A stretch of 64,000 bases of DNA from an uncultured Chloroflexia bacterium (GTDB lineage: Bacteria > Chloroflexota > Limnocylindria > Limnocylindrales > CSP1-4). The stretch lies in assembly GCA_963749705.1 (NCBI GenBank), contig CAVVNQ010000018.1, positions 32,001-96,000 of the forward strand, in the 5' to 3' direction. Positions 1 through 64,000 of this stretch are shown in pieces. A program made the translations under genes and the position numbers. Positions within the stretch are counted from its first letter, which is position 1; the number at the start of each line of letters is the position of its first letter. The notes under the pieces are model-generated. The model was given only the letters and a program-made list of their open reading frames with translations, was not told the origin of the DNA and did no database searches.

Positions 1-249
1 CCGAGGCGCGACGGCGAATGGTAGCAGAGGCGTCCGCGAACGGCCAGCGCTCGTGCCTGCTCAACGCGAGCGCGGTGCGGGGCACGGTGCGGGCTGCTGA
101 CGCATCGTGCGCATCAATCGGACCGCTCGACAGGCTGCTCGCCGCGAGATGGGACGGAATCCGCCCTCAACGCCCAGTCTGCGCCCGGAATTGACCCGCG
201 GCGTGAGTCAGCGACGGTACGGAACCCGGGCCGCCCCGCCTGAGCCGGG

Positions 250-1902
250 TCATTCCGTGGCGGCCCGTCGGGTGCGGTACCGGCGGATCAGAGCCAGGGT
301 CGAGGCATCGTGCGCCGATGAGGGCCCGTCGCCTGAGGGCGACAGCTCGTCCGCGATCCGGCCCGCCAGGACCTTGCCCAGCTCCACGCCCCACTGGTCG
401 AACGAATCGATGCCCCAGATCACGCCCTGCACGAACACCTTGTGCTCGTAGAGGGCGACGAGGGCACCCAGCGTCCGCGGTGTGAGCTGGTCCGCGAGCA
501 GCACCGACGTCGGCCGGTTCCCCTCGAACACCCGCGCGTCGACCTGATGGGCGGGGACGCCATCGGCAACGACCTCGTCGCGCGTCTTGCCGAACGCGAG
601 CGCCTCCGCCTGGGCGAACAGGTTGGCCATCAGCAGATCCTGGTGGTCGCCCATCTCCACCGTCGGGTTGACGAAGCCGATCAGGTCGGCGGGCACGATC
701 CGCGTGCCCTGGTGGAGCAGCTGGTAGTAGGCGTGCTGGCCGTTGGTGCCGGCGGTTCCCCACGCGATCGGCCCGGTGTCGTACGTCACGTGGGTCCCGT
801 CGAGCCGGACCGACTTCCCGTTCGACTCCATGTCCAGCTGCTGGAGGTAGGCCGGAAACCGGCTCAGCTCCTGGCTGTAGGGGAGCACCGCATGGGTGCC
901 GAAGCCGAAGAAGTTGTCGTACCAGATGCCCAGCAGGCCGAGCAGCACCGGCAGGTTGCGATCCAGCGGCGCCTGCAGGAAGTGCTGGTCCATCGCCCGG
1001 AACCCGGAAAGCATGTCCCGGAAGTCGTCGGGCCCGATCGCGATCATCAGCGACAGCCCGATCGCCGAGTCCATCGAATACCGGCCGCCGACCCAGTCCC
1101 AGAACCCGAACATGTTGGCCGGGTCGATGCCGAACTCGCGGACGCGGGCCTCGTGGGTGCTGACGGCAACGAAGTGGCGGGACACCGCTGCGGGGTCGTG
1201 GAGCGACGCGAGCAGCCAGTCGCGCGCCGAGCGGGCGTTGGTCAGCGTCTCCAGCGTCCCGAACGTCTTGGATGCGACGATGAACAGCGTCTCGGCCGGA
1301 TCGAGGTCGATCGTCGCCTCCCGAAGATCAGCCCCGTCGATGTTGGACACGAAGCGGAACCGCATCGAGCGCTCGGAGTAGCTCCGCAGCGCCTCGGTTG
1401 CCATCGCGGGCCCCAGGTCCGACCCGCCGATGCCGATGTTGACCACGTTCCGGATCCGCCGGCCCGTATGGCCCGTCCACTCCCCGCTCCGGACGCGAAG
1501 CGCGAACGCCGTCATCCGGTCGAGGACGTCGTGGACGCCCTGGACGACCTCGGTGCCTTCGACCAGGAGCTCCTCGCCGACGGGCGCCCGGAGGGCCGTA
1601 TGGAGGACGGCCCGGTCCTCGGTCACGTTGATCCGCTCACCGGCGAACATCGCGGTCCGCCGTTGCTCGACGCCCGCCGTCCGGGCGAGCGCCAGCAGCA
1701 GGTCGACCGTCTCGGTGGTGATCCGGTGCTTGGAGTAGTCGAGGAACACGCCGGCACCCTCGGCGCGGAACCGCTCCGCGCGGTCCGGATCGTCCGCGAA
1801 CAGCTGCCGCAGGTGCAGATCCCGCACGTTGGCGTGGTGGGCCACGAGGGCCTGCCACTCGGGAGTCTGGTCGATCGATGGGGCGATTGCGTCAGGGTTC
1901 AT
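250..1902 (-). CDS. pgi: Glucose-6-phosphate isomerase
   Basis: 550 aa with [34 protein letters not shown] and [10 protein letters not shown] motifs. Confidence 0.97.
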
Positions 1903-1935
1903 GGTGCTGCAGCGTACCCCGCGCTCGCGATCCGT

Positions 1936-2580
1936 TCAGGCGTCGGGCAGGGGCGCCCAGCCCGCCGAGGTCAGCGCGTGGAGCTCACCCAGTCCGATGT
2001 CGAACCAGGCGCCATCCAGCGAGATGTCGCCCGCCGACTCGCGCGACGCGATCCAGGGGAACGTGCGGAGGTGAGCGAGGGATCGCTCGACCGAGCGGTG
2101 CTCCAGCTCCCGCTGGGCGGCCGCCGGCGCCATCGGACCCGCAGCCTCGAGCTCCGCCGCCATCCCGCGCAGGCCGGCCACCCACGTGCCGAGGAAGTCC
2201 GTGGAGGTCAGGGTGGGCTCGCCGCGAAGGGCTGCGCCGATGCCGCCGCACCGGCCATGACCCAGGATCACGATCGAGCTGACCTCGAGGGCGAGGACGG
2301 CGAACTCGAGCGCGGCGCTCGCGCCGTGGCTCGCGGCGTCCGGCGCGTACTCCGGGACCAGCCCGGCAACGTTCCGGACCACGAACAGCTCGCCCGGACC
2401 GGCGTCGAACACCGTCTCGGGTCCGGATCGAGAGTCCGAGCACGCAATGACCATCGTCGCCGGCTGCTGGCCCTCCCCCAGCCGGCGCCATCGCTCCCGC
2501 TCGGCCGAGTACCGGGTTGCGCGGAAGCGCCGATAGCCGGCGACGAGCGCGTCGGGCAGCGCGGTCTCGGGGGTCGCCAT
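1936..2580 (-). CDS. Beta-class carbonic anhydrase
   Basis: Zn-ligand motifs CSDSR and HGRCGG, plus GELFVVRNVAG. Confidence 0.93.
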   Translation of the reverse strand: MATPETALPDALVAGYRRFRATRYSAERERWRRLGEGQQPATMVIACSDSRSGPETVFDAGPGELFVVRNVAGLVPEYAPDAASHGASAALEFAVLALEVSSIVILGHGRCGGIGAALRGEPTLTSTDFLGTWVAGLRGMAAELEAAGPMAPAAAQRELEHRSVERSLAHLRTFPWIASRESAGDISLDGAWFDIGLGELHALTSAGWAPLPDA

Positions 2581-2588
2581 CGGCCGGC

Positions 2589-3848
2589 TCAGAACATCGT
2601 CGCGCAGTACGGAGCCCGATCGACGGCGAACATCGCGTCGGCTCGGCGCAGCGCGCCGGGGGTCAGCTCCCGCACGCGATCTGCGTGCGCCAGGTCTGAT
2701 GGCCGGAACGCCCCGAGGTAGATCGCGGCAAGGTCGGCGACATCGGCGACGAGGTCGGCCGGGGCTCCGGTCTGCGACACGGCGGCGATGGCGGTTCCGG
2801 GATCACCGCTCGCCTCGATCTGCCAGCGTCCCGCGTTCCACGGGCAGAACGAATCGGTCACCTCGACCACCAGCCGGTCGGCCGTGGCATAGCGACGGGC
2901 CGCGAGCGCTGCCGGCAGGTCGACGAGACGGAGCCAGATCCCGTCGCGCGCGACCAGGCCCAGGCCTCGCGGGTCGGCCAGGGCGAGCAGCAGCGGATGC
3001 GGCATCGAGGCTCGCCAGCAGCGGATCGTCCGCACCAGGTCGACATTGAACAGGAACGTCCAGATCCCGCGCTCGGCCCGGTTCGTCGTGGCCACCGCCT
3101 CCATCACCAGCAGCTGGTTCCTCGGGCCACGGTCGTCCCAGTCGTCCTTGATCCGGTACAGCGCGTACCCCTCGGCGTTGCCGTCGACCTCGTACACGTA
3201 CTTGAGCAGCGGTCCGGCGCCACGCCGGTTGTCCTTGTCGTCGCGCAGGATGTGGTCCCGCCACCAGGCCTCGGAGCGCGTGATGGCCCCGGGGGTGCTG
3301 ACGCGCACGCGGTCGTAGATCGCCGGCAGGGCGGCCAGCGCCTGTGCCTCGTCGATGGGCCGCAGCCGGCCACCGGGCTCGCCGGGCCGGAGCCACGCGG
3401 TGCGCCCGTGGTCGACCTCGAACGTGGCCGCGACCGTCCCCATCCCGTAGCCGAAGCGCTGGTAGATGACCCCCTCCGACGCCCACAGGATCGCGACCGG
3501 CTCGCCCCGCCGCCGGACGTCGTCCAGCTGGTGGCGCATCAGCGACCGGAGCACGCCCTGGCGCCGGTATCCGGGATCGACGCCGACCGCGGTGACGCCC
3601 GCCGCCGCGACCTCGCCCCCCGGCACGGTCAGGCGGAACGAGTACGCGGCGGCGCTCCCGACCGGCGCGTCCCCGTCGAATGCGGCGATCACGCGATCGG
3701 CTTCGGTGGTCGGTCGCCAATGCTCGAACTCGGCGTCGGTGACCTCCTCGCCGAACGCCCGCATCACGGGATCGATGAACGACTGGACGGACTCGGGGGT
3801 GGCGGTCCGGATCGGGTACGGCGCTTCCTGCTCATGCATGGACGTCAT
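2589..3848 (-). CDS. Eis-like GNAT acetyltransferase with C-terminal SCP2-like domain
   Basis: Real part of ORF 2589..5414 starts at ATG 3848 (MTSMHEQ), overlapping the MFS stop as ATGA. Motifs VTAVGVDPGYRRQG, LWASEGVIYQRFGY, WLRLVDLPAALAARRY and DSFCPWNAGRW. Confidence 0.88.
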   Translation of the reverse strand: MTSMHEQEAPYPIRTATPESVQSFIDPVMRAFGEEVTDAEFEHWRPTTEADRVIAAFDGDAPVGSAAAYSFRLTVPGGEVAAAGVTAVGVDPGYRRQGVLRSLMRHQLDDVRRRGEPVAILWASEGVIYQRFGYGMGTVAATFEVDHGRTAWLRPGEPGGRLRPIDEAQALAALPAIYDRVRVSTPGAITRSEAWWRDHILRDDKDNRRGAGPLLKYVYEVDGNAEGYALYRIKDDWDDRGPRNQLLVMEAVATTNRAERGIWTFLFNVDLVRTIRCWRASMPHPLLLALADPRGLGLVARDGIWLRLVDLPAALAARRYATADRLVVEVTDSFCPWNAGRWQIEASGDPGTAIAAVSQTGAPADLVADVADLAAIYLGAFRPSDLAHADRVRELTPGALRRADAMFAVDRAPYCATMF

Positions 3849-5179
3849 CCTGCCACCGGATCGGTGCTCGGGGTGCGCTCGGTTCGCAGCGGGGATGCCC
3901 ACAGGATCACGACGCCCACGATCGCGATCAGCGGCGCGACGAACAGGGAGACGCGCAACCCGATCGTCGCGCCGATCACGCCGCCGAGCATCGTCGCGAC
4001 CAGCTGTGCCAGGACCGTGGCGACGTGGACCGTCGCGTTGACGCGGCCGAGCTGGCGAGCCGGTACACGGCCCTGCCGGAACGATGTCTCGCTGATCTCG
4101 TACGCCACGGCACCCGCGTCGCCGATCAGCTGCTGGCCCAGCAGGCAGCCGAGCGCAACGAGGGGCAGGCCGGCCGGCGCCAGCGGGGTGAGGAGGCTGC
4201 CGAGCGCCGCCAGCAGCAGCGACCCGACGGCGACCCGCCCGAGCCCGAATCGCCGCACGGACCGGTCCGCGGCCAGCGAGCCGGCCAGCGAGCCGATGCC
4301 GCCGGTGGCGGCGATGATCCCGATGGTCGCGGGGTTGAGGCCCAGCGTCTCGGTCACGAACAGCAGCCAGGTTGCCCCGGCCACCCCGTACATCGCCGCC
4401 AGTCCCATGGCGCTCGCGATCAGCGCCCGCAGCGACGGATCGCCGGCCACGACGCGCAGCCCGGCCCGGATCTCGTCGAGGATCGGCTCGCGGTCCGCGG
4501 TGGGCGGTGGCGGCGGCTCCGGACGCCGGACGGACAGCAGGAGCAACCCCGACACGAGGAACGTGACCGCGTCGATCGCGATGGCGATGGGGGCGGTCAG
4601 CGCCTGGATCAGGAAGCCGGCCACGCCGAACCCGGCGAACTCCGCCGTCGAGCTCGCCGCCGACAGGGCGCCGTTTGCCCGGACCAGATCGGCGCGATCC
4701 ACGATCGCGGGCAGATAGGCGTGGTCCGCGAGATCGAAGAAGGTCGTGAGGACGGCGCTCGCCGCCGCCACAACCAGGAGCTGCGCGAGGGTCAGCCAGC
4801 CGCCGTACGCCGCGATGGGGATGCTGCCCAGCAGCGCGGCGCGTCCGAGATCCGCCCAGATGAGCACCGGACGCCGGCGGAGCCGGTCCACCCAGGCACC
4901 GGCGGCGAACCCGACCAGCAGCGCGGACACCATGCCGAGACCGCGAATCGCCGCGATCTCGAGGGGACCGGCGTCGAGCACGAGGATTGCCGTGAACGGC
5001 AGCGCCAGGTTCGTGATCAGGCTGCCGAACACGGAGATCGCCCCCGCCGTCCAGACGCGGACGAATGCGCCGTTGCGCCACATGGACGGAGGGGCGCCCT
5101 TCGGCCGGCCTGCATCGTCCGGCAGGCTGCTCGAATCGTCGGGCAGGCTGCTCGAATCGGGCGCGGGATCGACAACCAT
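3845..5179 (-). CDS. MFS transporter (DHA3/Transmemb_17-like)
   Basis: About 12 hydrophobic segments; AGAWVDRLRRRPVLIWADLGR motif A; VPARQLGRVNA. Start chosen at ATG 5179, 6 nt after a TACCCT -10-like hexamer. Confidence 0.88.
   Translation of the reverse strand: MVVDPAPDSSSLPDDSSSLPDDAGRPKGAPPSMWRNGAFVRVWTAGAISVFGSLITNLALPFTAILVLDAGPLEIAAIRGLGMVSALLVGFAAGAWVDRLRRRPVLIWADLGRAALLGSIPIAAYGGWLTLAQLLVVAAASAVLTTFFDLADHAYLPAIVDRADLVRANGALSAASSTAEFAGFGVAGFLIQALTAPIAIAIDAVTFLVSGLLLLSVRRPEPPPPPTADREPILDEIRAGLRVVAGDPSLRALIASAMGLAAMYGVAGATWLLFVTETLGLNPATIGIIAATGGIGSLAGSLAADRSVRRFGLGRVAVGSLLLAALGSLLTPLAPAGLPLVALGCLLGQQLIGDAGAVAYEISETSFRQGRVPARQLGRVNATVHVATVLAQLVATMLGGVIGATIGLRVSLFVAPLIAIVGVVILWASPLRTERTPSTDPVAG
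5114..5159. repeat. 21-bp tandem duplication in the MFS N-terminal coding region
   Basis: atcgtc(c/g)ggcaggctgctcga x2 at 5114-5134 and 5135-5155, encoding SSSLPDD twice. Confidence 0.85.
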
Positions 5180-5336
5180 CGCGGGAGGGTAGTGGGGCCG
5201 GAGGACCCGCACAAGGGGGCAGACCCTGATGCCCGGGACGACGCCCGCGCTCGGTCGGCGGCGGGATCGGCACGGGTCCCGTTTCGAGCGCCGGCGCTAC
5301 ACTCCGGCGGATTCGAACGCCCGGGAGCACGATCCG

Positions 5337-6392
5337 GTGATCAATCTCGAGACGGTTCCCCTCGACCTCGAGCGCTGGGGTCTGTCCCCCGGCGACGCGA
5401 CGCGCGTGACCCACCTGGGCCGCGAGTGCCTGTGCTTCGCCGATGGCGTCCTGTCACCCGATGCCGCCGGCGTGGATCTCGAGGACGGCGTGCTGGAGGT
5501 GGACCTTCTGGTCCCGCGCGAGCGCTCGTTCCACGGCCTCCGGTGGCACGTCCGAGGGGAGGACTGCGAGTCGTTCTTCGTCCGGCCGCACCAGGCCGGC
5601 AACCCCGATGCGATCCAGTACACGCCGGTCAGCCACGGCATCTCCAGCTGGCAGCTCTACCACGGCCCAGGCTTCTGGGCCCCGATCACGTTCCCGATCG
5701 AGACGTGGTTCACGGTGCGGATCGTCGTTGCCGGTCCGCGCGCCGACGTGTACGTCGACGACCTCGCGAAGCCCGTCCTCGCCATCGGCCGGCTGCGGCA
5801 GCGCGTTCGATCGGGCGGGATCGGGTTGCAGGTGGGCGGTCCCGGGCTGCACGTGGCCCGCTTCGCGTTCTCGCGCGAACCACTCCCGCTGGTCGGGGCG
5901 CCCGTTCCCGAGCCGCCGGTCGATCCACGCGCCGTGGCCCGCTGGGACGTGTCCGACCCGTTCCCGGAATTGCTGGTCGCAGGTGCGCTGGAGCTGCCGG
6001 CGTCGGTCGTCTCGGATCGGACGTGGACGACTCTGGCCGCGGAGCCCGACGGGCTGGCTGACCTGGCCATGGTCAACGGGCTGCACGGCGACCGGAACAC
6101 GGTGCTCGCGCGGACCGTGGTCCGGTCCCACGCGGCCCGCGTCCGAACGCTCGAGGTCGGCTTCAGCGACCGCGCGGTCGTGTTCCTCAACGGCCGCGCG
6201 GTGTTCCGGGGTGACGACGCCTACCGGTCGCGCGACTACCGCTTCCTGGGCAGCATCGGCTACTGGTACACGCTCCACCTGCCGTTCGAGGCGGGCGACA
6301 ACGAGCTCTCGATCGCAGTCTCTGAGAATTTCGGCGGCTGGGGCGTCCAGACGCGCTTCACCGACGAGCCGGACAGCCGCGTTCCGGCCTGA
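5337..6392 (+). CDS. Hypothetical beta-rich protein (possibly ConA/DUF1080-like plus galactose-binding-like domains)
   Basis: Coding-like composition; GTG 5337 after GGAG; motifs NPDAIQYTP, WQLYHGPG and GFSDRAVVFLNG. Fold is an inference. Confidence 0.6.
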   Translation: MINLETVPLDLERWGLSPGDATRVTHLGRECLCFADGVLSPDAAGVDLEDGVLEVDLLVPRERSFHGLRWHVRGEDCESFFVRPHQAGNPDAIQYTPVSHGISSWQLYHGPGFWAPITFPIETWFTVRIVVAGPRADVYVDDLAKPVLAIGRLRQRVRSGGIGLQVGGPGLHVARFAFSREPLPLVGAPVPEPPVDPRAVARWDVSDPFPELLVAGALELPASVVSDRTWTTLAAEPDGLADLAMVNGLHGDRNTVLARTVVRSHAARVRTLEVGFSDRAVVFLNGRAVFRGDDAYRSRDYRFLGSIGYWYTLHLPFEAGDNELSIAVSENFGGWGVQTRFTDEPDSRVPA

Positions 6393-6419
6393 CCCCGCAG
6401 GATGTGTGACTGAGAACCG

Positions 6420-7757
6420 TCACGCCGGCTCAGCGGGAGCGGGGGTCGACTCCGGTCCCTGCCCGGACGGGCTCGGGCTCGCGGCTGCTCGGCGGTCCTC
6501 GCGTGACTCGAACCCCTCGGCCAGCGACGCGTCGAGGAGACGGATCTGACGCCGGACCGGCTCGGCCCTGGACGCAGGTGCGACCTCGACGAGGTCGAGC
6601 AGCAGGTATCGCAGCCGGCGAGCCACCTGGAACGAGCCGACCCCATAGTGGCGGATCTCGTCGAGCGCAAGCGACACATAGTCCGCCCAATCGGGCCGCG
6701 GCAGATGCAGGAGCATCGCGCCGTCGTCCGACAGCCGGACGGCTGACGGAAGGTCCCGCGTTGCCAGCCGGCGCAGCAGGTCGTGGAGCTCGTCGAGGGC
6801 CTGGACTGCCGTGGTCGGATCGTTCACGCCCGGCGAGAGCGCTCGTTCCCCGATGTCCACGATCTGGCGGAACCCGAACGCCGCGTCCTGGGTCATCGTG
6901 CGCTCGAGCCCGGTGTGGATGGTCGCGGCCAGCGCCCCGGCGATCCCGTCATCGAGGTCGTCACCTGCGGCCCAGACGTGGAGCAATGTCGCACCCTGCG
7001 GCACGAAGTCGCCCACCATGTGGGGCAGCTCGATCGTGAGCCCGTTGTCGGTCGCAAGCCGGACCAGCGTCCCGTCGTCCACCGCGGTGATCACCCCGGG
7101 CGCACGCGCAAGTCGGATCACGAGGTCCGGCGGTCGGTCGGGCGTGGTGGGCGCGGATCGTTCCGGCTCCTCCGCGATCCCCTCCGGGTACAGGCGTCGG
7201 ATCGCATCGCGCGTCTCGTCACCAACGCTGCGCAGGACCGTCGCGGCGCGGATTGATTGGGCGACGTGGTGGATGTACAGGATGAAGAACGCCACGCTCG
7301 CGATCAGCAGCCCATACGCGAACGTGACCGAGATCGCGGGCACGAACGCTGCCGATCCCGTCGGCGAACGGACCTCGCGCAACACCAGCAGGGCGTACAG
7401 GAAGGTGGCGATGAACAGCCCGAGCACCGCCTGGTTCAGGCGGTCGCGGAGGAAGGTGCGCATGACGCGAGGCGACAGCTGGCTGCTCGCGAGCTGGAGC
7501 ACCAGCATCGTGATCGAGTACACGACGCCGGTGAACGTGAGCATCGCGGTCGCGATGGTCGCGAGGACCGAGCGGGCGCTGTCCGGGCCACCGGCGAACA
7601 GGATGCCGCTGAGGTCGCGGGCGACCGACTGATCCAGCACCCGGTCGAGCTGGATGAGGATCAGCGCCAGCAACAGCGCGCCGATCATGAACACGCCCGG
7701 GATGAACCACAGCCGCGTTCGCAGCCAGTCGAGGAACGCGGCCAACCTGACGGGCAC
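6420..7757 (-). CDS. DUF2254-family membrane protein
   Basis: LWFIP; [16 protein letters not shown]; [36 protein letters not shown] start is approximate. Confidence 0.85.
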
Positions 7758-7900
7758 CCTTCGCACCTCGCTCGCACCGCCGTCGGCGTCGGGCGTGGCG
7801 CTCGATGCGGCGGGACGATGGTGACGGGTCGGGCCCCGGGTCCGCAAGCACGCCACGTCGCCCCGGGACGCCGCGCACCGTCCCGGTACACTCCCGCATC

Positions 7901-9712
<1,812 letters not shown>

Positions 9713-9745
9713 TCCGCCTCGCCTGGGCGGGCTGACCTCCGCCTG

Positions 9746-10549
9746 ATGCCGGACCTCGGATCGCTCCCCCTGCTCTCGAGCCTGCCCGACGTTCCGCAGC
9801 CGCTGCTGGTCCTCATGGCGGCCGGGCTGACCTGCCTGCTGGTGATCCTGCGGTTCGACGCGGAGCGGTTCAACGCGGCCGAATACGACGATGCGGACCG
9901 CTGGGGGAACCCGCCGTCGATGTCCAGGCGCCTCGCCTGGTATGCCCTCGGGATCGGCGGGATCATCCTCGTCGGCCAGGTCCACCCGAGCCCGGCGGGC
10001 GACCTGTTCCTCGGACTGGGCGACCGTCTCGGAGCGGTGATCCTGGGGCTGACCGCTGGCACGGTGGGCACCGGCATCGCGCTGGGGATCGCGTTCTACC
10101 GCTATCGCTACCTGCGCTTCCCGCCGATCGAGTCATACCCTGGGGCCGTGCTCAACGCTCTGGCCACGGCGTTCGTGGACGAGGCGGTGTTCCGCGGTCT
10201 GGTGTTCGGGTTCCTGGTCGTCGTCGGCACTGACCCGACGATGGCGAACATCGCCCAGGCGCTGCTGTACGGCCTCGCGACACGCCTCGGAGCCCCGGGC
10301 CGGCCGCTGTACATGCTGCTCACGGCGATCGTGATCGGGCTCGCCGGGGGCTGGCTGACCGGCGTGACCGGCGGCATCGGCGCGGCGTTCCTGGGCCACG
10401 CGATCACCCGGATCGCGATCTTCCTGGCGACCGGCCACGCCGGCCTGCCCAAGGCCCGCGGGACCGAGATCGAGGAGGTCGCCAGGCGGCAGCGGCCGCC
10501 CGAGGGCTGGCGGGTGCTGGGTCCCCGCGAGACGTCACGACGTCGCTGA
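9746..10549 (+). CDS. CPBP (CAAX/Abi) family intramembrane glutamic endopeptidase-like protein
   Basis: Multi-TM protein with DEAVFRG (EExxxR-like) and a C-terminal GHAITR motif; partly degenerate. Confidence 0.7.
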   Translation: MPDLGSLPLLSSLPDVPQPLLVLMAAGLTCLLVILRFDAERFNAAEYDDADRWGNPPSMSRRLAWYALGIGGIILVGQVHPSPAGDLFLGLGDRLGAVILGLTAGTVGTGIALGIAFYRYRYLRFPPIESYPGAVLNALATAFVDEAVFRGLVFGFLVVVGTDPTMANIAQALLYGLATRLGAPGRPLYMLLTAIVIGLAGGWLTGVTGGIGAAFLGHAITRIAIFLATGHAGLPKARGTEIEEVARRQRPPEGWRVLGPRETSRRR

Positions 10550-11814
10550 GCACCGGCCCCGCGCCGGCGAGCGCGCGATCGCCGGCCGGGCAGCCGCCCG
10601 TCGCGCTGTATGTCCACGTCCCGTTCTGCGTGGCGCTGTGCCCGTACTGCGACTTCGTCGTCTATGCCGGCTCGGCCGCGCGTGGGCCGGGCGCCAGGAT
10701 CGGGGCCTTCGTCGAGGCGCTGACCGCAGAGATCGCGCTCCGTGCCGGTGCGCTGGACGCGCAGTTCGGCAGGCCCGGGCGGCCGGGCAGGCCCCCGCTC
10801 GAGACCGTCTACCTGGGCGGCGGGACGCCGACGCTGCTGCCGACGGCGACCATCGCCCGGCTGCTGGACCAGGTGCGGGCGCGCTTCGGGATCGCTGCCG
10901 GCGCCGAGGTCACGATCGAAGGCAATCCCGGGGCCGATGAGCGCAACGACGCCCGGGCGCTGGTCGCCGCCGGGATCACGCGGCTGTCGCTGGGAGCGCA
11001 GTCGTTCGACGACGGCCTGCTCCGGCGGCTGGGGCGCCGCCACCAGGCATCGGACGTCCGCGATGCCGTCGCCGACGCGCGAGCGGCAGGGTTCGGGTCC
11101 GTGTCGATCGACCTGTTGTACGACGTGCCGGGTCAGTCGGTTGCCGGGTGGGCGGCGACGCTGGACGCCGCCATCGGGCTGGCGCCCGATCACGTCTCCG
11201 CGTATGCGCTGACCCTCGACGACCCGGACGCGGAGGGCCTGACGGGGCCGTCGGGCGACCACCTGCCGACGCGGCCCGGCGCGCGCCGCTGGCGCGAGAG
11301 GGCGATCCGGGACCAGGACGAGGACCGCGCGGCGGCGCAGTACGGGCTCGCCGTCGAGCGTCTCGGCGCCGCCGGCTATCGCGGCTACGAGATCTCGAAC
11401 TGGGCGCAACCGGGCCACGAGAGCCGGCACAACCTCGCCTACTGGCATCGCCGCTCGTACGAGGCGGTCGGGCCCGGCGCGCACGCCTTCGACGGCCGGA
11501 CGCGGCGATGGAACGCGGCCCGCCTCGACGGCTACGTGCATGCGCTTGCCCCCCAGGAAGGCGGCCGCCCGGCACCTCCGCCGGGCGGGACGGAGGTCAT
11601 CGACGCCGAGGCTGCGGCGATGGAGGCCGTGATCCTCGGACTGCGGCTCGATACCGGGCTGGCCCTCGAGGACGCGATGGCCGGACCGCTCGCGCCGCAC
11701 CTCGAATGGGCAACAGCGGCGGGCCTGCTCGAGACGGCCGGCGGAGCGCCACGGATCCACCTCACGACGCGCGGGCGGCTGCTGTCCAACGAGCTGTTCC
11801 TGCGCCTTGCCTGA
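10546..11814 (+). CDS. hemW: Radical SAM heme chaperone HemW (HemN-like)
   Basis: The frame upstream of the tracked ORF reads LYVHVPFCVALCPYCDF (CxxxCxxC); also TVYLGGGTPT, YEISNW and SRHNLAYW. Start inferred at CTG 10546. Confidence 0.9.
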   Translation: MSTGPAPASARSPAGQPPVALYVHVPFCVALCPYCDFVVYAGSAARGPGARIGAFVEALTAEIALRAGALDAQFGRPGRPGRPPLETVYLGGGTPTLLPTATIARLLDQVRARFGIAAGAEVTIEGNPGADERNDARALVAAGITRLSLGAQSFDDGLLRRLGRRHQASDVRDAVADARAAGFGSVSIDLLYDVPGQSVAGWAATLDAAIGLAPDHVSAYALTLDDPDAEGLTGPSGDHLPTRPGARRWRERAIRDQDEDRAAAQYGLAVERLGAAGYRGYEISNWAQPGHESRHNLAYWHRRSYEAVGPGAHAFDGRTRRWNAARLDGYVHALAPQEGGRPAPPPGGTEVIDAEAAAMEAVILGLRLDTGLALEDAMAGPLAPHLEWATAAGLLETAGGAPRIHLTTRGRLLSNELFLRLA

Positions 11815-11946
11815 CGCCCGATCGGCCGCTTCCGGGTGCTGTCGGGCATGCAGGCAGGCTTGAAATCGCGGCGCATAATGGCGCGGAACGCAGCGTCCCT
11901 GCGCTCACCGGAGCGCCGTTCCGGGGAGTCACCGGCTGGGGGTCAG

Positions 11947-14004
11947 GTGGGGAATAGCTCGCATCGCGCGCCCGAGGCCACCCGCGACTCGCAGATCAAC
12001 GTGATCCTCGTCGAGGATCGTCCCATCGATGCCGAGCTCGTCGTGCTCGAGCTGGAGCGTGAGGGGCTCTCCCCGGAGTGGGTCCGGGTCCAGTCCGCGA
12101 CCGCGTTGATCGATGCGCTCGACACGCCCGTCGATCTCGTGCTGTCGGACTGGAGCATGCCGGGGTTTACGGGTCTCGATGCGCTCGAGATCGTCCGGTC
12201 GCATGCCGGCGATCTCCCGTTCATCCTCGTGTCCGGGAGCATCGGCGAGGAAGCCGCCATCGACGCCCTCCATCGCGGTGCCGACGACTACATCTTCAAG
12301 GACCGGATGGGGCGCCTCGGGCCAGCCGTCCGCCGGGCACTCCGCGGCCGTGAGGAGCGAGCGACGCACCACCGCATCGATCTCGAATGGCGGCGGCTGT
12401 CCGAGGCGATCGAGCAGGCGCACGACGCCGTGGTCATCACCGACACCGAGCCACAGATCCTGTACGTGAACCCTGCGTTCGAGCGGATCACCGGGTACAC
12501 CCGGGAAGAGGCGGTCGGCCAGAACCCGAGGATCGTGCAAAGCGGATCCCACCCACCGTCCTTCTACCAGGCGATGTGGGCGACCCTCACCTCGGGGGAG
12601 TCATGGGTCGCCGAGTTCACCAACCGGCGCAAGGACGGCTCCCTGTACTACATGCGCTCGAACATCTCGCCGATCCGCGGCGAGGACGGCTCGATCGCGA
12701 GCTTCGTGTCGGTCGCCCATGACGTCACGCACGAGCGCGAGCTCGAGGCCGATGCCACCAGGCTCGCACGCGAACGGGCGCTGATCCGGGACACCCTCGC
12801 ACGGCTCCCCGCGGCGGGATCGGCCGAGGCGAGGGCGGAGGGGATATGCCGCCAGGTCGTCAGCCTGTCGGGCCTGGTGGCGGTCGCGGTGGTCCTGTTC
12901 GACCACGAGGGGCTCGCGACACCCATCGCAATGGTCACCGCGGACGGGGAAGCCCAGAGCGCGCAGCGGCTGAACCGCACGCGCAGCCAGCATCTGCGGG
13001 CTCGCGCCCTCGAGGGGCCCTGGGTCGAGGCGTTCTCGGCAGGGATGACGGAGCCGTACGGTGCGGTCCACGCGAGGCTCGGCACGACGGCGCTCGCCGA
13101 GGTCCCCATCCGCCATGCGGGCGCGCTCGTCGGCATGCTGGCGGCCTTTGCCCCCGGGCCGGATTCAGTGGCGCTGCTCACCGAGACCCTGCCCGCGCTT
13201 GCCGACTTTGCCGGCCTGTCGGGGATCCTCGTCGGCCCGGCGATCGCCGAGCGGACCTCGGTGGGTCGTGTCCGCGGACGGATCACCGCGATCATCGACG
13301 AAGGAGCGTTCCACCCGGTCTTCCAGCCGATCGTGGATCTCGCCACGCACGACATCGTCGGCTTCGAGGCGCTCACCCGGTTCGATTCGGGCGAGCGACC
13401 CGACCTGGTGTTCGCGGAGGCCTGGTCCGCGAGTCTTGGCCCCGACCTCGAGATCGCGACGCTGCGTGCCGCTGTCGAGGCTTCGATGGCGCTCCCTCCG
13501 GGACGCTGGCTGAGCGTGAACCTGTCACCCGGCCTGCTCGCCGCGCGCCCGGACGTCGGGCACCTCCTGGCTGCCGCGGGGCGGCCGATCGTCGCCGAGA
13601 TCACCGAGCACGAGGTCGTCCCGGACTACGACCGGCTGCGGGCCGCCGTGCAGGGGATTGGGCCCGGCACCCGGCTCGCGGTCGACGACGCCGGAGCGGG
13701 GGTGGCCAACTTCGCCCACATCCTCGGCCTGCGAGCCCAATTCGTGAAGCTCGACATCGGGCTCGTCCGCGACATCAACCGGGACGTCGGCCGCCAGGCG
13801 CTGATGGTGGGCATGCAGCACTTCGCGCGCGCCTCCGGCTGCCGGCTGATCGCCGAGGGCATCGAGACGCAGGCCGAGGCCGACACGGTGACCGCGCTCG
13901 GCGCCGAGTTCGGGCAGGGCTACCTGTTCGGGCGCCCGGAGGCGATCGGGGCTCGGTCCGCCGACACGAGTGGTGAGGTCAAGGGAGCGTCGGACCCGGA
14001 TTGA
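11947..14004 (+). CDS. Response regulator REC-PAS-(GAF-like)-EAL, putative c-di-GMP phosphodiesterase
   Basis: REC (ILVED, LSDWSMP, GADDYIFK); PAS (YVNPAFERITGY, NRRKDGS); EAL (FQPIV, EALTRF, EITE, DDAGAG, KLD, EGIET). No GGDEF domain. GTG start is approximate. Confidence 0.88.
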   Translation: MGNSSHRAPEATRDSQINVILVEDRPIDAELVVLELEREGLSPEWVRVQSATALIDALDTPVDLVLSDWSMPGFTGLDALEIVRSHAGDLPFILVSGSIGEEAAIDALHRGADDYIFKDRMGRLGPAVRRALRGREERATHHRIDLEWRRLSEAIEQAHDAVVITDTEPQILYVNPAFERITGYTREEAVGQNPRIVQSGSHPPSFYQAMWATLTSGESWVAEFTNRRKDGSLYYMRSNISPIRGEDGSIASFVSVAHDVTHERELEADATRLARERALIRDTLARLPAAGSAEARAEGICRQVVSLSGLVAVAVVLFDHEGLATPIAMVTADGEAQSAQRLNRTRSQHLRARALEGPWVEAFSAGMTEPYGAVHARLGTTALAEVPIRHAGALVGMLAAFAPGPDSVALLTETLPALADFAGLSGILVGPAIAERTSVGRVRGRITAIIDEGAFHPVFQPIVDLATHDIVGFEALTRFDSGERPDLVFAEAWSASLGPDLEIATLRAAVEASMALPPGRWLSVNLSPGLLAARPDVGHLLAAAGRPIVAEITEHEVVPDYDRLRAAVQGIGPGTRLAVDDAGAGVANFAHILGLRAQFVKLDIGLVRDINRDVGRQALMVGMQHFARASGCRLIAEGIETQAEADTVTALGAEFGQGYLFGRPEAIGARSADTSGEVKGASDPD

Positions 14005-14029
14005 GCGTGGGCGGCGCCAGGTGCGGCCG

Positions 14030-16252
14030 TCAGGACGCCCGGTCCGTGGCGGCCGGCAGCTGCACGATGAACCGGCTCCCGGAGCCCGGCGTCGAGTCCA
14101 CGCAGACCTCTCCGCCCATCATGCGGGCGGCCTTGCGTACGATCGCGAGCCCGATCCCGGTCCCCGGATACTCCTCGTCCGAGTGGAGCCGGGTGAACAC
14201 GTCGAAGATGCTCGCCTGGTGCTCGGCGTCGATCCCGATGCCGTTGTCCTCGACGCTCAGCGTGACCTGGCCGTCGACCTCGGCGCTGGAGATCGCGACC
14301 CGGGGGCTGATGCCCTCCCGGCGATAGGTGAGCGCGTTGGACACGAGGTTGAGCAGCACCTGCTCGACCAGGAGCGGATCTCCGAGCGGCGTCGCAGCGA
14401 GGTCGTCGGCCTGGAGGCGAGCATCAGGATCCGCGAGCTGCGGTTCGAACGTGCGGCGCAGGCGCGCCACCAGCGGTTCGAGCGCAACCGGTTCCGCGCG
14501 AACCGCGCGACGGCCGAGCCGCGAGTACCTGAGCAGGTCCTCGATCAGCTGTTCCATGTGGCCGCTGGACACGACGATGTTATCGAGGTAGTGACGGCCC
14601 TCATCGTCGAGCGAACCCGCGTGCCTGGTTGCGAGGATCTGCGAGAAGCTCGACATCGCGCGCAGCGGCGCGCGAAGGTCGTGCGACACGGAGTACGCGA
14701 AGGCCTCGAGCTCCCGGTTGGCGTCGACGAGCTCCGCCGTCCTGTCCCTGACCCGCTCCTCGAGCTCCTCGGTGAGCAAGCGCAGGGCTGCCTCCGCACG
14801 CTTGCGCTGGGTGATGTCGCGCAGGATGAAGTGGATCGAGACGCCGCCCCGATCCGCGAACGGCGATGCCGCGACCTCGACGTCCACGATGGAGCCGTCG
14901 CTGATCCGCGCGATTCGCTGCTCGACCAGGGGCGCACCGGTCAGCGTGCGCTCCAGCGTGCGGATCCGGGTCCGGACAGCCCTCTGATCGGCCCGATCGA
15001 ACAGTTGGTACGGGCTCTTGCCGATCAGGTCTCGCTCGTGCAACGCACCGAACAGGGCGACTGCCGCGTCGTTGGCAAGAACGATCCGGTCACCGCGGCC
15101 GACGAGGATGGCATCGGGCGCGTGGCGCAGCAGCCCCAGGTACCGGTCTGCCGCCTCGCTGACCTCCCGATCCTTCTCCTTCAGGTCCTCGACGACGTGG
15201 ACCAGCGCCTGCCGGGACGACGACGCCTGTTCGAGGAGCACGGCCATGGTCGCCTGCGCCTCGCGCGCCTCCTCACGCGCCTGCCGCAGCGCGGTGACGT
15301 CGGTGTGCGTGCCGAGCATTCGCAGCGGAGCGCCGCGAGCGTCCCATTCGGCGATCTCACCCGACGACAGGATCCACATCCAGCCCCCGGCGGCCGTTCT
15401 CAGGCGGAACTCGATCCGGTAGTCCGGTCGCCGGCCGGCGATGTAGCCCGCGAAGGCGCCCTCGACGCGCTCGCGGTCGTCGGGATGGAGCCGTTCCAGC
15501 CAGGTGTCGTGCGTCTCGTGGAACGCGGACGGCTCGTAGCCGAGCATCCTCGCGTACTGGTCGTTGACGGTTGCCTGGCCCGTCTGGACGTTGACGTCGT
15601 ACAGGCCCTGGTCGGCAGCCTCGAGGCCCAGTCGCAGCCGTTCTTCGCGAACGCGCACCGCCGCGTCGGCTCGCTCCCGCCGCAGCCGGTTGACCATGAG
15701 GCCGCCCAGGGCGGCCGTCGCCACCGGGTTGATCAGGATGACGGGAAGGCTGATGGCACCCAGCACCTTCCATGCCGTGTCCCCGGGCAGGGTCAGCATG
15801 AGCAGGAGCATCACGGCGTGGACCACCAGGCCCAGCGCGTAGAGCTCCCTGAGCGACATCGATTCGAGGGACTCGTGCCGCAGCCTGCGCCACGTGACGC
15901 CGATCAGCCCCGATGCGAGGATGACGGCTGCCCCGGCGCCTGCGGCCACGCCACCCTGGGACAGGCGGAATGCCGCCGTCATCACGATCGCCACGGCGGT
16001 GGGGATCGGTCCGAACACGAGGCCTGCGATCGCAAGCAGCACCGAACGGGTGTCGAGGACGACGCCCGGCTCGAACACCCATGGGGTGAGCATGATCAAG
16101 ATCCCGATCGACCCGATCAGGACGCCCATGACGGGACGTGCCAGGGCCGCCTTTCGCAGCGGCCAATGCGCGCTCGCCAGGTCGTAGATGAGGGCGATGC
16201 TCAGCAGCAGGGCCGCATTCTGGAGCAGCGGCAGGAACCCGAGGTCAGCCAT
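14030..16252 (-). CDS. Sensor histidine kinase: 5TM LytS/YhcK-type input, two PAS domains, HisKA and HATPase
   Basis: N-terminal TM region with DTRSVLL; PAS LHPDDRERV; H-box FAYSVSHDLRAPLR; N-box NLVSNA; DNGIGI and GTGIGL. Confidence 0.92.
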   Translation of the reverse strand: MADLGFLPLLQNAALLLSIALIYDLASAHWPLRKAALARPVMGVLIGSIGILIMLTPWVFEPGVVLDTRSVLLAIAGLVFGPIPTAVAIVMTAAFRLSQGGVAAGAGAAVILASGLIGVTWRRLRHESLESMSLRELYALGLVVHAVMLLLMLTLPGDTAWKVLGAISLPVILINPVATAALGGLMVNRLRRERADAAVRVREERLRLGLEAADQGLYDVNVQTGQATVNDQYARMLGYEPSAFHETHDTWLERLHPDDRERVEGAFAGYIAGRRPDYRIEFRLRTAAGGWMWILSSGEIAEWDARGAPLRMLGTHTDVTALRQAREEAREAQATMAVLLEQASSSRQALVHVVEDLKEKDREVSEAADRYLGLLRHAPDAILVGRGDRIVLANDAAVALFGALHERDLIGKSPYQLFDRADQRAVRTRIRTLERTLTGAPLVEQRIARISDGSIVDVEVAASPFADRGGVSIHFILRDITQRKRAEAALRLLTEELEERVRDRTAELVDANRELEAFAYSVSHDLRAPLRAMSSFSQILATRHAGSLDDEGRHYLDNIVVSSGHMEQLIEDLLRYSRLGRRAVRAEPVALEPLVARLRRTFEPQLADPDARLQADDLAATPLGDPLLVEQVLLNLVSNALTYRREGISPRVAISSAEVDGQVTLSVEDNGIGIDAEHQASIFDVFTRLHSDEEYPGTGIGLAIVRKAARMMGGEVCVDSTPGSGSRFIVQLPAATDRAS

Positions 16253-16527
16253 CGACGATCACGTGGCGGCGCCAGCCTGCGCCGGTGTCACGGGCGGCTG
16301 TGCCTCCCGACCGGCGAGCATCGGCCCGCGACGGGGCGGAATGCCGGGATCGGACGCGGGTCGGGAGCGGCGATCGGTCGCATCGAAATGACGGGCACCT
16401 GGCGATTGGAGGACGGGTCGAGGCTAGGCTGCGGGGCGTGATCCACCAACCAACCAAACGTCCCATATCAGACCCGCCGTCCCTCCCGGCCGCCGCGTGC
16501 CGGACCGTGCGGACGGCGCTCGCGTCG

Positions 16528-16557
16528 TTGACACCCGGAACGGCCGACCGGTAGACT
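16528..16557 (+). promoter_or_regulatory. Sigma70-type promoter of hrcA-grpE-dnaK
   Basis: TTGACA (16528-16533), 18 nt, TAGACT (16552-16557). Confidence 0.85.
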
Positions 16558-16567
16558 GTCCCCATCG

Positions 16568-16594
16568 TTAGCACTCTCAAGGTGCGAGTGCCAA
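16568..16594 (+). promoter_or_regulatory. CIRCE element (HrcA operator)
   Basis: TTAGCACTC-N9-GAGTGCCAA, one mismatch to the consensus TTAGCACTC-N9-GAGTGCTAA, directly upstream of hrcA. Confidence 0.95.
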
Positions 16595-16613
16595 CCAATT
16601 CCGGAGAGGCTAG

Positions 16614-17675
16614 ATGGCGCGTCGCGTGCGCTCCAGCGGCCCCCTTGACCTTCGCTCCCAGGCGATCCTTCGGGCCGTCATCGAGGAATACGTCACCACC
16701 GCTGCGCCGGTCGGCAGCCACGCTCTGGTCGAGCGCTTCCATCTGGGCGTGTCCAGCGCCACCGTCCGCAGCATCCTCGCCGAGCTCGAAGCGGCCGGCC
16801 TGCTGACCCATCCCCACACGTCGGCGGGTCGGGTCCCCACCGAGCAGGGCTACCGCTACTACGTCGAATCCATCGTGGACAACGTGCCCCTGCCGCCGGT
16901 CGAGCAGCTCATGATCCGGCACCAGTTCGGGCAGGTGGAGTTTGCGAGCGAGCACTGGTTCCGGCTGGCCGCGACCACGCTGGCATCGGTGACCCGCGCG
17001 GCGGGGCTCGCGACGCCCGCCAAGCCACGGTCCGCGCACCTTCGTCGGCTGGACCTGGTCTCGATCAGCGACCGGTTGGCGAGCCTGATCCTCGTGCTCC
17101 GCGAGGGCTCCCTCAAGCAGGTGCTCGTATCGCTCGACGAGGCGGTCGACCAGGAGGCGCTGTCCGCGGTCGCGAACCGCCTCAACGAGCTGCTGGACGA
17201 CCACACGGGCGCCGAGGCGGCGCGTGCCCTGGAGTCGCTCGACCCGGCCGATCCGGGGCTCGACCTTCACCGCCGCGTCGGCGAGCGCGTCGTGCGGGCG
17301 CTCGACGAGTTCGACGGCTCGGCGATCGAGGAGCTGTTCTCGGACGGGCTGCTCAACGTGATGGCCGCGCCCGAGTTTGCCCAGAGCGAGCGATTGCGCC
17401 GGGTGTTCGCGGCGCTCGAGAACCGGATGTACCTGGCCGAGCTCATCGACGATGTCGCCGGTGCGGGACGCGTGTGCGTGTTCATCGGCCACGAGAACTC
17501 GGCCGAGGACATGGCGGACGTCTCGCTGGTGCTTGCCCCGTACGGGCAGCCCGGACGTGCCGTCGGCGTCGTCGGGGTGCTGGGGCCGACCCGGATGGCG
17601 TATCCGCAGGCCATCGGCACCGTCCGCTTCATCTCCGGGCTCATGAACGAGCTCATCGACCACCTCTACGCCTGA
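16614..17675 (+). CDS. hrcA: Heat-inducible transcription repressor HrcA
   Basis: VSSATVR, HPHTSAGRVPT and GVLGPTRMAY; CIRCE upstream. Confidence 0.97.
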   Translation: MARRVRSSGPLDLRSQAILRAVIEEYVTTAAPVGSHALVERFHLGVSSATVRSILAELEAAGLLTHPHTSAGRVPTEQGYRYYVESIVDNVPLPPVEQLMIRHQFGQVEFASEHWFRLAATTLASVTRAAGLATPAKPRSAHLRRLDLVSISDRLASLILVLREGSLKQVLVSLDEAVDQEALSAVANRLNELLDDHTGAEAARALESLDPADPGLDLHRRVGERVVRALDEFDGSAIEELFSDGLLNVMAAPEFAQSERLRRVFAALENRMYLAELIDDVAGAGRVCVFIGHENSAEDMADVSLVLAPYGQPGRAVGVVGVLGPTRMAYPQAIGTVRFISGLMNELIDHLYA

Positions 17676-17701
17676 CCGCGTCAACGACCCACTGGAGATC
17701 C

Positions 17702-18328
17702 ATGACCCGCAAGACCCGCGCCGAAGAGCGAATCGAGGCGCTCGACGTCTCACCCAGCGCCCTGAGCGCCAGGCTCGAGGCCATGACCGCCGAGCGCGAC
17801 GACGCGCTGGCGAAGGTCGACGAGTACCTCGGCCTGCTCCAGCGAGAGCGAGCCGAGTTCACCAACTTCCGCCGCCGCACGAGCGAGGAGCGGCAGCGGG
17901 AGCTGGGGCTCGCCGGAGAGGACCTGATCCGCAAGGTGCTCGCCCTCGCGGACGACTTCGACCGCGCGATCGAGACGCGCCCCGCCGAGCACGAGGGCGA
18001 CGCGTGGGTCGAGGGGATTGCCGCGATCGACCGCAAGCTGCGGGCCCTGCTGGAGAGCGAAGGCGTGACGGCCGTCGACTCGGCACCCGGTACGCCGTTT
18101 GACCCGCGCGAGCACGAGGCCATCGTGAGCGTCCCCGGCACCGGCCGCCGCGAGGGCGAGATCGTGGAGGAGATCCGCCGGGGCTACCGGCTCCGCGAAC
18201 GTCTCGTGAGACCCGCGCTGGTCGCGGTCGCCGCCGGCGGCGATGCCGGCAACGGCCCCGGCGTCGGCAACGGCCCCGGCTCCGCCGACGCCCCCGGCCC
18301 CGGTCCGGGCGCCGGCCCCGTCAACTGA
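17702..18328 (+). CDS. grpE: Nucleotide exchange factor GrpE
   Basis: RAEFTNFRRR, FDPREHEA and RRGYRLRERLVRPALV. ATG 17702 follows GGAG. The Gly/Pro-rich tail contains an 18-bp duplication (18247-18280). Confidence 0.95.
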   Translation: MTRKTRAEERIEALDVSPSALSARLEAMTAERDDALAKVDEYLGLLQRERAEFTNFRRRTSEERQRELGLAGEDLIRKVLALADDFDRAIETRPAEHEGDAWVEGIAAIDRKLRALLESEGVTAVDSAPGTPFDPREHEAIVSVPGTGRREGEIVEEIRRGYRLRERLVRPALVAVAAGGDAGNGPGVGNGPGSADAPGPGPGAGPVN

Positions 18329-18381
18329 TCATCAACCCGTAGTCCACGACTTCCCCTTCGACCATCCAGGAGACATCCCAC

Positions 18382-20328
<1,947 letters not shown>

Positions 20329-20352
20329 CCCAGGCCTCGTCACTGCGGAACG

Positions 20353-20386
20353 CGGCTCGCCGACGCGCGTCGGCGAGCCGTTTCTC
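20353..20386 (+). terminator. Putative intrinsic terminator after dnaK
   Basis: Perfect 28-bp palindrome CGGCTCGCCGACGCGCGTCGGCGAGCCG followed by TTTCTC. Confidence 0.75.
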
Positions 20387-20466
20387 GTGGCGCCGCTGCC
20401 GTGCGCGCCGTTTCTCGTGCGCCGCAGCTCGGCGCGCGACAGCTCGGCGCGCGAGGCCGCGAGGCC
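20377..20466. repeat. Cluster of short direct duplications
   Basis: gccgtttctcgtg x2 (20377, 20407); cagctcggcgcgcga tandem x2 (20425-20454); gcgaggcc x2 (20451-20466). Confidence 0.8.
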
Positions 20467-20469
20467 GCC

Positions 20470-20638
20470 CCGATTTCTGTCATTCAGTACTCACGCGCCT
20501 GTTCGGCGCCGCCGCTGGACGCGGTAGGCCCTGAGCGGGGTCAACCAGCCACGACGCGGCTAGATGTCCCCGATTCGGTGTCGCGAGCGGCTCGTACGGT
20601 GCCTTGCAGCCGAGTGGGTACTCGGTGACACAAACAGG
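20470..20638. repeat. Three-box inverted-repeat element, copy A (overlaps the 3' end of the HTH-nuclease gene)
   Basis: 28-bp imperfect terminal inverted repeats at 20470-20497 and 20611-20638, plus an internal direct box at about 20540-20558. Homologous to 50016-50173. Confidence 0.8.
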
Positions 20639-21279
20639 ATGCCGGCCACGGCGCGATCCGGCGCGGCGCACCAACGCCGCATCTCGACGGTTCGGCCGGG
20701 AAGCGCCGCAGAGAAGGTATCGGCGTGCCGTTCGATGCGCCTGCGCGAGGTCTTGTCGCCCGGCACGACCAGCCAGCGCGAGATCGAATGAGCGGGCCAG
20801 CCTCGCTCGCGCGCCACGCTTTTTGCCAGCCGGGTCTTGCGATCGATCCCTGCCAGCGTTGCCTGTACGTCGGGGACGGTGCTCTTGACCTCGACCACGA
20901 GCAACGCACCGGTCTGCCGGTGCGTGGCGAGAATGTCGATCGACCCTCGTTCGCCATAGACGTTGAAGGTCACCTCGGGTGCGACCTCCCAGCCACGGCG
21001 GCGAAGGATGCGCGAGACGCGCTCGACGATCTCCGCGTGGCCTGCGTCCAGTAGACGATCGACGTCCTCTCCGTGACTCATCACCCGAACGCTGACCCTC
21101 GCCCCGAGCGCCGCCAGCACCAGGGCCAGCGTCCGCACCGTCAGGCGGTCACCACGACCGCGCTCGATCCGCGAGATTGCCGTCTGCGAGATGCCCGCCG
21201 CTTCGGCCAGCCGTGCCTGGGTCCAGCCGCGCCGCCGACGCAGGGCGCGAAGCGACAGGCCGAAGCGCACCGGATCCAT
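20560..21279 (-). CDS. XRE-family HTH fused to a PD-(D/E)xK (DUF559/Vsr-like) nuclease-fold domain
   Basis: LRALRRRRGWTQARLAEAAGISQTAISRIERG (HTH_3-like), then PEVTF...GSIDILA...VVEVKS (E-D-ExK). Start is ATG 21279 or 21285. Confidence 0.8.
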   Translation of the reverse strand: MDPVRFGLSLRALRRRRGWTQARLAEAAGISQTAISRIERGRGDRLTVRTLALVLAALGARVSVRVMSHGEDVDRLLDAGHAEIVERVSRILRRRGWEVAPEVTFNVYGERGSIDILATHRQTGALLVVEVKSTVPDVQATLAGIDRKTRLAKSVARERGWPAHSISRWLVVPGDKTSRRRIERHADTFSAALPGRTVEMRRWCAAPDRAVAGILFVSPSTHSAARHRTSRSRHRIGDI

Positions 21280-21383
21280 CCGCATACGATCGCGAGCGCC
21301 GCTCACCGCCGGCTCACTCCGATCCGGATGACCCGGGTCTCGGTCGACATCGCGGAGTCCCGGCCCGCGACGCAACGTGCGCG

Positions 21384-21413
21384 TTGACAGTACCAAGTTT
21401 TTGTCGCTACGAT
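21384..21413 (+). promoter_or_regulatory. Sigma70-type promoter of the tetR-men operon
   Basis: TTGACA (21384-21389), 18 nt, TACGAT (21408-21413). Confidence 0.8.
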
Positions 21414-21423
21414 GGGACCGCAA

Positions 21424-21443
21424 CCGACCGACCGGTCGGTCGG
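21424..21443. promoter_or_regulatory. Putative TetR operator
   Basis: Perfect 20-bp palindrome CCGACCGACC|GGTCGGTCGG just downstream of the predicted TSS and upstream of tetR. Confidence 0.75.
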
Positions 21444-21474
21444 CCCAGATCGATGCAGCGGACATGTGGATCGG

Positions 21475-22137
21475 ATGACCAGGACGGATCCAACCGAGCA
21501 GAGCCGCAGCCGGCGGGAGCGGATCCTCGACGCAGCGTTCCACGCGTTCTCGACGCGCGGCTACCGAGACACCGCGATGGACGAGATCGCCGGCGCCTCG
21601 GAGACGTCGAAGGGCGGGGTGTACTTCCACTTCCCGACCAAGGAGGCGATCTTCCGCGAGCTGATGCAGACGACCGCCGACAAGCTGGTGGCGCGCGTCG
21701 AGCGGGCGGTCGAGCTCGAGACGGAGCCGGTTGCGCGAGCGGAGGCCGCACTGCGCGCGGTGCTCACCACGTTCTCCGGGCACCGAACGATGGCGCGGCT
21801 GCTGTTCCTCGACACGATCGGGGCCGGACGCGTGTTCCAGTCCGAGACGAACGCGCTGCACGACCGGTTCAGCCGCCTGATCCAGGGGTACCTCGATGAC
21901 GCGGTCGCGGCGGGCGCGATCCCGCCGATCGACACCCGCGTAACGAGCATCGCATGGTTCGGCGCGCTCAACGAGCTGGTCGCCCGGTGGCTCCTCGCGG
22001 ACCAGCCAAGCCCGCTCGAGGATGCGTACCCCGCGCTGCGGGCGGTCCTGCTGCGCAGCGTCGGTGTATCCGAGGAGCGGATCGGCCCGGCGCCGATGCC
22101 GACGGCAGGCCGCGAGTTCCCGGAGAAGGGTCGATGA
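21475..22137 (+). CDS. TetR/AcrR family transcriptional regulator
   Basis: RERILDAA..F..RGY..TAMDEIA...SKGGVYFHFPTKEAIF; stop overlaps the menF start (ATGA). Confidence 0.93.
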   Translation: MTRTDPTEQSRSRRERILDAAFHAFSTRGYRDTAMDEIAGASETSKGGVYFHFPTKEAIFRELMQTTADKLVARVERAVELETEPVARAEAALRAVLTTFSGHRTMARLLFLDTIGAGRVFQSETNALHDRFSRLIQGYLDDAVAAGAIPPIDTRVTSIAWFGALNELVARWLLADQPSPLEDAYPALRAVLLRSVGVSEERIGPAPMPTAGREFPEKGR

Positions 22138-23654
22138 CGACGCTGCGTCCCGACGCGCCCGCGTCGCCGCCCGATGCGCCCGTGACGCCGGACGGGGCCG
22201 GCATCGGCGAGGGGCTGGCCGCGCTGCTTGATCGCGGTACCGGGTCGGCGGCCACGACACCGACGCTGACCGCAGCCACCGTCCCGGTCGCGGCGCTGGA
22301 TCCGATCGCGCTGTTCGCGGCCGCCGTCGAGGCGGATCTTGAGGCCGCCCTGTGGCTGCGCCCCGCCGAGCGAACGGCGCTGGTCGGGATCGGGCGGGCC
22401 TGGGCGGTCGAGGCCGAGGGCCCGGGCCGCTTCGTCGAGGCCGAGGCCGCCTGGCGCGCGCTCGTCGCTGGCGCCCGGATCGAACGAGGCGGCGACGCAT
22501 CGGGTGGCGGACCGCGCGGCGCGCCCGGTACTGCCCCCGGTGGCGCCCCCCTGCTGCTCGGGGGCCTCGGCTTCTCCGGCCGGCGCCCCGACGCGGCAGA
22601 CGCGTGGGGCCCGTTCGGGCCGTCATCGATGGTCCTCCCGTCGCTCCTGCTCGCGGCCGGACCCGATGGCAGCCAGGTGACGGCATCGGTGGTCGCCGCC
22701 GGCGCCGGCCCGGCCGATGCCCGGGCGCTCGAGCGCCAGTGGGAGCGTCTCGTGGATCGGGCACGGGACCTCGACCCCGGCCGGAACGGGATGATCGCCC
22801 GCCCCGTCTTTGCGCCGCTCGCGATCGACGGCGAGCAGCCGTCGCACGAGGCGTGGCGCCGCCTGGTCGGATCGTTTGCCGGCGCGGTCGGCCGCGGTCG
22901 CCTGGACAAGGTCGTCCTCGCGCGCCGCGTCGACCTTCGATCGCCGGTCGAGCTCGACGTCGCCAACGCGCTGCGCCGCCTCGCCGCCAGCGCGCCCGAG
23001 AGCACGACCTACGCGTTTCGTCGCGATGGCCGGACGTTCATCGGCGCGACACCGGAGCGGCTCGTGCAATCCGAGGGCCGCCGCTTCCGGACCGTGGCCG
23101 TTGCGGGCACGATCCGCCGCGGGGCGGACGCCGCCGAGGATGCTGCCCTCGCGGCCGAGCTGCTCGCGTCAGAGAAGAACCGCGAGGAGCAGGCGATCGT
23201 GGTCGCGACGATCCGCGAGCAGCTGGCACCGATCTCGGACACGCTCGAGGTCGCCGCGCGCCCATCGATCATGACCCTGCGGTTCGTCCAGCACCTGGTG
23301 ACCGAGATCACGGGCACGCTGCCCGAGGCGCACGGGCTGCTGTCCCTGGCCGGGCTGCTGCATCCGACGCCGGCCGTCGGCGGCGCGCCACGCGAGCTCG
23401 CCCTGGCCCTCCTTGACGAGCACGAGGGGTTCGATCGCGGCTGGTACGCGGGCCCGGTGGGCTGGCTCGGCGCGGATGGGGACGGCGAGCTGTGCGTCGC
23501 CCTCCGGTGCGGGATCGTGGACCGGACCCGGGCGACGCTGTTCGCGGGATGCGGCATCGTCGCGGACTCCGACCCGGACCAGGAGTGGGAGGAGTCCCGG
23601 ATCAAGCTGCGGGCGGTCGTCTCGGCGCTGGGGATCCCCGGGGAGTCGCTGTGA
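22134..23654 (+). CDS. menF: Isochorismate synthase
   Basis: KVVLAR, GATPERL, KNREEQ, LHPTPAVGG, DRGWYAGPVG and FAGCGIV; operon context. Confidence 0.9.
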   Translation: MTTLRPDAPASPPDAPVTPDGAGIGEGLAALLDRGTGSAATTPTLTAATVPVAALDPIALFAAAVEADLEAALWLRPAERTALVGIGRAWAVEAEGPGRFVEAEAAWRALVAGARIERGGDASGGGPRGAPGTAPGGAPLLLGGLGFSGRRPDAADAWGPFGPSSMVLPSLLLAAGPDGSQVTASVVAAGAGPADARALERQWERLVDRARDLDPGRNGMIARPVFAPLAIDGEQPSHEAWRRLVGSFAGAVGRGRLDKVVLARRVDLRSPVELDVANALRRLAASAPESTTYAFRRDGRTFIGATPERLVQSEGRRFRTVAVAGTIRRGADAAEDAALAAELLASEKNREEQAIVVATIREQLAPISDTLEVAARPSIMTLRFVQHLVTEITGTLPEAHGLLSLAGLLHPTPAVGGAPRELALALLDEHEGFDRGWYAGPVGWLGADGDGELCVALRCGIVDRTRATLFAGCGIVADSDPDQEWEESRIKLRAVVSALGIPGESL

Positions 23655-25420
23655 GCAACGCCGCCCTGCTGCGGGCGTTCGCGGCCGAGCTGGTCGCGGC
23701 AGGGGTCCGCGACGCCGTGATCTGCCCCGGCTCGCGATCGACGCCGCTGGCGCTTGCGCTGCGGTCGACGGCCGGGCTGCGCGTCCGCGTCCTGCTCGAC
23801 GAGCGAGCCGCCGGCTTCTTCGCGCTCGGGATGGCGCGGACATCGCGGCGACCGGTCGTGCTGCTGGCCACCTCGGGCACGGCGACGGTCGAGTTCTCGC
23901 CGGCGGTCGTCGAGGCCCGGCTGTCACGCGTGCCGCTGGTCGTCCTCACCGCGGACCGGCCGGCGGAGCTCCGCGACCGGGGCGCGCCGCAGACGATCGA
24001 CCAGGACCACCTCTACGGCCGCGCCGCCAAGTGGTACGCGGAGCTGCCGCTGCTCGATGACGATCCCGCGACCGCTGCCCACGTGCGGTCCGTTGCGGGC
24101 CGCACGGTCGCCACGGCCGCCGCGGGACCGGCGGGTCCGGTCCAGGTCAACGTCCCGTTCCGCGAGCCGCTGCTGCCCGACGGACCGCTCACGGGCGACC
24201 GGTCGAGGGCGCCGGCCGTTGCGTTCACGTCGGCGGTGACCGGGAGGCGCACGCTGGACGGCGAAGCCGTCGACCGCCTGGCCGGGCGGATCGGCGTCGC
24301 GGGTCGCGGCCTCATCCTGGCCGGCCCGGACGACGACCCTGACCTGCCCGCCGCGCTGGCGGCACTCGCCGATGCGACGGGGTTTCCGATCCTCGCCGAC
24401 CCGCTGTCCGGTGTCCGCGCCGGCCCGCACGACCGGATGATGGTGATCGCCCGCGGCGACCAGCTGTGCCGGCCGGGTCCCTGGATCGATGCCCACGTGC
24501 CGGACATCGTCATCCGTACCGGGGCCATGCCGACCTCCAAGCCCATCGTCCAGCTCCTCGAGCGCGCGCGACCGGACCTGATCGTGCTCGACGGGGATGA
24601 GGGCTGGCGCGAATCCGCGCTGTTGCCGGCGACGTTCGTGCATGCGGACCCGGCGACCACGGCCAGGGTCCTGACCGCGCAATTCGGTGGCGGGTGGGCC
24701 GGCAATTCCGTGTGGGGCTCCGACTGGCGGACCGCCGACGACGCCGCGAGCGAGGCCATGGAGGCGTGGCTGGCCGCGCTCGACGAGCCGTTCGAGGGGG
24801 CTCCGTTCCCCGCGCTCGCGGCCGCGCTCGCTGACGGCGGCGTCCTGTGGGCCGGCAACTCCATGCCCGTGCGCGACCTCGACGGCTGGCTGCCGTCGAC
24901 CGACCGGGCGATCACCGTCCGCTCGAACCGTGGCGCCAACGGGATCGACGGTGTGGTGTCCGCGGCGCTCGGGTCTGCGGCGGCCGCGGCCGATGCCGGT
25001 GGTGGACCGGTCGCCCTGGTGGTCGGCGACCTGTCGTTCCTCCACGACCTCAACGCGCTGGTCGCGGCGCGGCTCCACGGGCTGTCGGCGACGATCGTGC
25101 TGATCGACAACGACGGCGGCGGGATCTTCTCGTTCCTCCCCCAGGCGTCGGCGAACCTGCCCGAGGCGGGCCTCCCCGAGCACTACGAGGAGCTGTTCGG
25201 GACGCCGCACGGCATCGACGTCGGCCCGATCGTGACCGCGCTCGGCGGCGAGCATCGTCGCGTGGATGCCGCGACGCTTGGCCCGGAGATCGCGGCATCC
25301 GTCGGCCGGCCGGGTGTCCGGGTCCTGGAGCTGCGCACGGACCGGGCGCGCAACGTCGAGCTCCATGCACAGGTCGCCACCCTCGTGGCGTCGGCGCTGG
25401 CGACGCTGGTGGGCGGATGA
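23651..25420 (+). CDS. menD: SEPHCHC synthase
   Basis: CPGSRSTPL, DERAAGF, TSGTA, TADRP, NRGANGIDG, GDLSFLHD and NDGGGIF. Confidence 0.96.
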   Translation: MSNAALLRAFAAELVAAGVRDAVICPGSRSTPLALALRSTAGLRVRVLLDERAAGFFALGMARTSRRPVVLLATSGTATVEFSPAVVEARLSRVPLVVLTADRPAELRDRGAPQTIDQDHLYGRAAKWYAELPLLDDDPATAAHVRSVAGRTVATAAAGPAGPVQVNVPFREPLLPDGPLTGDRSRAPAVAFTSAVTGRRTLDGEAVDRLAGRIGVAGRGLILAGPDDDPDLPAALAALADATGFPILADPLSGVRAGPHDRMMVIARGDQLCRPGPWIDAHVPDIVIRTGAMPTSKPIVQLLERARPDLIVLDGDEGWRESALLPATFVHADPATTARVLTAQFGGGWAGNSVWGSDWRTADDAASEAMEAWLAALDEPFEGAPFPALAAALADGGVLWAGNSMPVRDLDGWLPSTDRAITVRSNRGANGIDGVVSAALGSAAAAADAGGGPVALVVGDLSFLHDLNALVAARLHGLSATIVLIDNDGGGIFSFLPQASANLPEAGLPEHYEELFGTPHGIDVGPIVTALGGEHRRVDAATLGPEIAASVGRPGVRVLELRTDRARNVELHAQVATLVASALATLVGG

Positions 25421-26235
25421 CCGCGATCGTCGTTGACGGGCTGCGCTGGGAGGCGCGGACGCGGGGCGCCGGGGCGCCGCTGCTCCTGCTCCACGGGTTC
25501 ACCGGCCGTGGGACGTCCTGGGGCGCCCATGCGACCGCATTTGCGCGGCAGTTCCGGGTGATCGTCGTGGATCTGCCCGGCCACGGCCGGTCCGGCATCG
25601 CGGAACCGGCCCGGCTGGCCATCGAACGCATGGCGGACGACCTCGCGTCGCTGCTCCGCCGACTCGAGGCCGCGCCGGCCCACGTCGTGGGCTACTCGAT
25701 GGGCGCCCGCCTGGCGCTCCGGCTCGCGGTCGCGCATCCCGCGGTCGTGGGCCGGCTCATCCTCGAGAGCCCGACCGCGGGGATCACGGACGCCGCGGAG
25801 CGGATCGCCCGCCGCGCCGCCGACGATGCCCTGGCGGACCGCCTCGAGCGGGAGGGGACCGCGGACTTCGTCACCGCCTGGGAACGCAGCCCGGTGTTCG
25901 CGTCCCATGCCGCGCTCGCGCCGGCGGTCGTCGCCCGGCAGCGGACGATCCGTCTCGCCAACGACCCGATCGGCCTCGCCGCCAGCCTTCGTGGCGCCGG
26001 CCAGGGGTCGATGGAGCCGCTGCTCGACCGGCTCGCGACCGTCCCGGCACCGACGCTCGTCATCGCCGGCTCGCTCGACGACCGCGGCCTGCCGCGCGCC
26101 GAGCAGGTCGCGCGGGCGATCCCAAAGGCCCGGCTCGCGGTCATCGAGGGCGCCGGCCACACGCCGCACCTCGAGCAACCGCGCCGCTTCCGTCGTCTCG
26201 TCCTCGAGTTCCTGAAGGAGGTTCCCGCCGCATGA
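25417..26235 (+). CDS. menH: SHCHC synthase (alpha/beta hydrolase)
   Basis: LLHGFTG, DLPGHG, GYSMGAR and AGHTPHLE; lies between menD and menB. Confidence 0.9.
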
Positions 26236-27062
26236 CCACGCCCGTCACCTGGACGCCCGTCACCGAGTACCGCGACATCCGGTACGAGCACTCGGGCACC
26301 GGGATCGCCAAGGTGACCATCAACCGGCCCGAGGTCCACAACGCCTTCCGCCCGCAGACGGTCCAGGAGCTGATCGACGCGTTCGCGCGGATCCGCGACG
26401 ACGCATCCATCGGCTGCGTCCTGCTGACCGGCGAGGGCGACCGGGCGTTCTGCTCGGGCGGCGACCAGAAGTACAAGAGCCCGGCGGGTGGCTACGTCGG
26501 CGAGGACGGGATCGCGCGCCTCAACGTGCTCGATCTCCAGCGCCAGATCCGCTCGCTGCCCGTGCCCGTGATCGCGCTGGTCAACGGGTACGCGATCGGC
26601 GGCGGGCACGTCCTCCACGTCGTGTGCGACCTGTCGATCGCCGGCGACAACGCGATCTTCGGCCAGGTCGGGCCACGGGTGGGGAGCTTCGATGCCGGCT
26701 TCGGCGTCGGCCTGCTGGCCCGGCTGGTGGGCGACAAGAAGGCCAAGGAGATCTGGTTCCTGTGCCGCCAGTACTCGGCGGACGAGGCACTCGCCATGAA
26801 CCTCGTCAACACGGTGGTGCCGCTGGCCGACCTCGAGGCCGAGGGCGTCCGGTGGGCCGACGAGATCCTGGCGATGAGCCCGACGGCGATCCGGTTCCTC
26901 AAGTCGGCGTTCCTCGTCGCGACCGACGGGCTGGCCGGGCTCCAGGAGTTCGCGGGCAACGCCACCGGGCTGTACTACACGACCGACGAGGCGCACGAGG
27001 GCTCGCGCGCCTTCCTGGCCAAGCAGCCGGCCGACTACCGCAAGTACCCGCGGCGACCCTGA
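26232..27062 (+). CDS. menB: 1,4-dihydroxy-2-naphthoyl-CoA synthase
   Basis: [29 protein letters not shown] and VGSFDAG. Confidence 0.97.
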
Positions 27063-28039
27063 TGGACGCGTCGCCGGCAGCCACGGCCACGCGCCCGTCG
27101 ATGCTCCGGATCTGGATCCTCGCGGCGCGGCCGGCGACGCTGCCCGCCGCGCTGGCCGGGGTCGCCGTGGGCATCGGCGCCGCGCTGGCGGCAGGCGCCG
27201 CCTTCCGCCTCGACACCGCGCTGGGCTGCACCGCCGTCGGGCTGCTCCTCCAGGTGCTGGCCAACTTCGCCAACGACCTGTCCGACTTTCGCCGCGGCGC
27301 CGACACGCCGGACCGCACGGGTCCGGTCCGGGTCGCCGCGGCGGGCCTGGTCACCGAGCGCCAGCTCGAGGTCGCGATCGCGATCGTCATCGGCATCGCC
27401 GGGCTGGTGGGCCTGTGGCTCGCGGTCGTCGGTGGCCCGGTGCTGATCGGGCTGGGGGTGCTGGCGGTGATCGCCGCGCTTGCATACACGGGCGGGCCGT
27501 GGCCGTACGGGTATCGCGCCCTGGGCGAGGTGTTCGTGTTCGTGTTCTTCGGGCTCGTCTCGGTCATCGGCACCGCGTACCTCCAGGCACTTCGGCTTGA
27601 CCCGTTGTTCGTGGCCGCGGCCATCCCGCCGGGGGCGCTGATCACGGCGATCCTGGTCGTCAACAACCTGCGCGACATCCCGACCGACGCCGCGGCCGGC
27701 AAGCGGACGCTCGCGGTGGTCCTGGGCGCGGGCGCGACGAAGGTGGAGTACGCGGGCCTGCTCGCGATCGCCTACCTGGTCCCAGCCCTGCTGGTGGCGT
27801 TGTGGCTGGTCGGCGCCGGGCCGTCGGGGCGGTCCGTCCCGCTCGCCCCGTTCATGCTCCTGCCCCTGCTCACGCTGCCGATGGCCCGGCCCCTGCTGCG
27901 CGTGGTCCGCGGGTTCCGCGAGCCGCGCGAGCTCAACCTGGTGCTCAAGGGGACCGCGCGGCTGTCACTCGTGTTCTCGCTGCTGTTCGCGCTGGGGCTG
28001 GCGATCGCAGGGGCGATGGCCGGGGGAACGGCGGGTTGA
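27062..28039 (+). CDS. menA: DHNA polyprenyltransferase
   Basis: AARPATLPA, NFANDLSD...GAD, YTGGPWPYGY and NNLRDIPTD..AGKRTL. Confidence 0.95.
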   Translation: MDASPAATATRPSMLRIWILAARPATLPAALAGVAVGIGAALAAGAAFRLDTALGCTAVGLLLQVLANFANDLSDFRRGADTPDRTGPVRVAAAGLVTERQLEVAIAIVIGIAGLVGLWLAVVGGPVLIGLGVLAVIAALAYTGGPWPYGYRALGEVFVFVFFGLVSVIGTAYLQALRLDPLFVAAAIPPGALITAILVVNNLRDIPTDAAAGKRTLAVVLGAGATKVEYAGLLAIAYLVPALLVALWLVGAGPSGRSVPLAPFMLLPLLTLPMARPLLRVVRGFREPRELNLVLKGTARLSLVFSLLFALGLAIAGAMAGGTAG

Positions 28040-29157
28040 CCGCCATCATGTCGATCCGCGCGGACAAGGTTCGCGTCCCGTTTCGCCGCCCGTTCGTGAC
28101 CGCGGCCGGGATGTGGACGGCGCGCGAGGCCTGGATCATCCGGCTGGTCGATGCCGATGGGCGAACCGGCGTGGGCGAGGCCGTGCTCGAGCCGGCTGAC
28201 GGCGAGACCGCGTCGACCGTGCTCGACCACCTGGTCCGCGAGGCGGCTTCGATCGGCCCCGGCGACCAGCTGCCGGACGCGGTCGAGCTCGAGGGTCACG
28301 GTGGGCCCGGACGGGCGCTTCGGGCGGCGATCGACTCGGCCCGGCTCGACCTCGAGCGGACCACGACCCGTAGCCTGGGTGCCGACGGGGCGGGCATCGG
28401 GGTCAACGCCACGATCGCATCGCTCGGGCCGAAGGCCTCGGCCGAGGCGGCGCGCCAGGGGATGGAAGCCGGGTTCACCACGTTCAAGCTCAAGGCGGGC
28501 GCCGAGCGCGAGACCGAGGCCCTGGTCGAGCGGGTGCGCGCGGTCCGTGAGGCCGTCGGGCCCGACGTGCGGCTGCGCCTGGACGTCAACGGTGCCTGGG
28601 ACCTCGAGACAGCGACGGACCGGCTCGAGGCGATCGGCCGGTTCGGGCTCGAGTACGTCGAGCAGCCACTGGCGGGCGACGACGAGGCCGCGCTCGCCGA
28701 GCTTCGACGCCGGGTGACGACGCCGATCGCCGCCGACGAGTCGGTGACGTCGCTCCGGACGGCGCGGATCCTGCTCGACGCGGCCGCGGTCGACGTCCTC
28801 GTGGTCAAGCCGGCCCGCGTGGGCGGTCCGGTCGCGGCGGCCGAGATCGCGGAGCTCGCGGCGGATCGCGGGGTGCCCGTGGTCGTCAGCACGCTGTTCG
28901 AGACGGGGATCGGGATCGCGGCGGGGCTGGCTGCTGCCGCGGCGCTGCCCGAGGTGGCGTCGTTGCGACTCGAGCACGCGCCCGATCACGGCCTGGCGAC
29001 CGCGGGGCTGCTCGAGCACGACCTGCTCCTCGATGGGCTGTTCCTCGATTCGGGTCGCATGTGGGTACCCGGCGGTCCGACGGCGGGCGGTCTGGGGATC
29101 GAGGTCGACGAGCGCGCGCTGGCGCGGTTCCGCGTCGAATCCGTGGGGGCGGTCTGA
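28036..29157 (+). CDS. menC: o-succinylbenzoate synthase (enolase superfamily)
   Basis: FKLK, LDVNGAW, EQPL, AADES and VVKP. Start is TTG 28036 or ATG 28048. Confidence 0.88.
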   Translation: MTAIMSIRADKVRVPFRRPFVTAAGMWTAREAWIIRLVDADGRTGVGEAVLEPADGETASTVLDHLVREAASIGPGDQLPDAVELEGHGGPGRALRAAIDSARLDLERTTTRSLGADGAGIGVNATIASLGPKASAEAARQGMEAGFTTFKLKAGAERETEALVERVRAVREAVGPDVRLRLDVNGAWDLETATDRLEAIGRFGLEYVEQPLAGDDEAALAELRRRVTTPIAADESVTSLRTARILLDAAAVDVLVVKPARVGGPVAAAEIAELAADRGVPVVVSTLFETGIGIAAGLAAAAALPEVASLRLEHAPDHGLATAGLLEHDLLLDGLFLDSGRMWVPGGPTAGGLGIEVDERALARFRVESVGAV

Positions 29158-31568
29158 TGGGCGATCGGCCGGCGGGTCGAGGGCCCTGGGCGCCGGACCG
29201 GCTCGTCCGCGCGCACGCGGCCGACGCGGGTGGCGCGCTCGCGATCATGGATCGATCCGGCTCGCTGACCTGGGCCGGGCTCGACGCGCGGTGCGAGGCC
29301 GCCGCGGGCGCGGTCCGGGCGGCGGGCGGCGGACCCGGAGCGATCGTCGGCGTCGTCGCAGAGGCATCCGCGGACACGATCGCGACCATGCTCGGCGTGC
29401 TGCGCGCGGGCGCGATCCTGGCGCCGATCCCGGCCGGGATGGTGACCCGGGAGATCCACGCCGCGCTCGGCGTGCTCGAGCCTGCGCTCGTCGTGGCATC
29501 GGAGCGCTCTGGCGCGACCGTATCCAGCGCCGGATACCCGGTCCTGGCGTTCGAGGCGGTCCGGTCCGGGCGACCCGACGAGGTCGCCGACGCGCCGTTT
29601 GATCCGGAGTCTCCGGCCGTCATCGTGCTGACGTCCGGGACCACGGGCCGGCCGCGGGGCGTCGTCCTGTCCGGCCGCGCGATGGCCGCGAGCGCCGATG
29701 CGTGGCTCGCCGGTCTGCCCCCCGCGACGGGCTGGCTGCTGGCGCTCGGGCTGGGGCATGTCGCCGGTCTCGGCGTCGTGTGGCGGGCGATCGTCGACCG
29801 GGTCCCGATCCGGATCGCCGCAGCCGGCGATCCGGGCGCGCAGCTCGCGGCGCTCGACGCGGAGCCGGCGCCCAGCCACGTCTCGCTGGTTCCGGCGCAG
29901 CTCGCCCGGCTCCTCGACACGGCCGCGAACGCGCCCGCCCCGCCGTCGCTCCGGGCGGTGCTGCTCGGTGGCGGCCCGATCCCGCCCGCGCTGGTGACCC
30001 GGGCCGTCGGCGCCGGATGGCCGGTCGTCCCGACGTACGGCCTGTCCGAGACGGCGTCCGGGGCGACCGCCCTGCCGACGGCCGACGCGCTCGAGCATCC
30101 CGACAGCGCGGGCCGGCCGCTGCCGGGCGTCCGGGTGACGATCGATGCCGCCGACGCGGACGGGGTGGGGGAGATCCTGGTCGAGACCGAAAGCCGGTTC
30201 AGCGGGTACCTGGGCGAGGAGGCGGGCACCCGCGACGCGGCGAGCACGGACGAAGCCTCGGCCGCGAAGGAGGCTTCGGCCGCGGCCGTCGCCCTTGCGC
30301 CGTCCACCGACCGCGAAGCCGGACCGGTGCGCACGGGCGATCTCGGCCGCCTGGACGCCGACGGCCGCCTGTTCATCGTCGATCGCCGCGTCGACCGCAT
30401 CGTCCGCGGCGGGCAGAACATCGCGCCGGCCGAGGTCGAGGCCGTGCTGCTCGCCAACCCGGCGATCGCAGATGCGGCCGTGGTCGCGCGCCCGGACGAG
30501 CGGCGGGGTCACGTGCCCGTGGCCGCCGTCGTGCTCCGCCCACGAGGCGCGGACACCATCGACGACGATGCGCTCGATCGCCACTGCCGGCGTTTGCTCG
30601 CGGGCTACAAGGTGCCGGTCGCGTTCACCCGGCTGGACACCCTGCCCCGCACGACGGGCGGCAAGCTGCGCCGCGACGCCGTCCGGGCCCTGCTCGCCGG
30701 CGCGCCGGCGGGGGTGCTGGCGCGGCCCGGTGGTGACGAGATCGGCTGGCGGGTCAGCGGCACGGGCGAGCTGCCGATCGTCCTGCTCCCGGGCACGCTG
30801 TCGACCGCCGCCCAGCTCGACCGCCTCGCCGCAGCGCTGGCGGCGCCCGGGGATGTCGCCGTCCACGCGCTCGACCGGCGCGGCACCGGCACGGGACGCC
30901 TGGACCCGCCGCGTCCGCTCGACGTCGCCGTCCACGTCGCCGATCTCGTCGCGTACCTCGACGCGCGAGGCATCGAACGGGCCGTCCTGGTCGGCGTGAG
31001 CTTCGGCGGCGTGCTGGCGCTCGAGGCGGCCGCCCGGTGCCCGGAGCGCGTCTTGGCCGTCGTGGCGTACGAGCCACCGTATGGCCCGGTCGCCGACGAC
31101 GCGAGCCGGCGATGGTTCGCGGAGGTCGCCGAGGCGGTGGAGCGGGCGCACCGGGCGGACGGGGCGCCCGCGGCGGCCGAGACCTTCCTGCGCGCGGTCG
31201 CCGGCGACGACGCCTGGAGCGGCCTCCCCGCGCGGTCGCGGACCTTCCTCGCGAGCCAGGGGGACGGCGCGCTCGCCGACGCCGGGTTGTTCGGGCTCGA
31301 CCCCGACGGGCTGGCGACGATCCGTGTTCCGGTGACCATCCTCAACGGGAGCGCGAGCGAACCCTTCTACGCCCCGATCGCCGACGCGCTGGCCGCCCGG
31401 ATCCCCGGGGCGATCCGCCGGACGCTCGACGGTCTGGCGCACCCGTCGCCCATCACCAGCCCGGCGCGCGTCGCCGCCGCCGTGCGAGCGGCGCTCGCCT
31501 CGGCCGGCCTCATCCCCGTCGCCGGCGTCCCCGACCCCGTCGCCCCTGCCGCGGAGCCTTCCCGATGA
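29157..31568 (+). CDS. menE: o-succinylbenzoate-CoA ligase fused to a C-terminal alpha/beta hydrolase
   Basis: LTSGTTGRPRG, TYGLSET, RTGDLG and GKLRR (about 30660), then a hydrolase domain from about 30715 with LLPGTLS, DRRGTG, GVSFGG and LAHPSP. Confidence 0.88.
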   Translation: MGDRPAGRGPWAPDRLVRAHAADAGGALAIMDRSGSLTWAGLDARCEAAAGAVRAAGGGPGAIVGVVAEASADTIATMLGVLRAGAILAPIPAGMVTREIHAALGVLEPALVVASERSGATVSSAGYPVLAFEAVRSGRPDEVADAPFDPESPAVIVLTSGTTGRPRGVVLSGRAMAASADAWLAGLPPATGWLLALGLGHVAGLGVVWRAIVDRVPIRIAAAGDPGAQLAALDAEPAPSHVSLVPAQLARLLDTAANAPAPPSLRAVLLGGGPIPPALVTRAVGAGWPVVPTYGLSETASGATALPTADALEHPDSAGRPLPGVRVTIDAADADGVGEILVETESRFSGYLGEEAGTRDAASTDEASAAKEASAAAVALAPSTDREAGPVRTGDLGRLDADGRLFIVDRRVDRIVRGGQNIAPAEVEAVLLANPAIADAAVVARPDERRGHVPVAAVVLRPRGADTIDDDALDRHCRRLLAGYKVPVAFTRLDTLPRTTGGKLRRDAVRALLAGAPAGVLARPGGDEIGWRVSGTGELPIVLLPGTLSTAAQLDRLAAALAAPGDVAVHALDRRGTGTGRLDPPRPLDVAVHVADLVAYLDARGIERAVLVGVSFGGVLALEAAARCPERVLAVVAYEPPYGPVADDASRRWFAEVAEAVERAHRADGAPAAAETFLRAVAGDDAWSGLPARSRTFLASQGDGALADAGLFGLDPDGLATIRVPVTILNGSASEPFYAPIADALAARIPGAIRRTLDGLAHPSPITSPARVAAAVRAALASAGLIPVAGVPDPVAPAAEPSR

Positions 31569-32317
31569 CCACGCCGCTGCCCCCGGATCACACCCCGACG
31601 GGCGCCTCGACCGGCGCCGGCAACGCCGCGGCGCCGCCCGAGGTCCAGGTCATGTTCGACCGCATCGCGTCGCGCTACGACGTGATGAACCTGCTGATCT
31701 CGGCGCTCCAGGAGCCGCGCTGGCGTCGCCGCCTGGTCACGGACGCGCGGCTTCGGCCGGGCGGATCGGCGCTCGATGTCGCGTCCGGGACGGGCAAGGT
31801 TGCGGCCGACCTCCACCGCCGCGTCCAGCCCGGCGGCCGGGTCCTGGGCGTGGATCTGTCGCCCGCGATGACCGCGGTGGCGCAGCGGCGATACGCGGAT
31901 CGAGCCGGGCTCGAGTACGTCGTCGGCGATGCGCTCGCGCTGCCGACCGACGACGGCACCTTCGACGCCGCGACGATCGCGTTCGGGATGCGCAACCTGC
32001 CCGACTACCGCCGCGGGTTCGCCGAGATGGCGCGCTCGGTCCGGCCGGGCGGCAGGGTGCTGTGCCTGGAGATCGCGCGCCCGCGCAGCCGGCTGGCCCG
32101 GTTCATGCGCTGGTGGTTCGACCGCATCGTCCCGGTGATCGGCCGGCTGGCCGGCCAGGGCGCCGCGTACAGCTATCTCGTGCGCAGCGTCCAGGCGTAC
32201 CCGGCGCCGGAGCGGATCGCCGAGATCATGCGGGAGGCAGGGCTGGTCGACGTGACCTGGCGGGGCATGACCGGCGGCATCGTCACGCTCCACGAGGGGA
32301 CCGTTCCGGGTCGCTGA
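31565..32317 (+). CDS. menG: Demethylmenaquinone methyltransferase (UbiE/MenG)
   Basis: MFDRIASRYDVMN, LDVASGTG, AFGMRN and AYSYLVRS. Confidence 0.93.
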   Translation: MTTPLPPDHTPTGASTGAGNAAAPPEVQVMFDRIASRYDVMNLLISALQEPRWRRRLVTDARLRPGGSALDVASGTGKVAADLHRRVQPGGRVLGVDLSPAMTAVAQRRYADRAGLEYVVGDALALPTDDGTFDAATIAFGMRNLPDYRRGFAEMARSVRPGGRVLCLEIARPRSRLARFMRWWFDRIVPVIGRLAGQGAAYSYLVRSVQAYPAPERIAEIMREAGLVDVTWRGMTGGIVTLHEGTVPGR

Positions 32318-32337
32318 CCGCCGGTATGCTCCGCCGG

Positions 32338-33618
32338 GTGCGCTCGCCGTTCACTCGCCTCGTCGCCGTCATTGCGCCAGCTCGGCTCGGCGGGAGCTTT
32401 CGCTGGCTGTTCGCGGCGTCGCTCATCAACAACGTCGGCGATGGCGTCGTGCTCGCCGCGGGGCCACTCCTGGTTGCGTCGCAGACGCGCGACCCGTTCC
32501 TCGTCTCGCTCGCGCTGTTCACGGAGTACCTGCCGGTCCTGCTGTTCGCGCTGATCGGCGGGGTCGCCGCGGACCGGTTCAACCGGCAGCGGATGGTGAT
32601 CCTGGCCGACCTCGGGCGTGCGCTGGTCCTGGTAGTGCTCGTGGCGACGATCGTGACCGGGGTCGTGAGCATCGGGATCGTGCTGGCCACGCTGTTCGTG
32701 CTCGGGGCTGCCGAGACGTTTGCCGACTCCGCCAGCAGCACCCTGATCCCGAGCATCGTCGCGCGTGAGGACCTGGGGATCGCGAACGCCCGGATGCAGG
32801 GCGCCTTCGTGCTCGCCAACCAGCTGCTGCTGCCCCCGGTCGGCGCATTCCTGTTCGCCGTCGGACCGGCGCTGCCCTTCTCCGCCAACACCATCTGCTT
32901 CGTGCTCGGAGCATTGCTGATCAGCCGCGTCGTGGTTCCCCGGGGGGCCGTCCGGATCGTTCGCACCGGCGTGCGGTCGGAGCTCGTCGAGGGCATCCGC
33001 TGGCTGCTTGGCCACCCGCCCATGCGGACGCTCGCGCTCACGATCTTTGCGTTCAACGTCACGTTCGGGGCGGCCTGGTCGGTGCTCGTGCTGTACGCGA
33101 GCGATCGGCTGGGCATGAACGAGGTCGGGTTCGGCCTGCTCACGACGGCCGTGGCGCTGGGGGGCCTGATCGGGACCGCCGCCTACGGCAGCCTCGAACG
33201 TCGCTTCTCCCTCGCCGACATCATGCGCGTCGGTCTCCTGATCGAGACGTTCACGCACCTGTCGCTGGCGCTCACGACATCGCCCGAGGTGGCGCTGGCC
33301 GTTCTCGTGGTGTTCGGCGCGCACGCGTTCGTGTGGGGCACGACGTCGACGGTCGTCCGCCAGCGCGCGGTACCCGACGCGGTCCTTGGCCGGGTCGGTG
33401 GCGCGTACCGGGTGGCGATCACGGGCGGCATGGTGATCGGCACGCCGATCGGCGGCCTGTTGGCCACCGTGTACGGGCTGACCGCGCCGTTCTGGTTCGG
33501 GTTCTTCGGGTCGGCGCTGCTCGTGGCGGTCCTGTGGCGCGAGTTCTCGCACATCGTCGATGCGGGCGACGACCCGCCCGCCGAATCCCCGGCCGAGGCC
33601 ACCTCCCCGGCCTCGTGA
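32338..33618 (+). CDS. MFS transporter
   Basis: About 12 TM segments; GVAADRFNRQR; RQRAVPDAVLGRV. GTG lies 7 nt after TATGCT. Confidence 0.88.
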   Translation: MRSPFTRLVAVIAPARLGGSFRWLFAASLINNVGDGVVLAAGPLLVASQTRDPFLVSLALFTEYLPVLLFALIGGVAADRFNRQRMVILADLGRALVLVVLVATIVTGVVSIGIVLATLFVLGAAETFADSASSTLIPSIVAREDLGIANARMQGAFVLANQLLLPPVGAFLFAVGPALPFSANTICFVLGALLISRVVVPRGAVRIVRTGVRSELVEGIRWLLGHPPMRTLALTIFAFNVTFGAAWSVLVLYASDRLGMNEVGFGLLTTAVALGGLIGTAAYGSLERRFSLADIMRVGLLIETFTHLSLALTTSPEVALAVLVVFGAHAFVWGTTSTVVRQRAVPDAVLGRVGGAYRVAITGGMVIGTPIGGLLATVYGLTAPFWFGFFGSALLVAVLWREFSHIVDAGDDPPAESPAEATSPAS

Positions 33619-33686
33619 CAGCTCCCGACCGGGACGCTGGGGTACCATCCGAAACCCTTGCCCAAGACGACACCGCCGTCCGCGTG

Positions 33687-34649
33687 ATGGCCCTCCCGAC
33701 CGCCAACGCCACCGCCCCGACGACCCCCGGGCCGCTCATCCATGCCCGCGGGCTGACCAAGCGATTCGGAGCGTTGACCGCGGTCGACGCGATCGATTTC
33801 GACGTGGCGGCGGGCGAGAGCTTCGGGTTCCTCGGGCCCAACGGCGCGGGCAAGACGAGCGCGATGCGGATGATCGCGTGCGTGTCCCCGGTCACCGACG
33901 GCACCCTCCGGATCCTCGGCCTTGACCCCGCCGTGGACGGGCCGCGGCTGCGTGCCCGGCTGGGCGTGGTGCCCCAGCAGGACACGCTCGATACCGAGCT
34001 GTCCGTTCGCGACAACCTCGTCATCTACGGCCGCTACTTCGGGCTGTCGCGCGACGAGGCGGGCCGGCGGGCGACCGAGCTGCTCGACTTCGCCCAGCTC
34101 GGCGAGCGTGCCAACGACAAGGTGGAGCCGCTGTCGGGCGGCATGAAGCGCCGCCTGACCATCGCCCGCGCGCTGATCAACGAGCCCTCGATCCTGCTGC
34201 TCGACGAGCCGACGACCGGGCTCGACCCGCAGGCGCGGCACCTCCTGTGGGAGCGCCTGTACCGGCTCAAGCAGCGCGGCGTGACCCTGGTCCTGACCAC
34301 CCACTACATGGACGAGGCCGAGCAGCTGTGTGACCGCCTGGTGGTGATGGACAAGGCGCGCATCGCCGCGGAGGGCAGCCCACGCGAGCTGATCGACCGC
34401 TACTCGACCCGCGAGGTGACCGAGATGCGGTTCCCGGTGGGCGTCCAGGAGACGATCGGGGACCGGCTCGCCGGGCTGGGCGATCGCATCGAGCTGCTCC
34501 CCGACCGCGTGCTCGTCTACTCCGATGACGGCGAGGCCGTCGCCGCCGCGGCCCACGAGCGCGGCCTCGAGCCCGAGACGGTGCTCGTCCGTCGCAGCTC
34601 GCTCGAGGACGTGTTCCTGCGGCTGACCGGTCGGAGCCTGGTCGACTGA
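33687..34649 (+). CDS. ABC transporter ATP-binding protein (NodI/DrrA-like)
   Basis: GPNGAGKT, LSGGMKRR, LLLDEPTTGLDPQAR and TTHYMDEAE. Confidence 0.93.
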   Translation: MALPTANATAPTTPGPLIHARGLTKRFGALTAVDAIDFDVAAGESFGFLGPNGAGKTSAMRMIACVSPVTDGTLRILGLDPAVDGPRLRARLGVVPQQDTLDTELSVRDNLVIYGRYFGLSRDEAGRRATELLDFAQLGERANDKVEPLSGGMKRRLTIARALINEPSILLLDEPTTGLDPQARHLLWERLYRLKQRGVTLVLTTHYMDEAEQLCDRLVVMDKARIAAEGSPRELIDRYSTREVTEMRFPVGVQETIGDRLAGLGDRIELLPDRVLVYSDDGEAVAAAAHERGLEPETVLVRRSSLEDVFLRLTGRSLVD

Positions 34650-35497
34650 TGGCCGTTGCGCAGGCGCCGGTGCGATCGATGGCGCCATCCCCGGGCGACG
34701 GCGTCCCGCGCCAGAGCGCGCTCCGCGGCGCGATGGCCGCCTACGAGCACCAGCTGCTGCTGTATCGGCGCACCTGGCGGGGCTCGATCTTCGGCAGCTT
34801 TGCGCAGCCCGTGCTGTTCCTGGTCGCGATGGGCGTCGGGCTCGGGTCGTTCGTGGACCGGGCGGGCAGCGGCGCGCTGGGCGGCGTGCCGTATCTCCAG
34901 TTCCTGGCGCCGGCCCTGCTCGCCTCGACGGTGATGCAGGGCTCGGCGTTCGAGGCCACGTTCCCGGTGCTGGGCGGGTTCCGCTGGAACCGGCGCTATC
35001 ACGCGATGTACGCGACGCCGCTGACGCCGTACGCGATCGCCTTCGGCCAGATCGCCTGGACCGCGACGCGGGCGACGATGGTGGGCTCGATCTTTGCCCT
35101 CGTGATCATCCTGTTCGGCGCTGCGCGCTCGTGGCAGATCCTGCTGGCGATCCCGGTGGGGACGCTGACCGCCCTTGCGTTCGCGGGCCCGATCGCGGCG
35201 TTCATGTCGACCCAGCGCGACACGACGGCGTTCAACGCGATCTGGCGGTTCGGGATCACGCCCCTGTTCCTGTTCTCGGGCACGTTCTTCCCGATCGAGC
35301 AGCTGCCCGAGCAGATCCGCCCGATCGCGTGGCTGCTGCCGCTGTGGCACGGCGTCGACCTCGCGCGGGCGCTGTCGCTGGGGACGGTTGGCGACAACCC
35401 CGCCATCCACGTCGCGCACGTGCTGGTCCTGGGGACGGCGGCCGTGCTCGGCGTGCTCGCGATGTTCGTCATGTTCCGACGGCAGCTCGAGCAATGA
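34649..35497 (+). CDS. ABC-2 permease (NodJ-like)
   Basis: Six-TM pattern; PLFLFSGTFFPI. Confidence 0.9.
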   Translation: MAVAQAPVRSMAPSPGDGVPRQSALRGAMAAYEHQLLLYRRTWRGSIFGSFAQPVLFLVAMGVGLGSFVDRAGSGALGGVPYLQFLAPALLASTVMQGSAFEATFPVLGGFRWNRRYHAMYATPLTPYAIAFGQIAWTATRATMVGSIFALVIILFGAARSWQILLAIPVGTLTALAFAGPIAAFMSTQRDTTAFNAIWRFGITPLFLFSGTFFPIEQLPEQIRPIAWLLPLWHGVDLARALSLGTVGDNPAIHVAHVLVLGTAAVLGVLAMFVMFRRQLEQ

Positions 35498-36303
35498 CGC
35501 AGCTGGCGGCGGCGATGCGCGTGCTCCCGACGGGTCTCGGCACCCGCCGTGCGCTGCTGCTCATCGAGCGCAACGTGTACGTGTACCGGACCGGCTGGAT
35601 GATGATCTTCTCGGGCTTCTTCGAGCCGTTGTTCTACCTGCTCTCGATCGGGCTCGGGATCGGCGGCATGGTGGGCAACCTGACCGGCCCGGACGGCAAC
35701 CCGATCCCGTACGCGCTGTTCGTCGCGCCGGCGCTGCTCGCCTCGGCCTCGATGAACGGCGCGATCGCCGAGTCGACGTTCAACGTGTTCTTCAAGCTCA
35801 ACTACCAGAAGACGTACGACGCGGTGCTCGCGACGCCGCTGGGGACGGGCGATGTGGCGCTGGGCGAGATCGGTTGGGCGGTGATCCGGGCGACGCTGTA
35901 CGCGCTTGGCTTCGTGGTCGTGATCGTGGTCCTGGGTCTCGTCCGCTCGCCGTGGGTCCTGCTCGCGGTGCCCGCGGCGACGCTGCTCGCGTTCGCGTTC
36001 GCGGCGGTCGGGATGGCGGCGACGACGTTCATGCGCAGCTGGCAGGACTTCGACCTCATCCAGCTGGTCGTCCTGCCGCTGTTCCTGTTCAGCGGCACGT
36101 TCTACCCGATCTCGGCCTATCCGGACGGGCTGCGGCTGCTGATCCAGCTGACCCCCCTGTGGCAGGGCGTCGACATGATCCGCGCGCTGGTCACGGGCGT
36201 GGTCGATGCGGGGATCCTGTGGCACGTGGCCTATCTGTCGGCGATGGGGCTCGTGGGGCTGATGGTCGTGGCGCGCCGGCTCGACCGCCTGCTGCTCAAG
36301 TAG
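35494..36303 (+). CDS. ABC-2 permease (NodJ-like), second subunit
   Basis: FSGFFEPLFYLL and PLFLFSGTFYPI; ATGA overlap with the previous gene. Confidence 0.9.
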   Translation: MTQLAAAMRVLPTGLGTRRALLLIERNVYVYRTGWMMIFSGFFEPLFYLLSIGLGIGGMVGNLTGPDGNPIPYALFVAPALLASASMNGAIAESTFNVFFKLNYQKTYDAVLATPLGTGDVALGEIGWAVIRATLYALGFVVVIVVLGLVRSPWVLLAVPAATLLAFAFAAVGMAATTFMRSWQDFDLIQLVVLPLFLFSGTFYPISAYPDGLRLLIQLTPLWQGVDMIRALVTGVVDAGILWHVAYLSAMGLVGLMVVARRLDRLLLK

Positions 36304-36413
36304 CGGCCGCGGGACCCGCTCTCGGCCGCGCTCTCGGCCGCGCGGACGGCGGCCCGCCACGCCGGCCCGATCGTGAACCCGTTGCGACCCGGGGAGTCGC
36401 TACCATCGACGGG

Positions 36414-37178
36414 GTGCCACCGTCCGATCCCTCCCGCCGCGCGCGTGCCGCCCGCGACCTCGAATCGCTCGATGCCGCCATCGTCGGCTGCCGCGCCTGC
36501 CCGCGGCTGGTCGCCTGGCGCGAGGAGCAGGCGCGGGTCAAGGTGGCCCGCTTCCGCGACGAGGACTACTGGGCGCGGCCCCTGCCCGGGTTCGGCGATC
36601 CCGGGGCGCGGATCCTGCTGGTCGGCCTCGCTCCCGCGGCGCACGGCGCCAACCGGACCGGTCGCATGTTCACCGGTGACGCCAGCGGGGACTTCCTGTG
36701 GCGGTCGCTGCACGCGATCGGGCTCGCGGACCGGCCGCAGGGCCGCCGGGCCGGCGACGGGCTGACGCTTCGCGGGATCCGGGTGACCGCCGCCGTCCGG
36801 TGCGCACCGCCGGCCAACCGGCCGACGCCCGCCGAGCAGCTCACCTGCCGTCCGTACCTCGTCCGCGAGCTGGAGCTGCTGCCGTCGGTGCGCGTGATCG
36901 TGCCGCTGGGCGCGATCGGCTGGGATGCGGCGCTGCGGTCGCTGGCGGCGCTCGGACACCCGACGCCCCGGCCGAAGCCGAGGTTCGGGCACGGGGCCGA
37001 GGCGGTCGTCGGGCCGTATGCCATCGTCGGCTCGTACCATCCCAGCCAGCAGAACACGTTCACCGGCCGCCTGACGCCGCCGATGCTGGAGGCGGTGCTC
37101 GTCCGGGCGACGGCCCTGGCCGCCCTCGACGGGCCCGCTCCGCCGCCGGCGTCCACCACCCGAGAGGCACGACCATGA
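36414..37178 (+). CDS. Uracil-DNA glycosylase family 5 (UdgB-like, Fe-S)
   Basis: CRACPRL, GLAPAAHGANRTGRMFTGD, RCAPPANRP and YHPSQQNT. GTG lies 7 nt after TACCAT. Confidence 0.92.
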   Translation: MPPSDPSRRARAARDLESLDAAIVGCRACPRLVAWREEQARVKVARFRDEDYWARPLPGFGDPGARILLVGLAPAAHGANRTGRMFTGDASGDFLWRSLHAIGLADRPQGRRAGDGLTLRGIRVTAAVRCAPPANRPTPAEQLTCRPYLVRELELLPSVRVIVPLGAIGWDAALRSLAALGHPTPRPKPRFGHGAEAVVGPYAIVGSYHPSQQNTFTGRLTPPMLEAVLVRATALAALDGPAPPPASTTREARP

Positions 37179-37795
37179 CCGACCAACCGCCGCCCGGGCG
37201 CACGGTCGACGCCATCGTGTTCGATGTGGGCGAGACGCTGATCGATGAGACGGCGCTGTGGCTCCATGCCGCGGAGCTCGCGGGCGTCCCCGCGTTCACC
37301 CTGATGGGCGTGCTCGGCGGGCTGGCGGCGCGCGGCGAGCCGCACACCCGCGTCTGGGACATCCTGGGCGTCGAGCGCCCGGCGTCCACGTGGGCGCCCG
37401 CGGCGTTCTACCCGGACGCGCTGCCCTGCCTCGCGCGACTGCGCGACCAGGGCTTCATCACCGGCGCCGTGGGCAACACCCCGGTCGAGGCCGAGGCGAT
37501 GCTCCGGCCCCACGTCGACTTCGTCGGGTCCTCGGCCCGTTGGGGCGTGCACAAGCCGGCGCCCGAGTTCTTCGCCCGGATCGCGCACGAGGCGGGTGTC
37601 CCGCCCGGCCGCGTGGCCTACGTCGGCGATCGGGTCGACAACGACATCGAGCCGGCGATCGCGCTGGGGATGGTCGCGGTCCACATCCGGCGCGGACCCT
37701 GGGGGCTCCTGCACGCGCCGCCGCCCGCCGCGTTCGCGATCCGCTCACTGGACGAGCTCCCCTCGATCCTGTCCCAGGCCGCTCGCCTGCGCTGA
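37175..37795 (+). CDS. HAD-family hydrolase
   Basis: FDVGETL, KPAPEFF and YVGDRVDND. Confidence 0.88.
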   Translation: MTDQPPPGRTVDAIVFDVGETLIDETALWLHAAELAGVPAFTLMGVLGGLAARGEPHTRVWDILGVERPASTWAPAAFYPDALPCLARLRDQGFITGAVGNTPVEAEAMLRPHVDFVGSSARWGVHKPAPEFFARIAHEAGVPPGRVAYVGDRVDNDIEPAIALGMVAVHIRRGPWGLLHAPPPAAFAIRSLDELPSILSQAARLR

Positions 37796-37951
37796 CGCAC
37801 GCCGCCGGCCGCGACCGCCGCGCAACGCCCCGCCCGCCTCCATGGTCGGATCGGGGGTCGCGCGATGGAACTGCAAGCCCATCGGGGGTTGGGGTGGGGC
37901 TTGGCGCGACGCGCGTGCGGCGAGGATGCCGGGGTGAACCCATCAGCCCGG

Positions 37952-40900
37952 ATGGGCGTGCTCAGCTCCCATCGCCACGCCCGCCGTCGAGCGGTCTCGC
38001 TCGCCGCGGCCAGGGCGATCCGGAGGCCGGCCGTCAACCGCCGCACGCGCGGCGGATCGCGCCTGCCGCTCGCCATCGCCAGCCTGCTCGGCGTCGTCCT
38101 GCTCGTCGTGTCGGGCGGGCTCGGCGCGCTCGGGGTCACCGCCATCGCGACGGTCGGCTCGCTGTCGAGCGACCTGCCCGACCCGACTCGCCTGGCGGAC
38201 CTGACCTTCGCCCAGCCGACGATCGTGTACGACCGGACGGGCAAGGTCCAGCTGGGCCGGTTCGAGCGCGAGCAGCGCCGGGTCGTCACCTACGACGAGG
38301 TGCCCAAGACGGTCCTCGACGCCACGACGACGGCCGAGGACCGGACGTTCTGGACGAACGACGGCTTCGACCCGGCGGCGATCCTGGCGGCCATCGCCGA
38401 GAACGCATCGGGTGCGTCGGATCGCGGGGCGTCGACGATCACGCAGCAGCTGGTCCGGGCCCGCCTCCTGCCCGACGACGTCGTCGCACCCGGTGCCAAC
38501 CGCTACCTGCGCAAGGCGAAGGAGCTGATCCAGTCGGCCCGCCTGACCCAGGCGTTCCCCGGCGAGGCGGGCAAGCAACAGATCATCACCGCCTACCTCA
38601 ACGAGATCTACTACGGTCACGACGCCTACGGCATCGCCGCCGCGGCCCGGATCTACTTCGGCGTCACCGACCTGAGCAAGCTGACGCCGGCCCAGGCGGC
38701 CCTCCTCGCGGGCCTGCCCAAGTCGCCGTCCAGCTTCGACCCGTTTCGGTTCGCGCAACCCGATGCCGACGGGAAGCTGGTCGTGCCCGAGGACTCGCCG
38801 CCGGTCGTCCGCCGCGACTGGATCCTCCAGCACCTCGGGGAGTCGCGCTGGACCCGGCTGTCTCCCGCCGCGCTCAATGCGGCCCTCGCCGAGCCGGTGG
38901 TGCTCAGCCCGCCGCAGCCCCGGATCTTCAAGGCGCCCCAGTTCACGTGGCAGGTGGAGCGCCAGCTGGTCGGCATCCTGGGTGGCGTGGACAAGCTGGA
39001 GACCGGCGGCTACAAGGTCATCACGTCGCTGGACTGGAACGCCCAGCAGCTGGCGGAGAAGTGGGTCACCGCCGCGGTGATCGCGCCGAACCTCAAGAAG
39101 TCCGCCTCGGGCAAGCTGCTCAAGTCGCTCAAGATCGGCAAGGCCGACCAGGTGTGGATCAACCGGTTGCGCGGCAAGGACGTCCACAACGCCGCCCTCG
39201 TCGCCATCGACTACCGGACCGGCGACGTGGTCGCCTATGTCGGCAGCGCCGGCTACTACCGCGACGACCTGGCCTCCGCCAAGTTCGATCCCAAGTTCGA
39301 CGTCGCCGGTGACGGCTATCGGCAGCCCGGCTCGGCATGGAAGCCGATCGTCTACTCGACGGCCTTCGAGCAGCACGATCTCACGCCCGGCAGCCTGCTC
39401 CTCGACATCACCACCCAGTTCGGCAAGGACTGGACGCCGCGCGACGCCGACCGTCTCGAGCGCGGTCCGGTCCGGGTTCGCCAGGCGCTCCAGTACTCGC
39501 TGAACATCCCGGCCATCCGGGCGCTCGAGCGGACCGGCAACCAGGCCGTCGCCGACGAGGCCCGGAAGCTCGGGATCAACTTCCCGGGCGGCGGCGACCA
39601 GCGGTATCTCCAGGCCGGCCTGGCGGGGGCGATCGGGACGGTGGAGATCCGCCCGCTCGACCTCACGTCGGCCTACGGATCGCTCGCCAACGGCGGCGTC
39701 CACGTCCCGTCGCGGATGATCCTCCAGGTCATCGGGCCCGACGGCAGGGTCGTGTACCAGGCGCCGGACGCCGCCGAGACGGCCAACCAGGCGATGAGCC
39801 CCCAGGCCGCCTGGCTGACGACCGACATCCTGGCCGGCAACACCGATCCAAAGCAGAACCCGATCTGGTCCAAGGTCGTCGAGCTCAAGAACGGACCGAA
39901 GGGCAGCCGCCGGCCCGCCGCCGTGAAGACCGGGACGACGAACGACACCCGCGACCTCGCGACGTACGGCTACGTGGCCCCGCCCGAGGATCCCGCCGCG
40001 CCCGCCTACGCCGTCGGCATCTGGATGGGCAACAGCGATCACTCCCAGCCCCGCGCGGCCGAGGCCGTCATCTCGCTGCAGGGCCCGGCGCCGCTGTGGC
40101 ACGCGTTCGTCCGTGACCTGACCAAGGGCACCCCGGTCGCCAAGTTCGCGCGGCCAAAGGGCGTCGTGCAGGCCAAGATCGACGCCTGGAGCGGCGGCAA
40201 GCCCGGTCCGTGGACCCGCGCCACGGTCAAGGAATGGTTCATCGACGGCACCCAGCCGGGTGCCAAGCACGAGGTCGACCCGGCGGGCATCCTCTACACC
40301 CGCGCGTGCGGCCAGTGGGAGGTCGACCCGGTTGCCGCCGAGCTCGGGCCGAAGGCGTGGGACGCCGATGTCGCCGACTGGGCCCGCCGGGCGCGTGCTG
40401 GTACCGGTCGCGCGGGCAGCCTCGGATCCAGGACCGCGTACTTCTGGGGCGAGCGCTCCTGGGGCGGCCGGATCATCGGACCGTGCCCCAAGCCGAAGCC
40501 CAAGCCGACGCCCTCGCCGTCGCCGCACCCGGGTGGCGGCCACGGGGGCGGCGGTGGAGGCGGTGGGCGGCCACGGTGGCGGGACGCCCTCGCCGACCCC
40601 GACGCCGACCACGGCACCCGCCGCGACGCCGACCACGGCTCCGCGTCGACGACGCGTCCGTCGTTCGGGGCGTGTCCGCTAGCCGCGAGCGGTTCGGGCT
40701 ACCCCGCCGGCGGCGCGCCGATCGGCCGCCTGTCGCAGCCGGAGCAACCGGACGACGGCTGCTTCCTCGGCCGGCGACGGCTCGGACGCACCCTGGCGGG
40801 AGGACCGCGGGCGACCGGTCGTCATGCCGACGTAGCCCGCCGGCGACCGCGGCGTGGTCTCGCTGCAAGGCACCGTCGGGAGAATTCCAGGAGCAAGCCC

Positions 40901-41041
40901 GTGCTCGAGGGACGTCCCCATGCAGCAGCAACAGATGAATCGCGAGACCAGCAGCCCGCCCGACGCCCGGACCGCGGGCAGCGTGCCGGCTCCGACCGCG
41001 CCCCCCGCGCCTCCCGCACCGCCGGTCCGGCCGACCGGTGA
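37952..41041 (+). CDS. Class A penicillin-binding protein (GT51 transglycosylase plus transpeptidase); 3' end probably frameshifted, true stop likely 40682
   Basis: N-terminal TM; AEDRTF, GASTITQQL, RKAKE and YLNEIYYG; SxxK (SAWK), SLN and KTG. Start uncertain (37865-37958). Confidence 0.9.
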   Translation: MGVLSSHRHARRRAVSLAAARAIRRPAVNRRTRGGSRLPLAIASLLGVVLLVVSGGLGALGVTAIATVGSLSSDLPDPTRLADLTFAQPTIVYDRTGKVQLGRFEREQRRVVTYDEVPKTVLDATTTAEDRTFWTNDGFDPAAILAAIAENASGASDRGASTITQQLVRARLLPDDVVAPGANRYLRKAKELIQSARLTQAFPGEAGKQQIITAYLNEIYYGHDAYGIAAAARIYFGVTDLSKLTPAQAALLAGLPKSPSSFDPFRFAQPDADGKLVVPEDSPPVVRRDWILQHLGESRWTRLSPAALNAALAEPVVLSPPQPRIFKAPQFTWQVERQLVGILGGVDKLETGGYKVITSLDWNAQQLAEKWVTAAVIAPNLKKSASGKLLKSLKIGKADQVWINRLRGKDVHNAALVAIDYRTGDVVAYVGSAGYYRDDLASAKFDPKFDVAGDGYRQPGSAWKPIVYSTAFEQHDLTPGSLLLDITTQFGKDWTPRDADRLERGPVRVRQALQYSLNIPAIRALERTGNQAVADEARKLGINFPGGGDQRYLQAGLAGAIGTVEIRPLDLTSAYGSLANGGVHVPSRMILQVIGPDGRVVYQAPDAAETANQAMSPQAAWLTTDILAGNTDPKQNPIWSKVVELKNGPKGSRRPAAVKTGTTNDTRDLATYGYVAPPEDPAAPAYAVGIWMGNSDHSQPRAAEAVISLQGPAPLWHAFVRDLTKGTPVAKFARPKGVVQAKIDAWSGGKPGPWTRATVKEWFIDGTQPGAKHEVDPAGILYTRACGQWEVDPVAAELGPKAWDADVADWARRARAGTGRAGSLGSRTAYFWGERSWGGRIIGPCPKPKPKPTPSPSPHPGGGHGGGGGGGGRPRWRDALADPDADHGTRRDADHGSASTTRPSFGACPLAASGSGYPAGGAPIGRLSQPEQPDDGCFLGRRRLGRTLAGGPRATGRHADVARRRPRRGLAARHRRENSRSKPVLEGRPHAAATDESRDQQPARRPDRGQRAGSDRAPRASRTAGPADR

Positions 41042-42161
41042 TGTGCCCGCACCGCCGGTCCCGCCGGCACACGATGCGCCTGCACCGCCGACACCGCCGG
41101 GCGATGAGCCCACAACCCTCGCTCCGCCGCCGGCCGAGCCCCCGGCAACCGGCATCGCGCCCGCCCCGGGCGCCAGCGAGACGAATTCCGCGATCGTCGT
41201 CCAGGACGTGACCAAGCGCTTCAACGGGTTCGTCGCGGTCGCCGGCATGTCCCTGACCGTGCGACCCGGCACGATCCTCGGCGTCATCGGGCCCTCGGGC
41301 TCGGGCAAGACGACGACCCTGCGGATGATGACCGGCAGCGCCGCGCCGACGAGTGGGCGCGTCCGCGTCCTGGGCGAGGACCCCCGCCACTTCCGGCGGG
41401 CGACCCGCGAGCGGATCGGCTACATGCCCCAGCATTTCGTGCTCTATCCCGACCTGACGGTGAGCGAGAACGTCGACTTCGTCGGCAGCCTGTTCGGCCT
41501 GCTCTGGCTGCGCCGCCGCCGGCGTGTCCGCCAGGTCCTCGAGCTGGTCGACCTGTGGTCCGTCCGGAAGCGCCGTGCGTCCGCCCTGTCGGGCGGCATG
41601 CAGCGCCGTCTCGGGCTGGCCTGCGCGCTGGTCCACGACCCGTCGATGGTCATCCTCGACGAGCCAACCGGCGGCCTCGACCCGCTGCTCCGGCTGGCCA
41701 TCTGGGAGGAGCTCCACCGTCTGAAGGACGCCGGCCGCACGCTCGTCGTCACGACCCAGTACATGGGCGAGGCAGCGGAGTGCGACATGGTGGCCCTGAT
41801 CAGCGAGGGTCGCCTGATCGCCCTGTCCTCGCCGGACGACCTCCGACGCGAAGCCCTCGGCGGCGAGGTCGTCGAGATGGAGACCACGGCGCCGTTCGAC
41901 GGTCGACTCCTCGAGGTCCTGCCCGAGGTCACGTTCGTGCGCCAGACCGGCCCCCGGAACCTGCTGGTCACGGTGGTCGACGCCGCCTCGGCCACCACCG
42001 CGGTGCTGGACGAGGTCGAGGCGAATGGTGGCGACGTCAGGGGCGTCCGCGAATACCGGCCAACGTTCGACGACGTGTTCGCCGCCCTCGTCGGCCGTCA
42101 CCGGGCAGCGCTCAACGGCGATGCCAATCCGGCCGCCGCCGAGCGCGAGGTGGCCGCCTGA
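40920..42161 (+). CDS. ABC transporter ATP-binding protein with a Pro/Ala-rich N-terminal extension
   Basis: GPSGSGKT, LSGGMQRR and ILDEPTGGLD; the H-loop reads TTQYM. Confidence 0.9.
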   Translation: MQQQQMNRETSSPPDARTAGSVPAPTAPPAPPAPPVRPTGDVPAPPVPPAHDAPAPPTPPGDEPTTLAPPPAEPPATGIAPAPGASETNSAIVVQDVTKRFNGFVAVAGMSLTVRPGTILGVIGPSGSGKTTTLRMMTGSAAPTSGRVRVLGEDPRHFRRATRERIGYMPQHFVLYPDLTVSENVDFVGSLFGLLWLRRRRRVRQVLELVDLWSVRKRRASALSGGMQRRLGLACALVHDPSMVILDEPTGGLDPLLRLAIWEELHRLKDAGRTLVVTTQYMGEAAECDMVALISEGRLIALSSPDDLRREALGGEVVEMETTAPFDGRLLEVLPEVTFVRQTGPRNLLVTVVDAASATTAVLDEVEANGGDVRGVREYRPTFDDVFAALVGRHRAALNGDANPAAAEREVAA

Positions 42162-43351
42162 TGGGCCTCCTCAAGTCGCTGACCCGGATGCTGTCCTTCG
42201 TCGGCAAGGAGATCGTCGAGGTCTTTCGCCGTCCGGGCGCGATCATCAGCCTGATCCTCGGGCCGTTCCTGATCCTGGCCCTGTTCGGCCTCGGCTACAG
42301 CGGGTATCGGCGGCCGCTCCAGACCGTCATCGTCGTGCCCCCCGGCTCGGGGCTGCCGACCGATGTCGGGTCATACAGCGAGATGTCGGGGCCGGGCATC
42401 GAGATCGCGGCGGTGACCCAGGACCGGGCCGGCGCGGAAGCCGAGCTGGCCGACCGCCGGGTCGATCTCGTCGTCATCGCCCCGGCCGACCTCGAGCAAC
42501 GGTTCCGGTCGAACCAGCAGACTGCCATCGACGTCGAGTACAACTTCGTGGACCCCGTCCAGGCCAACTACGCCTCGTTCATGGCCCTCCGCCTCCAGGA
42601 CGAGGTCAACCGCACGATCGTGGAGCGAGCCGTCGCCGAGGGCGAGCAGTACGCGATCAGCCGCGGCGCCGGGCAGGCGAACCAGATCGACCCGCAGGTG
42701 ATCGCGGAGCCGACCCGGGCCAAGCCGGTCAACGTGGCTCCCACCGATCCCAACGTGGTGTCGTTCTTTGGCGCGGCGGCCCTGGCCCTCATCCTCCAGC
42801 ACATGGCGGTGACCCTCATCGCGCTGTCGCTCACCCGGGAACGGTTGTCGGGGGTCAAGGAGATCTTCCGGGTCGCGCCGGTCCACACGCTCGAGATCGT
42901 CCTCGGCAAGCTGCTCGCGTTCGGCATCCTGAACGCCGTGGTGGCGGGAACGACGATCGCGCTGCTCGTCGGGGTGCTGGGCGTGCCGCTGCTGGGCGAC
43001 ACGAGCCTGCTCGTCCTGGTGGTCGGGCTCCTCATCCTCGCCTCGCTGGGCGTCGGCCTGATCGTGTCGCTGGTCTCGGATTCGGAGCGCCAGGCGGTCC
43101 AGCTGTCGCTGCTGATCCTGCTGGCCTCGGTGTTCTTCAGCGGGTTCGTGGTCGCGATCGAGGAGTTCACCCCGTTCCTCCACGACCTCGCCTACGCCCT
43201 GCCGGTGACCCACGGCATCCGCCTCATCCAGGACGTGATGCTCCGCGGCAGCACGAACGTGCCGTGGGAGATCACGGCCCTGGGCATCATCGCCGGCGTG
43301 CTCCTGCTGAGCTCGTGGCTGCTCCTCCGGCGCGACATGAGCCGGGTGTGA
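42161..43351 (+). CDS. ABC-2 type permease (YbhR/S-like, with extracellular domain)
   Basis: N-terminal TM, large loop and five C-terminal TMs; LTRERLSG; FFSGF. Confidence 0.88.
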   Translation: MGLLKSLTRMLSFVGKEIVEVFRRPGAIISLILGPFLILALFGLGYSGYRRPLQTVIVVPPGSGLPTDVGSYSEMSGPGIEIAAVTQDRAGAEAELADRRVDLVVIAPADLEQRFRSNQQTAIDVEYNFVDPVQANYASFMALRLQDEVNRTIVERAVAEGEQYAISRGAGQANQIDPQVIAEPTRAKPVNVAPTDPNVVSFFGAAALALILQHMAVTLIALSLTRERLSGVKEIFRVAPVHTLEIVLGKLLAFGILNAVVAGTTIALLVGVLGVPLLGDTSLLVLVVGLLILASLGVGLIVSLVSDSERQAVQLSLLILLASVFFSGFVVAIEEFTPFLHDLAYALPVTHGIRLIQDVMLRGSTNVPWEITALGIIAGVLLLSSWLLLRRDMSRV

Positions 43352-44199
43352 CGGAGGCGCCCGGGGACCTCCTCGCGATCGGGCCGCGCGACCGGCGCCG
43401 CCTGGGTGTCGCGCTCACCGTCTATGGCATGGCCGGGGTCCTGGTCGTCCTGCTCGGGGGCGGCGTCGTCCTGGGCTCGCTGTCCGGTGTCAACGGGCTG
43501 GCCGATACCCTGGAGACCGAGCGGAGCGCGATCATCGACACCATGAACGCCGCCACCGACACCCTCGATGGTGCCGCGACATCGACCCGGGGGTTCGCGA
43601 CCTCGCTCGACGGGACTCGCCGCACGGCAGCCGACGGGGCCAGCCTCACCCGCGACTTCGCCACGACGCTCGACCAGGCGAGCGCCACGATGGACGTCTC
43701 GATCCTGGGCAGCCAGCCGTTCGCCTCCGTCGCGGCGGGCTTCCGCCACACGGCCGAGCAATCGAGGGCGCTGGCCGACCAGCTCGACGCGGCCGCCGTC
43801 ACGCTCGATCGCAACGTCTCGGACGTGAGCGTCCTGAGCGACCGGATCGCGACGCTGCGCGGGCGCATGGCCGACCTGCGCGACTCGCTCCGGGCGGCCG
43901 GGCCGTTCGAGAACCCGCTGGGCCCGTCGCCGGTCGTCCTGCTGGCGTTGCTCGGCTGGCTGCTGCTGCCGGCGGTCGCCAGCCTCGTGGCGGGATTGCG
44001 GCTGCTGCGGCCGCCCGTGGTGAGCGGCGCGACCGTGGTCGTCGAGCCGCCGGCCGGGGCGACGGTGATCGTGGAGCCGCCGGCCGGAGGAACGGCCGGG
44101 CACGTCGAGACCGTGCGCACGATGGACACGACCCGCTCGGGCGCGCGCGATGATCGCGCTGACGAGCGCACCCGCGACGACGGCGGTTCCCCGACCTGA
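43348..44199 (+). CDS. Hypothetical membrane protein, two TMs flanking a long helical/coiled-coil region
   Basis: GTGA overlap with the permease stop; hydrophobic ends; C-terminal 30-bp duplication at 44029-44088 (ATV(V/I)VEPPAG x2). Confidence 0.65.
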   Translation: MTEAPGDLLAIGPRDRRRLGVALTVYGMAGVLVVLLGGGVVLGSLSGVNGLADTLETERSAIIDTMNAATDTLDGAATSTRGFATSLDGTRRTAADGASLTRDFATTLDQASATMDVSILGSQPFASVAAGFRHTAEQSRALADQLDAAAVTLDRNVSDVSVLSDRIATLRGRMADLRDSLRAAGPFENPLGPSPVVLLALLGWLLLPAVASLVAGLRLLRPPVVSGATVVVEPPAGATVIVEPPAGGTAGHVETVRTMDTTRSGARDDRADERTRDDGGSPT

Positions 44200-44272
44200 C
44201 CGGCGATCCCGGACGCGGCCGGCGCGTCCCGCGGGGCCCGGGCGGCGAGGTCCCGATAGACTCTGTGATCGC

Positions 44273-45385
44273 ATGACCACCGAACGCGATTTCTACGAGG
44301 TGCTGGGCGTCGAGCGGGGGGCCGCCGACGGCGAGATCAAGCGCGCCTTCCGGCGGCTGGCCCAGCAGTGGCACCCGGATGTCAGCCAGGAGGCCGAGGC
44401 CCAGGAGCGGTTCAAGGAGATCAACGAGGCCTACCAGGTCCTGTCCGATCCGCAGCGCCGGCAGGCATACGACATGTTCGGTCGGGCCGGGGTCAGCGGT
44501 GCCGGTGGCGACGGCGGGTTCGGCGCCGGCTTCGGTGGGTTCTCGGACATCTTCGACGCCTTCTTCGGCGGCTCGGCGGCTGGCGCCGCGCGGCGTGCGC
44601 GTCCGCAGACCGGCTCCGACCTGCGCTACGACCTCCGGATCACGTTCGAGGAGGCCGTGCTGGGAACGGAGAAGGAGATCGAGTTTCCGGTCCTCGGGCC
44701 GTGCGACACGTGCGGCGGAACGGGGGCGAAGGCCGGGTCGAGCCCCGTCCAGTGCCCACAGTGCAACGGGCGCGGCGAGATCCGGTCGGTTCGCCAGACG
44801 ATGCTCGGCCAGATGGTCAACGTCGCCGCGTGCCCGCGCTGTCGCGGCGAGGGCAAGATCATCGAGGAGCCGTGCGACACGTGCCATGGCGAGGGTCGGA
44901 CCGAGCGGCGGCGGACGCTGCGGGTTGCGATCCCGGCGGGCATCGACGAGGGCCACCAGATCCGGCTGACGAACGAGGGCGAGGTCGGACCCCGTGGCGG
45001 CGCCCCCGGCAGCCTGTACGTGGCCGTCCACGTGGCGGCGCACCCGTCGCTGTCGCGCGAGGGGACCGAGCTGTACCACGAGGTCGACCTGTCGATCGCC
45101 CAGGCGGCGCTGGGCACCAAGGTCGACGTCCCCACGGTCGACGGCGAGCCCGCCGAGGTCGAGATCAAGGCCGGCACGCAGCCCGGGACGGAGATCCGGC
45201 TGCGCGGACGCGGCGTCCCGCACCTGCGCCGCCGCTCGGTACGCGGCGACCTCCACGTGATCGTCAACGTGAGCGTCCCGACCAGGCTGTCCAAGCGGCA
45301 GCGCGAGCTGCTCGAGGCGTACGCCAAGGAGTCGGGCGACAGCGTGTCGCCCGCCGGCGGGTTGCGCGAGAAGCTGGGCCTGTAG
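44273..45385 (+). CDS. dnaJ: Chaperone DnaJ
   Basis: J-domain HPD, G/F region and four CxxCxGxG repeats. Confidence 0.98.
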   Translation: MTTERDFYEVLGVERGAADGEIKRAFRRLAQQWHPDVSQEAEAQERFKEINEAYQVLSDPQRRQAYDMFGRAGVSGAGGDGGFGAGFGGFSDIFDAFFGGSAAGAARRARPQTGSDLRYDLRITFEEAVLGTEKEIEFPVLGPCDTCGGTGAKAGSSPVQCPQCNGRGEIRSVRQTMLGQMVNVAACPRCRGEGKIIEEPCDTCHGEGRTERRRTLRVAIPAGIDEGHQIRLTNEGEVGPRGGAPGSLYVAVHVAAHPSLSREGTELYHEVDLSIAQAALGTKVDVPTVDGEPAEVEIKAGTQPGTEIRLRGRGVPHLRRRSVRGDLHVIVNVSVPTRLSKRQRELLEAYAKESGDSVSPAGGLREKLGL

Positions 45386-46389
45386 TGCCCGACGACCCGC
45401 TCGCGGGGATCGACCTCGGCGCGGCGGCGGTCCCGGGCACGTGGCTGGAGCTGTCGGTCGCCGCGGACCACGAAGCCGTCGAGGCGGTGTCGGAGATCCT
45501 GGCCCGGGCGGCCCCCGGCGGCACCAGCGTTGAGCCCGCGTTCGAGCTGGTCGAGGACGGGCTTGCGGCACGGGTGGACCTCGCCCGCCCCGCGCTGGTC
45601 CGCGCCCATCTCCCGATCCTCGATCCGGCCACGGTCCGGGCGGCCGTCGAGCGGGCCGAGCGCGACCTGGGCCACCTCCAGGCATTCGGGTTGCGGCCGA
45701 TCGGCGACCTCACGGCCCGGGTGATCCTCGAGGCGGACTGGGCGAACGCGTGGAAGGCGAACTTCCCGGTGCTCCGGATCGGCCGCCGGATCGTGATCCG
45801 TCCGACCTGGCGACGGCACCGGCGGCAGCCCGATGACGTGGTGCTCGCGCTCGATCCGGGGATGGCGTTCGGGACGGGGCTCCATCCGACGACCCGGCTG
45901 TGCCTGGCGGCGCTCGAGTCGCTCGCCGACCGGGGGTTGCTCTCCGGGGCTGGCAGCGGCGGGTCGGGTGGCCGGCCCGCACGCGTGCTCGACGTGGGCT
46001 CGGGGTCCGGGATCCTGTCGATCGCCGCGGCCAGGCTCGGCGCCGGCTCCGTGCTCGCGGTCGACGTGGACCCGATCGCGGTCGCCGCCACGACGATCAA
46101 CGCGCGTCGCAACCGGCTGGCTCGCGTCATCCGCGCCCGTGCGGGGAGCTCGCCCAGCGGCGAAGACCCGTTCGACCTCGTGCTCGCCAACCTGATCGCC
46201 TCGCTGCTCATCGCGCTCGCCGACGGCCTGGTCGAGGACCTCCGTCCGGGCGGCACGCTGCTGGCGTCGGGCATCTTCGAGAACCGGGAGGCGGAGGTCC
46301 GAGCCGCATTCGAGGCGCGCGGGCTGTCGATCGTCGATCGATGGGTCGAGGGCGACTGGATCGCGCTCGAGGTGCGCCGCCCGCGCTGA
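45385..46389 (+). CDS. prmA: Ribosomal protein L11 methyltransferase
   Basis: DWANAWK, LDPGMAFGTGLHPTT, LDVGSGSGIL and LANL; follows dnaJ. Confidence 0.95.
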   Translation: MPDDPLAGIDLGAAAVPGTWLELSVAADHEAVEAVSEILARAAPGGTSVEPAFELVEDGLAARVDLARPALVRAHLPILDPATVRAAVERAERDLGHLQAFGLRPIGDLTARVILEADWANAWKANFPVLRIGRRIVIRPTWRRHRRQPDDVVLALDPGMAFGTGLHPTTRLCLAALESLADRGLLSGAGSGGSGGRPARVLDVGSGSGILSIAAARLGAGSVLAVDVDPIAVAATTINARRNRLARVIRARAGSSPSGEDPFDLVLANLIASLLIALADGLVEDLRPGGTLLASGIFENREAEVRAAFEARGLSIVDRWVEGDWIALEVRRPR

Positions 46390-46468
46390 TGGCCACCGGC
46401 GCCGCCTGCGCTACGATCGTCAGCCCACGCCGCCGTCCTGTCGCTCCGCGGCGTGAACCACAGAGCCG

Positions 46469-46957
46469 ATGCCCGACCTGACCCCGCTGTTCCCCGTCGT
46501 CCTGGCCACGCACATCACGCTCGCGATCGCGCTGTTCGTGCCCAGCCTGCTGCTGCCGTTCACGCTGCGCAACCGCTCGGTGGCGGTCGGGTACGACGCG
46601 CCGGCACCCGGCCGGTTCGTGCGCATCCTGCTGTGGATCCAGGCCCACGGCACGGTCGCGATCGGTGCCGGGCTGGCCCTGACCGGCGTCGCCCTGATCG
46701 GTGTCCTCGGGCCCCGGATGCTCGAGCAGGGCTGGCTGCTGCTGAGCCTGGCCACGTACGCGGTGACGGCGGCTATCGCCTACGCGGTCCAGCGCCCGGG
46801 CCTCCGGCGCCTGGCCGGGCGCCAGGGGATCCGCACCGATGCCGACCGCGAGCTGTGGCGAGCACGGGCGCGGCGCCAGCGGTATGTCGCCTACGGGATC
46901 ACCTCGGCCGTCGGGCTGATCGCGTTCCTGATGTCCACCAAGCCCGAGCTGTGGTGA
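46469..46957 (+). CDS. Small membrane protein (DUF2269-like)
   Basis: Four TMs; N-terminal LATHI and C-terminal FLMSTKP. Confidence 0.6.
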   Translation: MPDLTPLFPVVLATHITLAIALFVPSLLLPFTLRNRSVAVGYDAPAPGRFVRILLWIQAHGTVAIGAGLALTGVALIGVLGPRMLEQGWLLLSLATYAVTAAIAYAVQRPGLRRLAGRQGIRTDADRELWRARARRQRYVAYGITSAVGLIAFLMSTKPELW

Positions 46958-48462
46958 GCGAGCCGATGGTCGCGCCCCGGGCCGCCGCGATCGTCAATCT
47001 CGGCTGCAAGGTCAACCAGTCCGAGATGGAGGCGGCGGCGCGGCTGCTCCGCCAGGCAGGTGTGCCGCTGGTGAGCCCGGACCGGGCGGCGGACCTGTAC
47101 CTCGTCAACACCTGCACGGTCACGTCGATCGCCGACGAGAAGTCGCGCGCCGCGGTCCGGCGCGCGCGCCGCGCGAACCCCGACGCCCGGATCGTCGTGA
47201 CCGGCTGCTCGGTCCAGGTCGGGCCGGACGCGTTCGCGGCCGTCGACCCCGACGCACGGCTCGTCGGCAACGACGCGAAGGCCGGGCTGCTGGACGAGCT
47301 CGAGGCGCTCGTCCGCCTGGGTGGCGCCGATGGCACCGCGCACGGACCGCTCGATGCGGCGCTGCCGACGCTGTCGGGGGTCGAGGTGGCGGCCGGCGGG
47401 ATCGATGGCATCGACGGCATCGCGGACGACCGCGCGTCCGTGGAGCGGACCCGCGCGTTCGTCAAGGTCCAGGACGGCTGCTCGTTCTACTGCACGTACT
47501 GCATCATCCCGCGGGCTCGAGGACCGGAGCGATCGCTTGCTCCCGACATCGTCCTGGCCGACGTCCGCCGGGCGCTCGCCGCGGGGCACCGCGAGATCGT
47601 GCTCACCGGGATCAACATCGGGACCTACGACGGCGGCTGGTCCGAGCGTGGCAGCCGCGGGTCGCATGTCCGGTCGGCGCTGACCCTGGCGGGCCTGGTC
47701 GAGCGGATCCTCGGCGAGACGCCGGTCGAGCGGATCCGGCTGAGCTCGATCGAGCCGCAGCACGTGGATGACGCCCTGCTCGACGTGTGGGCCGCCGGCG
47801 CGCCGCGGACGCTGCCGCACCTCCACCTGCCGCTCCAGAGCGGCGACGACGGCGTGCTCCACCGGATGGGTCGTCGGTATGCGTCCGCCGACTACGCACG
47901 GATCGTCGAACGTGCCCGCGCCGCAATCCCGGGCGTCGCGGTCCACGCGGACGTGATCGCGGGCTTCCCGACCGAGGACGACGCGGCGTTCGCGCGCACC
48001 GTTGCCTTCGTTCGTCGCCTCGAGCTTGCGGGGCTCCACGTGTTCCGGTACTCGGCCCGGCCGGGAACCCCGGCGACGCGGATGGCCGGCCAGGTGGACG
48101 AGCGGACCAGGAAGGCGCGCGCCGCCGAGCTGCTCGCGGTCGCGGCCGAGGCGCGCGCCGCGTTTGCCCGCGGCCGCATCGGGACCACGTCGCGCGTGCT
48201 GGCCGAGTCGCGCCTGCCCGACGGCCGCTGGGTCGGCCATGCCGAGGACCACGTGCTGGTCGCGGTCACCCCGCGCGCCGGCGATCCCGCGGACCTCGAG
48301 AATGCGATCCTCACCGTGCACCGGGCCGCGGTCGACGGCGAGGTCGCGCAGCGACTGGTCGGCGAGATCCGGGCGATCAGCCCGGCGGCGCGGCCGGTGC
48401 GGGCGGCATTGCCGGTCGTGGCCGCCGCCGCGACATCGACTGGAGGACTCCATGCCCGCTGA
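46954..48462 (+). CDS. mtaB: tRNA methylthiotransferase MtaB (MiaB/RimO family radical SAM)
   Basis: LGCKVNQSE, NTCTVT, TGC, KVQDGCSFYCTYC and HLHLPLQSG; conserved position after prmA. Confidence 0.9.
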   Translation: MSEPMVAPRAAAIVNLGCKVNQSEMEAAARLLRQAGVPLVSPDRAADLYLVNTCTVTSIADEKSRAAVRRARRANPDARIVVTGCSVQVGPDAFAAVDPDARLVGNDAKAGLLDELEALVRLGGADGTAHGPLDAALPTLSGVEVAAGGIDGIDGIADDRASVERTRAFVKVQDGCSFYCTYCIIPRARGPERSLAPDIVLADVRRALAAGHREIVLTGINIGTYDGGWSERGSRGSHVRSALTLAGLVERILGETPVERIRLSSIEPQHVDDALLDVWAAGAPRTLPHLHLPLQSGDDGVLHRMGRRYASADYARIVERARAAIPGVAVHADVIAGFPTEDDAAFARTVAFVRRLELAGLHVFRYSARPGTPATRMAGQVDERTRKARAAELLAVAAEARAAFARGRIGTTSRVLAESRLPDGRWVGHAEDHVLVAVTPRAGDPADLENAILTVHRAAVDGEVAQRLVGEIRAISPAARPVRAALPVVAAAATSTGGLHAR

Positions 48463-48796
48463 CTGCCTGTTCTGCAAGATCATCAGCGGCGCGATCCCGG
48501 CCACCAGGGTTCACGAGGATGACCTGGTCGTCGCGATCCGGGACATCAACCCCCAGGCGCCGACCCACCTGCTGCTGATGCCGGTCAGCCACATCGGCTC
48601 CGCCGCGGACCTGACCGAGGACGACGCGCCGCTGCTCGGACGCCTGTTCGCCGTCGCCGCCGACCTGGCCCGCGCGGAGGGTCTCGACGGCGGCTGGCGG
48701 CTCGTCAGCAACGTGGGTCCCGACGGCGGGCAGACGGTCGACCACCTGCACGTCCACCTCCTCGGCGGCCGGTTCATGACCTGGCCGCCCGGATGA
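48452..48796 (+). CDS. Histidine triad (HIT) nucleotide-binding protein
   Basis: DCLFCKI, DINPQAPTH and QTVDHLHVHLLGGR; GGAGG RBS. Confidence 0.95.
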   Translation: MPADCLFCKIISGAIPATRVHEDDLVVAIRDINPQAPTHLLLMPVSHIGSAADLTEDDAPLLGRLFAVAADLARAEGLDGGWRLVSNVGPDGGQTVDHLHVHLLGGRFMTWPPG

Positions 48797-49416
48797 CGGC
48801 CGGCTCGTCCGCGCCCGGCTCGCCCGCGCCCGGCGGCGACGGCGCCGCGCGCGCCGATGGTGCGTCGCCGGCCGCGAGCGGCGGTCCGCCGCTGTGGTTC
48901 GCCGCGCTCGGGATCGGCGGGCTGGTCCTGGCCGTCCTGCTGATCGCGGCCCAGACGCTCGGGATCGGCGCCGGCGGCGAGGCGGCGCAGGCCACGATGC
49001 CGCCGACCGGTGAGGCTGCGCAGAAGACCCACGACCTGCTCGTGAGCACCCTCGCCGCCGCCTCGTTCCAGGTCGTCGACCCGCAGACCCCGTACCGCCC
49101 CGGCGAGAGCCCGGAGCTCATCGACGTCCCGCGCCGGTTGCTCCAGGTCGTGCTCCCGTCGGACCCGACGGGCGGCTACATCGTGATCTACGAGCTGCCA
49201 TCCAACGGTGAGGCGGACCGCGTCGGGCGTGATCTCGCCGACTACCTCGCGGGCGGGCCGGGTGCGATCCAGTACCCCCGGGACGCGCAGTTCGTGATCC
49301 GGCGCGTCGGCGCCACGCTCGTGTTCTTCCCCTGGTCGCCGTCGGTGAGCCCGGATCCCGAGGTCGCTCGTCTCGCGGCGACGCTCGAGGCCGTGGGGGT
49401 TGCGGTCGGTCCTTGA
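48793..49416 (+). CDS. Hypothetical single-TM exported protein
   Basis: ATGA overlap with the HIT gene; one hydrophobic segment followed by a soluble domain. Confidence 0.7.
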   Translation: MTAGSSAPGSPAPGGDGAARADGASPAASGGPPLWFAALGIGGLVLAVLLIAAQTLGIGAGGEAAQATMPPTGEAAQKTHDLLVSTLAAASFQVVDPQTPYRPGESPELIDVPRRLLQVVLPSDPTGGYIVIYELPSNGEADRVGRDLADYLAGGPGAIQYPRDAQFVIRRVGATLVFFPWSPSVSPDPEVARLAATLEAVGVAVGP

Positions 49417-49438
49417 TCGGGAAGCTAGACTCCCGGCC

Positions 49439-49894
49439 ATGAGCGAGTCGTTCCGCGCCACCATCCAGCAGACGGGCAAGACCGCATGCGGGATCGAGGT
49501 CCCCGAGACCATCGTCCGTGCCCTCGGCGGCAGCCGACGCCCGGCCGTCGTGGTGACCCTCGACCGCTACACGTACCGGTCAACGGTGGCGCCGATGAGC
49601 GGCGGCTACTGGGTCGGGGTCAACGCCGACCATCGCGAGGCATCGGGTCTCAAGGCCGGCGACGAGGTCAAGGTGACGCTCGCCCTGGACACCGCGCCGC
49701 GCGAGCTCGAGGTGCCGCCCGAGCTGGCAGCAGCGCTGGACGCCGATCCCGCGGCGAAGGCGTTCTTCGACGGGCTCTCGTACAGCAACAAGCGCGTGTT
49801 CACGCTCAGCGTGGAAGGAACGAGCAACCCCGAGACGAAGGCTCGCCGCGTCGCCAAGGCGATCGCGCTGATGCGCGCGGGCCGCGTCCGGTAG
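49439..49894 (+). CDS. DUF1905 plus YdeI/OmdA-like domain protein
   Basis: GIEVP, TYRSTVAPM, GLKAGD, VPPELAAAL and ETKARRVAKA. Confidence 0.8.
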   Translation: MSESFRATIQQTGKTACGIEVPETIVRALGGSRRPAVVVTLDRYTYRSTVAPMSGGYWVGVNADHREASGLKAGDEVKVTLALDTAPRELEVPPELAAALDADPAAKAFFDGLSYSNKRVFTLSVEGTSNPETKARRVAKAIALMRAGRVR

Positions 49895-49895
49895 T

Positions 49896-50018
49896 CGCGC
49901 CCGGGCTGCTCGCGCCGACGTGCCCGGCGCGCCCGGGCTGCTCGCGCCCATCGCGCCCGTTACGCCGGTCGCCCCACCGCACCGGTCGCGCCCGGGCTTC
50001 CCGCGCCCATCGCGCCCG
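49896..50018. repeat. Three dispersed direct repeats
   Basis: cgcgcccgggct(g/t)c(t/c)cgcgcc at 49896, 49928 and 49987; the last two extend to 32 bp with 2 mismatches. Confidence 0.8.
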
Positions 50019-50173
50019 AAATGGTCAATCAGCACCCAGGCGCATGCTCGGGATGAACCCGGCGCAGGATCGGGGCCCGGGAGTCGCGTGGGTGGTATCT
50101 GTCCCAGGAACGGCGCGAGTCGGACCAGGTTCGGCGCCGACCAGCCGCGTGCGTGCTATCTGACGCAAATCGG
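50016..50173. repeat. Three-box inverted-repeat element, gene-less copy B (MITE/REP-like)
   Basis: Imperfect terminal inverted repeats at 50016-50042 and 50146-50173, internal box at about 50085-50103. The reverse complement aligns gaplessly with copy A. Confidence 0.8.
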
Positions 50174-50177
50174 CGAG

Positions 50178-50215
50178 GCCACGCCGGGGAAGCCACGCCG
50201 GGGAAGCCACGCCGG
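50178..50215. repeat. 14-bp tandem repeat x2.7
   Basis: gccacgccggggaa at 50178 and 50192, partial copy at 50206. Confidence 0.85.
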
Positions 50216-50227
50216 CCAGGGCGTGCG

Positions 50228-51922
50228 CTACGCGCGCGACCCCTGCATCGGCGCCTGCTCCTCGACCGCCGCCCAGGCACGAACCTGATCGCGCCTGACC
50301 TTGAACGTGTGCGTCCGTGGGAAGTCCGGCTCGGGCCACAGGCGCCAGCCCTCGATCCGCTGGTTGGGGCCGAGCGACCGGTTCGCCTCCTTGATCACCG
50401 CGGCGATCTCTGAACGCAGCGGGTCGTCGCCGCCGGGCGCCGCCGCCCCAGCCGTGCCTGCCCCGGCCGTCCCTGCCCCGGCCCCCGCGTCGGCCGGGAG
50501 CCGCCCAACCGGCGCCAGCACCACGACCTCGATCCGCCCGGGCTTCGTCTCGAGCGCCACGGAGTCGCGGACGCCGGCCACGCGCAGCGCGTTCTCGATG
50601 TCCTCGGGGAACACGTTGAACCCGTTGGGCAGGACGATGATGTCCTTCTTGCGGCCGTGGAGGTGAAGCCGGCCCTGCGCGTCGACCTGGCCCAGGTCGC
50701 CGGACCGGTACCAGCCGTCGGCGGTGAACGCCTCGGCCGTGGCCTCCGGGTTCTCCCAGTAGCCCTTGAACAGGTTCGGGCCGGCGAACTGGATCTCGCC
50801 GTCGTCGGCGATCCGCATCCTGACCGGCTCCGGCGGCCAGCCGACGCAGCCCGGCGGATGGTCGGCCATCGTCGTGCAGCAGCCAGCCGCCGTCTCGGTC
50901 GAGCCGTAGCCCTGGAGCACGATCACGCCCATGTCCTCCCACGCCTGCTGGAGGGCAGGCGGCAGGAACGCCCCGGCGCACGCGAACAGCCGCAGGCCGC
51001 CGCCGAACTGCCGGTGCACGCTGCCGAACAGGAGCCGGCGCGCCCACATCGGCAGCCGGCGCGCGATCCGCCGCAGGCGCTCGAACGACGCCGTCCGGCC
51101 CTGCTTCGCAACCTCGCGCTCGATCGCGCTCCAGAACAGGTCCAGCAGCTGGGGCACCAGCAGCATCGTCGTGACCCGGTGGTCGTGGAGCGCCTCGAAG
51201 ATGACCCGCGGGTTGCGGCTTCGCACGTACAGGATGTCGGCGCCGACATCGAGCGCGTAGTACAGCGACACCGCCTGCTCGAGCGAGTGGGACAACGGCA
51301 GCAGCGACACCAGCCGGTGCTCCATCGGCTTGATGATCCCGTGGAACGACCGGACGCCGGCCAGCACGTTGTCGTGGGCGAGCATCACGCCCTTGGGATT
51401 GCCGGTCGTGCCCGAGGTGAACACGAGCTCGAACACCTCGTCGGGACGCGGGCGAGGCCAGGCGGCGACCTGCGCCTCCCAGTCGGGCGGGAAGGTGTCA
51501 TCGGGCTCGAGCGACAGGTCGTCCACGATCGTGGTCGGGAACGCCTCGAGCCCCACCTCGGCCGGGTCGCCGGCGTCGCGACCGCTGCCCAGCGCGAGAT
51601 GCACCGCGCCCGACACCTCGACGATCCGCCGGATCGTGTCCGGGGCCATCCGGGCGTCGAGCGGGACGAAGATCAGGCGCGCCATCATCGCGCCGAAGTA
51701 GGCCGCCGGCAACGCCGGCGTCGACGGCGACCACGTCAGCAGCCGGTCACCCGGCTGGAGCCCGATGGCGCGCAGCCGCCATGCCGCGATCCGGCTCCGC
51801 CGCAGCAGCTCGCGGTACGTCCAGTGGAACGTCGAGCCGTCGTCGCGGCGAAGACCCAGCGCCGGACGGTCGGCGTACCGCGCCGCGCTGGTCTCGAGGA
51901 GATCGACCAGGGTCTCCATCAT
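50228..51922 (-). CDS. AMP-dependent (long-chain acyl-CoA) synthetase/ligase
   Basis: FTSGTTGNPKGV, QGYGSTE, WYRSGDLG, GRKKDII and PRTHTFKV. Confidence 0.9.
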   Translation of the reverse strand: MMETLVDLLETSAARYADRPALGLRRDDGSTFHWTYRELLRRSRIAAWRLRAIGLQPGDRLLTWSPSTPALPAAYFGAMMARLIFVPLDARMAPDTIRRIVEVSGAVHLALGSGRDAGDPAEVGLEAFPTTIVDDLSLEPDDTFPPDWEAQVAAWPRPRPDEVFELVFTSGTTGNPKGVMLAHDNVLAGVRSFHGIIKPMEHRLVSLLPLSHSLEQAVSLYYALDVGADILYVRSRNPRVIFEALHDHRVTTMLLVPQLLDLFWSAIEREVAKQGRTASFERLRRIARRLPMWARRLLFGSVHRQFGGGLRLFACAGAFLPPALQQAWEDMGVIVLQGYGSTETAAGCCTTMADHPPGCVGWPPEPVRMRIADDGEIQFAGPNLFKGYWENPEATAEAFTADGWYRSGDLGQVDAQGRLHLHGRKKDIIVLPNGFNVFPEDIENALRVAGVRDSVALETKPGRIEVVVLAPVGRLPADAGAGAGTAGAGTAGAAAPGGDDPLRSEIAAVIKEANRSLGPNQRIEGWRLWPEPDFPRTHTFKVRRDQVRAWAAVEEQAPMQGSRA

Positions 51923-51986
51923 CGAGCGATGCTAGCCCTGCGCGGAACCGCGTGCCGGCTAGGCCCGGAGCAGCATCATCGACCGT

Positions 51987-53186
51987 TCAGGTCGCCCCCC
52001 GGCTGACGTGCCGCGTCTCGGGCAGGAGCGCGATGAACGGAAGCCCCAGCAGCGCGGCACCCGCGGCCAGGATCAGCGCCGCCTGGAGGCCGATCGCCTC
52101 GCCCAGGGCGCCGACCACGACCGTGCCCAGGGCGCTGGTCAGCGTGATCACGAAGATGCTCAGGCCAACCGCCGCGCTCCGGTTGTCGGGCATCAGCTCC
52201 TGCATCAGCACCAGCTGGACGGGGCCGGCGCTGAGCAGCGCCACCCCCGCGACCGCCAGCACCACGAGCGTGAGCGGCCCGATCGGCATCGCGAGCGCGA
52301 GGATCAGCAGGGGTGCGCCGACGCCGACCGAGATCGCGAGCATCGTGCGGCGGCCGATCCGGTCGGACAGGGTGCCACCCAGGAAGGCGCCGGTCGCGCC
52401 CCCGATCTCGAACGCGGTCACCGCCGCGCCCGCGAGCACGAGGTCGGCGCCGGCTCCCGTGAGGTAGGTGGGGATGAACACGAGCATCCCGACGCTCGCC
52501 ATCGACAGCATCGAGCTCGCGCCCGCGAGCAGGAGGAACCCCCGACGCGCGGAGCGAAGGGCGACGCGGATCGAGCCGGCCCGGCCGCGCAGGTGGACCT
52601 CGGGTCGATGGGCGAGGCGCAGGTACAGGAACCCCGAGGCGAGGACCCCCGGCACGATCGCAAGCCAGCTCCAGCCGAGACCGACGACCGACAGCACGGC
52701 GGCGATCACGACCGGCCCGAGCGCGCGGCCCGATTCGCCGCCGGTCATGAAGATCGACGTCCCGCGGCCCCACTGCGTCCCCGACGAGCGGGTCACCAGC
52801 GCGGCCGCGGCCGGGTGGAACACGGCGGAGCTCAGCCCGGCCAGCACCAGCAGCAGGGCGATGAGGGCGGGCACGGGTGCCAGGCCCAGCAGGCCGATGG
52901 CGATCGCCGTCGCCCCCGGCGCGAGGATGATCCAGTAGCGAGTGTCGGCCCGGTCCGCCACGACGCCCAGGATCGGCTGGACCGCCGTCGCGAGCCGGAA
53001 CGTCGCGGCGAGCAGGCCGGCGACACCGAGCGTGATCCCGAGCTTGGGGATGAGCAGCGGCAGCAGCACCCCGATGAACGCCGGGTACGTGTCGTGGACG
53101 AGGTGCGCGCCGGAGACGAGCAGGATCGTCGGCGTGTCGAAGGGTGCCGTGTGCGCTGGGCGCGGATCGGCGGCGGGTTGGGCCAT
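51987..53186 (-). CDS. MFS transporter (Fsr-like)
   Basis: AHLVHDTY, QPILG..AD, SAVFHP and GTLSDRIGRR. Confidence 0.88.
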   Translation of the reverse strand: MAQPAADPRPAHTAPFDTPTILLVSGAHLVHDTYPAFIGVLLPLLIPKLGITLGVAGLLAATFRLATAVQPILGVVADRADTRYWIILAPGATAIAIGLLGLAPVPALIALLLVLAGLSSAVFHPAAAALVTRSSGTQWGRGTSIFMTGGESGRALGPVVIAAVLSVVGLGWSWLAIVPGVLASGFLYLRLAHRPEVHLRGRAGSIRVALRSARRGFLLLAGASSMLSMASVGMLVFIPTYLTGAGADLVLAGAAVTAFEIGGATGAFLGGTLSDRIGRRTMLAISVGVGAPLLILALAMPIGPLTLVVLAVAGVALLSAGPVQLVLMQELMPDNRSAAVGLSIFVITLTSALGTVVVGALGEAIGLQAALILAAGAALLGLPFIALLPETRHVSRGAT

Positions 53187-53255
53187 GGAGGCGCCATTGT
53201 CGCCGGTTTCGGAGGGCCGGGCCGGGCCGGCATCGCGTGGGTCGCTTCGAGTCGC

Positions 53256-53925
53256 CTACGGCGATGGGTGCCGGGAGATCGCCGACCCGGCGGCTCGGTT
53301 GCCCGTGACGGCCACGAGCCCAAGGGCGGCGAGGAGGAGCACCGTCTCCAGGCCCGCGCCGGTCAACGTGAGCGCGCCGCCGTCGTACCCGCTCCCGATC
53401 ACCTCGGCCCCGTTGCCGGTCTCTCCACCGATGGCCCGGCCCTCGCCCTGGGCGCCCGTCCCGCCGTCGCACGCCGTCACTCGTGTACGTCGGCGAGGCG
53501 ACCGTCCCGGTCTCCTCCCAGCAGCGCCCGCCCGTGGTCGCCAGCAGCGCGACGCCGGCGCCGACGATCAGCACCACGACCGCCGCGGCGACCGCGCCGT
53601 CGCGCCGGCGGTGGTCGGAGGCGGGCGCAATCCGTGCTCCGAGGGCGAGGAGCAGGAGGCCCGGGGCCGCGAACGGGAACGCCGCGACCGAGAGGATGAT
53701 GCCGACGAGGCAGACGACCCCCGCCCCCACCACGACCAATGGTCGTCGCTGGATCGAGGCGATGATCGCGACGATGCCGGCCGTCGCGTATAGCGCGGGG
53801 ATCGCGATCGATCGCGGCACGTCCTCGGGCGGGCCGCCATGCTCCTGGACCTGGATGAACACGCCGAGCGCGACGGCCATCGCGACCACGACCAGGCCCA
53901 CCATCGCTGCCAGCCTTCGATGCAC
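53256..53925 (-). pseudogene. Hypothetical membrane protein split by an apparent frameshift at about 53481
   Basis: The hydrophobic frame 53925-53482 (to CWEETGTVASPTYT) continues sensibly only in frame 53480-53256 (VTACDGG...LETVLLLAALGLVAV). Confidence 0.55.
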
Positions 53926-54067
53926 GGTCAGCTGGATCGGTGCTCTTCGGGTCGACCATCCATGCCCTGCAGTTACATGCTCTTGCTAGGTAGCATGTTA
54001 GCCGTCGCGGTGTGAATTGGTCAACATTCGGAGAGCGGACGTCGCCGTCCCGACCGGCAGCTGGCGC

Positions 54068-54514
54068 TCAGACTCGTGCCAGCCAGCGATCGAACTCCGT
54101 CCTCGTCCGTCTGCCCACCTGGACCGCTGCGCCACGCTTGAAGGACGAGCTCCCGAAGATGTGCGTGTACCCGCCAAGGTCCGTCGGGAGATAGAAGTCG
54201 CCGTACTTGATCATCGCCACCCGAGTCGGGCCGAAGTGGCCGTAGAAGAAGCCGAACTCGAACAGCACGTTCAGGTTCGGCACCTGCACGGTGTTCCCGC
54301 GGATCACGGTCTCGGACTCGGGCGACATCACGAGGACGGCGGCGTCGACCTGCTCGCGGATCGCGTCGAGGTTCTGGAGCAGGGTCGTGCCGGGAACAAA
54401 GGCGTCCCACCATGGCAGGAACTCGAGCGTGGCGCCTGAGAACTTCCTGACGATGGCCTTTGCCTGCGATCGCGCCGCGCCGGACGATCCGATGAAGACG
54501 CGAGTGCGCGGCAC
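54068..54514 (-). CDS. Stand-alone TIR-domain protein (CAP12/Pycsar-type TIR, PF10137-like)
   Basis: GTG 54514 after GGGAGG; 148 aa with VFIGSS, DAAVLVMSP, NVLFEFGFFYG.FG..R and LPTDLGG. Confidence 0.82.
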   Translation of the reverse strand: MPRTRVFIGSSGAARSQAKAIVRKFSGATLEFLPWWDAFVPGTTLLQNLDAIREQVDAAVLVMSPESETVIRGNTVQVPNLNVLFEFGFFYGHFGPTRVAMIKYGDFYLPTDLGGYTHIFGSSSFKRGAAVQVGRRTRTEFDRWLARV

Positions 54515-54742
54515 CGGCTCCCTCCCGTTCAAATGCTGATGTTGCCGCCTCGCCGGGTGCGCGCGCTCCATGGTGCATGGAGGGCGACCGGGCGATCTTT
54601 CCCCGGGAGTATGACGCTCAGGTGAGTGGACGCGCGGCTGGTGAAACATGCGACTTGACAGGAGCATGAATCTCGGACGATACTTGCGCGTGGCAGATAG
54701 CAAGTATTGGCATCGCATGACAGCTCGGTTGGAGACAGGACC

Positions 54743-55669
54743 ATGGCTCGCCACGCAGTCACTGGAGCGCTCGGGTTCTCCGGGCGTCATCTCACCGCGA
54801 GGCTCCTCGGCCGAGGTGACGAGGTCGTCAATCTCACGAACCATCCCGACCGGCGCGACCCGTTCTCCGGCCGCGTGCCGGCGTCACCGCTCGATTTCGA
54901 TCGTCCGGCGGTCCTGGTGGCAGCCCTCGAGGGCGTCGACACGCTGTTCAACACCTACTGGGTCCGCTTCCCGCGTGACGGGCTAACGCACGCCGCTGCG
55001 GTTCGCAACTCGACCACGCTGTTCGAGGCGGCTCGGGCAGCCGGTGTACGTCGGATCGTCCACGTGAGCATCGCCAATCCGTCCCCGACATCCCACCTTT
55101 CCTATTACCGGGGCAAGGCACAGGTCGAGGCTGCCCTTGCTCGTTCGGGTGTCTCGCACGCCGTGCTTCGCCCGACCGTCCTGTTCGGCGACGAGCCGAT
55201 CCTTCCGAACGCGATCGCCTGGGTGCTCCGCCGCTTTCCGATCTTCGGAATCCCGGGAGACGGCCGGTATGGCGTCCAGCCCGTCCATGTCGACGACCTG
55301 GTCGCGCTGGCGCTTGAGGCGGCCGCCCGCGACGACGATCTCACTTGGGACGCCGTGGGACCCGAGATCTATTCCTTCGAGGAGCTCGTGGCCGTCATCC
55401 GAGATGCGGTTGGCTCACCCGCACGGCTCGTGCACATGCCCGCGCCGATGGCTCTCGGCGTCGCGATGGTGCTTGGCCGTGCCGTGAGCGACGTGTTGCT
55501 CACCGGCGAGGAGCTGGAGGGCTTGATGGGCGGCCTGCTCGTGAGCACCGACCTGCCGAGAGGCGAGCGGCGCCTCAGCGACTGGCTTGGCGACAATGGA
55601 AACTGGCTTGGGCGGGCATACCTGTCCGAGGTGGGTCGCCACTTCAGGATGAGTGCGGCCGGCTCGTAG
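54743..55669 (+). CDS. NAD(P)-dependent epimerase/dehydratase (atypical SDR, NDUFA9-like)
   Basis: VTGALGFSG, YYRGK, LRPTVLFG and QPVHVDD. Confidence 0.85.
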   Translation: MARHAVTGALGFSGRHLTARLLGRGDEVVNLTNHPDRRDPFSGRVPASPLDFDRPAVLVAALEGVDTLFNTYWVRFPRDGLTHAAAVRNSTTLFEAARAAGVRRIVHVSIANPSPTSHLSYYRGKAQVEAALARSGVSHAVLRPTVLFGDEPILPNAIAWVLRRFPIFGIPGDGRYGVQPVHVDDLVALALEAAARDDDLTWDAVGPEIYSFEELVAVIRDAVGSPARLVHMPAPMALGVAMVLGRAVSDVLLTGEELEGLMGGLLVSTDLPRGERRLSDWLGDNGNWLGRAYLSEVGRHFRMSAAGS

Positions 55670-55749
55670 CGGCGCTGTCAGGGTCAGGTCGGGCCCCGCA
55701 CCGTAGGCGAGGCGCCGCGGGCAAGGAGGTGGCCGCAACTTGCGGCGCG

Positions 55750-56766
55750 TCAGCCCAGGCAGACCCGCAGGTCGTAGGCCCAGAACGCGAGGACCTCTCG
55801 GGCGATCAGGAGCGGCATCTCGCCGATCGGCTCGGGGTCGGCGGCCGGCACCGTCAGGACATCGATGCCCTCGCTCGCGAAGGCGAGCTGCACGCGTGGC
55901 AGGTGGTACGCCTGGCTGACGGCGATGACCTGCCCAGGGCCGGTCGCCCCGCCGCCGGCCGACCGCATGGCCGACACGTTGACGACCGTCGCCTCGGTCG
56001 AGGTCCCGACGGGATCGACCAGGATCGCCGAAGGATCGACCCCCTCGGCGATGGCGACGTCACGCATCACCCGCGCCTCGTTGAACCCGTCACTGCCGTC
56101 GCCACCGGACATGATCAGCAGCGGCACGAGGCCGCTGCGGTAGAGCTCGACGCCGGTCCGGATGCGGTCTGCCAGCAGCGGCGATGGCTGGCCGGAGGCG
56201 TACACGCGGGCCCCGAAGATCACCGCGACATCGGCGGGCCGCCGGTAGTCGGTGGTACCGAAGAACAGCATCTGCGCCAGGGGAAAGACGACGGCCCAGG
56301 CGCCGACGGCAACGCCAAGGGCGATCACGCCGCGTACCCCACCGGGTGAGTGCTCGCGCCGCATCCGGAGGGCACCGATCGCCAAACCGACGATCAGCAG
56401 CGCGATGGGCAGCGACAGAGGAACGTCGACGAACGGCCGCACGTTGCCCCCGGCCACCACCGAGTAGAACCGGACGACGTCGCGGACCGCGAAGCCCGCA
56501 AACACCCCGCACGCGGCCGCGGTCGCCCCCCGGAGTCGCGGGCCGGGCGCCGGATGGATCGCCCATGCCGCGAGCAGGCCGCCGAATGCCCCGAGCATCA
56601 CCAGCCGCACGACCGACGGCAGGTCGCGCAGGTCGATCCACCACAGGCTGACATCGAGGGTCCGGCCGCGCAGCTCGCCGATGAGCCCGACGATGGTGAT
56701 CGCGGCAAGGAACATGGCGGCCCCGCGCAGGCCCAGGGTCGCGATCAGGTACAGGCGAGCTCGCAC
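55750..56766 (-). CDS. Membrane protein with a C-terminal DUF218 (YdcF/SanA/ElyC-like) domain
   Basis: About 5 N-terminal TMs, then VIFGA, LADRI, MSGG, EA.VM, SQAYHLPR and RE.LA. Confidence 0.85.
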   Translation of the reverse strand: MRARLYLIATLGLRGAAMFLAAITIVGLIGELRGRTLDVSLWWIDLRDLPSVVRLVMLGAFGGLLAAWAIHPAPGPRLRGATAAACGVFAGFAVRDVVRFYSVVAGGNVRPFVDVPLSLPIALLIVGLAIGALRMRREHSPGGVRGVIALGVAVGAWAVVFPLAQMLFFGTTDYRRPADVAVIFGARVYASGQPSPLLADRIRTGVELYRSGLVPLLIMSGGDGSDGFNEARVMRDVAIAEGVDPSAILVDPVGTSTEATVVNVSAMRSAGGGATGPGQVIAVSQAYHLPRVQLAFASEGIDVLTVPAADPEPIGEMPLLIAREVLAFWAYDLRVCLG

Positions 56767-56891
56767 GATGGCCGGACGCGTCGCCCGGCCGCAATGTGAC
56801 TCGACCGGGCGCGAGGGAGTGGCCGGCCTGGCGACGCCGGAGACGATGAGTGCGAGGCTCGCCCGAGCTTGGTCGAGCCGGCGGTGCGCCC

Positions 56892-57905
56892 CTATCCCTC
56901 GTACCCGCTCGGGTTCCGGCTCTGCCAGCGCCAGACGTCGGCAATCATCTCGTCGAGACTTCGGGTCGCCCGCCAGGCGAGCACTCGGGCGGCCTTGGAA
57001 GCGTCGGCATAGCTGGCCGGCACGTCGCCTGGTCTCCTGGCGACCACCTCCGCAGGGATTGACCGGCCCGTCACCCGTTCGAAGGCGGCCACCATCTGCA
57101 GGACCGAGACACCGGTGCCCGTACCGAGATTGATCACGTCGTATCCGGGGTTGGCAGCCAGGCTCTCGACGGCGGCCACGTGACCCTCGGCCAGATCCAT
57201 CACATGGATGTAGTCCCGGATGCCGGTGCCGTCGGGCGTCGCGTAGTCATCGCCGAAGATCCCCAGCACGGGACGGCGCCCCACCGCGACCTGGGCGAGG
57301 AACGGGACGAGGTTGGCCGGTACGCCCTGCGGATCCTCGCCGATGAGCCCGGACGGGTGAGCGCCGACAGGGTTGAAGTATCGCAACGAGAGCGCATTCC
57401 AGCGGACGTCGGACCGATGGAGATCGAGCAGGATCCCCTCGCACATGAGCTTCGTGCGACCGTACGGGTTGACCGCGGTGGTCGGCGCCCCCTCCGTGTA
57501 CGGGAGCTGGTCGCTGAGCCCGTAGACCGTTGCCGAGGAGCTGTACACGATGTTGTGGATCCCATGGTCCGCCATCACCTGGAGCAGCGTGATGGTGCCG
57601 CCAACTCCGTTGGCGTAGTAGTACAGCGGCCGCTCCACGGATTCGCCCACCGCCTTGGGGGCGGCAAGGTGAATGACCGCGTCGAACGTGCGCTGCTTCA
57701 TGATCTCGGAGAGCGCCGTCGGATCGGTGACATCGGCCTCGAAGAAGTCCACCTTGTTGCCCGTGATCGCGCGCAACCTGTCGAGCACCGCGGGTTTCGA
57801 GTTGGCGAAGTTGTCGAGAAGGGTCACCTCGTGCCCGGCATCGACGAGGGCGACGGAGGTATGGCTACCGATGTATCCGGTGCCGCCAGTCAGCAGGATC
57901 CTCAT
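56892..57905 (-). CDS. galE: UDP-glucose 4-epimerase
   Basis: TGGTGYIGSH, KAVGESV, SSSATVYG, YGRTK, LRYFNPVGAH and DGTGIRDYIHV. Confidence 0.96.
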   Translation of the reverse strand: MRILLTGGTGYIGSHTSVALVDAGHEVTLLDNFANSKPAVLDRLRAITGNKVDFFEADVTDPTALSEIMKQRTFDAVIHLAAPKAVGESVERPLYYYANGVGGTITLLQVMADHGIHNIVYSSSATVYGLSDQLPYTEGAPTTAVNPYGRTKLMCEGILLDLHRSDVRWNALSLRYFNPVGAHPSGLIGEDPQGVPANLVPFLAQVAVGRRPVLGIFGDDYATPDGTGIRDYIHVMDLAEGHVAAVESLAANPGYDVINLGTGTGVSVLQMVAAFERVTGRSIPAEVVARRPGDVPASYADASKAARVLAWRATRSLDEMIADVWRWQSRNPSGYEG

Positions 57906-58104
57906 CCTCATCCTCGGAAACGTCGGGTCATCCAGCGAGATTGGCGTGACGCCGAAGGCGGCAGTCGCGCGGGATGTGCCGGCGGCTGACGATGAGCTGG
58001 CGGCCACATCACTCTAACCCGCGCATCGTTTGACGGGTTAGGAGATAGAACCGGTCGAAAACGCGCCGCCGGCCGCGGGTCACGTGCCCCCTGCGTCGGC
58101 TCGT

Positions 58105-58133
58105 TTGACCCGGTTCCGGTGCGCGCGTACACT
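58105..58133 (+). promoter_or_regulatory. Sigma70-type promoter of rpsU
   Basis: TTGACC, 17 nt, TACACT. Confidence 0.75.
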
Positions 58134-58255
58134 CCGGCGGCCTGCCGACAGGCTGATGCGCCTCGCGCGCGCGGCCTCCGGGACGCCCCCTGCGCCGTCG
58201 GGCATCGCGTGCGGGAGGCGGGTGCGAGACCACTGCCCGAGGAGGTGAACCGGGA

Positions 58256-58441
58256 TTGGCCGAAGTCCGAGTGGGTGAGAACGAGACGTTCGAGAGCGCC
58301 CTGCGCCGCTTCAACAAGAAGATCCAGCAGAGCGGCATCCTCGCCGAGGCTCGCCGGCGCGAGCACTACGAGAAGCCGTCGGTGAAGCGGAAGCGCAAGG
58401 AAGCGAAGCGCAAGAAGAACGCACGCGCGAGCCAGGGCTGA
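58256..58441 (+). CDS. rpsU: 30S ribosomal protein S21
   Basis: [25 protein letters not shown]; strong AGGAGGTGA RBS; TTG start. Confidence 0.97.
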
Positions 58442-58559
58442 GCCGCTTCGGCGGTTCACCAGTCCACGCGTCGACCGGGACCGGGATCCCGGGTCCCCAC
58501 CATCGGCGCAGCTCGCGGGCACGTCGTCTCCGACGCCGTGACACCCGAGGAGCCATCCG

Positions 58560-59036
58560 GTGACCCTTCGCGAACGACTCCACGCTGATACGACCGCCGC
58601 GATGCGGTCGGGTGACGCGCTGCGCCGCGACGTGCTGCGGATGGTCCAGAACGCCATCTACAACATCGAGAAGGCGAACAAGGTCGCGTTGTCCGAGGAC
58701 GAGGTCCTGGGCGTCGTGGTGCGCGAGGTGAAGACCCGCCGCGAGAGCGTCGAGGCGTTCCGCAAGGGCGGGCGCGAGGACCTCGCGACCAAGGAGGAGG
58801 CGGAGATCGCCATCCTCGGTGACTACCTGCCCGCGGCGCTCACCGATGCCGAGCTGCGCGCGCTCGTCGACGAGGGCATCGCCGCGACCGGCGCGTCGAG
58901 CGCCCGCGACCTGGGCAAGGTCATGGGCTGGCTGTCCCCCAGGATCCGGGGCCGGGCCGACGGCAAGGTCGCATCCGGGCTGGTCGCGTCGGCGCTGGCG
59001 CGCAGCGACCTTGCCGGCCACGACGGGGCCCACTGA
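58560..59036 (+). CDS. GatB/YqeY domain protein
   Basis: AMRSGD, KTRRESVEAF..GGREDL, YLP and DLGKVMG...GRADG. Confidence 0.93.
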   Translation: MTLRERLHADTTAAMRSGDALRRDVLRMVQNAIYNIEKANKVALSEDEVLGVVVREVKTRRESVEAFRKGGREDLATKEEAEIAILGDYLPAALTDAELRALVDEGIAATGASSARDLGKVMGWLSPRIRGRADGKVASGLVASALARSDLAGHDGAH

Positions 59037-59054
59037 GGCCGGCGGCGAACCAGC

Positions 59055-61199
59055 ATGATTTCCCGATCCGCCGAGCAGACCACCGACTTCACCCGCCGCG
59101 ACGCGTGGCGGCTGATCCTCGCGTCGATCATCACGGTCGCTGCGATGTCCGTGATCCTGGGCGTGGACGTCCTGCCCGCCCAGACACAGCTGGAGATCGG
59201 CAAGCCGGCGCTCGATGACGTGCTCGCGCCGCGTGCCGGCGAGTACGTGAGCGACGTGGCCACCGAGGCCGCCCGGCAGGACGCGCGCGACGGCGTCGGC
59301 CCCCAGTACGACTTCACGCCTGCCCAGGGCGAAGCGATCGCCGGTCAGCAGGCGCAGGCGTTCGAGCAGCGGGTCAAGCAGATCGATGCGGCCTTCGACT
59401 CGGCGATCACGCCCGACTTCCGCAACACGCTGCTCGCCCAGGCGATCCCGGACCTCTCGACCGAGGAGACGACGACGCTGGTCACGATGACCCCGCAGCG
59501 CTGGACCGTCGTCCGGGCCGAGGCCGCGCGGGTGCTGGACACGCTCGAGCGCACCGAGCTCAAGGAGACCCAGGTCGCCACCGTGCGCGCCGGGCTGGCG
59601 GGGCGGCTGTCGGCGGACCTCAGCGTCGACGAGCGCAACCTCGCCGCGGCGATCATCGAGCCGCTCGTGGTGGCCAACTCGTCCTACGACCCCCAGCTCA
59701 CCGATACGCGCAAGGCGCAGGCCGCGGACGCGGTCACGCCGGTGCCGGCCGTATGGCAGCGCGGCGACATCATCGTTCGCAAGGGCGATCGCGTGACCGC
59801 CGCGGACATGGAGGCGATCGACTACTTCCAGCTCAACACGGGCGGCCTCGATGTCGCCCGCCTGCTCGGGTTCGTGGTGCTCTCGGCGCTGGTCGTCGGG
59901 TTGCTGCTGACCTGGACGTGGCGCTTCCGCCGCGAGTTCTGGCACCGCAACAACGTGCTGCTGCTGCTCGGACTGCTGCTGGTCGTCGCGGTGTTCGCGC
60001 TCAAGCTCACCGCGGGCCGGGTCGGGGTCCCGTACGCGCTCCCGCTGGCCGCGGTGGGGATGCTGGTCACGGTGCTCCTCGACGGCGGCGTGGCGCTGGT
60101 GATGACCGCGCTCATCGCCGTGATCGCGGCCGCGGTCAACGGCACGGGCCTCGAGCTCGCGGCGTACGTGCTGCTCGGCGGGCTCGCCGGGATCGTGGCC
60201 GTGCGGCGTGGCGACCGGCTCGCCGTGTTCATCCAGGCGGGCATCGCGGTGTTCGCCGTGAACGTCGTGGTCGTCGGCACCTTTGCCCTGCTCGGCGAAC
60301 AGGACATCCGCGGCACGCTCGAGCTGTGGGGCGCCTCGGCCGTGGGGGCGGGCGGATCCGCGGTGGCGGCGGTCGGCACCTTCGCCGTGCTCGGATCGGT
60401 GTTCGGGATCCTGACCGTGTTCCAGCTGCTCGAGCTCGCGAACCCGTCGCAGCCGCTGCTCCGGCGACTGCTGGTCGAGACGCCCGGCACGTACCACCAC
60501 TCGCTGATGGTGGGCAACCTCGCCGAGCGCGCCGCCGAGGCGATCGGGGCGGACCCGCTGCTCGCGCGCGTCGCCGCCTACTACCACGACATCGGCAAGC
60601 TCTCCAATCCCTCGGCGTTCATCGAGAACCAGGCCGGCGGCGACAACATCCACGACGAGCTCGACCCCGAGACCTCCGTCCAGATGCTCAAGGCGCATGT
60701 CAGCGACGGGATCGACACGGCCTACAAGGCGGGGCTGCCGAAGCCGCTGATCGCGTTCATCCCGCAGCACCACGGGACCGGCATCCTGTCCTACTTCTAC
60801 GCCCGGGCGAAGGAGCGCGCGGCGGCCCCGTTCGGCGGCCTCGAGACGGCCGAGGGGCGCAAGGCGGCGGCGGCGATCGAGGTCCGCAAGTACCGCCATG
60901 GCGGTCCCAAGCCGCAGTCGCGCGAGGCCGCGATCATCATGCTCGCGGACTCGGTCGAGGCGTCGGTCCGGTCGCTGTCGTCGCGCGACGAGGCATCGAT
61001 CCGGGCGATGGTGTCGCGGATCTTCGACGAGCGGATCTCCGACGACCAGTTCGACGAATGCGACCTGACGCTGCGCGACATCGAGCGGATCCGCGAGGCG
61101 TTCGTGGAGCAGCTGCTGGGCATGTACCACCAGCGGATCGCGTACCCGCAGAACAAGGTGGTCGAGCTGGAATCGCGGCGAGCCTCCGGGGAGCAGTAG
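59055..61199 (+). CDS. 7TM HD-domain phosphodiesterase (PgpH/YqfF-like)
   Basis: Extracellular domain, 7 TMs, PGTYHHS, YYHDIGK, QHHGT and MLADSVEA. Confidence 0.9.
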   Translation: MISRSAEQTTDFTRRDAWRLILASIITVAAMSVILGVDVLPAQTQLEIGKPALDDVLAPRAGEYVSDVATEAARQDARDGVGPQYDFTPAQGEAIAGQQAQAFEQRVKQIDAAFDSAITPDFRNTLLAQAIPDLSTEETTTLVTMTPQRWTVVRAEAARVLDTLERTELKETQVATVRAGLAGRLSADLSVDERNLAAAIIEPLVVANSSYDPQLTDTRKAQAADAVTPVPAVWQRGDIIVRKGDRVTAADMEAIDYFQLNTGGLDVARLLGFVVLSALVVGLLLTWTWRFRREFWHRNNVLLLLGLLLVVAVFALKLTAGRVGVPYALPLAAVGMLVTVLLDGGVALVMTALIAVIAAAVNGTGLELAAYVLLGGLAGIVAVRRGDRLAVFIQAGIAVFAVNVVVVGTFALLGEQDIRGTLELWGASAVGAGGSAVAAVGTFAVLGSVFGILTVFQLLELANPSQPLLRRLLVETPGTYHHSLMVGNLAERAAEAIGADPLLARVAAYYHDIGKLSNPSAFIENQAGGDNIHDELDPETSVQMLKAHVSDGIDTAYKAGLPKPLIAFIPQHHGTGILSYFYARAKERAAAPFGGLETAEGRKAAAAIEVRKYRHGGPKPQSREAAIIMLADSVEASVRSLSSRDEASIRAMVSRIFDERISDDQFDECDLTLRDIERIREAFVEQLLGMYHQRIAYPQNKVVELESRRASGEQ

Positions 61200-61205
61200 C
61201 GCCCG

Positions 61206-61754
61206 ATGCGCAGCCTGTACCTCGGGCCGTGGCGGATCGACCTGGAGTGGGGTGCCGGGGTCCCGCGGCTGCTCCCGGGTGCCGCGCTTGCCCGCACCGC
61301 CGCGGCCGCGCTCGAGATCGCCGGCGCCCCGACCCCGGCCTCGCTGGGCCTGATCCTGGCCGACGACCGTGAGCTCGCGACGCTCAACGCCGAGCACATG
61401 GGCAAGGACGGCCCGACCGACGTGCTGTCGTTTCCGATGCTCCCGGCCGACGCGTTTCCGGCGCATCCGGGGAAGGCCGGCGACGGGGCCGGGCCGTTCG
61501 CGTTCGCGCTGCCGCCGGGCACCCGCCCGCACCTGGGCGACATCGTGATCTCGGTGGAACGGGCGATCGACCAGGCCGCGGCCGGGCGTGGCGGGCAGAC
61601 GGGCGACGTTCGCTGGGACGCCCTGGACGAGCTGCGACTGCTGGTCACGCACGGCACGCTCCACGTCTGCGGCTGGGATCATGCCGAGCCCGTCGAGGAG
61701 GCCGCGATGCGGTCGCTGGAACGGCGCCTGCTGGGCGGGGACCCCACGGCCTGA
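61206..61754 (+). CDS. ybeY: rRNA maturation endoribonuclease YbeY
   Basis: PTDVLSFP, LGDIVIS and HGTLHVCGWDH. Confidence 0.93.
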   Translation: MRSLYLGPWRIDLEWGAGVPRLLPGAALARTAAAALEIAGAPTPASLGLILADDRELATLNAEHMGKDGPTDVLSFPMLPADAFPAHPGKAGDGAGPFAFALPPGTRPHLGDIVISVERAIDQAAAGRGGQTGDVRWDALDELRLLVTHGTLHVCGWDHAEPVEEAAMRSLERRLLGGDPTA

Positions 61755-61860
61755 CGGTTGGTACCATCACCGCTGAGCCCCGTCGGACACGGTCCCGGGG
61801 CCGTTCGCCGTGTCCGGGCGTCCCCGGCACGCCTGCATCGTCGGAGGTGGGATCGACATC

Positions 61861-62565
61861 GTGAAGCTCGTCGTCGGCCTGGGCAACCCGGGTGGCCAGT
61901 ACGCGGAGACGCGCCACAACATCGGCTGGATGGTGCTCGATCGCCTCGCGGACCGCGCCGGCCGGTCGGGTCGTGGCCGCCAGCGCGATGCGTCGGAGAG
62001 CATCCAGATCCGGTACAAGGGCCTGGACCTCGTGCTCGCCAAGCCGCTGACGTACATGAACGACTCCGGGATCGCGGTGCGCAAGCTGCTCGCGCGCGAG
62101 CGGACCCCGCTCGTCGAGCTGCTCGTCGTCGCCGATGACTTCGCGCTGCCGTTCGGCAAGCTCCGGTTCCGCGAGGGCGGCAGCCACGGCGGCCACAACG
62201 GCCTGCGCTCGATCATCGACGAGATGGGCACCGAGAAGATCGCCCGGCTGCGGGTGGGGATCGGCGAGCCCGATCGCGGGGCCATCGACCACGTGCTCTC
62301 GAAGTTTGCCGCCGACGAGCGCACGCGGCTGCCGATCCTGCTCGACGCCGCCGCGGATGCGGTCGAGGCGTGGGCGCGCGAGGGCACCTCGAAGGCGGCA
62401 AACCGGTTCAACGCCTTCGGGCTCCAGGCACCCGCCGAGAGCGGCGATGGTCCAGGACCGGGCGAGGTTGACGGCCCGGCCGATGACACCGGCGTCCGAC
62501 GCACGCGGACCGGGTGGCGCCGAATCCTGGGCGGCGATAAGGGCGATGACGGCGGCCGCCGATGA
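61861..62565 (+). CDS. pth: Peptidyl-tRNA hydrolase
   Basis: VGLGNPG..Y..TRHNIG, KPLTYMN, GGHNGLRS and RLRVGIG; C-terminal extension. Confidence 0.96.
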   Translation: MKLVVGLGNPGGQYAETRHNIGWMVLDRLADRAGRSGRGRQRDASESIQIRYKGLDLVLAKPLTYMNDSGIAVRKLLARERTPLVELLVVADDFALPFGKLRFREGGSHGGHNGLRSIIDEMGTEKIARLRVGIGEPDRGAIDHVLSKFAADERTRLPILLDAAADAVEAWAREGTSKAANRFNAFGLQAPAESGDGPGPGEVDGPADDTGVRRTRTGWRRILGGDKGDDGGRR

Positions 62566-64000
62566 CCAATCCCTACCGCGGACGGACGACCCGCGAACGA
62601 AAGCTCGCCGACAAGGTCGCTCGAGAGTGGGCGGAGCGACGGGCCGCGGCAGAGGTCGCCGAGCGCGAGGTCGACCTCGATCGCGCGTCCGCCGAGGCGG
62701 AGGTCGAGCTGCTCGATCCCGCGGCGCGCGCCGAGGCCGCACGGACCCCCGACGCGGCGCCCGCCGACGACGCCGCGACCGGCGATGCCCGCGGGCGGCC
62801 CCGGCGGCCGGCGGCGATGCGCTCGCCGGCGGACCGGGCCGGCGCCACGGGCCGCGGCCCCGGCCGCCGCGTCCCCGATCTCGCGGCGCTGCCGCGGCTG
62901 CTCCACGAGACGGGATCGTTCGCATCGCTGCGCGAGCGGCTGGGCATGCCCGCGGACCCGGTGGGGATCCACGGTCGCCACGCCGGCCTGACCACCGTGC
63001 CCCACGGCGCCAAGACGTACCTCGCGGCCGCGCTCGCGCTGGCGCCGTCCGGGGAGCGGATCTGCTGGGTCGCGCGCGACGCGGAGATCGGCGACCGGGT
63101 GGCCGAGGAGCTGGGTGCGTGGCTCGGGGACCCCGCGCTGGTGGCCGTGCTCGAGCCCCGCACGTCGCTGCCCTACGAGCGGAGCGAGCTGGTGCCCGAC
63201 GAGACGGCCGCCCGGGTGGCGGCGCTGGCGGCGTGGCGCGAGGGGACGGCGCGGGTGCTGGTGGCCAGCGTCCAGGCGCTGCTCCAGGCCACGCTCGCCG
63301 CCGCCGATCTCCCGGACCGACCGTGGATCCTCCGGGAAGGGTCGCGGATCGGGCTGGACGCGCTGCTGTCCGAGCTGCTCGAGCGCGGGTACACGCCCGT
63401 CCTCGAGGTCGCGGGACGCGGAGAGCTCGCCCACCGGGGCGGCATCGTCGACGTGTTCCCGCCCTCAGCGGACCTGCCGATCCGGATCGAGCTGTTCGGC
63501 GACGAGGTGGACTCGCTGCGCTCGTTCGATCCCACCGACCAGCGAAGCGTGGAGCCGGTCCACGAGGTCACGCTGCTCCCGGCGACCGAGTTCCTGCTGC
63601 CGGCCGGCGGCGCCGACGAGATCCGGGAGCGGCTGGGGCGCCGTGCCCCGCGACTCCCGGAGCGGCTGGCCCAGGACCTGACGCGGTTCGCGGGCGATGC
63701 GGCAGGGTCATCGGGGCAGCGTGCCGGCCGGGCGCTGGCGGCCGGTGATGCCGCCGAGGTGTGGGCGAGGTTCGTCGCACCGGCCACGGGCCTCGACCAC
63801 CTCGGCCCCGAGACCCTGCTGGTGCTCGACGAGCCCGGCGACCTCGCCGACGCGGCGGACTTCCTGTGGCGCCAGGCGGACGAGCGCCAGGCGGAGCTCG
63901 TCGACAGCGGCGACCTGCCGAAGGACTGGCCGGGCGCCTTTCTCCCGCCGCGGGACTGGAAGGCGCGCCTGCATGGAGCCCGCACGCTGGAGCTCACCTG
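62562..64000 (+). CDS. mfd: Transcription-repair coupling factor (5' part, runs off the window)
   Basis: Absent from the ORF track because there is no stop in the window. ATG 62562 overlaps the pth stop; the frame reads LPYERS, RGGIVDVFP and RIELFGDEVDSLRSFDPTDQRS. The pth-mfd order is conserved. Confidence 0.92.
   Translation, partial: MTNPYRGRTTRERKLADKVAREWAERRAAAEVAEREVDLDRASAEAEVELLDPAARAEAARTPDAAPADDAATGDARGRPRRPAAMRSPADRAGATGRGPGRRVPDLAALPRLLHETGSFASLRERLGMPADPVGIHGRHAGLTTVPHGAKTYLAAALALAPSGERICWVARDAEIGDRVAEELGAWLGDPALVAVLEPRTSLPYERSELVPDETAARVAALAAWREGTARVLVASVQALLQATLAAADLPDRPWILREGSRIGLDALLSELLERGYTPVLEVAGRGELAHRGGIVDVFPPSADLPIRIELFGDEVDSLRSFDPTDQRSVEPVHEVTLLPATEFLLPAGGADEIRERLGRRAPRLPERLAQDLTRFAGDAAGSSGQRAGRALAAGDAAEVWARFVAPATGLDHLGPETLLVLDEPGDLADAADFLWRQADERQAELVDSGDLPKDWPGAFLPPRDWKARLHGARTLELT

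Follow-up and report, generated by a model that had tools for sequence, protein, structure and literature searches.

An HTH-nuclease gene and a three-box DNA element that contains its 3′ end form a joint unit in this genome (G000) of an uncultured Chloroflexota bacterium, and the boxes are best explained as recognition sites of the same HTH-nuclease, with the element copies found elsewhere in the genome as its selected target sites. We would give this explanation as a whole a probability of about 50%. At the level of sequence, the analysis establishes the architecture, its conservation and the co-variation of gene and box, both among orthologues and in three paralogous systems. Binding, cleavage, the purpose of a cut and the origin of new copies are what we infer from it.

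The gene and its three-box element

The gene, its domains and the gene-linked element copy (el1) have the following coordinates in the window, by which we mean the whole stretch of 64,000 nt that was analysed.

20560–21279, minus strand: HTH-nuclease gene (open reading frame and translation; 239-aa product)
21103–21252, minus strand: XRE/Cro-C1 helix-turn-helix, residues 10–59 (Pfam HTH_3)
20821–21018, minus strand: PD-(D/E)xK-like nuclease core, residues 88–153, with E102, D115, E130 and K132
20470–20638, no strand: el1, gene-linked copy of the three-box inverted-repeat element (sequence; best nhmmer and covariance-model match)
20470–20497, plus strand: el1 left outer box, non-coding, core at 20479–20497 (sequence)
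20540–20558, plus strand: el1 middle box, GTCAaccAGCCAcGAcgCG, 61 nt after the left core at 20479
20611–20638, minus strand: el1 right outer box; the gene strand encodes L215–S223 (LFVSPSTHS), from 20611–20637

The initial annotation described 28-bp imperfect terminal inverted repeats, and both arms were confirmed at 20470–20497 and 20611–20638. These outer boxes are identical at 20 of 28 positions, including the core GTCA-N3-AGTAC-N-CA-N2-CG, and with the middle box at 61 nt they make el1 a roughly two-fold symmetric element of ~169 bp. The third box, likewise claimed to lie 61 nt past the left one, was found at 20540–20558 and is kept in all 11 aligned copies, each with the three boxes at fixed spacing. 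The final 24 codons and the stop of the gene fall within el1: as annotated, the right arm encodes LFVSPSTHS and the stop codon (20560–20562) lies inside the element, where it adjoins the middle box. The TAG stop occupies the same alignment column at 6 of 10 distinct orthologous loci. The middle box forms a partial palindrome with 20560–20572 and, because it is the left half of such a partial central palindrome in some copies, el1 among them, the entire element has dyad symmetry. Comparison of copies with their own reverse complements gave z of 3.8–5.6 in 6 of 8 cases; the central palindrome is clear in el1 and weak overall, with z ≥1.9 over the central 64 nt in only 3 of 8 copies. Six sequencing runs were found and four of them compared with this region; all are available as contigs, and the stretch 20359–20613 is covered by none.

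The 239-aa protein comprises an N-terminal XRE-type HTH, a PD-(D/E)xK-like domain and a basic C-terminal tail. Its HTH matched Pfam HTH_3 with an E-value of 3.7e-13 (49.7 bits against a cut-off of 23), and the same profile was matched by all 20 HTH-nuclease family members compared. The matches of this region in a PDB profile search were all HTH proteins, including C.AhdI and HipB; the PADLOC 'control protein' model matched at E 3.6e-5, and the NCBIfam HipB-type model below threshold. E102, D115, E130 and K132 are unchanged in 20 of 20 family sequences, in agreement with the PD-(D/E)xK signature first read from the translation, and an AGIxF...RHR motif is kept at the C-terminal end across the family alignment. 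Sub-threshold Pfam matches in the nuclease domain of the 20 members were to MmcB-like (16), Mrr_cat (8), MTES_1575 (7), UPF0102 (4) and Hjc (3) profiles, and the PDB 'restriction endonuclease' 9wuf_A aligned with the D..ExK stretch at E 0.037. The profile comparison that had been suggested for the fold gave a 90.8% probability against UPF0102/YraN in hhalign (E 1.2e-6, 63 columns), with all Pfam matches sub-threshold. From these sequence comparisons the domain is a candidate for the α-β-β-β-α-β core fold of the PD-(D/E)xK superfamily. These results support the prediction of a PD-(D/E)xK-like C-terminal domain that is homologous to UPF0102 by hhalign; since it scores below every Pfam gathering score, it is not a member of the UPF0102/YraN or Hjc families. 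Pfam, NCBIfam, PADLOC and PHROGs returned HTH names and weak nuclease matches for the protein and nothing else, and no HUH/Y1 transposase model of Pfam or NCBIfam matched it.

The gene lies between dnaK, to which it is tail-to-tail, and a TetR-family gene. dnaK adjoins it in 45 of 110 loci, and the only neighbours that recur are this convergent dnaK and an ORF found upstream in 20 loci. No modification, inhibitor, restriction, methylase, toxin or recombinase gene adjoins it, and plasmid and phage searches returned no homologue. The gene is single-copy and chromosomally stable, in synteny with dnaK and the TetR-family gene, and is not an autonomous mobile gene. We found at least 1,818 homologues of similar length and at least 400 genomic loci, and homologues with E ≤1e-30 form 738 clusters at 50% identity. 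The nuclease domain was present in 25 of 32 sampled genomes of the class and in none of 268 drawn from the phylum's other families; the gene family is restricted to a single little-studied class of Chloroflexota, which record titles call Candidatus Limnocylindrales. Literature searches, mainly of titles and abstracts, returned no description of such a system.

Pairing of genes and boxes across the family

Across homologous loci, the boxes change together with the genes. An inverted copy of the gene's own 45-nt box was found within 320 nt downstream (z ≥3) in 59 of 100 homologous loci, and in 51 loci at most 1 of 200 shuffles reached the score. Inverted copies scored 24.7 on average downstream, compared with 18.3 upstream. 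In a cross-locus control with 90 distinct loci, the gene's own downstream region was the single best in 17 and within the top 5% in 40. The signal extended to other genera of the class, where at most 4 of 200 shuffles reached the score in 7 of 10 loci. That gene and element form one unit, as had been proposed, is supported by a junction kept in orthologues and, with other box sequences, in these 59 loci.

Two box types illustrate the pairing. G000 has an AGT gene box, nine AGY boxes and no GCY box; genome G005 has a GCT gene box, and its five exact matches are all GCY. All 10 AGY-group genes carry S/T-Q in the recognition helix, and 3 of the 4 GCY-type genes carry S-R there; phylogenetic confounding of the two groups makes this co-change of helix and box weak evidence. 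Two paralogues in G000 have box families of their own with gene-less inverted-repeat copies (17 versus 0 and 8 versus 0 in the control). That each related gene has a matching repeat family points to an undescribed protein–repeat partnership, and the predicted cognate recognition of the boxes by the HTH-nuclease is well supported.

Some loci carry longer or additional repeats. At L086 the gene is flanked by 351-bp inverted repeats of 95% identity, the sole case among 100 loci with repeats on both sides, and at L117 the 3′ end of the gene is duplicated in tandem over 197 nt. L116 contains three inverted gene-box copies of 23–35 nt, 96–100% identical and with a period of 71 nt, and in G005 a palindrome of ~430 nt downstream of the gene repeats the gene's last ~30 nt in inverted orientation.

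Since one arm is coding and the other lies inverted just downstream, with an equivalent frame that is open and arginine-rich, we considered a shufflon-like switch in which the coding box would recombine with downstream inverted copies, by inversion or gene conversion, and so swap in alternative basic C-terminal tails. The near-identical inverted gene-box copies of L116 would suit such a switch, as would the element interior that is opposite in orientation between two alleles, C11 and C15. Free tail swapping is hard to reconcile with the RHR motif that follows the box and hardly varies across the family, and a matching second-arm stop occurs in only 3 of 11 aligned copies. With no recombinase gene adjacent and the unlinked gene-less copies left unexplained, we regard a tail switch as highly improbable.

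Dispersed copies and their conservation

The annotation had also placed a gene-less homologue of the element 30 kb away. This copy (el2) was found with the same layout.

50015–50173, no strand: el2, gene-less copy (nhmmer; core to core 50024–50164)
50024–50042, plus strand: el2 outer box core (exact pattern match)
50085–50103 (contig 82085–82103), minus strand: el2 middle box (two mismatches to the pattern; 61 nt from the outer core at 50164)
50146–50164, minus strand: el2 second outer box core (exact pattern match)

el2 sits between convergent genes for a YdeI/DUF1905-type protein (49400–49894, plus strand) and an AMP-binding enzyme (50228–51922, minus strand). Genome-wide, an nhmmer profile identified nine element loci in G000, including the gene-linked copy, with the gene-less ones at unlinked sites. 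Short GC-rich tandem duplications flank both el1 and el2.

We scanned the window with the box pattern and obtained four exact matches and one with a single mismatch against 0.15 expected, with 0 of 100 shuffles reaching five, a chance test that is circular because the pattern was derived from those four arms. The scan of the whole genome, which the initial annotation had put forward as a check, yielded nine exact matches, five of them beyond the four source arms, compared with 0 and 0 for reversed patterns, and 26 matches at up to one mismatch compared with 2 in the control. The one-mismatch match at 54433–54451 is isolated and was taken as chance.

Most copies are placed between convergent genes. 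The flanking genes are mixed in function, encoding a monooxygenase, an oligopeptidase, a UvrD-type helicase, an SDR, a DHDPS and the AMP-binding enzyme, and one copy follows an HtrA-like protease gene. Among eight copies, identity was 59% in box columns and 31%, the random level, in the rest of the element; conserved box columns and a fixed three-box spacing are the pattern expected of selected binding sites. Coding constraint on the gene-less arms, suggested by variable positions that resemble third codon positions, was dropped because the G of GTCA, a third position, is invariant while positions 1 and 2 of that codon vary. The peptide likeness of these arms follows from their DNA likeness.

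When el1 was compared with its orthologue in the nearest relative, G020, its non-coding half (20470–20559) was identical at 89 of 90 positions, while third codon positions of the gene were identical at 213 of 239 (89% at synonymous sites) and neighbouring intergenic DNA at 84 of 91, with 52 gap columns. This comparison demonstrates purifying selection on the non-coding half. G020 also has an orthologous el2 at the same site, with 86 of 103 box columns identical. For another copy, C4a, the corresponding figure is 58 of 103, and some orthologous copies are as diverged as unrelated ones, so selection acts unevenly. Box positions and spacing are kept across orthologues of 60–93% protein identity.

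Strong element families (best E ≤1e-15) were detected in 8 of 61 genomes of the genus, and an orthologue of at least 70% identity is present in 6 of these 8. The element overlaps the 3′ end of the ≥70% orthologue in G020, G059, G066, G067 and G068, and a 3′ overlap is also found in G053 and G001 with weaker element matches. Two incomplete genomes have strong AGY-type elements and no cognate gene was found in them: in G009 (73% complete) the best gene match has 43% identity, and in G050 (60% complete) the allele at the dnaK locus is of GCY type. G066 has about nine copies, yet its gene is split over two frames.

These conservation data bear on the reading that the elements are functionless by-products, left near the gene's 3′ end by gene conversion and by duplications of palindromic or foldback type, for which the G005 palindrome, the repeats and duplications of L086, L117 and L116, and the GC-rich short tandem duplications beside el1 and el2 could be cited. 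By-products would not be expected to retain 89 of 90 non-coding positions against 89% at synonymous sites, nor the same box positions and spacing in 11 aligned copies and across 60–93% orthologues, nor would they explain gene-less copies at unlinked loci. We therefore consider this origin quite unlikely.

A second possibility is that the elements are non-autonomous mobile DNA, of MITE or REPIN type, cut out or copied by the HTH-nuclease with the gene-linked copy as master. Terminal inverted repeats, intergenic placement and the cognate pairing of gene and repeat are all compatible with mobility, and copy content varies among relatives: C21a is present in G000 and G050 and missing from G020, G066 and G053, and C8a is present in G000, G050 and G066 and missing from G053. 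The gene-linked copy belongs to the closest pair of copies in G059 and in G067 (0.79 and 0.80), the L086 gene lies between its 351-bp repeats of 95% identity, and C11 and C15, although alleles of one locus with flanks 90–97% identical, hold very different copies. Against this, pairwise identity among 47 copies in eight genomes reached a maximum of only 0.70–0.80 with a median of about 0.66, and element interiors are at the random level of 31%. Flanking direct repeats of 3–6 nt were within the null from 300 random sites, element ends being roughly defined. The G000 copies missing from G020 occur in more distant genomes and so look like losses rather than new insertions. The gene itself is syntenic with dnaK in 45 of 110 loci, and homologues were absent from the plasmids and phages searched. 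The autonomous/non-autonomous pair driven by a restriction-like nuclease that had been envisaged at the outset is thus not upheld, with copies at no more than 0.80 identity, no target-site duplication, apparent losses instead of gains and a stable dnaK-linked gene; we rate mobility of this kind as doubtful.

Placement between convergent genes, which applies to the majority of copies, would also be expected if the elements acted as RNA, namely as 3′-UTR hairpins that terminate or stabilise convergent transcripts, the nuclease mRNA included. The predicted fold of el1 (−79.2 kcal/mol, z −3.75, 0 of 200 shuffles better) is in line with such a role, whereas el2 folds no better than its shuffles (z +0.25, 119 of 200). 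The consensus fold is weak at −7.2 kcal/mol, no more than 4 of 16 pairs show compensatory change, co-variation is absent from the variable positions of the arms, and the arms are only about 70% complementary. A search for terminator-like sites found none, and Rfam gave 0 matches at gathering score in the whole 64,000-nt window. An RNA function is very unlikely on this evidence.

Returning to recognition by the HTH-nuclease, el1 would be the gene-linked copy of a lineage-specific family of roughly two-fold symmetric elements of ~150–170 bp, built from two inverted outer boxes of ~28 bp and a middle box at a fixed 61 nt. The boxes are most likely read by the HTH of the overlapping gene's own protein; several protomers may bridge them, and the nuclease domain would act on or beside the bound element. 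The overlap of gene and site would hold both together, making cis loading or autoregulation possible and ensuring co-inheritance. The eight further copies in G000 would then be extra target sites, selected at their box positions and turning over slowly, rather than a recently transposing family. Several observations count against this explanation. They include the strong elements of G009 and G050 with no cognate gene found, the split gene of G066 and the uneven selection on orthologous copies. A position mostly between convergent genes is not the usual one for operators, and a chromosomal nuclease with about nine sites per lineage must be restrained, whereas no restraining gene adjoins this one.

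The same parts can be arranged as repeat propagation, in which an HTH-guided PD-(D/E)xK nuclease would cut palindromic elements that hold the 3′ end of its own gene, and hairpin or foldback repair or break-induced copying would create, homogenise and occasionally disperse them. We regard this as unlikely. If true, it would be the first repeat–enzyme partnership with a restriction-type nuclease instead of an HUH or DDE transposase, and one in which the enzyme's C-terminal tail and stop codon are written in the repeat.

Relation to known systems

By analogy, the closest counterpart of the gene–element pair is REPIN–RAYT, but with another class of enzyme. REPIN–RAYT systems combine inverted doublets of REP sequences with a spacer and a REP-associated tyrosine transposase (PMC3116915, PMC3337134, 10.1101/2022.05.22.493013, 10.1101/119735). 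In both systems the enzyme gene is single-copy, passes on vertically and is flanked by a cognate repeat (here only 3′ of the gene), the repeats are spaced inverted doublets in extragenic positions, and specific groups coexist, with three REP groups and their specific RAYTs in one system and three paralogue–box families in the other. They differ in that RAYT is an HUH/Y1 tyrosine transposase resembling the TnpA of IS200/IS605, whereas the enzyme described here is HTH plus PD-(D/E)xK-like; in that REPs are short hairpin palindromes present in tens to hundreds of copies that, as REPINs, form a cloud around a master sequence, whereas the present boxes are asymmetric, about 28 bp long and found in 6–10 highly diverged copies per family; and in that the present repeat overlaps the coding 3′ end and supplies the stop. 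Hairpin folding is significant for el1 only, and the boxes generally do not have the form of hairpin palindromes. Of the REP/RAYT parallel drawn in the initial annotation, cognate pairing stood, with three paralogue–box families in one genome; mobile repeats driven by the enzyme were not supported.

Other systems resemble single aspects of the pair. IS-derived MITEs, Correia-type elements among them, measure 150–170 bp, have terminal inverted repeats of ~28 bp and often lie between convergent genes. The present elements match them in size, terminal repeats and intergenic placement, but lack target-site duplications and near-identical copies, lack a parent IS whose matching ends bracket a transposase (inverted repeats on either side of the gene occur at 1 of 100 loci, and the inverted partner box lies downstream of the gene), carry a conserved internal middle box and have a partner gene that is not a DDE transposase. 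In ParB/Spo0J–parS, Tus–Ter and RTP–Ter the DNA-binding protein, which has no nuclease domain, recognises one site in or beside the gene that encodes it and about ten others on the chromosome. The tie of a site to its own gene and the few dispersed, individually conserved sites are common to both. Their sites are single short palindromes or asymmetric 16–23-bp sequences that cluster regionally, while here three-box modules of 150 bp are spread (for example over a 2.7-Mb contig of G059) and several paralogous systems coexist per genome. Restriction–modification controller (C) proteins and the XRE-type antitoxins HipB and HigA belong to the same HTH family; unlike them and their C-boxes, the present sites lie at a 3′ end instead of a promoter, the HTH is fused to a nuclease domain, and no restriction, methylase or toxin gene is adjacent. 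UPF0102/YraN and Hjc-type nucleases share the profile–profile match over the catalytic core and differ from the present protein in its N-terminal HTH and conserved basic tail.

If the protein recognises the boxes, the system would offer a compact case of co-diversified protein specificity and DNA sites, with three cognate pairs in one genome and hundreds of gene lineages, each pair having one site inside the coding sequence of its protein. It touches on the question of whether dispersed bacterial repeats last because they are selected target sites or because they replicate themselves, and would add a restriction-type nuclease to the short list of repeat-paired enzymes. A possible use of the lineage-specific pairs of ~28-bp box and HTH-nuclease is as orthogonal modules for sequence-specific DNA targeting.

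The position beside the hrcA–grpE–dnaK operon, finally, raises the question of whether the protein is a transcription factor and the boxes are CIRCE-related operators of a heat-shock-type regulon. The gene is tail-to-tail with dnaK, one copy follows the HtrA-like protease gene, and the box core resembles one CIRCE half-site. This is the least likely of the readings considered, given that the genes flanking the copies are functionally mixed, the nuclease catalytic residues are conserved, and the boxes lie ~130 nt apart at gene ends rather than promoters. In a CIRCE/HrcA operator, which lies at a promoter, 9 nt separate two inverted half-sites of 9 nt each, and the arms of the present element share with it only the half-site-like core. 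A true CIRCE with the standard 9-nt spacer is located at 16568–16594, before hrcA.

A three-box element at the 3′ end of an HTH-nuclease gene

The gene-linked element (el1, 20470-20638) and its gene-less counterpart (el2, 50015-50173) comprise the following features.

20470-20497: el1 left outer box, core GTCA-N3-AGTAC-N-CA-N2-CG
20540-20558: el1 third (middle) box, starting 61 nt after the left core
20611-20638, minus strand: el1 right outer box, encoding L215-S223 of the gene
20560-21279, minus strand: HTH-nuclease ORF, 239 aa, with its stop at 20560-20562
50024 and 50164: gene-less core pair of el2, between two convergent genes

The el1 arms agree at 20/28 positions including the core, by our count. 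Inverted arms, a third box at 61 nt, a gene stop inside the element and a gene-less second copy, as described in the initial annotation, were all seen in the sequence. Within the window, the box pattern matched five times against 0.15 expected, a statistic that is circular because the pattern was derived from these same four arms; the independent test is the rest of G000, the genome holding the window. The genome scan that the annotation had suggested gave 9 exact matches in G000, compared with 0 and 0 for reversed patterns, and 26 versus 2 when up to one mismatch was allowed. A lone one-mismatch match at 54433-54451, with no partner box near, was regarded as chance.

An nhmmer profile located nine element loci in G000, including el1 and el2, three of which were absent from the profile-building set; element ends are fixed only to within a few bases. 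In 11/11 aligned copies, 8 of them from G000 and 3 from G020 (the nearest relative of G000), the two outer inverted boxes and the middle box were kept. Within the set of 8 from G000, identity was 59% in box columns and 31% in the remaining columns, the latter being about the random level for this base composition. Whole elements were dyad-symmetric (z 3.8-5.6 in 6/8 copies), with a central palindrome evident in el1 and weak in most other copies. Action as an RNA hairpin is disfavoured, as el1 alone outscores shuffled sequence in folding and there is no co-variation at the variable positions of the arms.

Most copies are flanked by convergent ORFs, and the genes beside them are functionally unrelated. 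The location of the boxes at gene ends argues against heat-shock operators, a reading suggested by the resemblance of the box core to a CIRCE half-site. One copy (contig C15) has a full 9-nt CIRCE half-site in one arm. A true CIRCE, an inverted repeat with one mismatch to the consensus, lies elsewhere (16568-16594), just ahead of hrcA (16614-17675), the first gene of hrcA-grpE-dnaK. Both elements are bordered by tandem duplications that are short and GC-rich (units of ~13-30 nt, 2-3 copies), at 20370-20469, 49890-50020 and 50170-50215. Similar ones follow the dnaK terminator in relatives, even at an empty site (L046), and may be a general intergenic feature of the genus.

Cognate gene-box families

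The N-terminus of the protein is an XRE-type HTH (HTH_3, E 3.7e-13), and residues 70-239 lie outside any curated family. By sequence comparison the middle domain is PD-(D/E)xK-like, in line with the initial annotation: E102, D115, E130 and K132 were invariant in 20/20 family sequences, and hhalign against UPF0102 proteins from the same genus gave 90.8% probability (E 1.2e-6, 63 columns). Sub-threshold Pfam matches among the 20 members were to MmcB-like (16), Mrr_cat (8), MTES_1575 (7), UPF0102 (4) and Hjc (3), and a domain profile searched against PDB reached "restriction endonuclease" at E 0.037 across the D...ExK stretch. The C-terminus is conserved as AG-I-x-F, about 9 variable residues and R-H-R; the coding stretch within the element therefore belongs to the family proper and is not insertion debris. 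Family members with E of 1e-30 or lower form 738 clusters at 50% identity. Of 301 Chloroflexota genomes sampled, G000 included, 26 had the nuclease domain; they belong to two families of a single class (14/15 and 11/15), and the domain was found in 0/268 genomes from other families of the phylum. It had no homologue in the plasmid and phage collections.

Gene and element form one unit, as had been claimed: the junction was the same in orthologues at 60-93% identity, where conserved downstream islands correspond to the coding box, a stop-carrying middle box and the final inverted box, and the TAG stop occupied the same alignment column in 6/10 distinct orthologous loci. We generalised this comparison to 100 homologous loci (90 distinct by box sequence), taking 45 nt from codon 214 and seeking its reverse complement within 320 nt downstream. 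The inverted copy scored z of 3 or more in 59 of the 100 loci, and at most 1/200 shuffles reached the score in 51; the mean score was 24.7 downstream versus 18.3 in the upstream control. When regions were exchanged between loci, a locus's own downstream region was the single best match in 17/90 cases (~1 by chance) and in the top 5% in 40/90 (~4.5 by chance). Among 10 loci from other genera and from the class's second family, 7 had a score that no more than 4/200 shuffles attained. Because box sequences are lineage-specific, the gene box and the downstream boxes change together.

With box types named by core letters, the gene box in G000 is AGT and the genome holds 9 AGY and 0 GCY boxes; in the related genome G005 the gene box is GCT and 5/5 exact matches are GCY, gene-less inverted pairs among them. 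Residue 2 of the HTH recognition helix is Q in 10/10 AGY-group genes and R in 3/4 GCY-type genes, an agreement that is suggestive and confounded by phylogeny. Two G000 paralogues, 41-43% identical to the window's gene, share its design with unrelated boxes. One box type gave 17 matches versus 0 for the reversed control, with gene-less inverted pairs 142 nt apart; the core of the other gave 8 versus 0, among them a gene-less array with three copies in direct and one in inverted orientation. Three apparently cognate gene-box families in one genome provide the strongest argument for a functional link.

A covariance model detected the AGY-type family in 25/61 genus genomes, which are related and hence not independent samples. 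Strong families (best E of 1e-15 or lower) occurred in 8 genomes, 6/8 with an orthologue at 70% identity or more; the other two were G009 (73% complete) and G050 (60% complete), all genomes being metagenome-assembled and incomplete (G000, 88%). In G066, which has about 9 element copies, the orthologue (L156/L162, G066:C79:34033-34747) is split over two frames into two pieces at 80-89% identity, through either a frameshift or an assembly error. G050 carries at the corresponding position an HTH-nuclease gene (L155, G050:C4:234-926) only 60% identical to the window's, with a GCY-type box, beside a TetR-family gene 92-94% identical to that of G000; the locus thus appears fixed and its allele replaced.

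Selection and proposed recognition

Comparison of G000 with G020 gave evidence of selection on the non-coding half of el1 (20470-20559), which was identical at 89/90 positions with no gaps; the corresponding counts were 213/239 for third codon positions of the gene, 602/641 for all of the gene lying outside the element, 84/91 (52 gap columns) for dnaK-side intergenic DNA, and 80/99 (33 gap columns) for intergenic DNA upstream of the gene. One gene-less copy was conserved like the el1 half (164/166), one moderately (130/157), and one was at the level of unrelated copies (87/167). A functionless duplication is contradicted by the box conservation in copies and by the 89/90 identity, although these loci do contain large palindromes and tandem duplications.

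The sequence comparisons establish the architecture, how it is conserved, the gene-box co-variation and the selection. We consider it about an even chance (roughly 0.5) that the boxes are recognition sites of the protein encoded beside them, and we infer binding, cleavage and their purpose as follows. The HTH would read the box, which is long and asymmetric; several protomers may bridge boxes, as hinted at by the dyad symmetry and by spacings fixed at 61 and ~71 nt, and conservation of the catalytic site suggests nicking or cutting of the element once bound. A site inside the gene's own 3′ end would tie enzyme to site and permit control in cis, while the other sites would be kept individually with slow turnover.

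ParB-parS and Tus-Ter likewise combine a site in or beside their own gene with about ten further chromosomal sites; unlike them, the present system has a nuclease domain and a three-box module. In logic it also resembles REPIN-RAYT, where enzymes pair specifically with their repeat groups, the repeats form inverted doublets and the enzyme is single-copy and inherited vertically (PMC3116915). The G000 system falls outside REPIN-RAYT in enzyme class, repeat type and population structure. Literature searches found no description of an HTH-nuclease gene ending in cognate three-box repeats.

Possible mobility, and rearrangements at the locus

We regard active mobilisation by the nuclease, the autonomous/non-autonomous pair first proposed, as unlikely. 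The best within-genome pairs were only 0.70-0.80 identical (median ~0.66; 47 copies, 8 genomes), and target-site duplication was not above null. Sites that are otherwise conserved differ in whether they hold an element copy, as mobilisation would predict, but copies in G000 and not in G020 also occur in more distant genomes and therefore look like losses. Two further observations favour movement: in L086 the gene is bracketed by inverted repeats of 351 bp (95% identical), and at one locus two alleles whose flanks are 90-97% identical hold very different copies; against it, the gene is a stable neighbour of dnaK (45/110 loci, not dereplicated) and of a TetR-family gene.

Large rearrangements in relatives (L270, L086, L117 and L116) centre on the gene's 3′ end. 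L270 (G005:C7:8250-8800) has a palindrome of ~430 nt in which the last ~30 nt of the gene recur as a second, inverted copy, L117 a 197-nt tandem duplication of the gene's 3′ end, and L116 three inverted gene-box copies (23-35 nt, 96-100% identical) with a 71-nt period. A bolder and less probable reading is that a restriction-type nuclease creates palindromes out of its own 3′ end and disperses them. Switching of the C-terminal tail by inversion is opposed by the lack of an adjacent recombinase, and it leaves the gene-less copies unexplained.

The dnaK-TetR spacer is a variable spot. It is empty in some genomes; in others (L040 and L060, in G046 and G024) the place of the HTH-nuclease gene is taken by a small conserved ORF of ~80 aa and, in one case, by a membrane-protein-like ORF. 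A promoter-like TTGACA-18-TACGAT at 21384-21413, ahead of the TetR-family gene (21412-22137), is conserved in relatives, also at sites without the HTH-nuclease gene. Within G000, contig stretches C11:70001-88000 and C15:459246-476353 run collinear for at least 18 kb, with 90-97% identity; either a large segment is duplicated or the assembly combines two strains. The element copies that the two stretches carry at a shared intergenic site are very different, and flank identity is 97% on one side of the element and 91% on the other.

Follow-up and report, generated by a model that had tools for sequence, protein, structure and literature searches.

Which enzyme releases CoA from DHNA-CoA in a bacterium whose menaquinone (men) operon encodes every other classical step? 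Among the classical menaquinone enzymes, MenI, which catalyses this reaction, was identified last; different lineages use non-orthologous versions, and annotations often miss it. We analysed a window of 64,000 nt (the whole stretch of DNA under study) from an uncultured Chloroflexia bacterium (CSP1-4; assembly GCA_963749705.1, contig CAVVNQ010000018.1, positions 32,001–96,000, forward strand). The window carries an operon in the order menF, menD, menH, menB, menA, menC, menE–ABH, menG, where ABH is an alpha/beta hydrolase domain fused to the ligase MenE:

21954..23654, + strand: menF (isochorismate synthase), first operon gene; Pfam Chorismate_bind, 266 bits
23660..25420, + strand: menD (SEPHCHC synthase), start approximate; Pfam TPP_enzyme_N and TPP_enzyme_C, with a syntenic menD in relatives
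25417..26235, + strand: menH (SHCHC synthase), a separate alpha/beta hydrolase; TIGR03695, 219.7 bits, cut-off 208.55
26232..27062, + strand: menB (DHNA-CoA synthase); NF005637, 443.9 bits, and TIGR01929, 389.4 bits, both above cut-off
27110..28039, + strand: menA (DHNA prenyltransferase), start approximate; Pfam UbiA, 110 bits
28036..29157, + strand: menC (o-succinylbenzoate synthase); Pfam MR_MLE_C, with OSB synthase models as top NCBIfam matches, below cut-off
29157..30719, + strand: N-terminal part of the fusion, the ligase MenE (an ANL adenylating enzyme), up to GGKLRR and a short linker
30720..31568, + strand: ABH, C-terminal alpha/beta hydrolase domain, candidate DHNA-CoA thioesterase; Abhydrolase_6, 69.2 bits
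31640..32317, + strand: menG/ubiE (demethylmenaquinone methyltransferase), start approximate; Pfam Ubie_methyltran, 189.5 bits

The initial annotation had described the operon as complete except for MenI, with a separate intact MenH at 25417–26235. Both descriptions held: MenH passes the NCBIfam menH equivalog cut-off, every classical step but MenI has its gene, and no hotdog gene was found in the men operon of the window.

The MenE–ABH fusion is real and not an assembly error. A single open reading frame of 803 codons (29157–31568, + strand; ATG at 29157, stop at 31566–31568) joins MenE in frame to the 280-residue ABH, and its ATG shares one base with the menC stop codon TGA (29155–29157). 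The same frame carries the Pfam domains AMP-binding, AMP-binding_C and Abhydrolase_6/Abhydrolase_1, and the ligase end ...TTGGKLRRDAVRALLAG passes into the hydrolase start ...ARPGGDEIGWRVSG... without an intervening stop, as expected from the earlier claim that the frame runs on past GKLRR for about 280 aa as an alpha/beta hydrolase. The ligase part has the ANL architecture, AMP-binding (173 bits) plus AMP-binding_C (65.8 bits), with the C-terminal motif ...TTGGKLRR..., in which we take the Lys of GGKLRR to be catalytic. It lies below the menE equivalog cut-off (TIGR01923, 265.6 against 330.15 bits), yet this model, whose match is interrupted by an Ala/Ser/Glu-rich insert, is the best of its 123 NCBIfam matches; on the basis of this best match and the operon context, we assigned the ligase part to MenE.

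Conservation of the fusion, which the initial annotation had proposed to check, was evident in public sequences. A protein search gave 291 matches, and nearly all of the 120 listed carry both AMP-binding-type and hydrolase Pfam domains, with 62–87% identity in ABH; 15 full-length fusion cluster representatives reach down to 40% identity. Across 80 related public Chloroflexota loci, ABH is fused to menE in the same frame at 48 and encoded as a separate gene at 30. The gene order is nearly constant, with menE before ABH at 79 loci (the exception, L106, begins at a contig edge) and menG after ABH at 78, and a quickly built tree from 74 ABH domains implies at least six changes between the fused and split states. 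The recurrence of the fusion in nearly all of the 120 proteins listed, and at 48 of 80 independent public loci, argues against chance or error.

[quoted passage not shown] The AlphaFold2 model (pLDDT 88.3) shows the strand order expected for this fold, Abhydrolase_6 matches far above its cut-off of 26.3 bits, and the superfamily's G-x-S-x-G nucleophile elbow after β5 and His after β8 are both present, at the positions reported for them initially. The following residues define the putative active site:

30993..31010, + strand: nucleophile elbow GVSFGG with Ser94 (Ser in 80/80 covered rows)
31071..31079, + strand: Glu118-Pro-Pro after β6, candidate catalytic acid (Glu in 80 of 81 rows, Asp in one)
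31356..31361, + strand: Ser213-Glu214, slot of the canonical catalytic Asp after β7, placed by HMMER alignment to the esterase 6eb3
31440..31442, + strand: catalytic His241 in LAHPSP (His in 74/74 covered rows)

Ser94 was also invariant in two ABH alignments. The canonical acid is missing: in the loop after β7, where Asp is expected, ABH has Ser213 (shared by 75 of the 77 rows that cover the site), and the next residue is acidic, Glu or Asp, in 65 of 77. Glu214 was considered as the catalytic acid and downgraded, since of 14 diverse stand-alone relatives just five have Glu there. The third member of the triad is therefore uncertain, with Glu118, Asp187 and residue 214 as candidates. The conservation of Ser94, His241, Glu118 and Asp187 in nearly all of up to 81 rows argues for a selected catalytic function of ABH.

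The sequence and fold matches of ABH are generic. Esterases, lactonases, D14, haloperoxidases and MenH tie as structural matches (Z 21.5–23.9), and neither the fold searches of the PDB nor the ESM Atlas gave anything beyond generic alpha/beta hydrolases; none of these neighbours was specific to thioesterases. The Pfam family Thioesterase (PF00975) gave no match to the fusion protein of the window at E≤0.001; in some relatives it is borderline (26.6–32.2 bits against a gathering score of 26.4), and the true MenH of the window scores similarly (32.3 bits).

Genomic context was more specific. In a sample of 201 genomes of the class (ABH called at E≤1e-20, MenB above the model cut-off), ABH was detected in 25 and MenB in 27, with both in 24; the 25th ABH genome, G164, has an entire men operon with frameshifts. 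ABH was confined to genomes with a men operon (25/25, against none of the other 173) and was retained in 25 of 28 such operons; searches of 106 MenB-positive genomes from other Chloroflexota classes did not detect it. ABH is linked tightly and specifically to the classical men pathway, through its place in the operon, its recurrent joining to MenE and its occurrence alongside the pathway. One minimal cluster (G042) has the order menB-menA-(isochorismatase-family gene)-menE-ABH-menG; in this genome no MenD was found, and the best match to the MenH model reached 82.7 bits against the cut-off of 208.55. Its retention of ABH in a reduced cluster places ABH with the steps from OSB to menaquinone, among which MenI alone is without a gene. 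The isochorismatase-family gene was not found in the 80 loci, 20 other clusters, three further loci or the window. ABH was absent from three of the 27 MenB-positive genomes. Two of these, G122 and G146, still have menF-D-H-B-A-C-E, in which the ligase frame closes with a clean stop; their genus also includes the ABH-positive G017 and G020. The persistence of the operon without ABH suggests that ABH is either dispensable in G122 and G146 or replaced by something unseen.

Characterised DHNA-CoA thioesterases are described as hotdog-fold enzymes in the parts of the literature available to us. The genome of the window (88% complete) encodes two hotdog thioesterases, one YbgC-like and one PaaI-like, and no TesB-type 4HBT_3 domain was found in it. 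Neither hotdog reached the cut-off of the NCBIfam MenI models (best, MenI_Staph, 19.8 against 225 bits). The PaaI-like protein scored 34.4 bits with TIGR00369, slightly below the cut-off of 36.6 for this broad family, to which the E. coli-type thioesterases also belong. In PDB sequence searches, the matches of both hotdogs were hypothetical proteins or thioesterases with generic names. Both are unlinked to the men pathway: in the class sample, the YbgC-like hotdog occurred in 12/27 MenB-positive and 90/174 MenB-negative genomes, and the PaaI-like in 26/27 and 147/174, respectively. The genome search suggested initially thus recovered no recognizable dedicated menI, but it did reveal two hotdog thioesterases, and a promiscuous housekeeping hotdog of the PaaI-like type could be the real MenI. 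The anticorrelation that the initial annotation had expected between the fusion and a hotdog menI was not seen, as G122 and G146, which lack ABH, have no extra 4HBT hotdog (two 4HBT matches each, against two and three in G017 and G020). Hotdogs were also sought around the men clusters in 20 further Chloroflexota families, among same-strand ORFs of 85–260 aa within 1.6 kb (98 of 99 selected ORFs; L141:11635-11934 left out). Only one of the 20 clusters contained a 4HBT gene, and there (G286) it terminates the operon TetR-menF-D-B-E-H-4HBT, in a slot comparable to that of ABH.

In our best reading, to which we assign a probability of about 0.5, ABH would be a non-hotdog DHNA-CoA thioesterase. From sequence, fold and gene neighbourhood, we infer its substrate and reaction as follows. 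The MenE part would activate o-succinylbenzoate to OSB-CoA, and the separate MenB would cyclize this to DHNA-CoA; ABH would then, most likely, cleave the DHNA-CoA thioester through its Ser94/His241 centre, which would supply MenA with free DHNA and hand CoA back to the ligase to which ABH is joined. ABH is the best candidate for CoA release from DHNA-CoA, the sole pathway step without a gene in the cluster. The idea that the second hydrolase is a non-orthologous MenI, already put forward in the initial annotation, is partly supported: MenI alone lacks an operon gene and ABH is men-linked, but the anticorrelation with hotdogs was not seen. Also counting against the thioesterase reading are the ABH-free operons of G122 and G146, the PaaI-like hotdog in nearly all genomes of the class, the generic matches of ABH and the Ser213 that takes the place of the canonical Asp.

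The known MenI/DHNAT enzymes, such as E. coli YdiI, Synechocystis Slr0204, Arabidopsis DHNAT1/2 and the MenI of S. aureus and Listeria, catalyse the reaction proposed here for ABH. They are hotdog proteins (Pfam 4HBT/4HBT_2) that use an Asp/Glu general base or nucleophile, in contrast to the alpha/beta fold and Ser–His centre of ABH. ABH can therefore be at most a functional analogue of MenI and not a member of its family; it would be a non-orthologous, non-hotdog replacement. Precedent for cleavage of CoA thioesters by the alpha/beta fold is provided by E. coli YbfF and BioH. Their matches to ABH are weak and unspecific (YbfF 3bf8, E 8e-5; BioH models likewise weak), giving no family membership, and unlike ABH they have no connection with men genes. 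The Mycobacterium tuberculosis protein Rv0554 (BpoC), whose gene reportedly lies in the men gene cluster, is, like ABH, an alpha/beta hydrolase that was considered for a menaquinone step and is not MenH; unlike ABH, it is not fused to MenE. The original paper reportedly contains further negative assays of Rv0554. Its structure (3hss) is among the tied matches of ABH (Z 22.5), but the protein is not among 60 PDB sequence matches, indicating no specific sequence relation. Rv0554 is reported to have no activity with SEPHCHC.

An unlikely alternative is that ABH assists the men pathway in another capacity, as a repair or proofreading hydrolase attached to MenE, while DHNA-CoA is cleaved by the PaaI-like hotdog or spontaneously. 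OSB-CoA is unstable and decomposes to spirodilactone. Such a helper might, for example, be a lactonase opening this spirodilactone again, or a hydrolase removing acyl-CoA or acyl-AMP that had been activated in error. The choice of MenE rather than MenB as fusion partner is consistent with this role, as are the loss of ABH from retained operons in G122 and G146 and the near-ubiquity of the PaaI-like hotdog in MenB-positive genomes. The top NCBIfam matches of ABH are models of 3-oxoadipate enol-lactonase (PcaD), and the enol-lactonase structure 2xua is among its top, tied structural matches. However, these model matches (70.2 and 57.8 bits) are far under their cut-offs (390 and 255.85, respectively) and are unspecific, since genuine MenH scores higher on the same models (111–121 bits); the genomic context of ABH is also unrelated to the beta-ketoadipate pathway. 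A helper explains less well why ABH was kept in nearly all men operons of the class, including the minimal G042 cluster. According to a review, DHNA-CoA hydrolysis also proceeds non-enzymatically at a low rate.

We consider it very improbable that ABH is a second MenH-type enzyme (an isozyme of SHCHC synthase) or serves another step in the upper half of the pathway. ABH and MenH have fold and operon in common, SaMenH (Z 22.2) and EcMenH (Z 21.6) are among the structural matches, and the menH model TIGR03695 gives a weak match to ABH, but at 27.6 bits, against 219.7 for the MenH of the window, assignment as MenH was rejected. The window and the related operons already have a genuine MenH, and G042 keeps ABH although MenD was not found there and no gene comes near the MenH cut-off. 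In S. aureus MenH, a Tyr before the Ser, an Arg four residues after it and the triad Asp are described as conserved and important (PMC3097144). ABH, which shares 28% identity with the genome's own MenH, lacks all three, having V/H-S-F-G-G-V and Ser213 where that MenH has Y-S-M-G-A-R (GYSMGAR) and GSLDD. A hitch-hiking unrelated esterase, or an inactive structural appendage of MenE, with no role in menaquinone synthesis, would fit the generic fold, the lack of a specific family assignment, the missing Asp and the losses in G122 and G146, but is hardly plausible given the confinement of ABH to men operons, its fixed position and repeated fusion to MenE, and its conserved active-site residues.

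More tentatively than the thioesterase activity itself, ABH may be the first DHNA-CoA thioesterase of the alpha/beta-hydrolase fold, and a third, structurally unrelated solution for MenI. Within Limnocylindria-type Chloroflexota, it would have originated as a gene of the men operon, fusing to menE or splitting from it on several occasions. We found no description of a MenE–hydrolase fusion or an alpha/beta-fold MenI in the literature searched, which left subscription journals mostly outside. The proposal would echo the early history of another alpha/beta hydrolase of this pathway, as MenH was originally, and mistakenly, annotated as a DHNA-CoA thioesterase. If ABH were instead a repair or proofreading enzyme, it would represent a new accessory step of the menaquinone pathway. 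If the thioesterase reading is true, EC 3.1.2.28 would gain a new enzyme family with this men-operon-specific alpha/beta hydrolase, and pathway calls would improve for an abundant group of uncultured Chloroflexota from soil and freshwater. One polypeptide would then carry both the step that consumes CoA and the step that releases it, bracketing MenB. The MenE–ABH fusion offers a ready-made construct for testing CoA recycling or channelling around MenB.

The region is G+C-rich (~72–77%) and spurious ORFs are therefore plentiful; the real genes of the window were chosen via family matches. Based on Pfam and NCBIfam, a classical menaquinone operon is located on the + strand, as listed below.

Genes of the men operon in the window
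21954–23654, + strand, menF
about 23660–25420, + strand, menD
25417–26235, + strand, menH (219.7 bits, passing the NCBIfam equivalog cut-off of 208.55 bits)
26232–27062, + strand, menB
to 28039, + strand, menA
28036–29157, + strand, menC
29157–31568, + strand, long gene, the MenE–hydrolase fusion
about 31640–32317, + strand, menG/ubiE

The ATG of the fusion gene shares one base with the menC stop, and its 803 uninterrupted codons encode an ANL ligase and, joined to it by a short linker (...GGKLRRDAVRALLAGAPAGVLARPGGDEIGW...), an alpha/beta hydrolase domain (ABH), with Pfam scores of 173 bits for AMP-binding, 65.8 bits for AMP-binding_C and 69.2 bits for Abhydrolase_6. The top NCBIfam match of the ligase part is the menE equivalog at 265.6 bits, below the cut-off of 330.15, and its family matches are divided into two stretches by an Ala/Ser/Glu-rich low-complexity insert (window about 30310–30430, fusion residues ~385–425, …GEEAGTRDAASTDEASAAKEASAAAVALAPSTDREAG…) between the large and small subdomains. 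The motifs named in the initial annotation lie where it had placed them, and the separate intact MenH that it claimed passes its equivalog cut-off, thus confirming the observation. Downstream of menG and on its strand, window 32062–35497 holds the gene of an MFS transporter (MFS_3/MFS_1) together with those of the ATPase and permease of an ABC-2 type pair, and the upstream neighbour of menF is an opposite-strand HTH_3 (XRE-type) ORF within 20560–22764. Of 20 men clusters from other Chloroflexota, seven (L148, L151, L152, L153, L155, L157 and L159) have a TetR-family regulator gene immediately 5′ of menF and in the same orientation.

A search with the hydrolase part among fusion-length proteins detected 291 relatives; the 120 listed showed 62–87% identity in this part, and almost all carried AMP-binding-type and hydrolase Pfam domains. 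The source names of the fusion relatives point to Candidatus Limnocylindrales/Chloroflexota MAGs. When ABH alone was compared with 1.84 billion cluster representatives, 45 were found at E≤1e-30, and a Pfam scan of the 54 best representatives identified 15 full-length ligase–hydrolase fusions and 13 stand-alone hydrolases (257–332 residues). In one metagenomic representative, P0135 (397 aa), ABH is followed by ~80 N-terminal residues of a UbiE/MenG methyltransferase; either ABH is fused to, or read through into, MenG here, or the gene call contains a frameshift. A one-genome-per-species scan gave 226 confirmed relatives, of which the best 80 are all from Chloroflexota MAGs. Within these 80 loci, menE precedes ABH in 79 (the exception, L106, starts at a contig edge) and menG follows it in 78; the ligase frame continues into ABH without a stop in 48 loci, and ABH has its own frame or gene in 30. 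Four or more of these 30 (among them L077, L105, L123 and L128) show apparent assembly frameshifts. A maximum-likelihood tree of 74 ABH domains (quick search only, six short rows left out) requires at least six fused/split changes, with well-supported all-split clades of nine and six rows. Because of the fusions among relatives, the 80-locus survey and this tree, the MenE–ABH fusion is, as judged from sequence, genuine, and has been formed or broken several times; its conservation, raised as a check in the initial annotation, is borne out.

We then compared the distribution of ABH with that of the men pathway. In a 201-genome sample of the class (Limnocylindria-type Chloroflexota), ABH was detected in 25 genomes (E≤1e-20), MenB over its cut-off in 27, and both in 24; the unpublished genomes in this tally were all MenB below cut-off and ABH-negative. 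The 25th ABH genome, G164, carries an entire men operon in which menB, menC and ABH are frameshifted, and ABH is therefore seen only where the men operon exists, in 25 of the 28 men-operon genomes. In a 301-genome phylum sample, ABH was found in 10 genomes, all from this one class, and in none of 106 MenB-positive genomes of other Chloroflexota classes, which include the unpublished G404, G235 and G443. Likewise, 20 men clusters from other Chloroflexota families read menF-D-H-B-(A)-(C)-E without ABH.

A genome from a different family of the class, G042 (95% complete, 160 contigs), carries the cluster menB-menA-(isochorismatase-family gene)-menE-ABH-menG. The stretch of this cluster that was examined showed no menF, menD, menH or menC, and the whole genome gave no MenD at E≤1e-10 with the window MenD as query, no TPP_enzyme_N domain at the Pfam cut-off, and a top MenH-model match (82.7 bits) that lies on a different contig. 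Unless an assembly gap explains these absences, ABH goes with the lower module of the pathway, from o-succinylbenzoate to menaquinone, from which DHNA-CoA thioesterase (MenI) is the only enzyme absent. Since MenD was not found anywhere in G042, this organism may salvage o-succinylbenzoate or an earlier intermediate. The isochorismatase-family gene (L130:7838–8461, + strand; contig 16; PF00857, 130.5 bits) was not detected in the window, in any of the 80 related loci or in 23 others.

ABH is not a second MenH: it scored 27.6 bits against the menH model, shares 28% identity with the MenH of its own genome and, in the alignment columns, lacks the Tyr before the nucleophile, the Arg four residues after it and the triad Asp, all conserved and functionally important according to the S. 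aureus MenH structure paper (PMC3097144). Nor is it a hotdog protein, the fold being that of an alpha/beta hydrolase. The AlphaFold2 model (pLDDT 88.3) is an ordinary capped member of this fold, with structural matches tied at Z 21.5–23.9 to esterases, enol-lactonase, RsbQ, D14, haloperoxidases, Rv0554 and MenH; neither the fold comparison nor the Atlas search gave a substrate assignment.

Among covered rows, Ser94 is conserved in 80/80, His241 in 74/74 and Asp187 in 79/79, and position 118 is Glu in 80 of 81 rows and Asp in one, with counts in agreement across separate alignments. The usual acid site after strand beta7 is occupied by Ser213 in 75/77 rows; the next residue is Glu/Asp in 65/77 rows, but in only 6/14 diverse stand-alone relatives. 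Glu118 lies directly after beta6, 24 residues past the nucleophile, where haloalkane dehalogenases of the LinB/DhaA type have their catalytic Glu. This residue is a possible catalytic acid, and only a candidate because the MenH of the same genome also has Glu at the equivalent position.

The initial annotation had proposed that ABH may be a non-orthologous DHNA-CoA thioesterase or an acyl-CoA proofreading enzyme, with anticorrelation to menI as a check. A search of the window's genome (88% complete) did find two 4HBT-type hotdog genes, but neither reached the cut-off of any NCBIfam MenI model (best, MenI_Staph, 19.8 vs 225 bits). The first is YbgC/FadM-like and adjoins a fabF-like gene, while the second is PaaI-like and lies between gyrB and gyrA (L002:1345–1902, − strand; contig 3, 236779–237333); the latter has an N-terminal CFACG motif and adjoins an ORF. 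The YbgC-like gene occurs in 12/27 MenB-positive and 90/174 MenB-negative class genomes, and the PaaI-like gene in 26/27 and 147/174, being kept in 173/201 with the men pathway present or not. Both are housekeeping genes, not pathway-specific, and the PaaI-like protein could moonlight as MenI.

The proposed anticorrelation fails, as two ABH-less genomes, G122 and G146, match their ABH-positive congeners in 4HBT gene number. Both retain a complete menF-D-H-B-A-C-E operon in which menE stops cleanly at the end of the ligase and is followed by LytR or His-biosynthesis genes (L031, G122 contig 3; L032, G146 contig 8), and no ABH was detected anywhere in either genome, the best ABH-like matches being 35%-identical paralogues. 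The congeners G017 and G020 retain the fusion, and by this sequence comparison ABH is cleanly lost in G122 and G146; only ABH was lost, because menG lies outside the operon in all four genomes of the genus that were examined. Among the 20 men clusters of other Chloroflexota, one (G286, another family) has a hotdog gene at the operon end: a 145-residue 4HBT protein (L155:6832–7269, − strand) is encoded last in TetR-menF-menD-menB-menE-menH. This is likely an operon-encoded canonical MenI, and the only such candidate seen in these clusters.

On the most parsimonious interpretation, to which we assign a probability of about 0.5, ABH is a serine-hydrolase thioesterase that fills the MenI gap in the pathway. 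The main alternative, distinctly less probable, is that ABH assists the men pathway specifically, as a repair or proofreading hydrolase, DHNA-CoA being cleaved by the PaaI-like hotdog protein or spontaneously. A 2026 review describes non-enzymatic hydrolysis of DHNA-CoA at a low rate, which would also explain the dispensability of ABH. Roles other than those considered here together receive about the same weight as this alternative. A MenH-like role, with MenH among the tied structural matches and its key residues missing from ABH, and a hitch-hiking or inactive domain, with Ser94, His241 and Asp187 invariant, are both very unlikely. A literature search, with most subscription journals outside it, found no paper on a MenE–hydrolase fusion or an alpha/beta-fold MenI; the nearest earlier case of an orphan hydrolase weighed as a men-pathway enzyme is Rv0554. 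If ABH is the thioesterase of this pathway, the fusion to MenE would bring the release of CoA close to its consumption.

Follow-up and report, generated by a model that had tools for sequence, protein, structure and literature searches.

By what route does an intergenic stretch that contains no gene come to carry the same array of short boxes as the end of a gene elsewhere on the chromosome? The question is raised by positions 50016..50173 (module B, the same as copy B) of the window, i.e. the whole 64-kb stretch of DNA that was analysed. The window consists of core chromosome (pgi, lepA, hrcA, dnaK, men-type enzymes, a PBP, dnaJ and ybeY) of a genome with a GC content of 70%. The counterpart of the stretch, module A (copy A, 20466..20644), is an imperfect palindrome of approximately 170 nt, the centre of which is the stop codon of a gene encoding a protein of 248 amino acids (P0001, 20560..21306, minus strand). 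This protein combines an XRE-family helix-turn-helix (HTH) with a PD-(D/E)XK nuclease fold, and its gene is referred to here as the HTH-nuclease gene. The reading towards which we lean is that module B is a gene-less, probably decaying duplicate of a selected stem-loop palindrome at the 3' end of this gene, with boxes derived from coding sequence.

Similarity of the two modules

Each of the modules contains three boxes. In module A, the outer box A-L (20479-20497, plus strand) is located in the non-coding mirror arm. The degenerate inner box A-int (20540-20558, plus strand) is part of the central palindrome, 61 nt from A-L and immediately beyond the stop codon, and box A-R (20611-20629, minus strand) is in-frame coding sequence (S-P-S-T-H-S) of the HTH-nuclease gene. 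In module B, box B-L (50024-50042, plus strand) is the counterpart of the coding-sense arm and reads S-I-S-T-Q-A, the inner box B-I (50085-50103, minus strand) reads T-D-T-T-H-A, and B-R (50146-50164, minus strand), in the outer mirror arm, reads R-F-A-S-D-S-T-H-A-A-G-R-R-R-T-W. At a distance of 61 nt from B-R, box B-I forms part of a direct repeat of 47 nt (61-nt spacing, 72% identity). The arms and all three boxes quoted in the original prediction were recovered to the base. The distance of 61 nt between the starts of outer and inner box is exact and alike in A and B, and the distance between inner and inverted box was likewise correctly given as 79 nt in B versus 89 nt in A.

The identities between the modules, counted by hand with the reverse complement from 50173 laid without gaps on 20470 onwards, were reproduced exactly (37/50 and 68/110). 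This similarity is beyond chance, a score of 68/110 being 7.7 SD above all window offsets (127,782 offsets on both strands for the 110-mer of B; mean 32.2, SD 4.7, best unrelated score 53). The only other high score, 62/110, was obtained against the minus strand of copy A itself. BLASTN within the 64-kb window aligned A and B over 125 nt (63% identity, E 1.2e-8), with the next match at E 0.013. The degenerate box motif had six matches with at most one mismatch versus 0.57 expected, and none of 100 shuffles reached six; the count is partly circular, as the motif was derived from those same sites. The sixth match (54433-54451, minus strand, one mismatch) has no partner boxes nearby and was judged to be due to chance. 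With box order and 61-nt spacing shared, B proved to be a genuine gene-less copy of the 160 to 170-nt element of A. Over the 22 nt that follow the outer box, conservation between A and B is as high as within the box (16/22 versus 21/28, counted from the alignment).

Two claims on the arrangement of the modules have to be revised. A position between convergent gene ends, assumed for both copies, is found for B, which is flanked by the ends of an OmdA/DUF1905 gene (49894, plus strand) and an AMP-binding gene (50228, minus strand); it does not apply to A, the right arm and box of which belong, in frame, to the 27 final codons of 20560-21306. The 10-bp difference between A and B had been taken for helical phasing. 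MAFFT places it as a single 10-nt gap and a pairwise aligner as several small gaps in the same stretch. There, A encodes A-A-R-H-R, including the nearly invariant RHR tail, and B is about 10 nt shorter and lacks the RHR codons. This shortening, which looks like decay of the coding arm, accounts for the supposed helical turn, and the phasing was abandoned.

The HTH-nuclease gene and the coding origin of the boxes

The HTH-nuclease protein has a Pfam match to HTH_3 (3.8e-13) and weak ones to Mrr_cat and MmcB-like. NCBIfam and PADLOC gave sub-threshold HTH matches only, and the significant matches in a sequence search of the PDB were HTH proteins only. At least 2071 homologues were found, among them proteins annotated as HTH proteins of Limnocylindrales or Chloroflexota. 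In plasmids and phages, tblastn with the gene as query had no match. In the AlphaFold model (mean pLDDT 85.8), the last strand comprises residues 221-226 (AGILFV) and the tail (231-248) is disordered. Foldseek matched the HTH domain to HipB/HigA-type repressors and the PD-(D/E)XK domain to R2 retrotransposon proteins, which carry a restriction-like endonuclease, as well as to NucS and Card1, at low TM-scores that are not decisive. The nuclease fold has an intact D...E-x-K motif, as read from the sequence. The GC3 of the gene (0.80) differs from that of the dnaK, TetR, OmdA-like and AMP-binding genes (0.88-0.96), and its codon usage is atypical for the region.

Related loci were found in a genome scan (one genome per species, 185,579 species) with an arm pattern matching three of the four outer arms of the window. 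Five loci were obtained. Three of them (L001, L003 and L005, in Nostocales, Chlamydiae and Neisseria records with a GC content of 0.34-0.50) have no other similarity and were treated as chance matches. L002 is the orthologous dnaK/HTH-nuclease/TetR locus of a related Chloroflexia MAG (89-96% identical), in which the exact pattern detected no further locus besides locus A. L004 belongs to another Chloroflexota MAG and encodes a homologue with 52% identity, which has the box at the same place (...FLSISTQATGRHR... before the stop codon) and ends in ...LWFLSISTQATGRHRVGRSRTPPRA. The reading frame of the L004 homologue (1957-2671, minus strand) is interrupted by a TGA near codon 16 of the HTH domain, which may indicate a pseudogene or an assembly error.

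In the codon frame, the box is G-TCA-NNN-AGY-ACN-CAN-NCG, corresponding to S-x-S-T-H/Q-A/S, and the boxes vary at the third (wobble) positions of codons and in a single variable codon (N and Y positions). Two boxes are real coding sequence, namely A-R in the window and the box in the L004 homologue. The last 27 codons of the HTH-nuclease gene encode GILFVSPSTHSAARHRTSRSRHRIGDI up to the stop codon, with box A-R in frame as GILFVSPSTHSAARHR... in its coding context. The A-L arm translates to RFLSFSTHAPVRRRRWTR followed by a stop codon and has the same motif; the mirror arm corresponds to an alternative short Arg-rich tail with a stop (...THAPVRRRRWTR). In module B, the translation of the B-R arm (RFASDSTHAAGRRRTW...) also has this motif and resembles the A-L peptide. 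The B-L arm gives KWSISTQAHAR..., in a frame that runs on as ...HARDEPG with the RHR lost, and B-I gives ...TDTTHATPGPR.... Taken alone, the peptide similarity between B-R and the gene tail carries little weight (tblastn E 0.005, with unrelated Arg-rich matches scoring equally), and the argument for a coding origin relies on the in-frame position of the box instead of this score. Since conserved and variable positions follow the codons, the box pattern needs no DNA-binding protein as explanation. The boxes are the codon-periodic footprint, on both strands, of the C-terminal peptide ...F-V-S-x-S-T-H/Q-A-x-x-R-H-R....

Among the best 120 of the at least 2071 homologues, a C-terminus of the type G-h-h-F...RxR is present in 116, RHR in 93 and an 8-residue linker in 101, and S.ST[HQ] in 14. 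An architecture shared by 116/120 together with a box peptide in 14/120 indicates that the arm is the ancestral tail of the gene and that the exact box is lineage-specific, one state of a variable linker. The tail beyond RHR (20560-20610) reads ...RHRIGDI before the stop codon in the window versus ...RHRNPDT in L002, and it comprises between 4 and 29 residues across the homologues. Within the palindrome loop, the position of the stop codon apparently shifts.

Constraint and folding of the gene-end palindrome

The non-coding arm of module A (20466-20559) is identical at 93 of 94 positions between the window and L002, i.e. in one species pair. Third codon positions differ at 85/874 sites (59/632 in dnaK and 26/242 in the HTH-nuclease gene; approximately 10%) and other intergenic DNA at 23/177 sites (7/87 and 16/90), plus indels (Fisher test for the non-coding arm: p 0.0011 versus third positions and p 0.0003 versus other intergenic DNA). 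The coding tail between the two conserved arms differs at 5/51 sites, which rules out a recent recombination tract as the cause of the conservation. From this comparison, the non-coding half of A appears as a sequence under purifying selection. Box A-L is invariant in L002. All six differences in module A are apical, three of them in unpaired positions, one changing G-U to G-C and two breaking an inner helix; in both arms, the outer stem is unchanged. The claim that the element is maintained by function is borne out to this extent for A; it does not extend to the boxes as binding sites, as their pattern follows codon positions. A small ORF on the mirror arm of A was considered and rejected, having no in-frame start after 20466 and an upstream flank that differs from L002 by 50 nt of indels.

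Module A is built from the coding arm, a mirror arm about 110 nt downstream and a palindromic centre with the stop codon and inner boxes; in the lineage of the window, the mirror arm also has a 61-nt internal duplication. The two strands of A match each other at 65/110 positions and the minus strand of B matches the minus (gene-sense) strand of A at 62/110; the two strands of B are less alike (44/110). Module A folds into one long hairpin (z -3.40 for the minus and -3.25 for the plus strand), and none of 200 shuffles was as stable. An inverted-repeat scan of the whole window returned GC-rich background pairs only and missed module A, which has no long exact seeds. Neither module A nor module B had a hit in the promoter scan, and a terminator-like hairpin with a T-run was found neither in 20200-20900 nor in 49700-50400. 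Rfam 15 gave no match at gathering score over the window and none at E <= 1 over both modules.

L004 contains two modules. The first, at the gene end, has the same folding topology as A (z -1.62, 13/200 shuffles as stable). A second complete, gene-less module (2734-2910) is located upstream of the gene, 876 nt from the first, and has the same topology (z -1.73); it is marked by a 48-nt direct repeat (83% identity, spacing 876) and its coding-type arm is decayed. The gene is hence bracketed by two modules in direct orientation, the second of which sits between divergent genes. The inner boxes are not recognisable in L004 (one match with at most two mismatches). In an RNAalifold alignment of five modules, the outer stem is kept in all, and compensatory changes occur in 10 of 42 pairs. 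Against this stand a covariation term on the unfavourable side (+2.52) and an alignment of only about three effective (independent) sequences. Some states are shared between the arms of one locus (CAC in window A; CAG-G, ACT and CGT in L004), and the L004 arms, read by eye, resemble each other more than the window arms.

In the gene-linked form, the two arms would pair, giving a single long stem-loop at the transcript's 3' end or a DNA cruciform. A stem-loop around the stop codon might then act as a 3' end without a U-tract or as a stabilising structure, and selection or gene conversion would keep both arms matched. We infer that copying proceeded from the gene to the mirror arm. A stem-loop function of the parent module is put forward tentatively, as a serious possibility that stays somewhat short of probable. 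The location of the second L004 module between divergent genes, where termination makes no sense, is evidence against a terminator role, and the conservation of the non-coding arm fits a protein-binding site or a small RNA equally well.

Short tandem repeats adjoin both modules on the mirror-arm side (20370-20468; 49895-50018; 50178-50215). The left flank of B (49895..50018) has a period of approximately 56-59 nt, and a perfect tandem repeat of 14 nt x 2.7 (50178..50215) abuts the mirror arm of B. The latter is related to the repeat next to the mirror arm of A (8 nt x 2.4), with a common GCGWGGC-like core. Between the window and L002, the arrays on the A side differ by indels of 24, 20 and 6 nt, a VNTR-like behaviour. 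Immediately behind the stop codon of dnaK (20354-20385), a perfect 11-bp GC-rich hairpin with a 4-nt loop is followed by GTTTCT and is fully conserved in L002; it is probably the dnaK terminator, for which the consensus scan made no call. A near-perfect CIRCE-type inverted repeat (16568-16594; 9-nt spacer, one mismatch to the consensus) is located about 20 nt upstream of the hrcA ORF (16614-17675) and is the expected HrcA operator of the hrcA-dnaK region.

Nature of module B and comparison with known systems

Module B has a codon-position GC of 0.62-0.69 in all six frames, without the skew seen in the HTH-nuclease gene (GC3 0.80) and four neighbouring genes (0.88-0.96). Its folding is not significantly more stable than that of shuffled sequences (RNA z -0.76 for the plus and -0.45 for the minus strand; DNA z +0.10), and in the minimum-energy fold of the plus strand B-L pairs with B-I, not with B-R. 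The best-kept part is the mirror arm, the first 50 nt of which, counted from 50173, match A-L at 37 positions. Beside B, tblastn of the HTH-nuclease protein against the window detected neither a paralogue nor a relic of the gene body. An ORF of 122 amino acids (49920-50288, plus strand) extends over all of B and into the 3' end of the convergent AMP-binding gene. As Pfam gives no match and the codon-position GC is flat, it was concluded not to be a gene, though gene callers might annotate it. On the contig of L002, no exact match to the B-R arm was found; such an absence is expected about 87% of the time under neutrality and is weak evidence that B is held less tightly than A.

With regard to its sequence, B is very probably a non-coding, gene-less paralogue of the palindromic module A, with boxes of coding origin. 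It could have originated by duplication of the gene 3' end together with the mirror arm, followed by loss of the gene body, or by copying of the module alone. That B is now a decaying relic between two convergent genes is considered likely.

The original prediction saw in the boxes a protein-binding array. According to this explanation, the 19-nt boxes are sites, in fixed geometry at A and B, for a DNA-binding protein, possibly the adjacent XRE-HTH nuclease. It would account for the 93/94 identity of the non-coding arm of A against a neutral divergence of about 10% and for the box order and 61-nt spacing common to A and B, and the neighbouring gene indeed encodes a predicted sequence-specific DNA-binding fold next to a nuclease fold with intact D...E-x-K. 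The box pattern is codon-periodic, however, with two boxes being coding sequence, the 22 nt after the outer box are conserved like the box, and the 10-bp difference coincides with the lost RHR codons. Moreover, the boxes have no dyad symmetry, none is present upstream of the HTH-nuclease gene in the window, and the inner ones are unrecognisable in L004. Such an array is therefore regarded as unlikely. A more specific variant is that the palindrome serves the adjacent XRE-HTH/PD-(D/E)XK protein as its cognate site in DNA or RNA, a recognition, cleavage or recombination site that arose from the last codons of the gene, was selected and was copied without the gene, leaving functional solo sites such as B and the second L004 module. 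This is quite improbable; if true, Limnocylindria-like Chloroflexota would have a gene-plus-site system of a type that has not been described before.

A REP/MITE-like nature had also been proposed. As a mobile palindromic element (MITE-, REPIN- or RPE-like), the module would target the ends of genes, in some cases preserving the reading frame, and A, B and the two L004 modules would each go back to an insertion of their own. The size of approximately 160-170 nt, the imperfect inverted arms, the lack of a gene inside and the gene-less copies in two lineages agree with such an element, as does the capacity to code on both strands, a property reported for RPEs (PMC10969869). Nevertheless, nhmmer with a half-element profile and a covariance model with filters off yielded only A and B in the 64-kb window. 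The next best covariance match had 12.6 bits, and the 469 matches at E <= 10 are noise below 13 bits in a rough calibration. The longest identical k-mer in the flanks is 4 nt, even with each end shifted by up to 8 nt in either direction, and no target duplication was found. No transposase, recombinase, integrase/invertase, RAYT-type or HUH domain is encoded by the 45 ORFs scanned in the window, and the exact-pattern scan gave no further locus in the related MAG. An in-frame insert like a Rickettsia palindromic element was rejected, since the arm is the C-terminus common to 116 of the best 120 homologues, without an extra insert. Furthermore, the L004 arms are, by eye, closer to each other than to the window arms, which points to a local origin and not to the spread of one element. 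The designation as REP/MITE-like was accordingly withdrawn, and a mobile element is rated as a poor candidate. Recombination is poorer still: as a folded attC- or shufflon-like site, the module would make the gene a cassette with modules on both sides. Modules without a gene, B among them, would then represent either vacant sites or partners in an inversion by which the C-terminal tail is exchanged. The directly oriented modules on either side of the L004 gene (876 nt apart), the imperfect palindrome at the 3' end of an ORF, and the alternative Arg-rich tail with a stop encoded by the A-L mirror arm would suit such a site. Against it, the window encodes no integrase or invertase, attC-type core motifs (searched as regular expressions) had no match on either strand of A or B including 20 nt on each side, and locus A has no upstream module. 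In the window as in L002, the HTH-nuclease gene has dnaK as its neighbour, an arrangement suggestive of vertical inheritance. We consider a recombination site very unlikely. For a protein-binding or a recombination role, nothing specific was found in support.

We thus return to the selected gene-end palindrome with a gene-less duplicate. What is unusual about it is that the last 16 or so codons of a gene double as one arm of a selected palindrome of about 170 nt, gene-less copies of which have been shed in two lineages. If the stem-loop is functional, it would constrain the C-terminal linker of a widespread, unstudied regulator-nuclease family (more than 2000 members) and open a way to study how 3' ends are formed in an uncultured clade of high GC content. 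If B is only a relic, it is ordinary decaying DNA. For motif scans of high-GC genomes, the locus calls for caution, as what looks like an array of boxes in conserved geometry can merely reflect a coding sequence together with its mirrored copy.

The modules can be compared with several known systems. REPINs form populations of tens to hundreds of copies together with a RAYT gene. REPs and REPINs are described as short imperfect palindromes of inverted repeats with a spacer, often between convergent genes (PMC3337134). The modules, too, are short imperfect palindromes made from inverted repeats, but the high copy number of REPs is not seen within the 64-kb window, where two copies and no RAYT-like ORF are present, and the arms stem from the codons of a neighbouring gene. 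Bacterial MITEs such as ERIC and Rickettsia palindromic elements are similar in length (approximately 150 nt), inverted arms and absence of a transposase. RPEs and intragenic ERICs can supply in-frame peptide segments, and coding on both strands is reported for RPEs (PMC10969869). The imperfect inverted arms of the modules correspond to the terminal inverted repeats of MITEs; in contrast to these elements, the modules have within the window no target duplication, no parent IS and no several dispersed copies (A and B only), and the coding arm is an ancestral C-terminus. Integron attC sites share the imperfect palindrome at the 3' end of an ORF, and the L004 modules flank a gene in direct orientation, but attC-type core motifs and, in the window, an integrase are missing. 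The CIRCE/HrcA operator comes to mind because of the AGCAC-type core of the box and the position of module A just downstream of dnaK; CIRCE was nevertheless rejected as the identity of the boxes, since its only match in the window is 16568-16594 and the boxes, more than 40 nt from any inverted partner, have none at a spacing of 9 nt. Hairpin terminators without a U-tract ("I-shaped") occur in high-GC bacteria. Module A is like these in being a stable hairpin without a T-run at the 3' end of a gene, in a genome of 70% GC; it differs in the size of its stem-loop (approximately 170 nt), in having the stop codon inside it and in the use of some 16 codons of the coding sequence as one arm.
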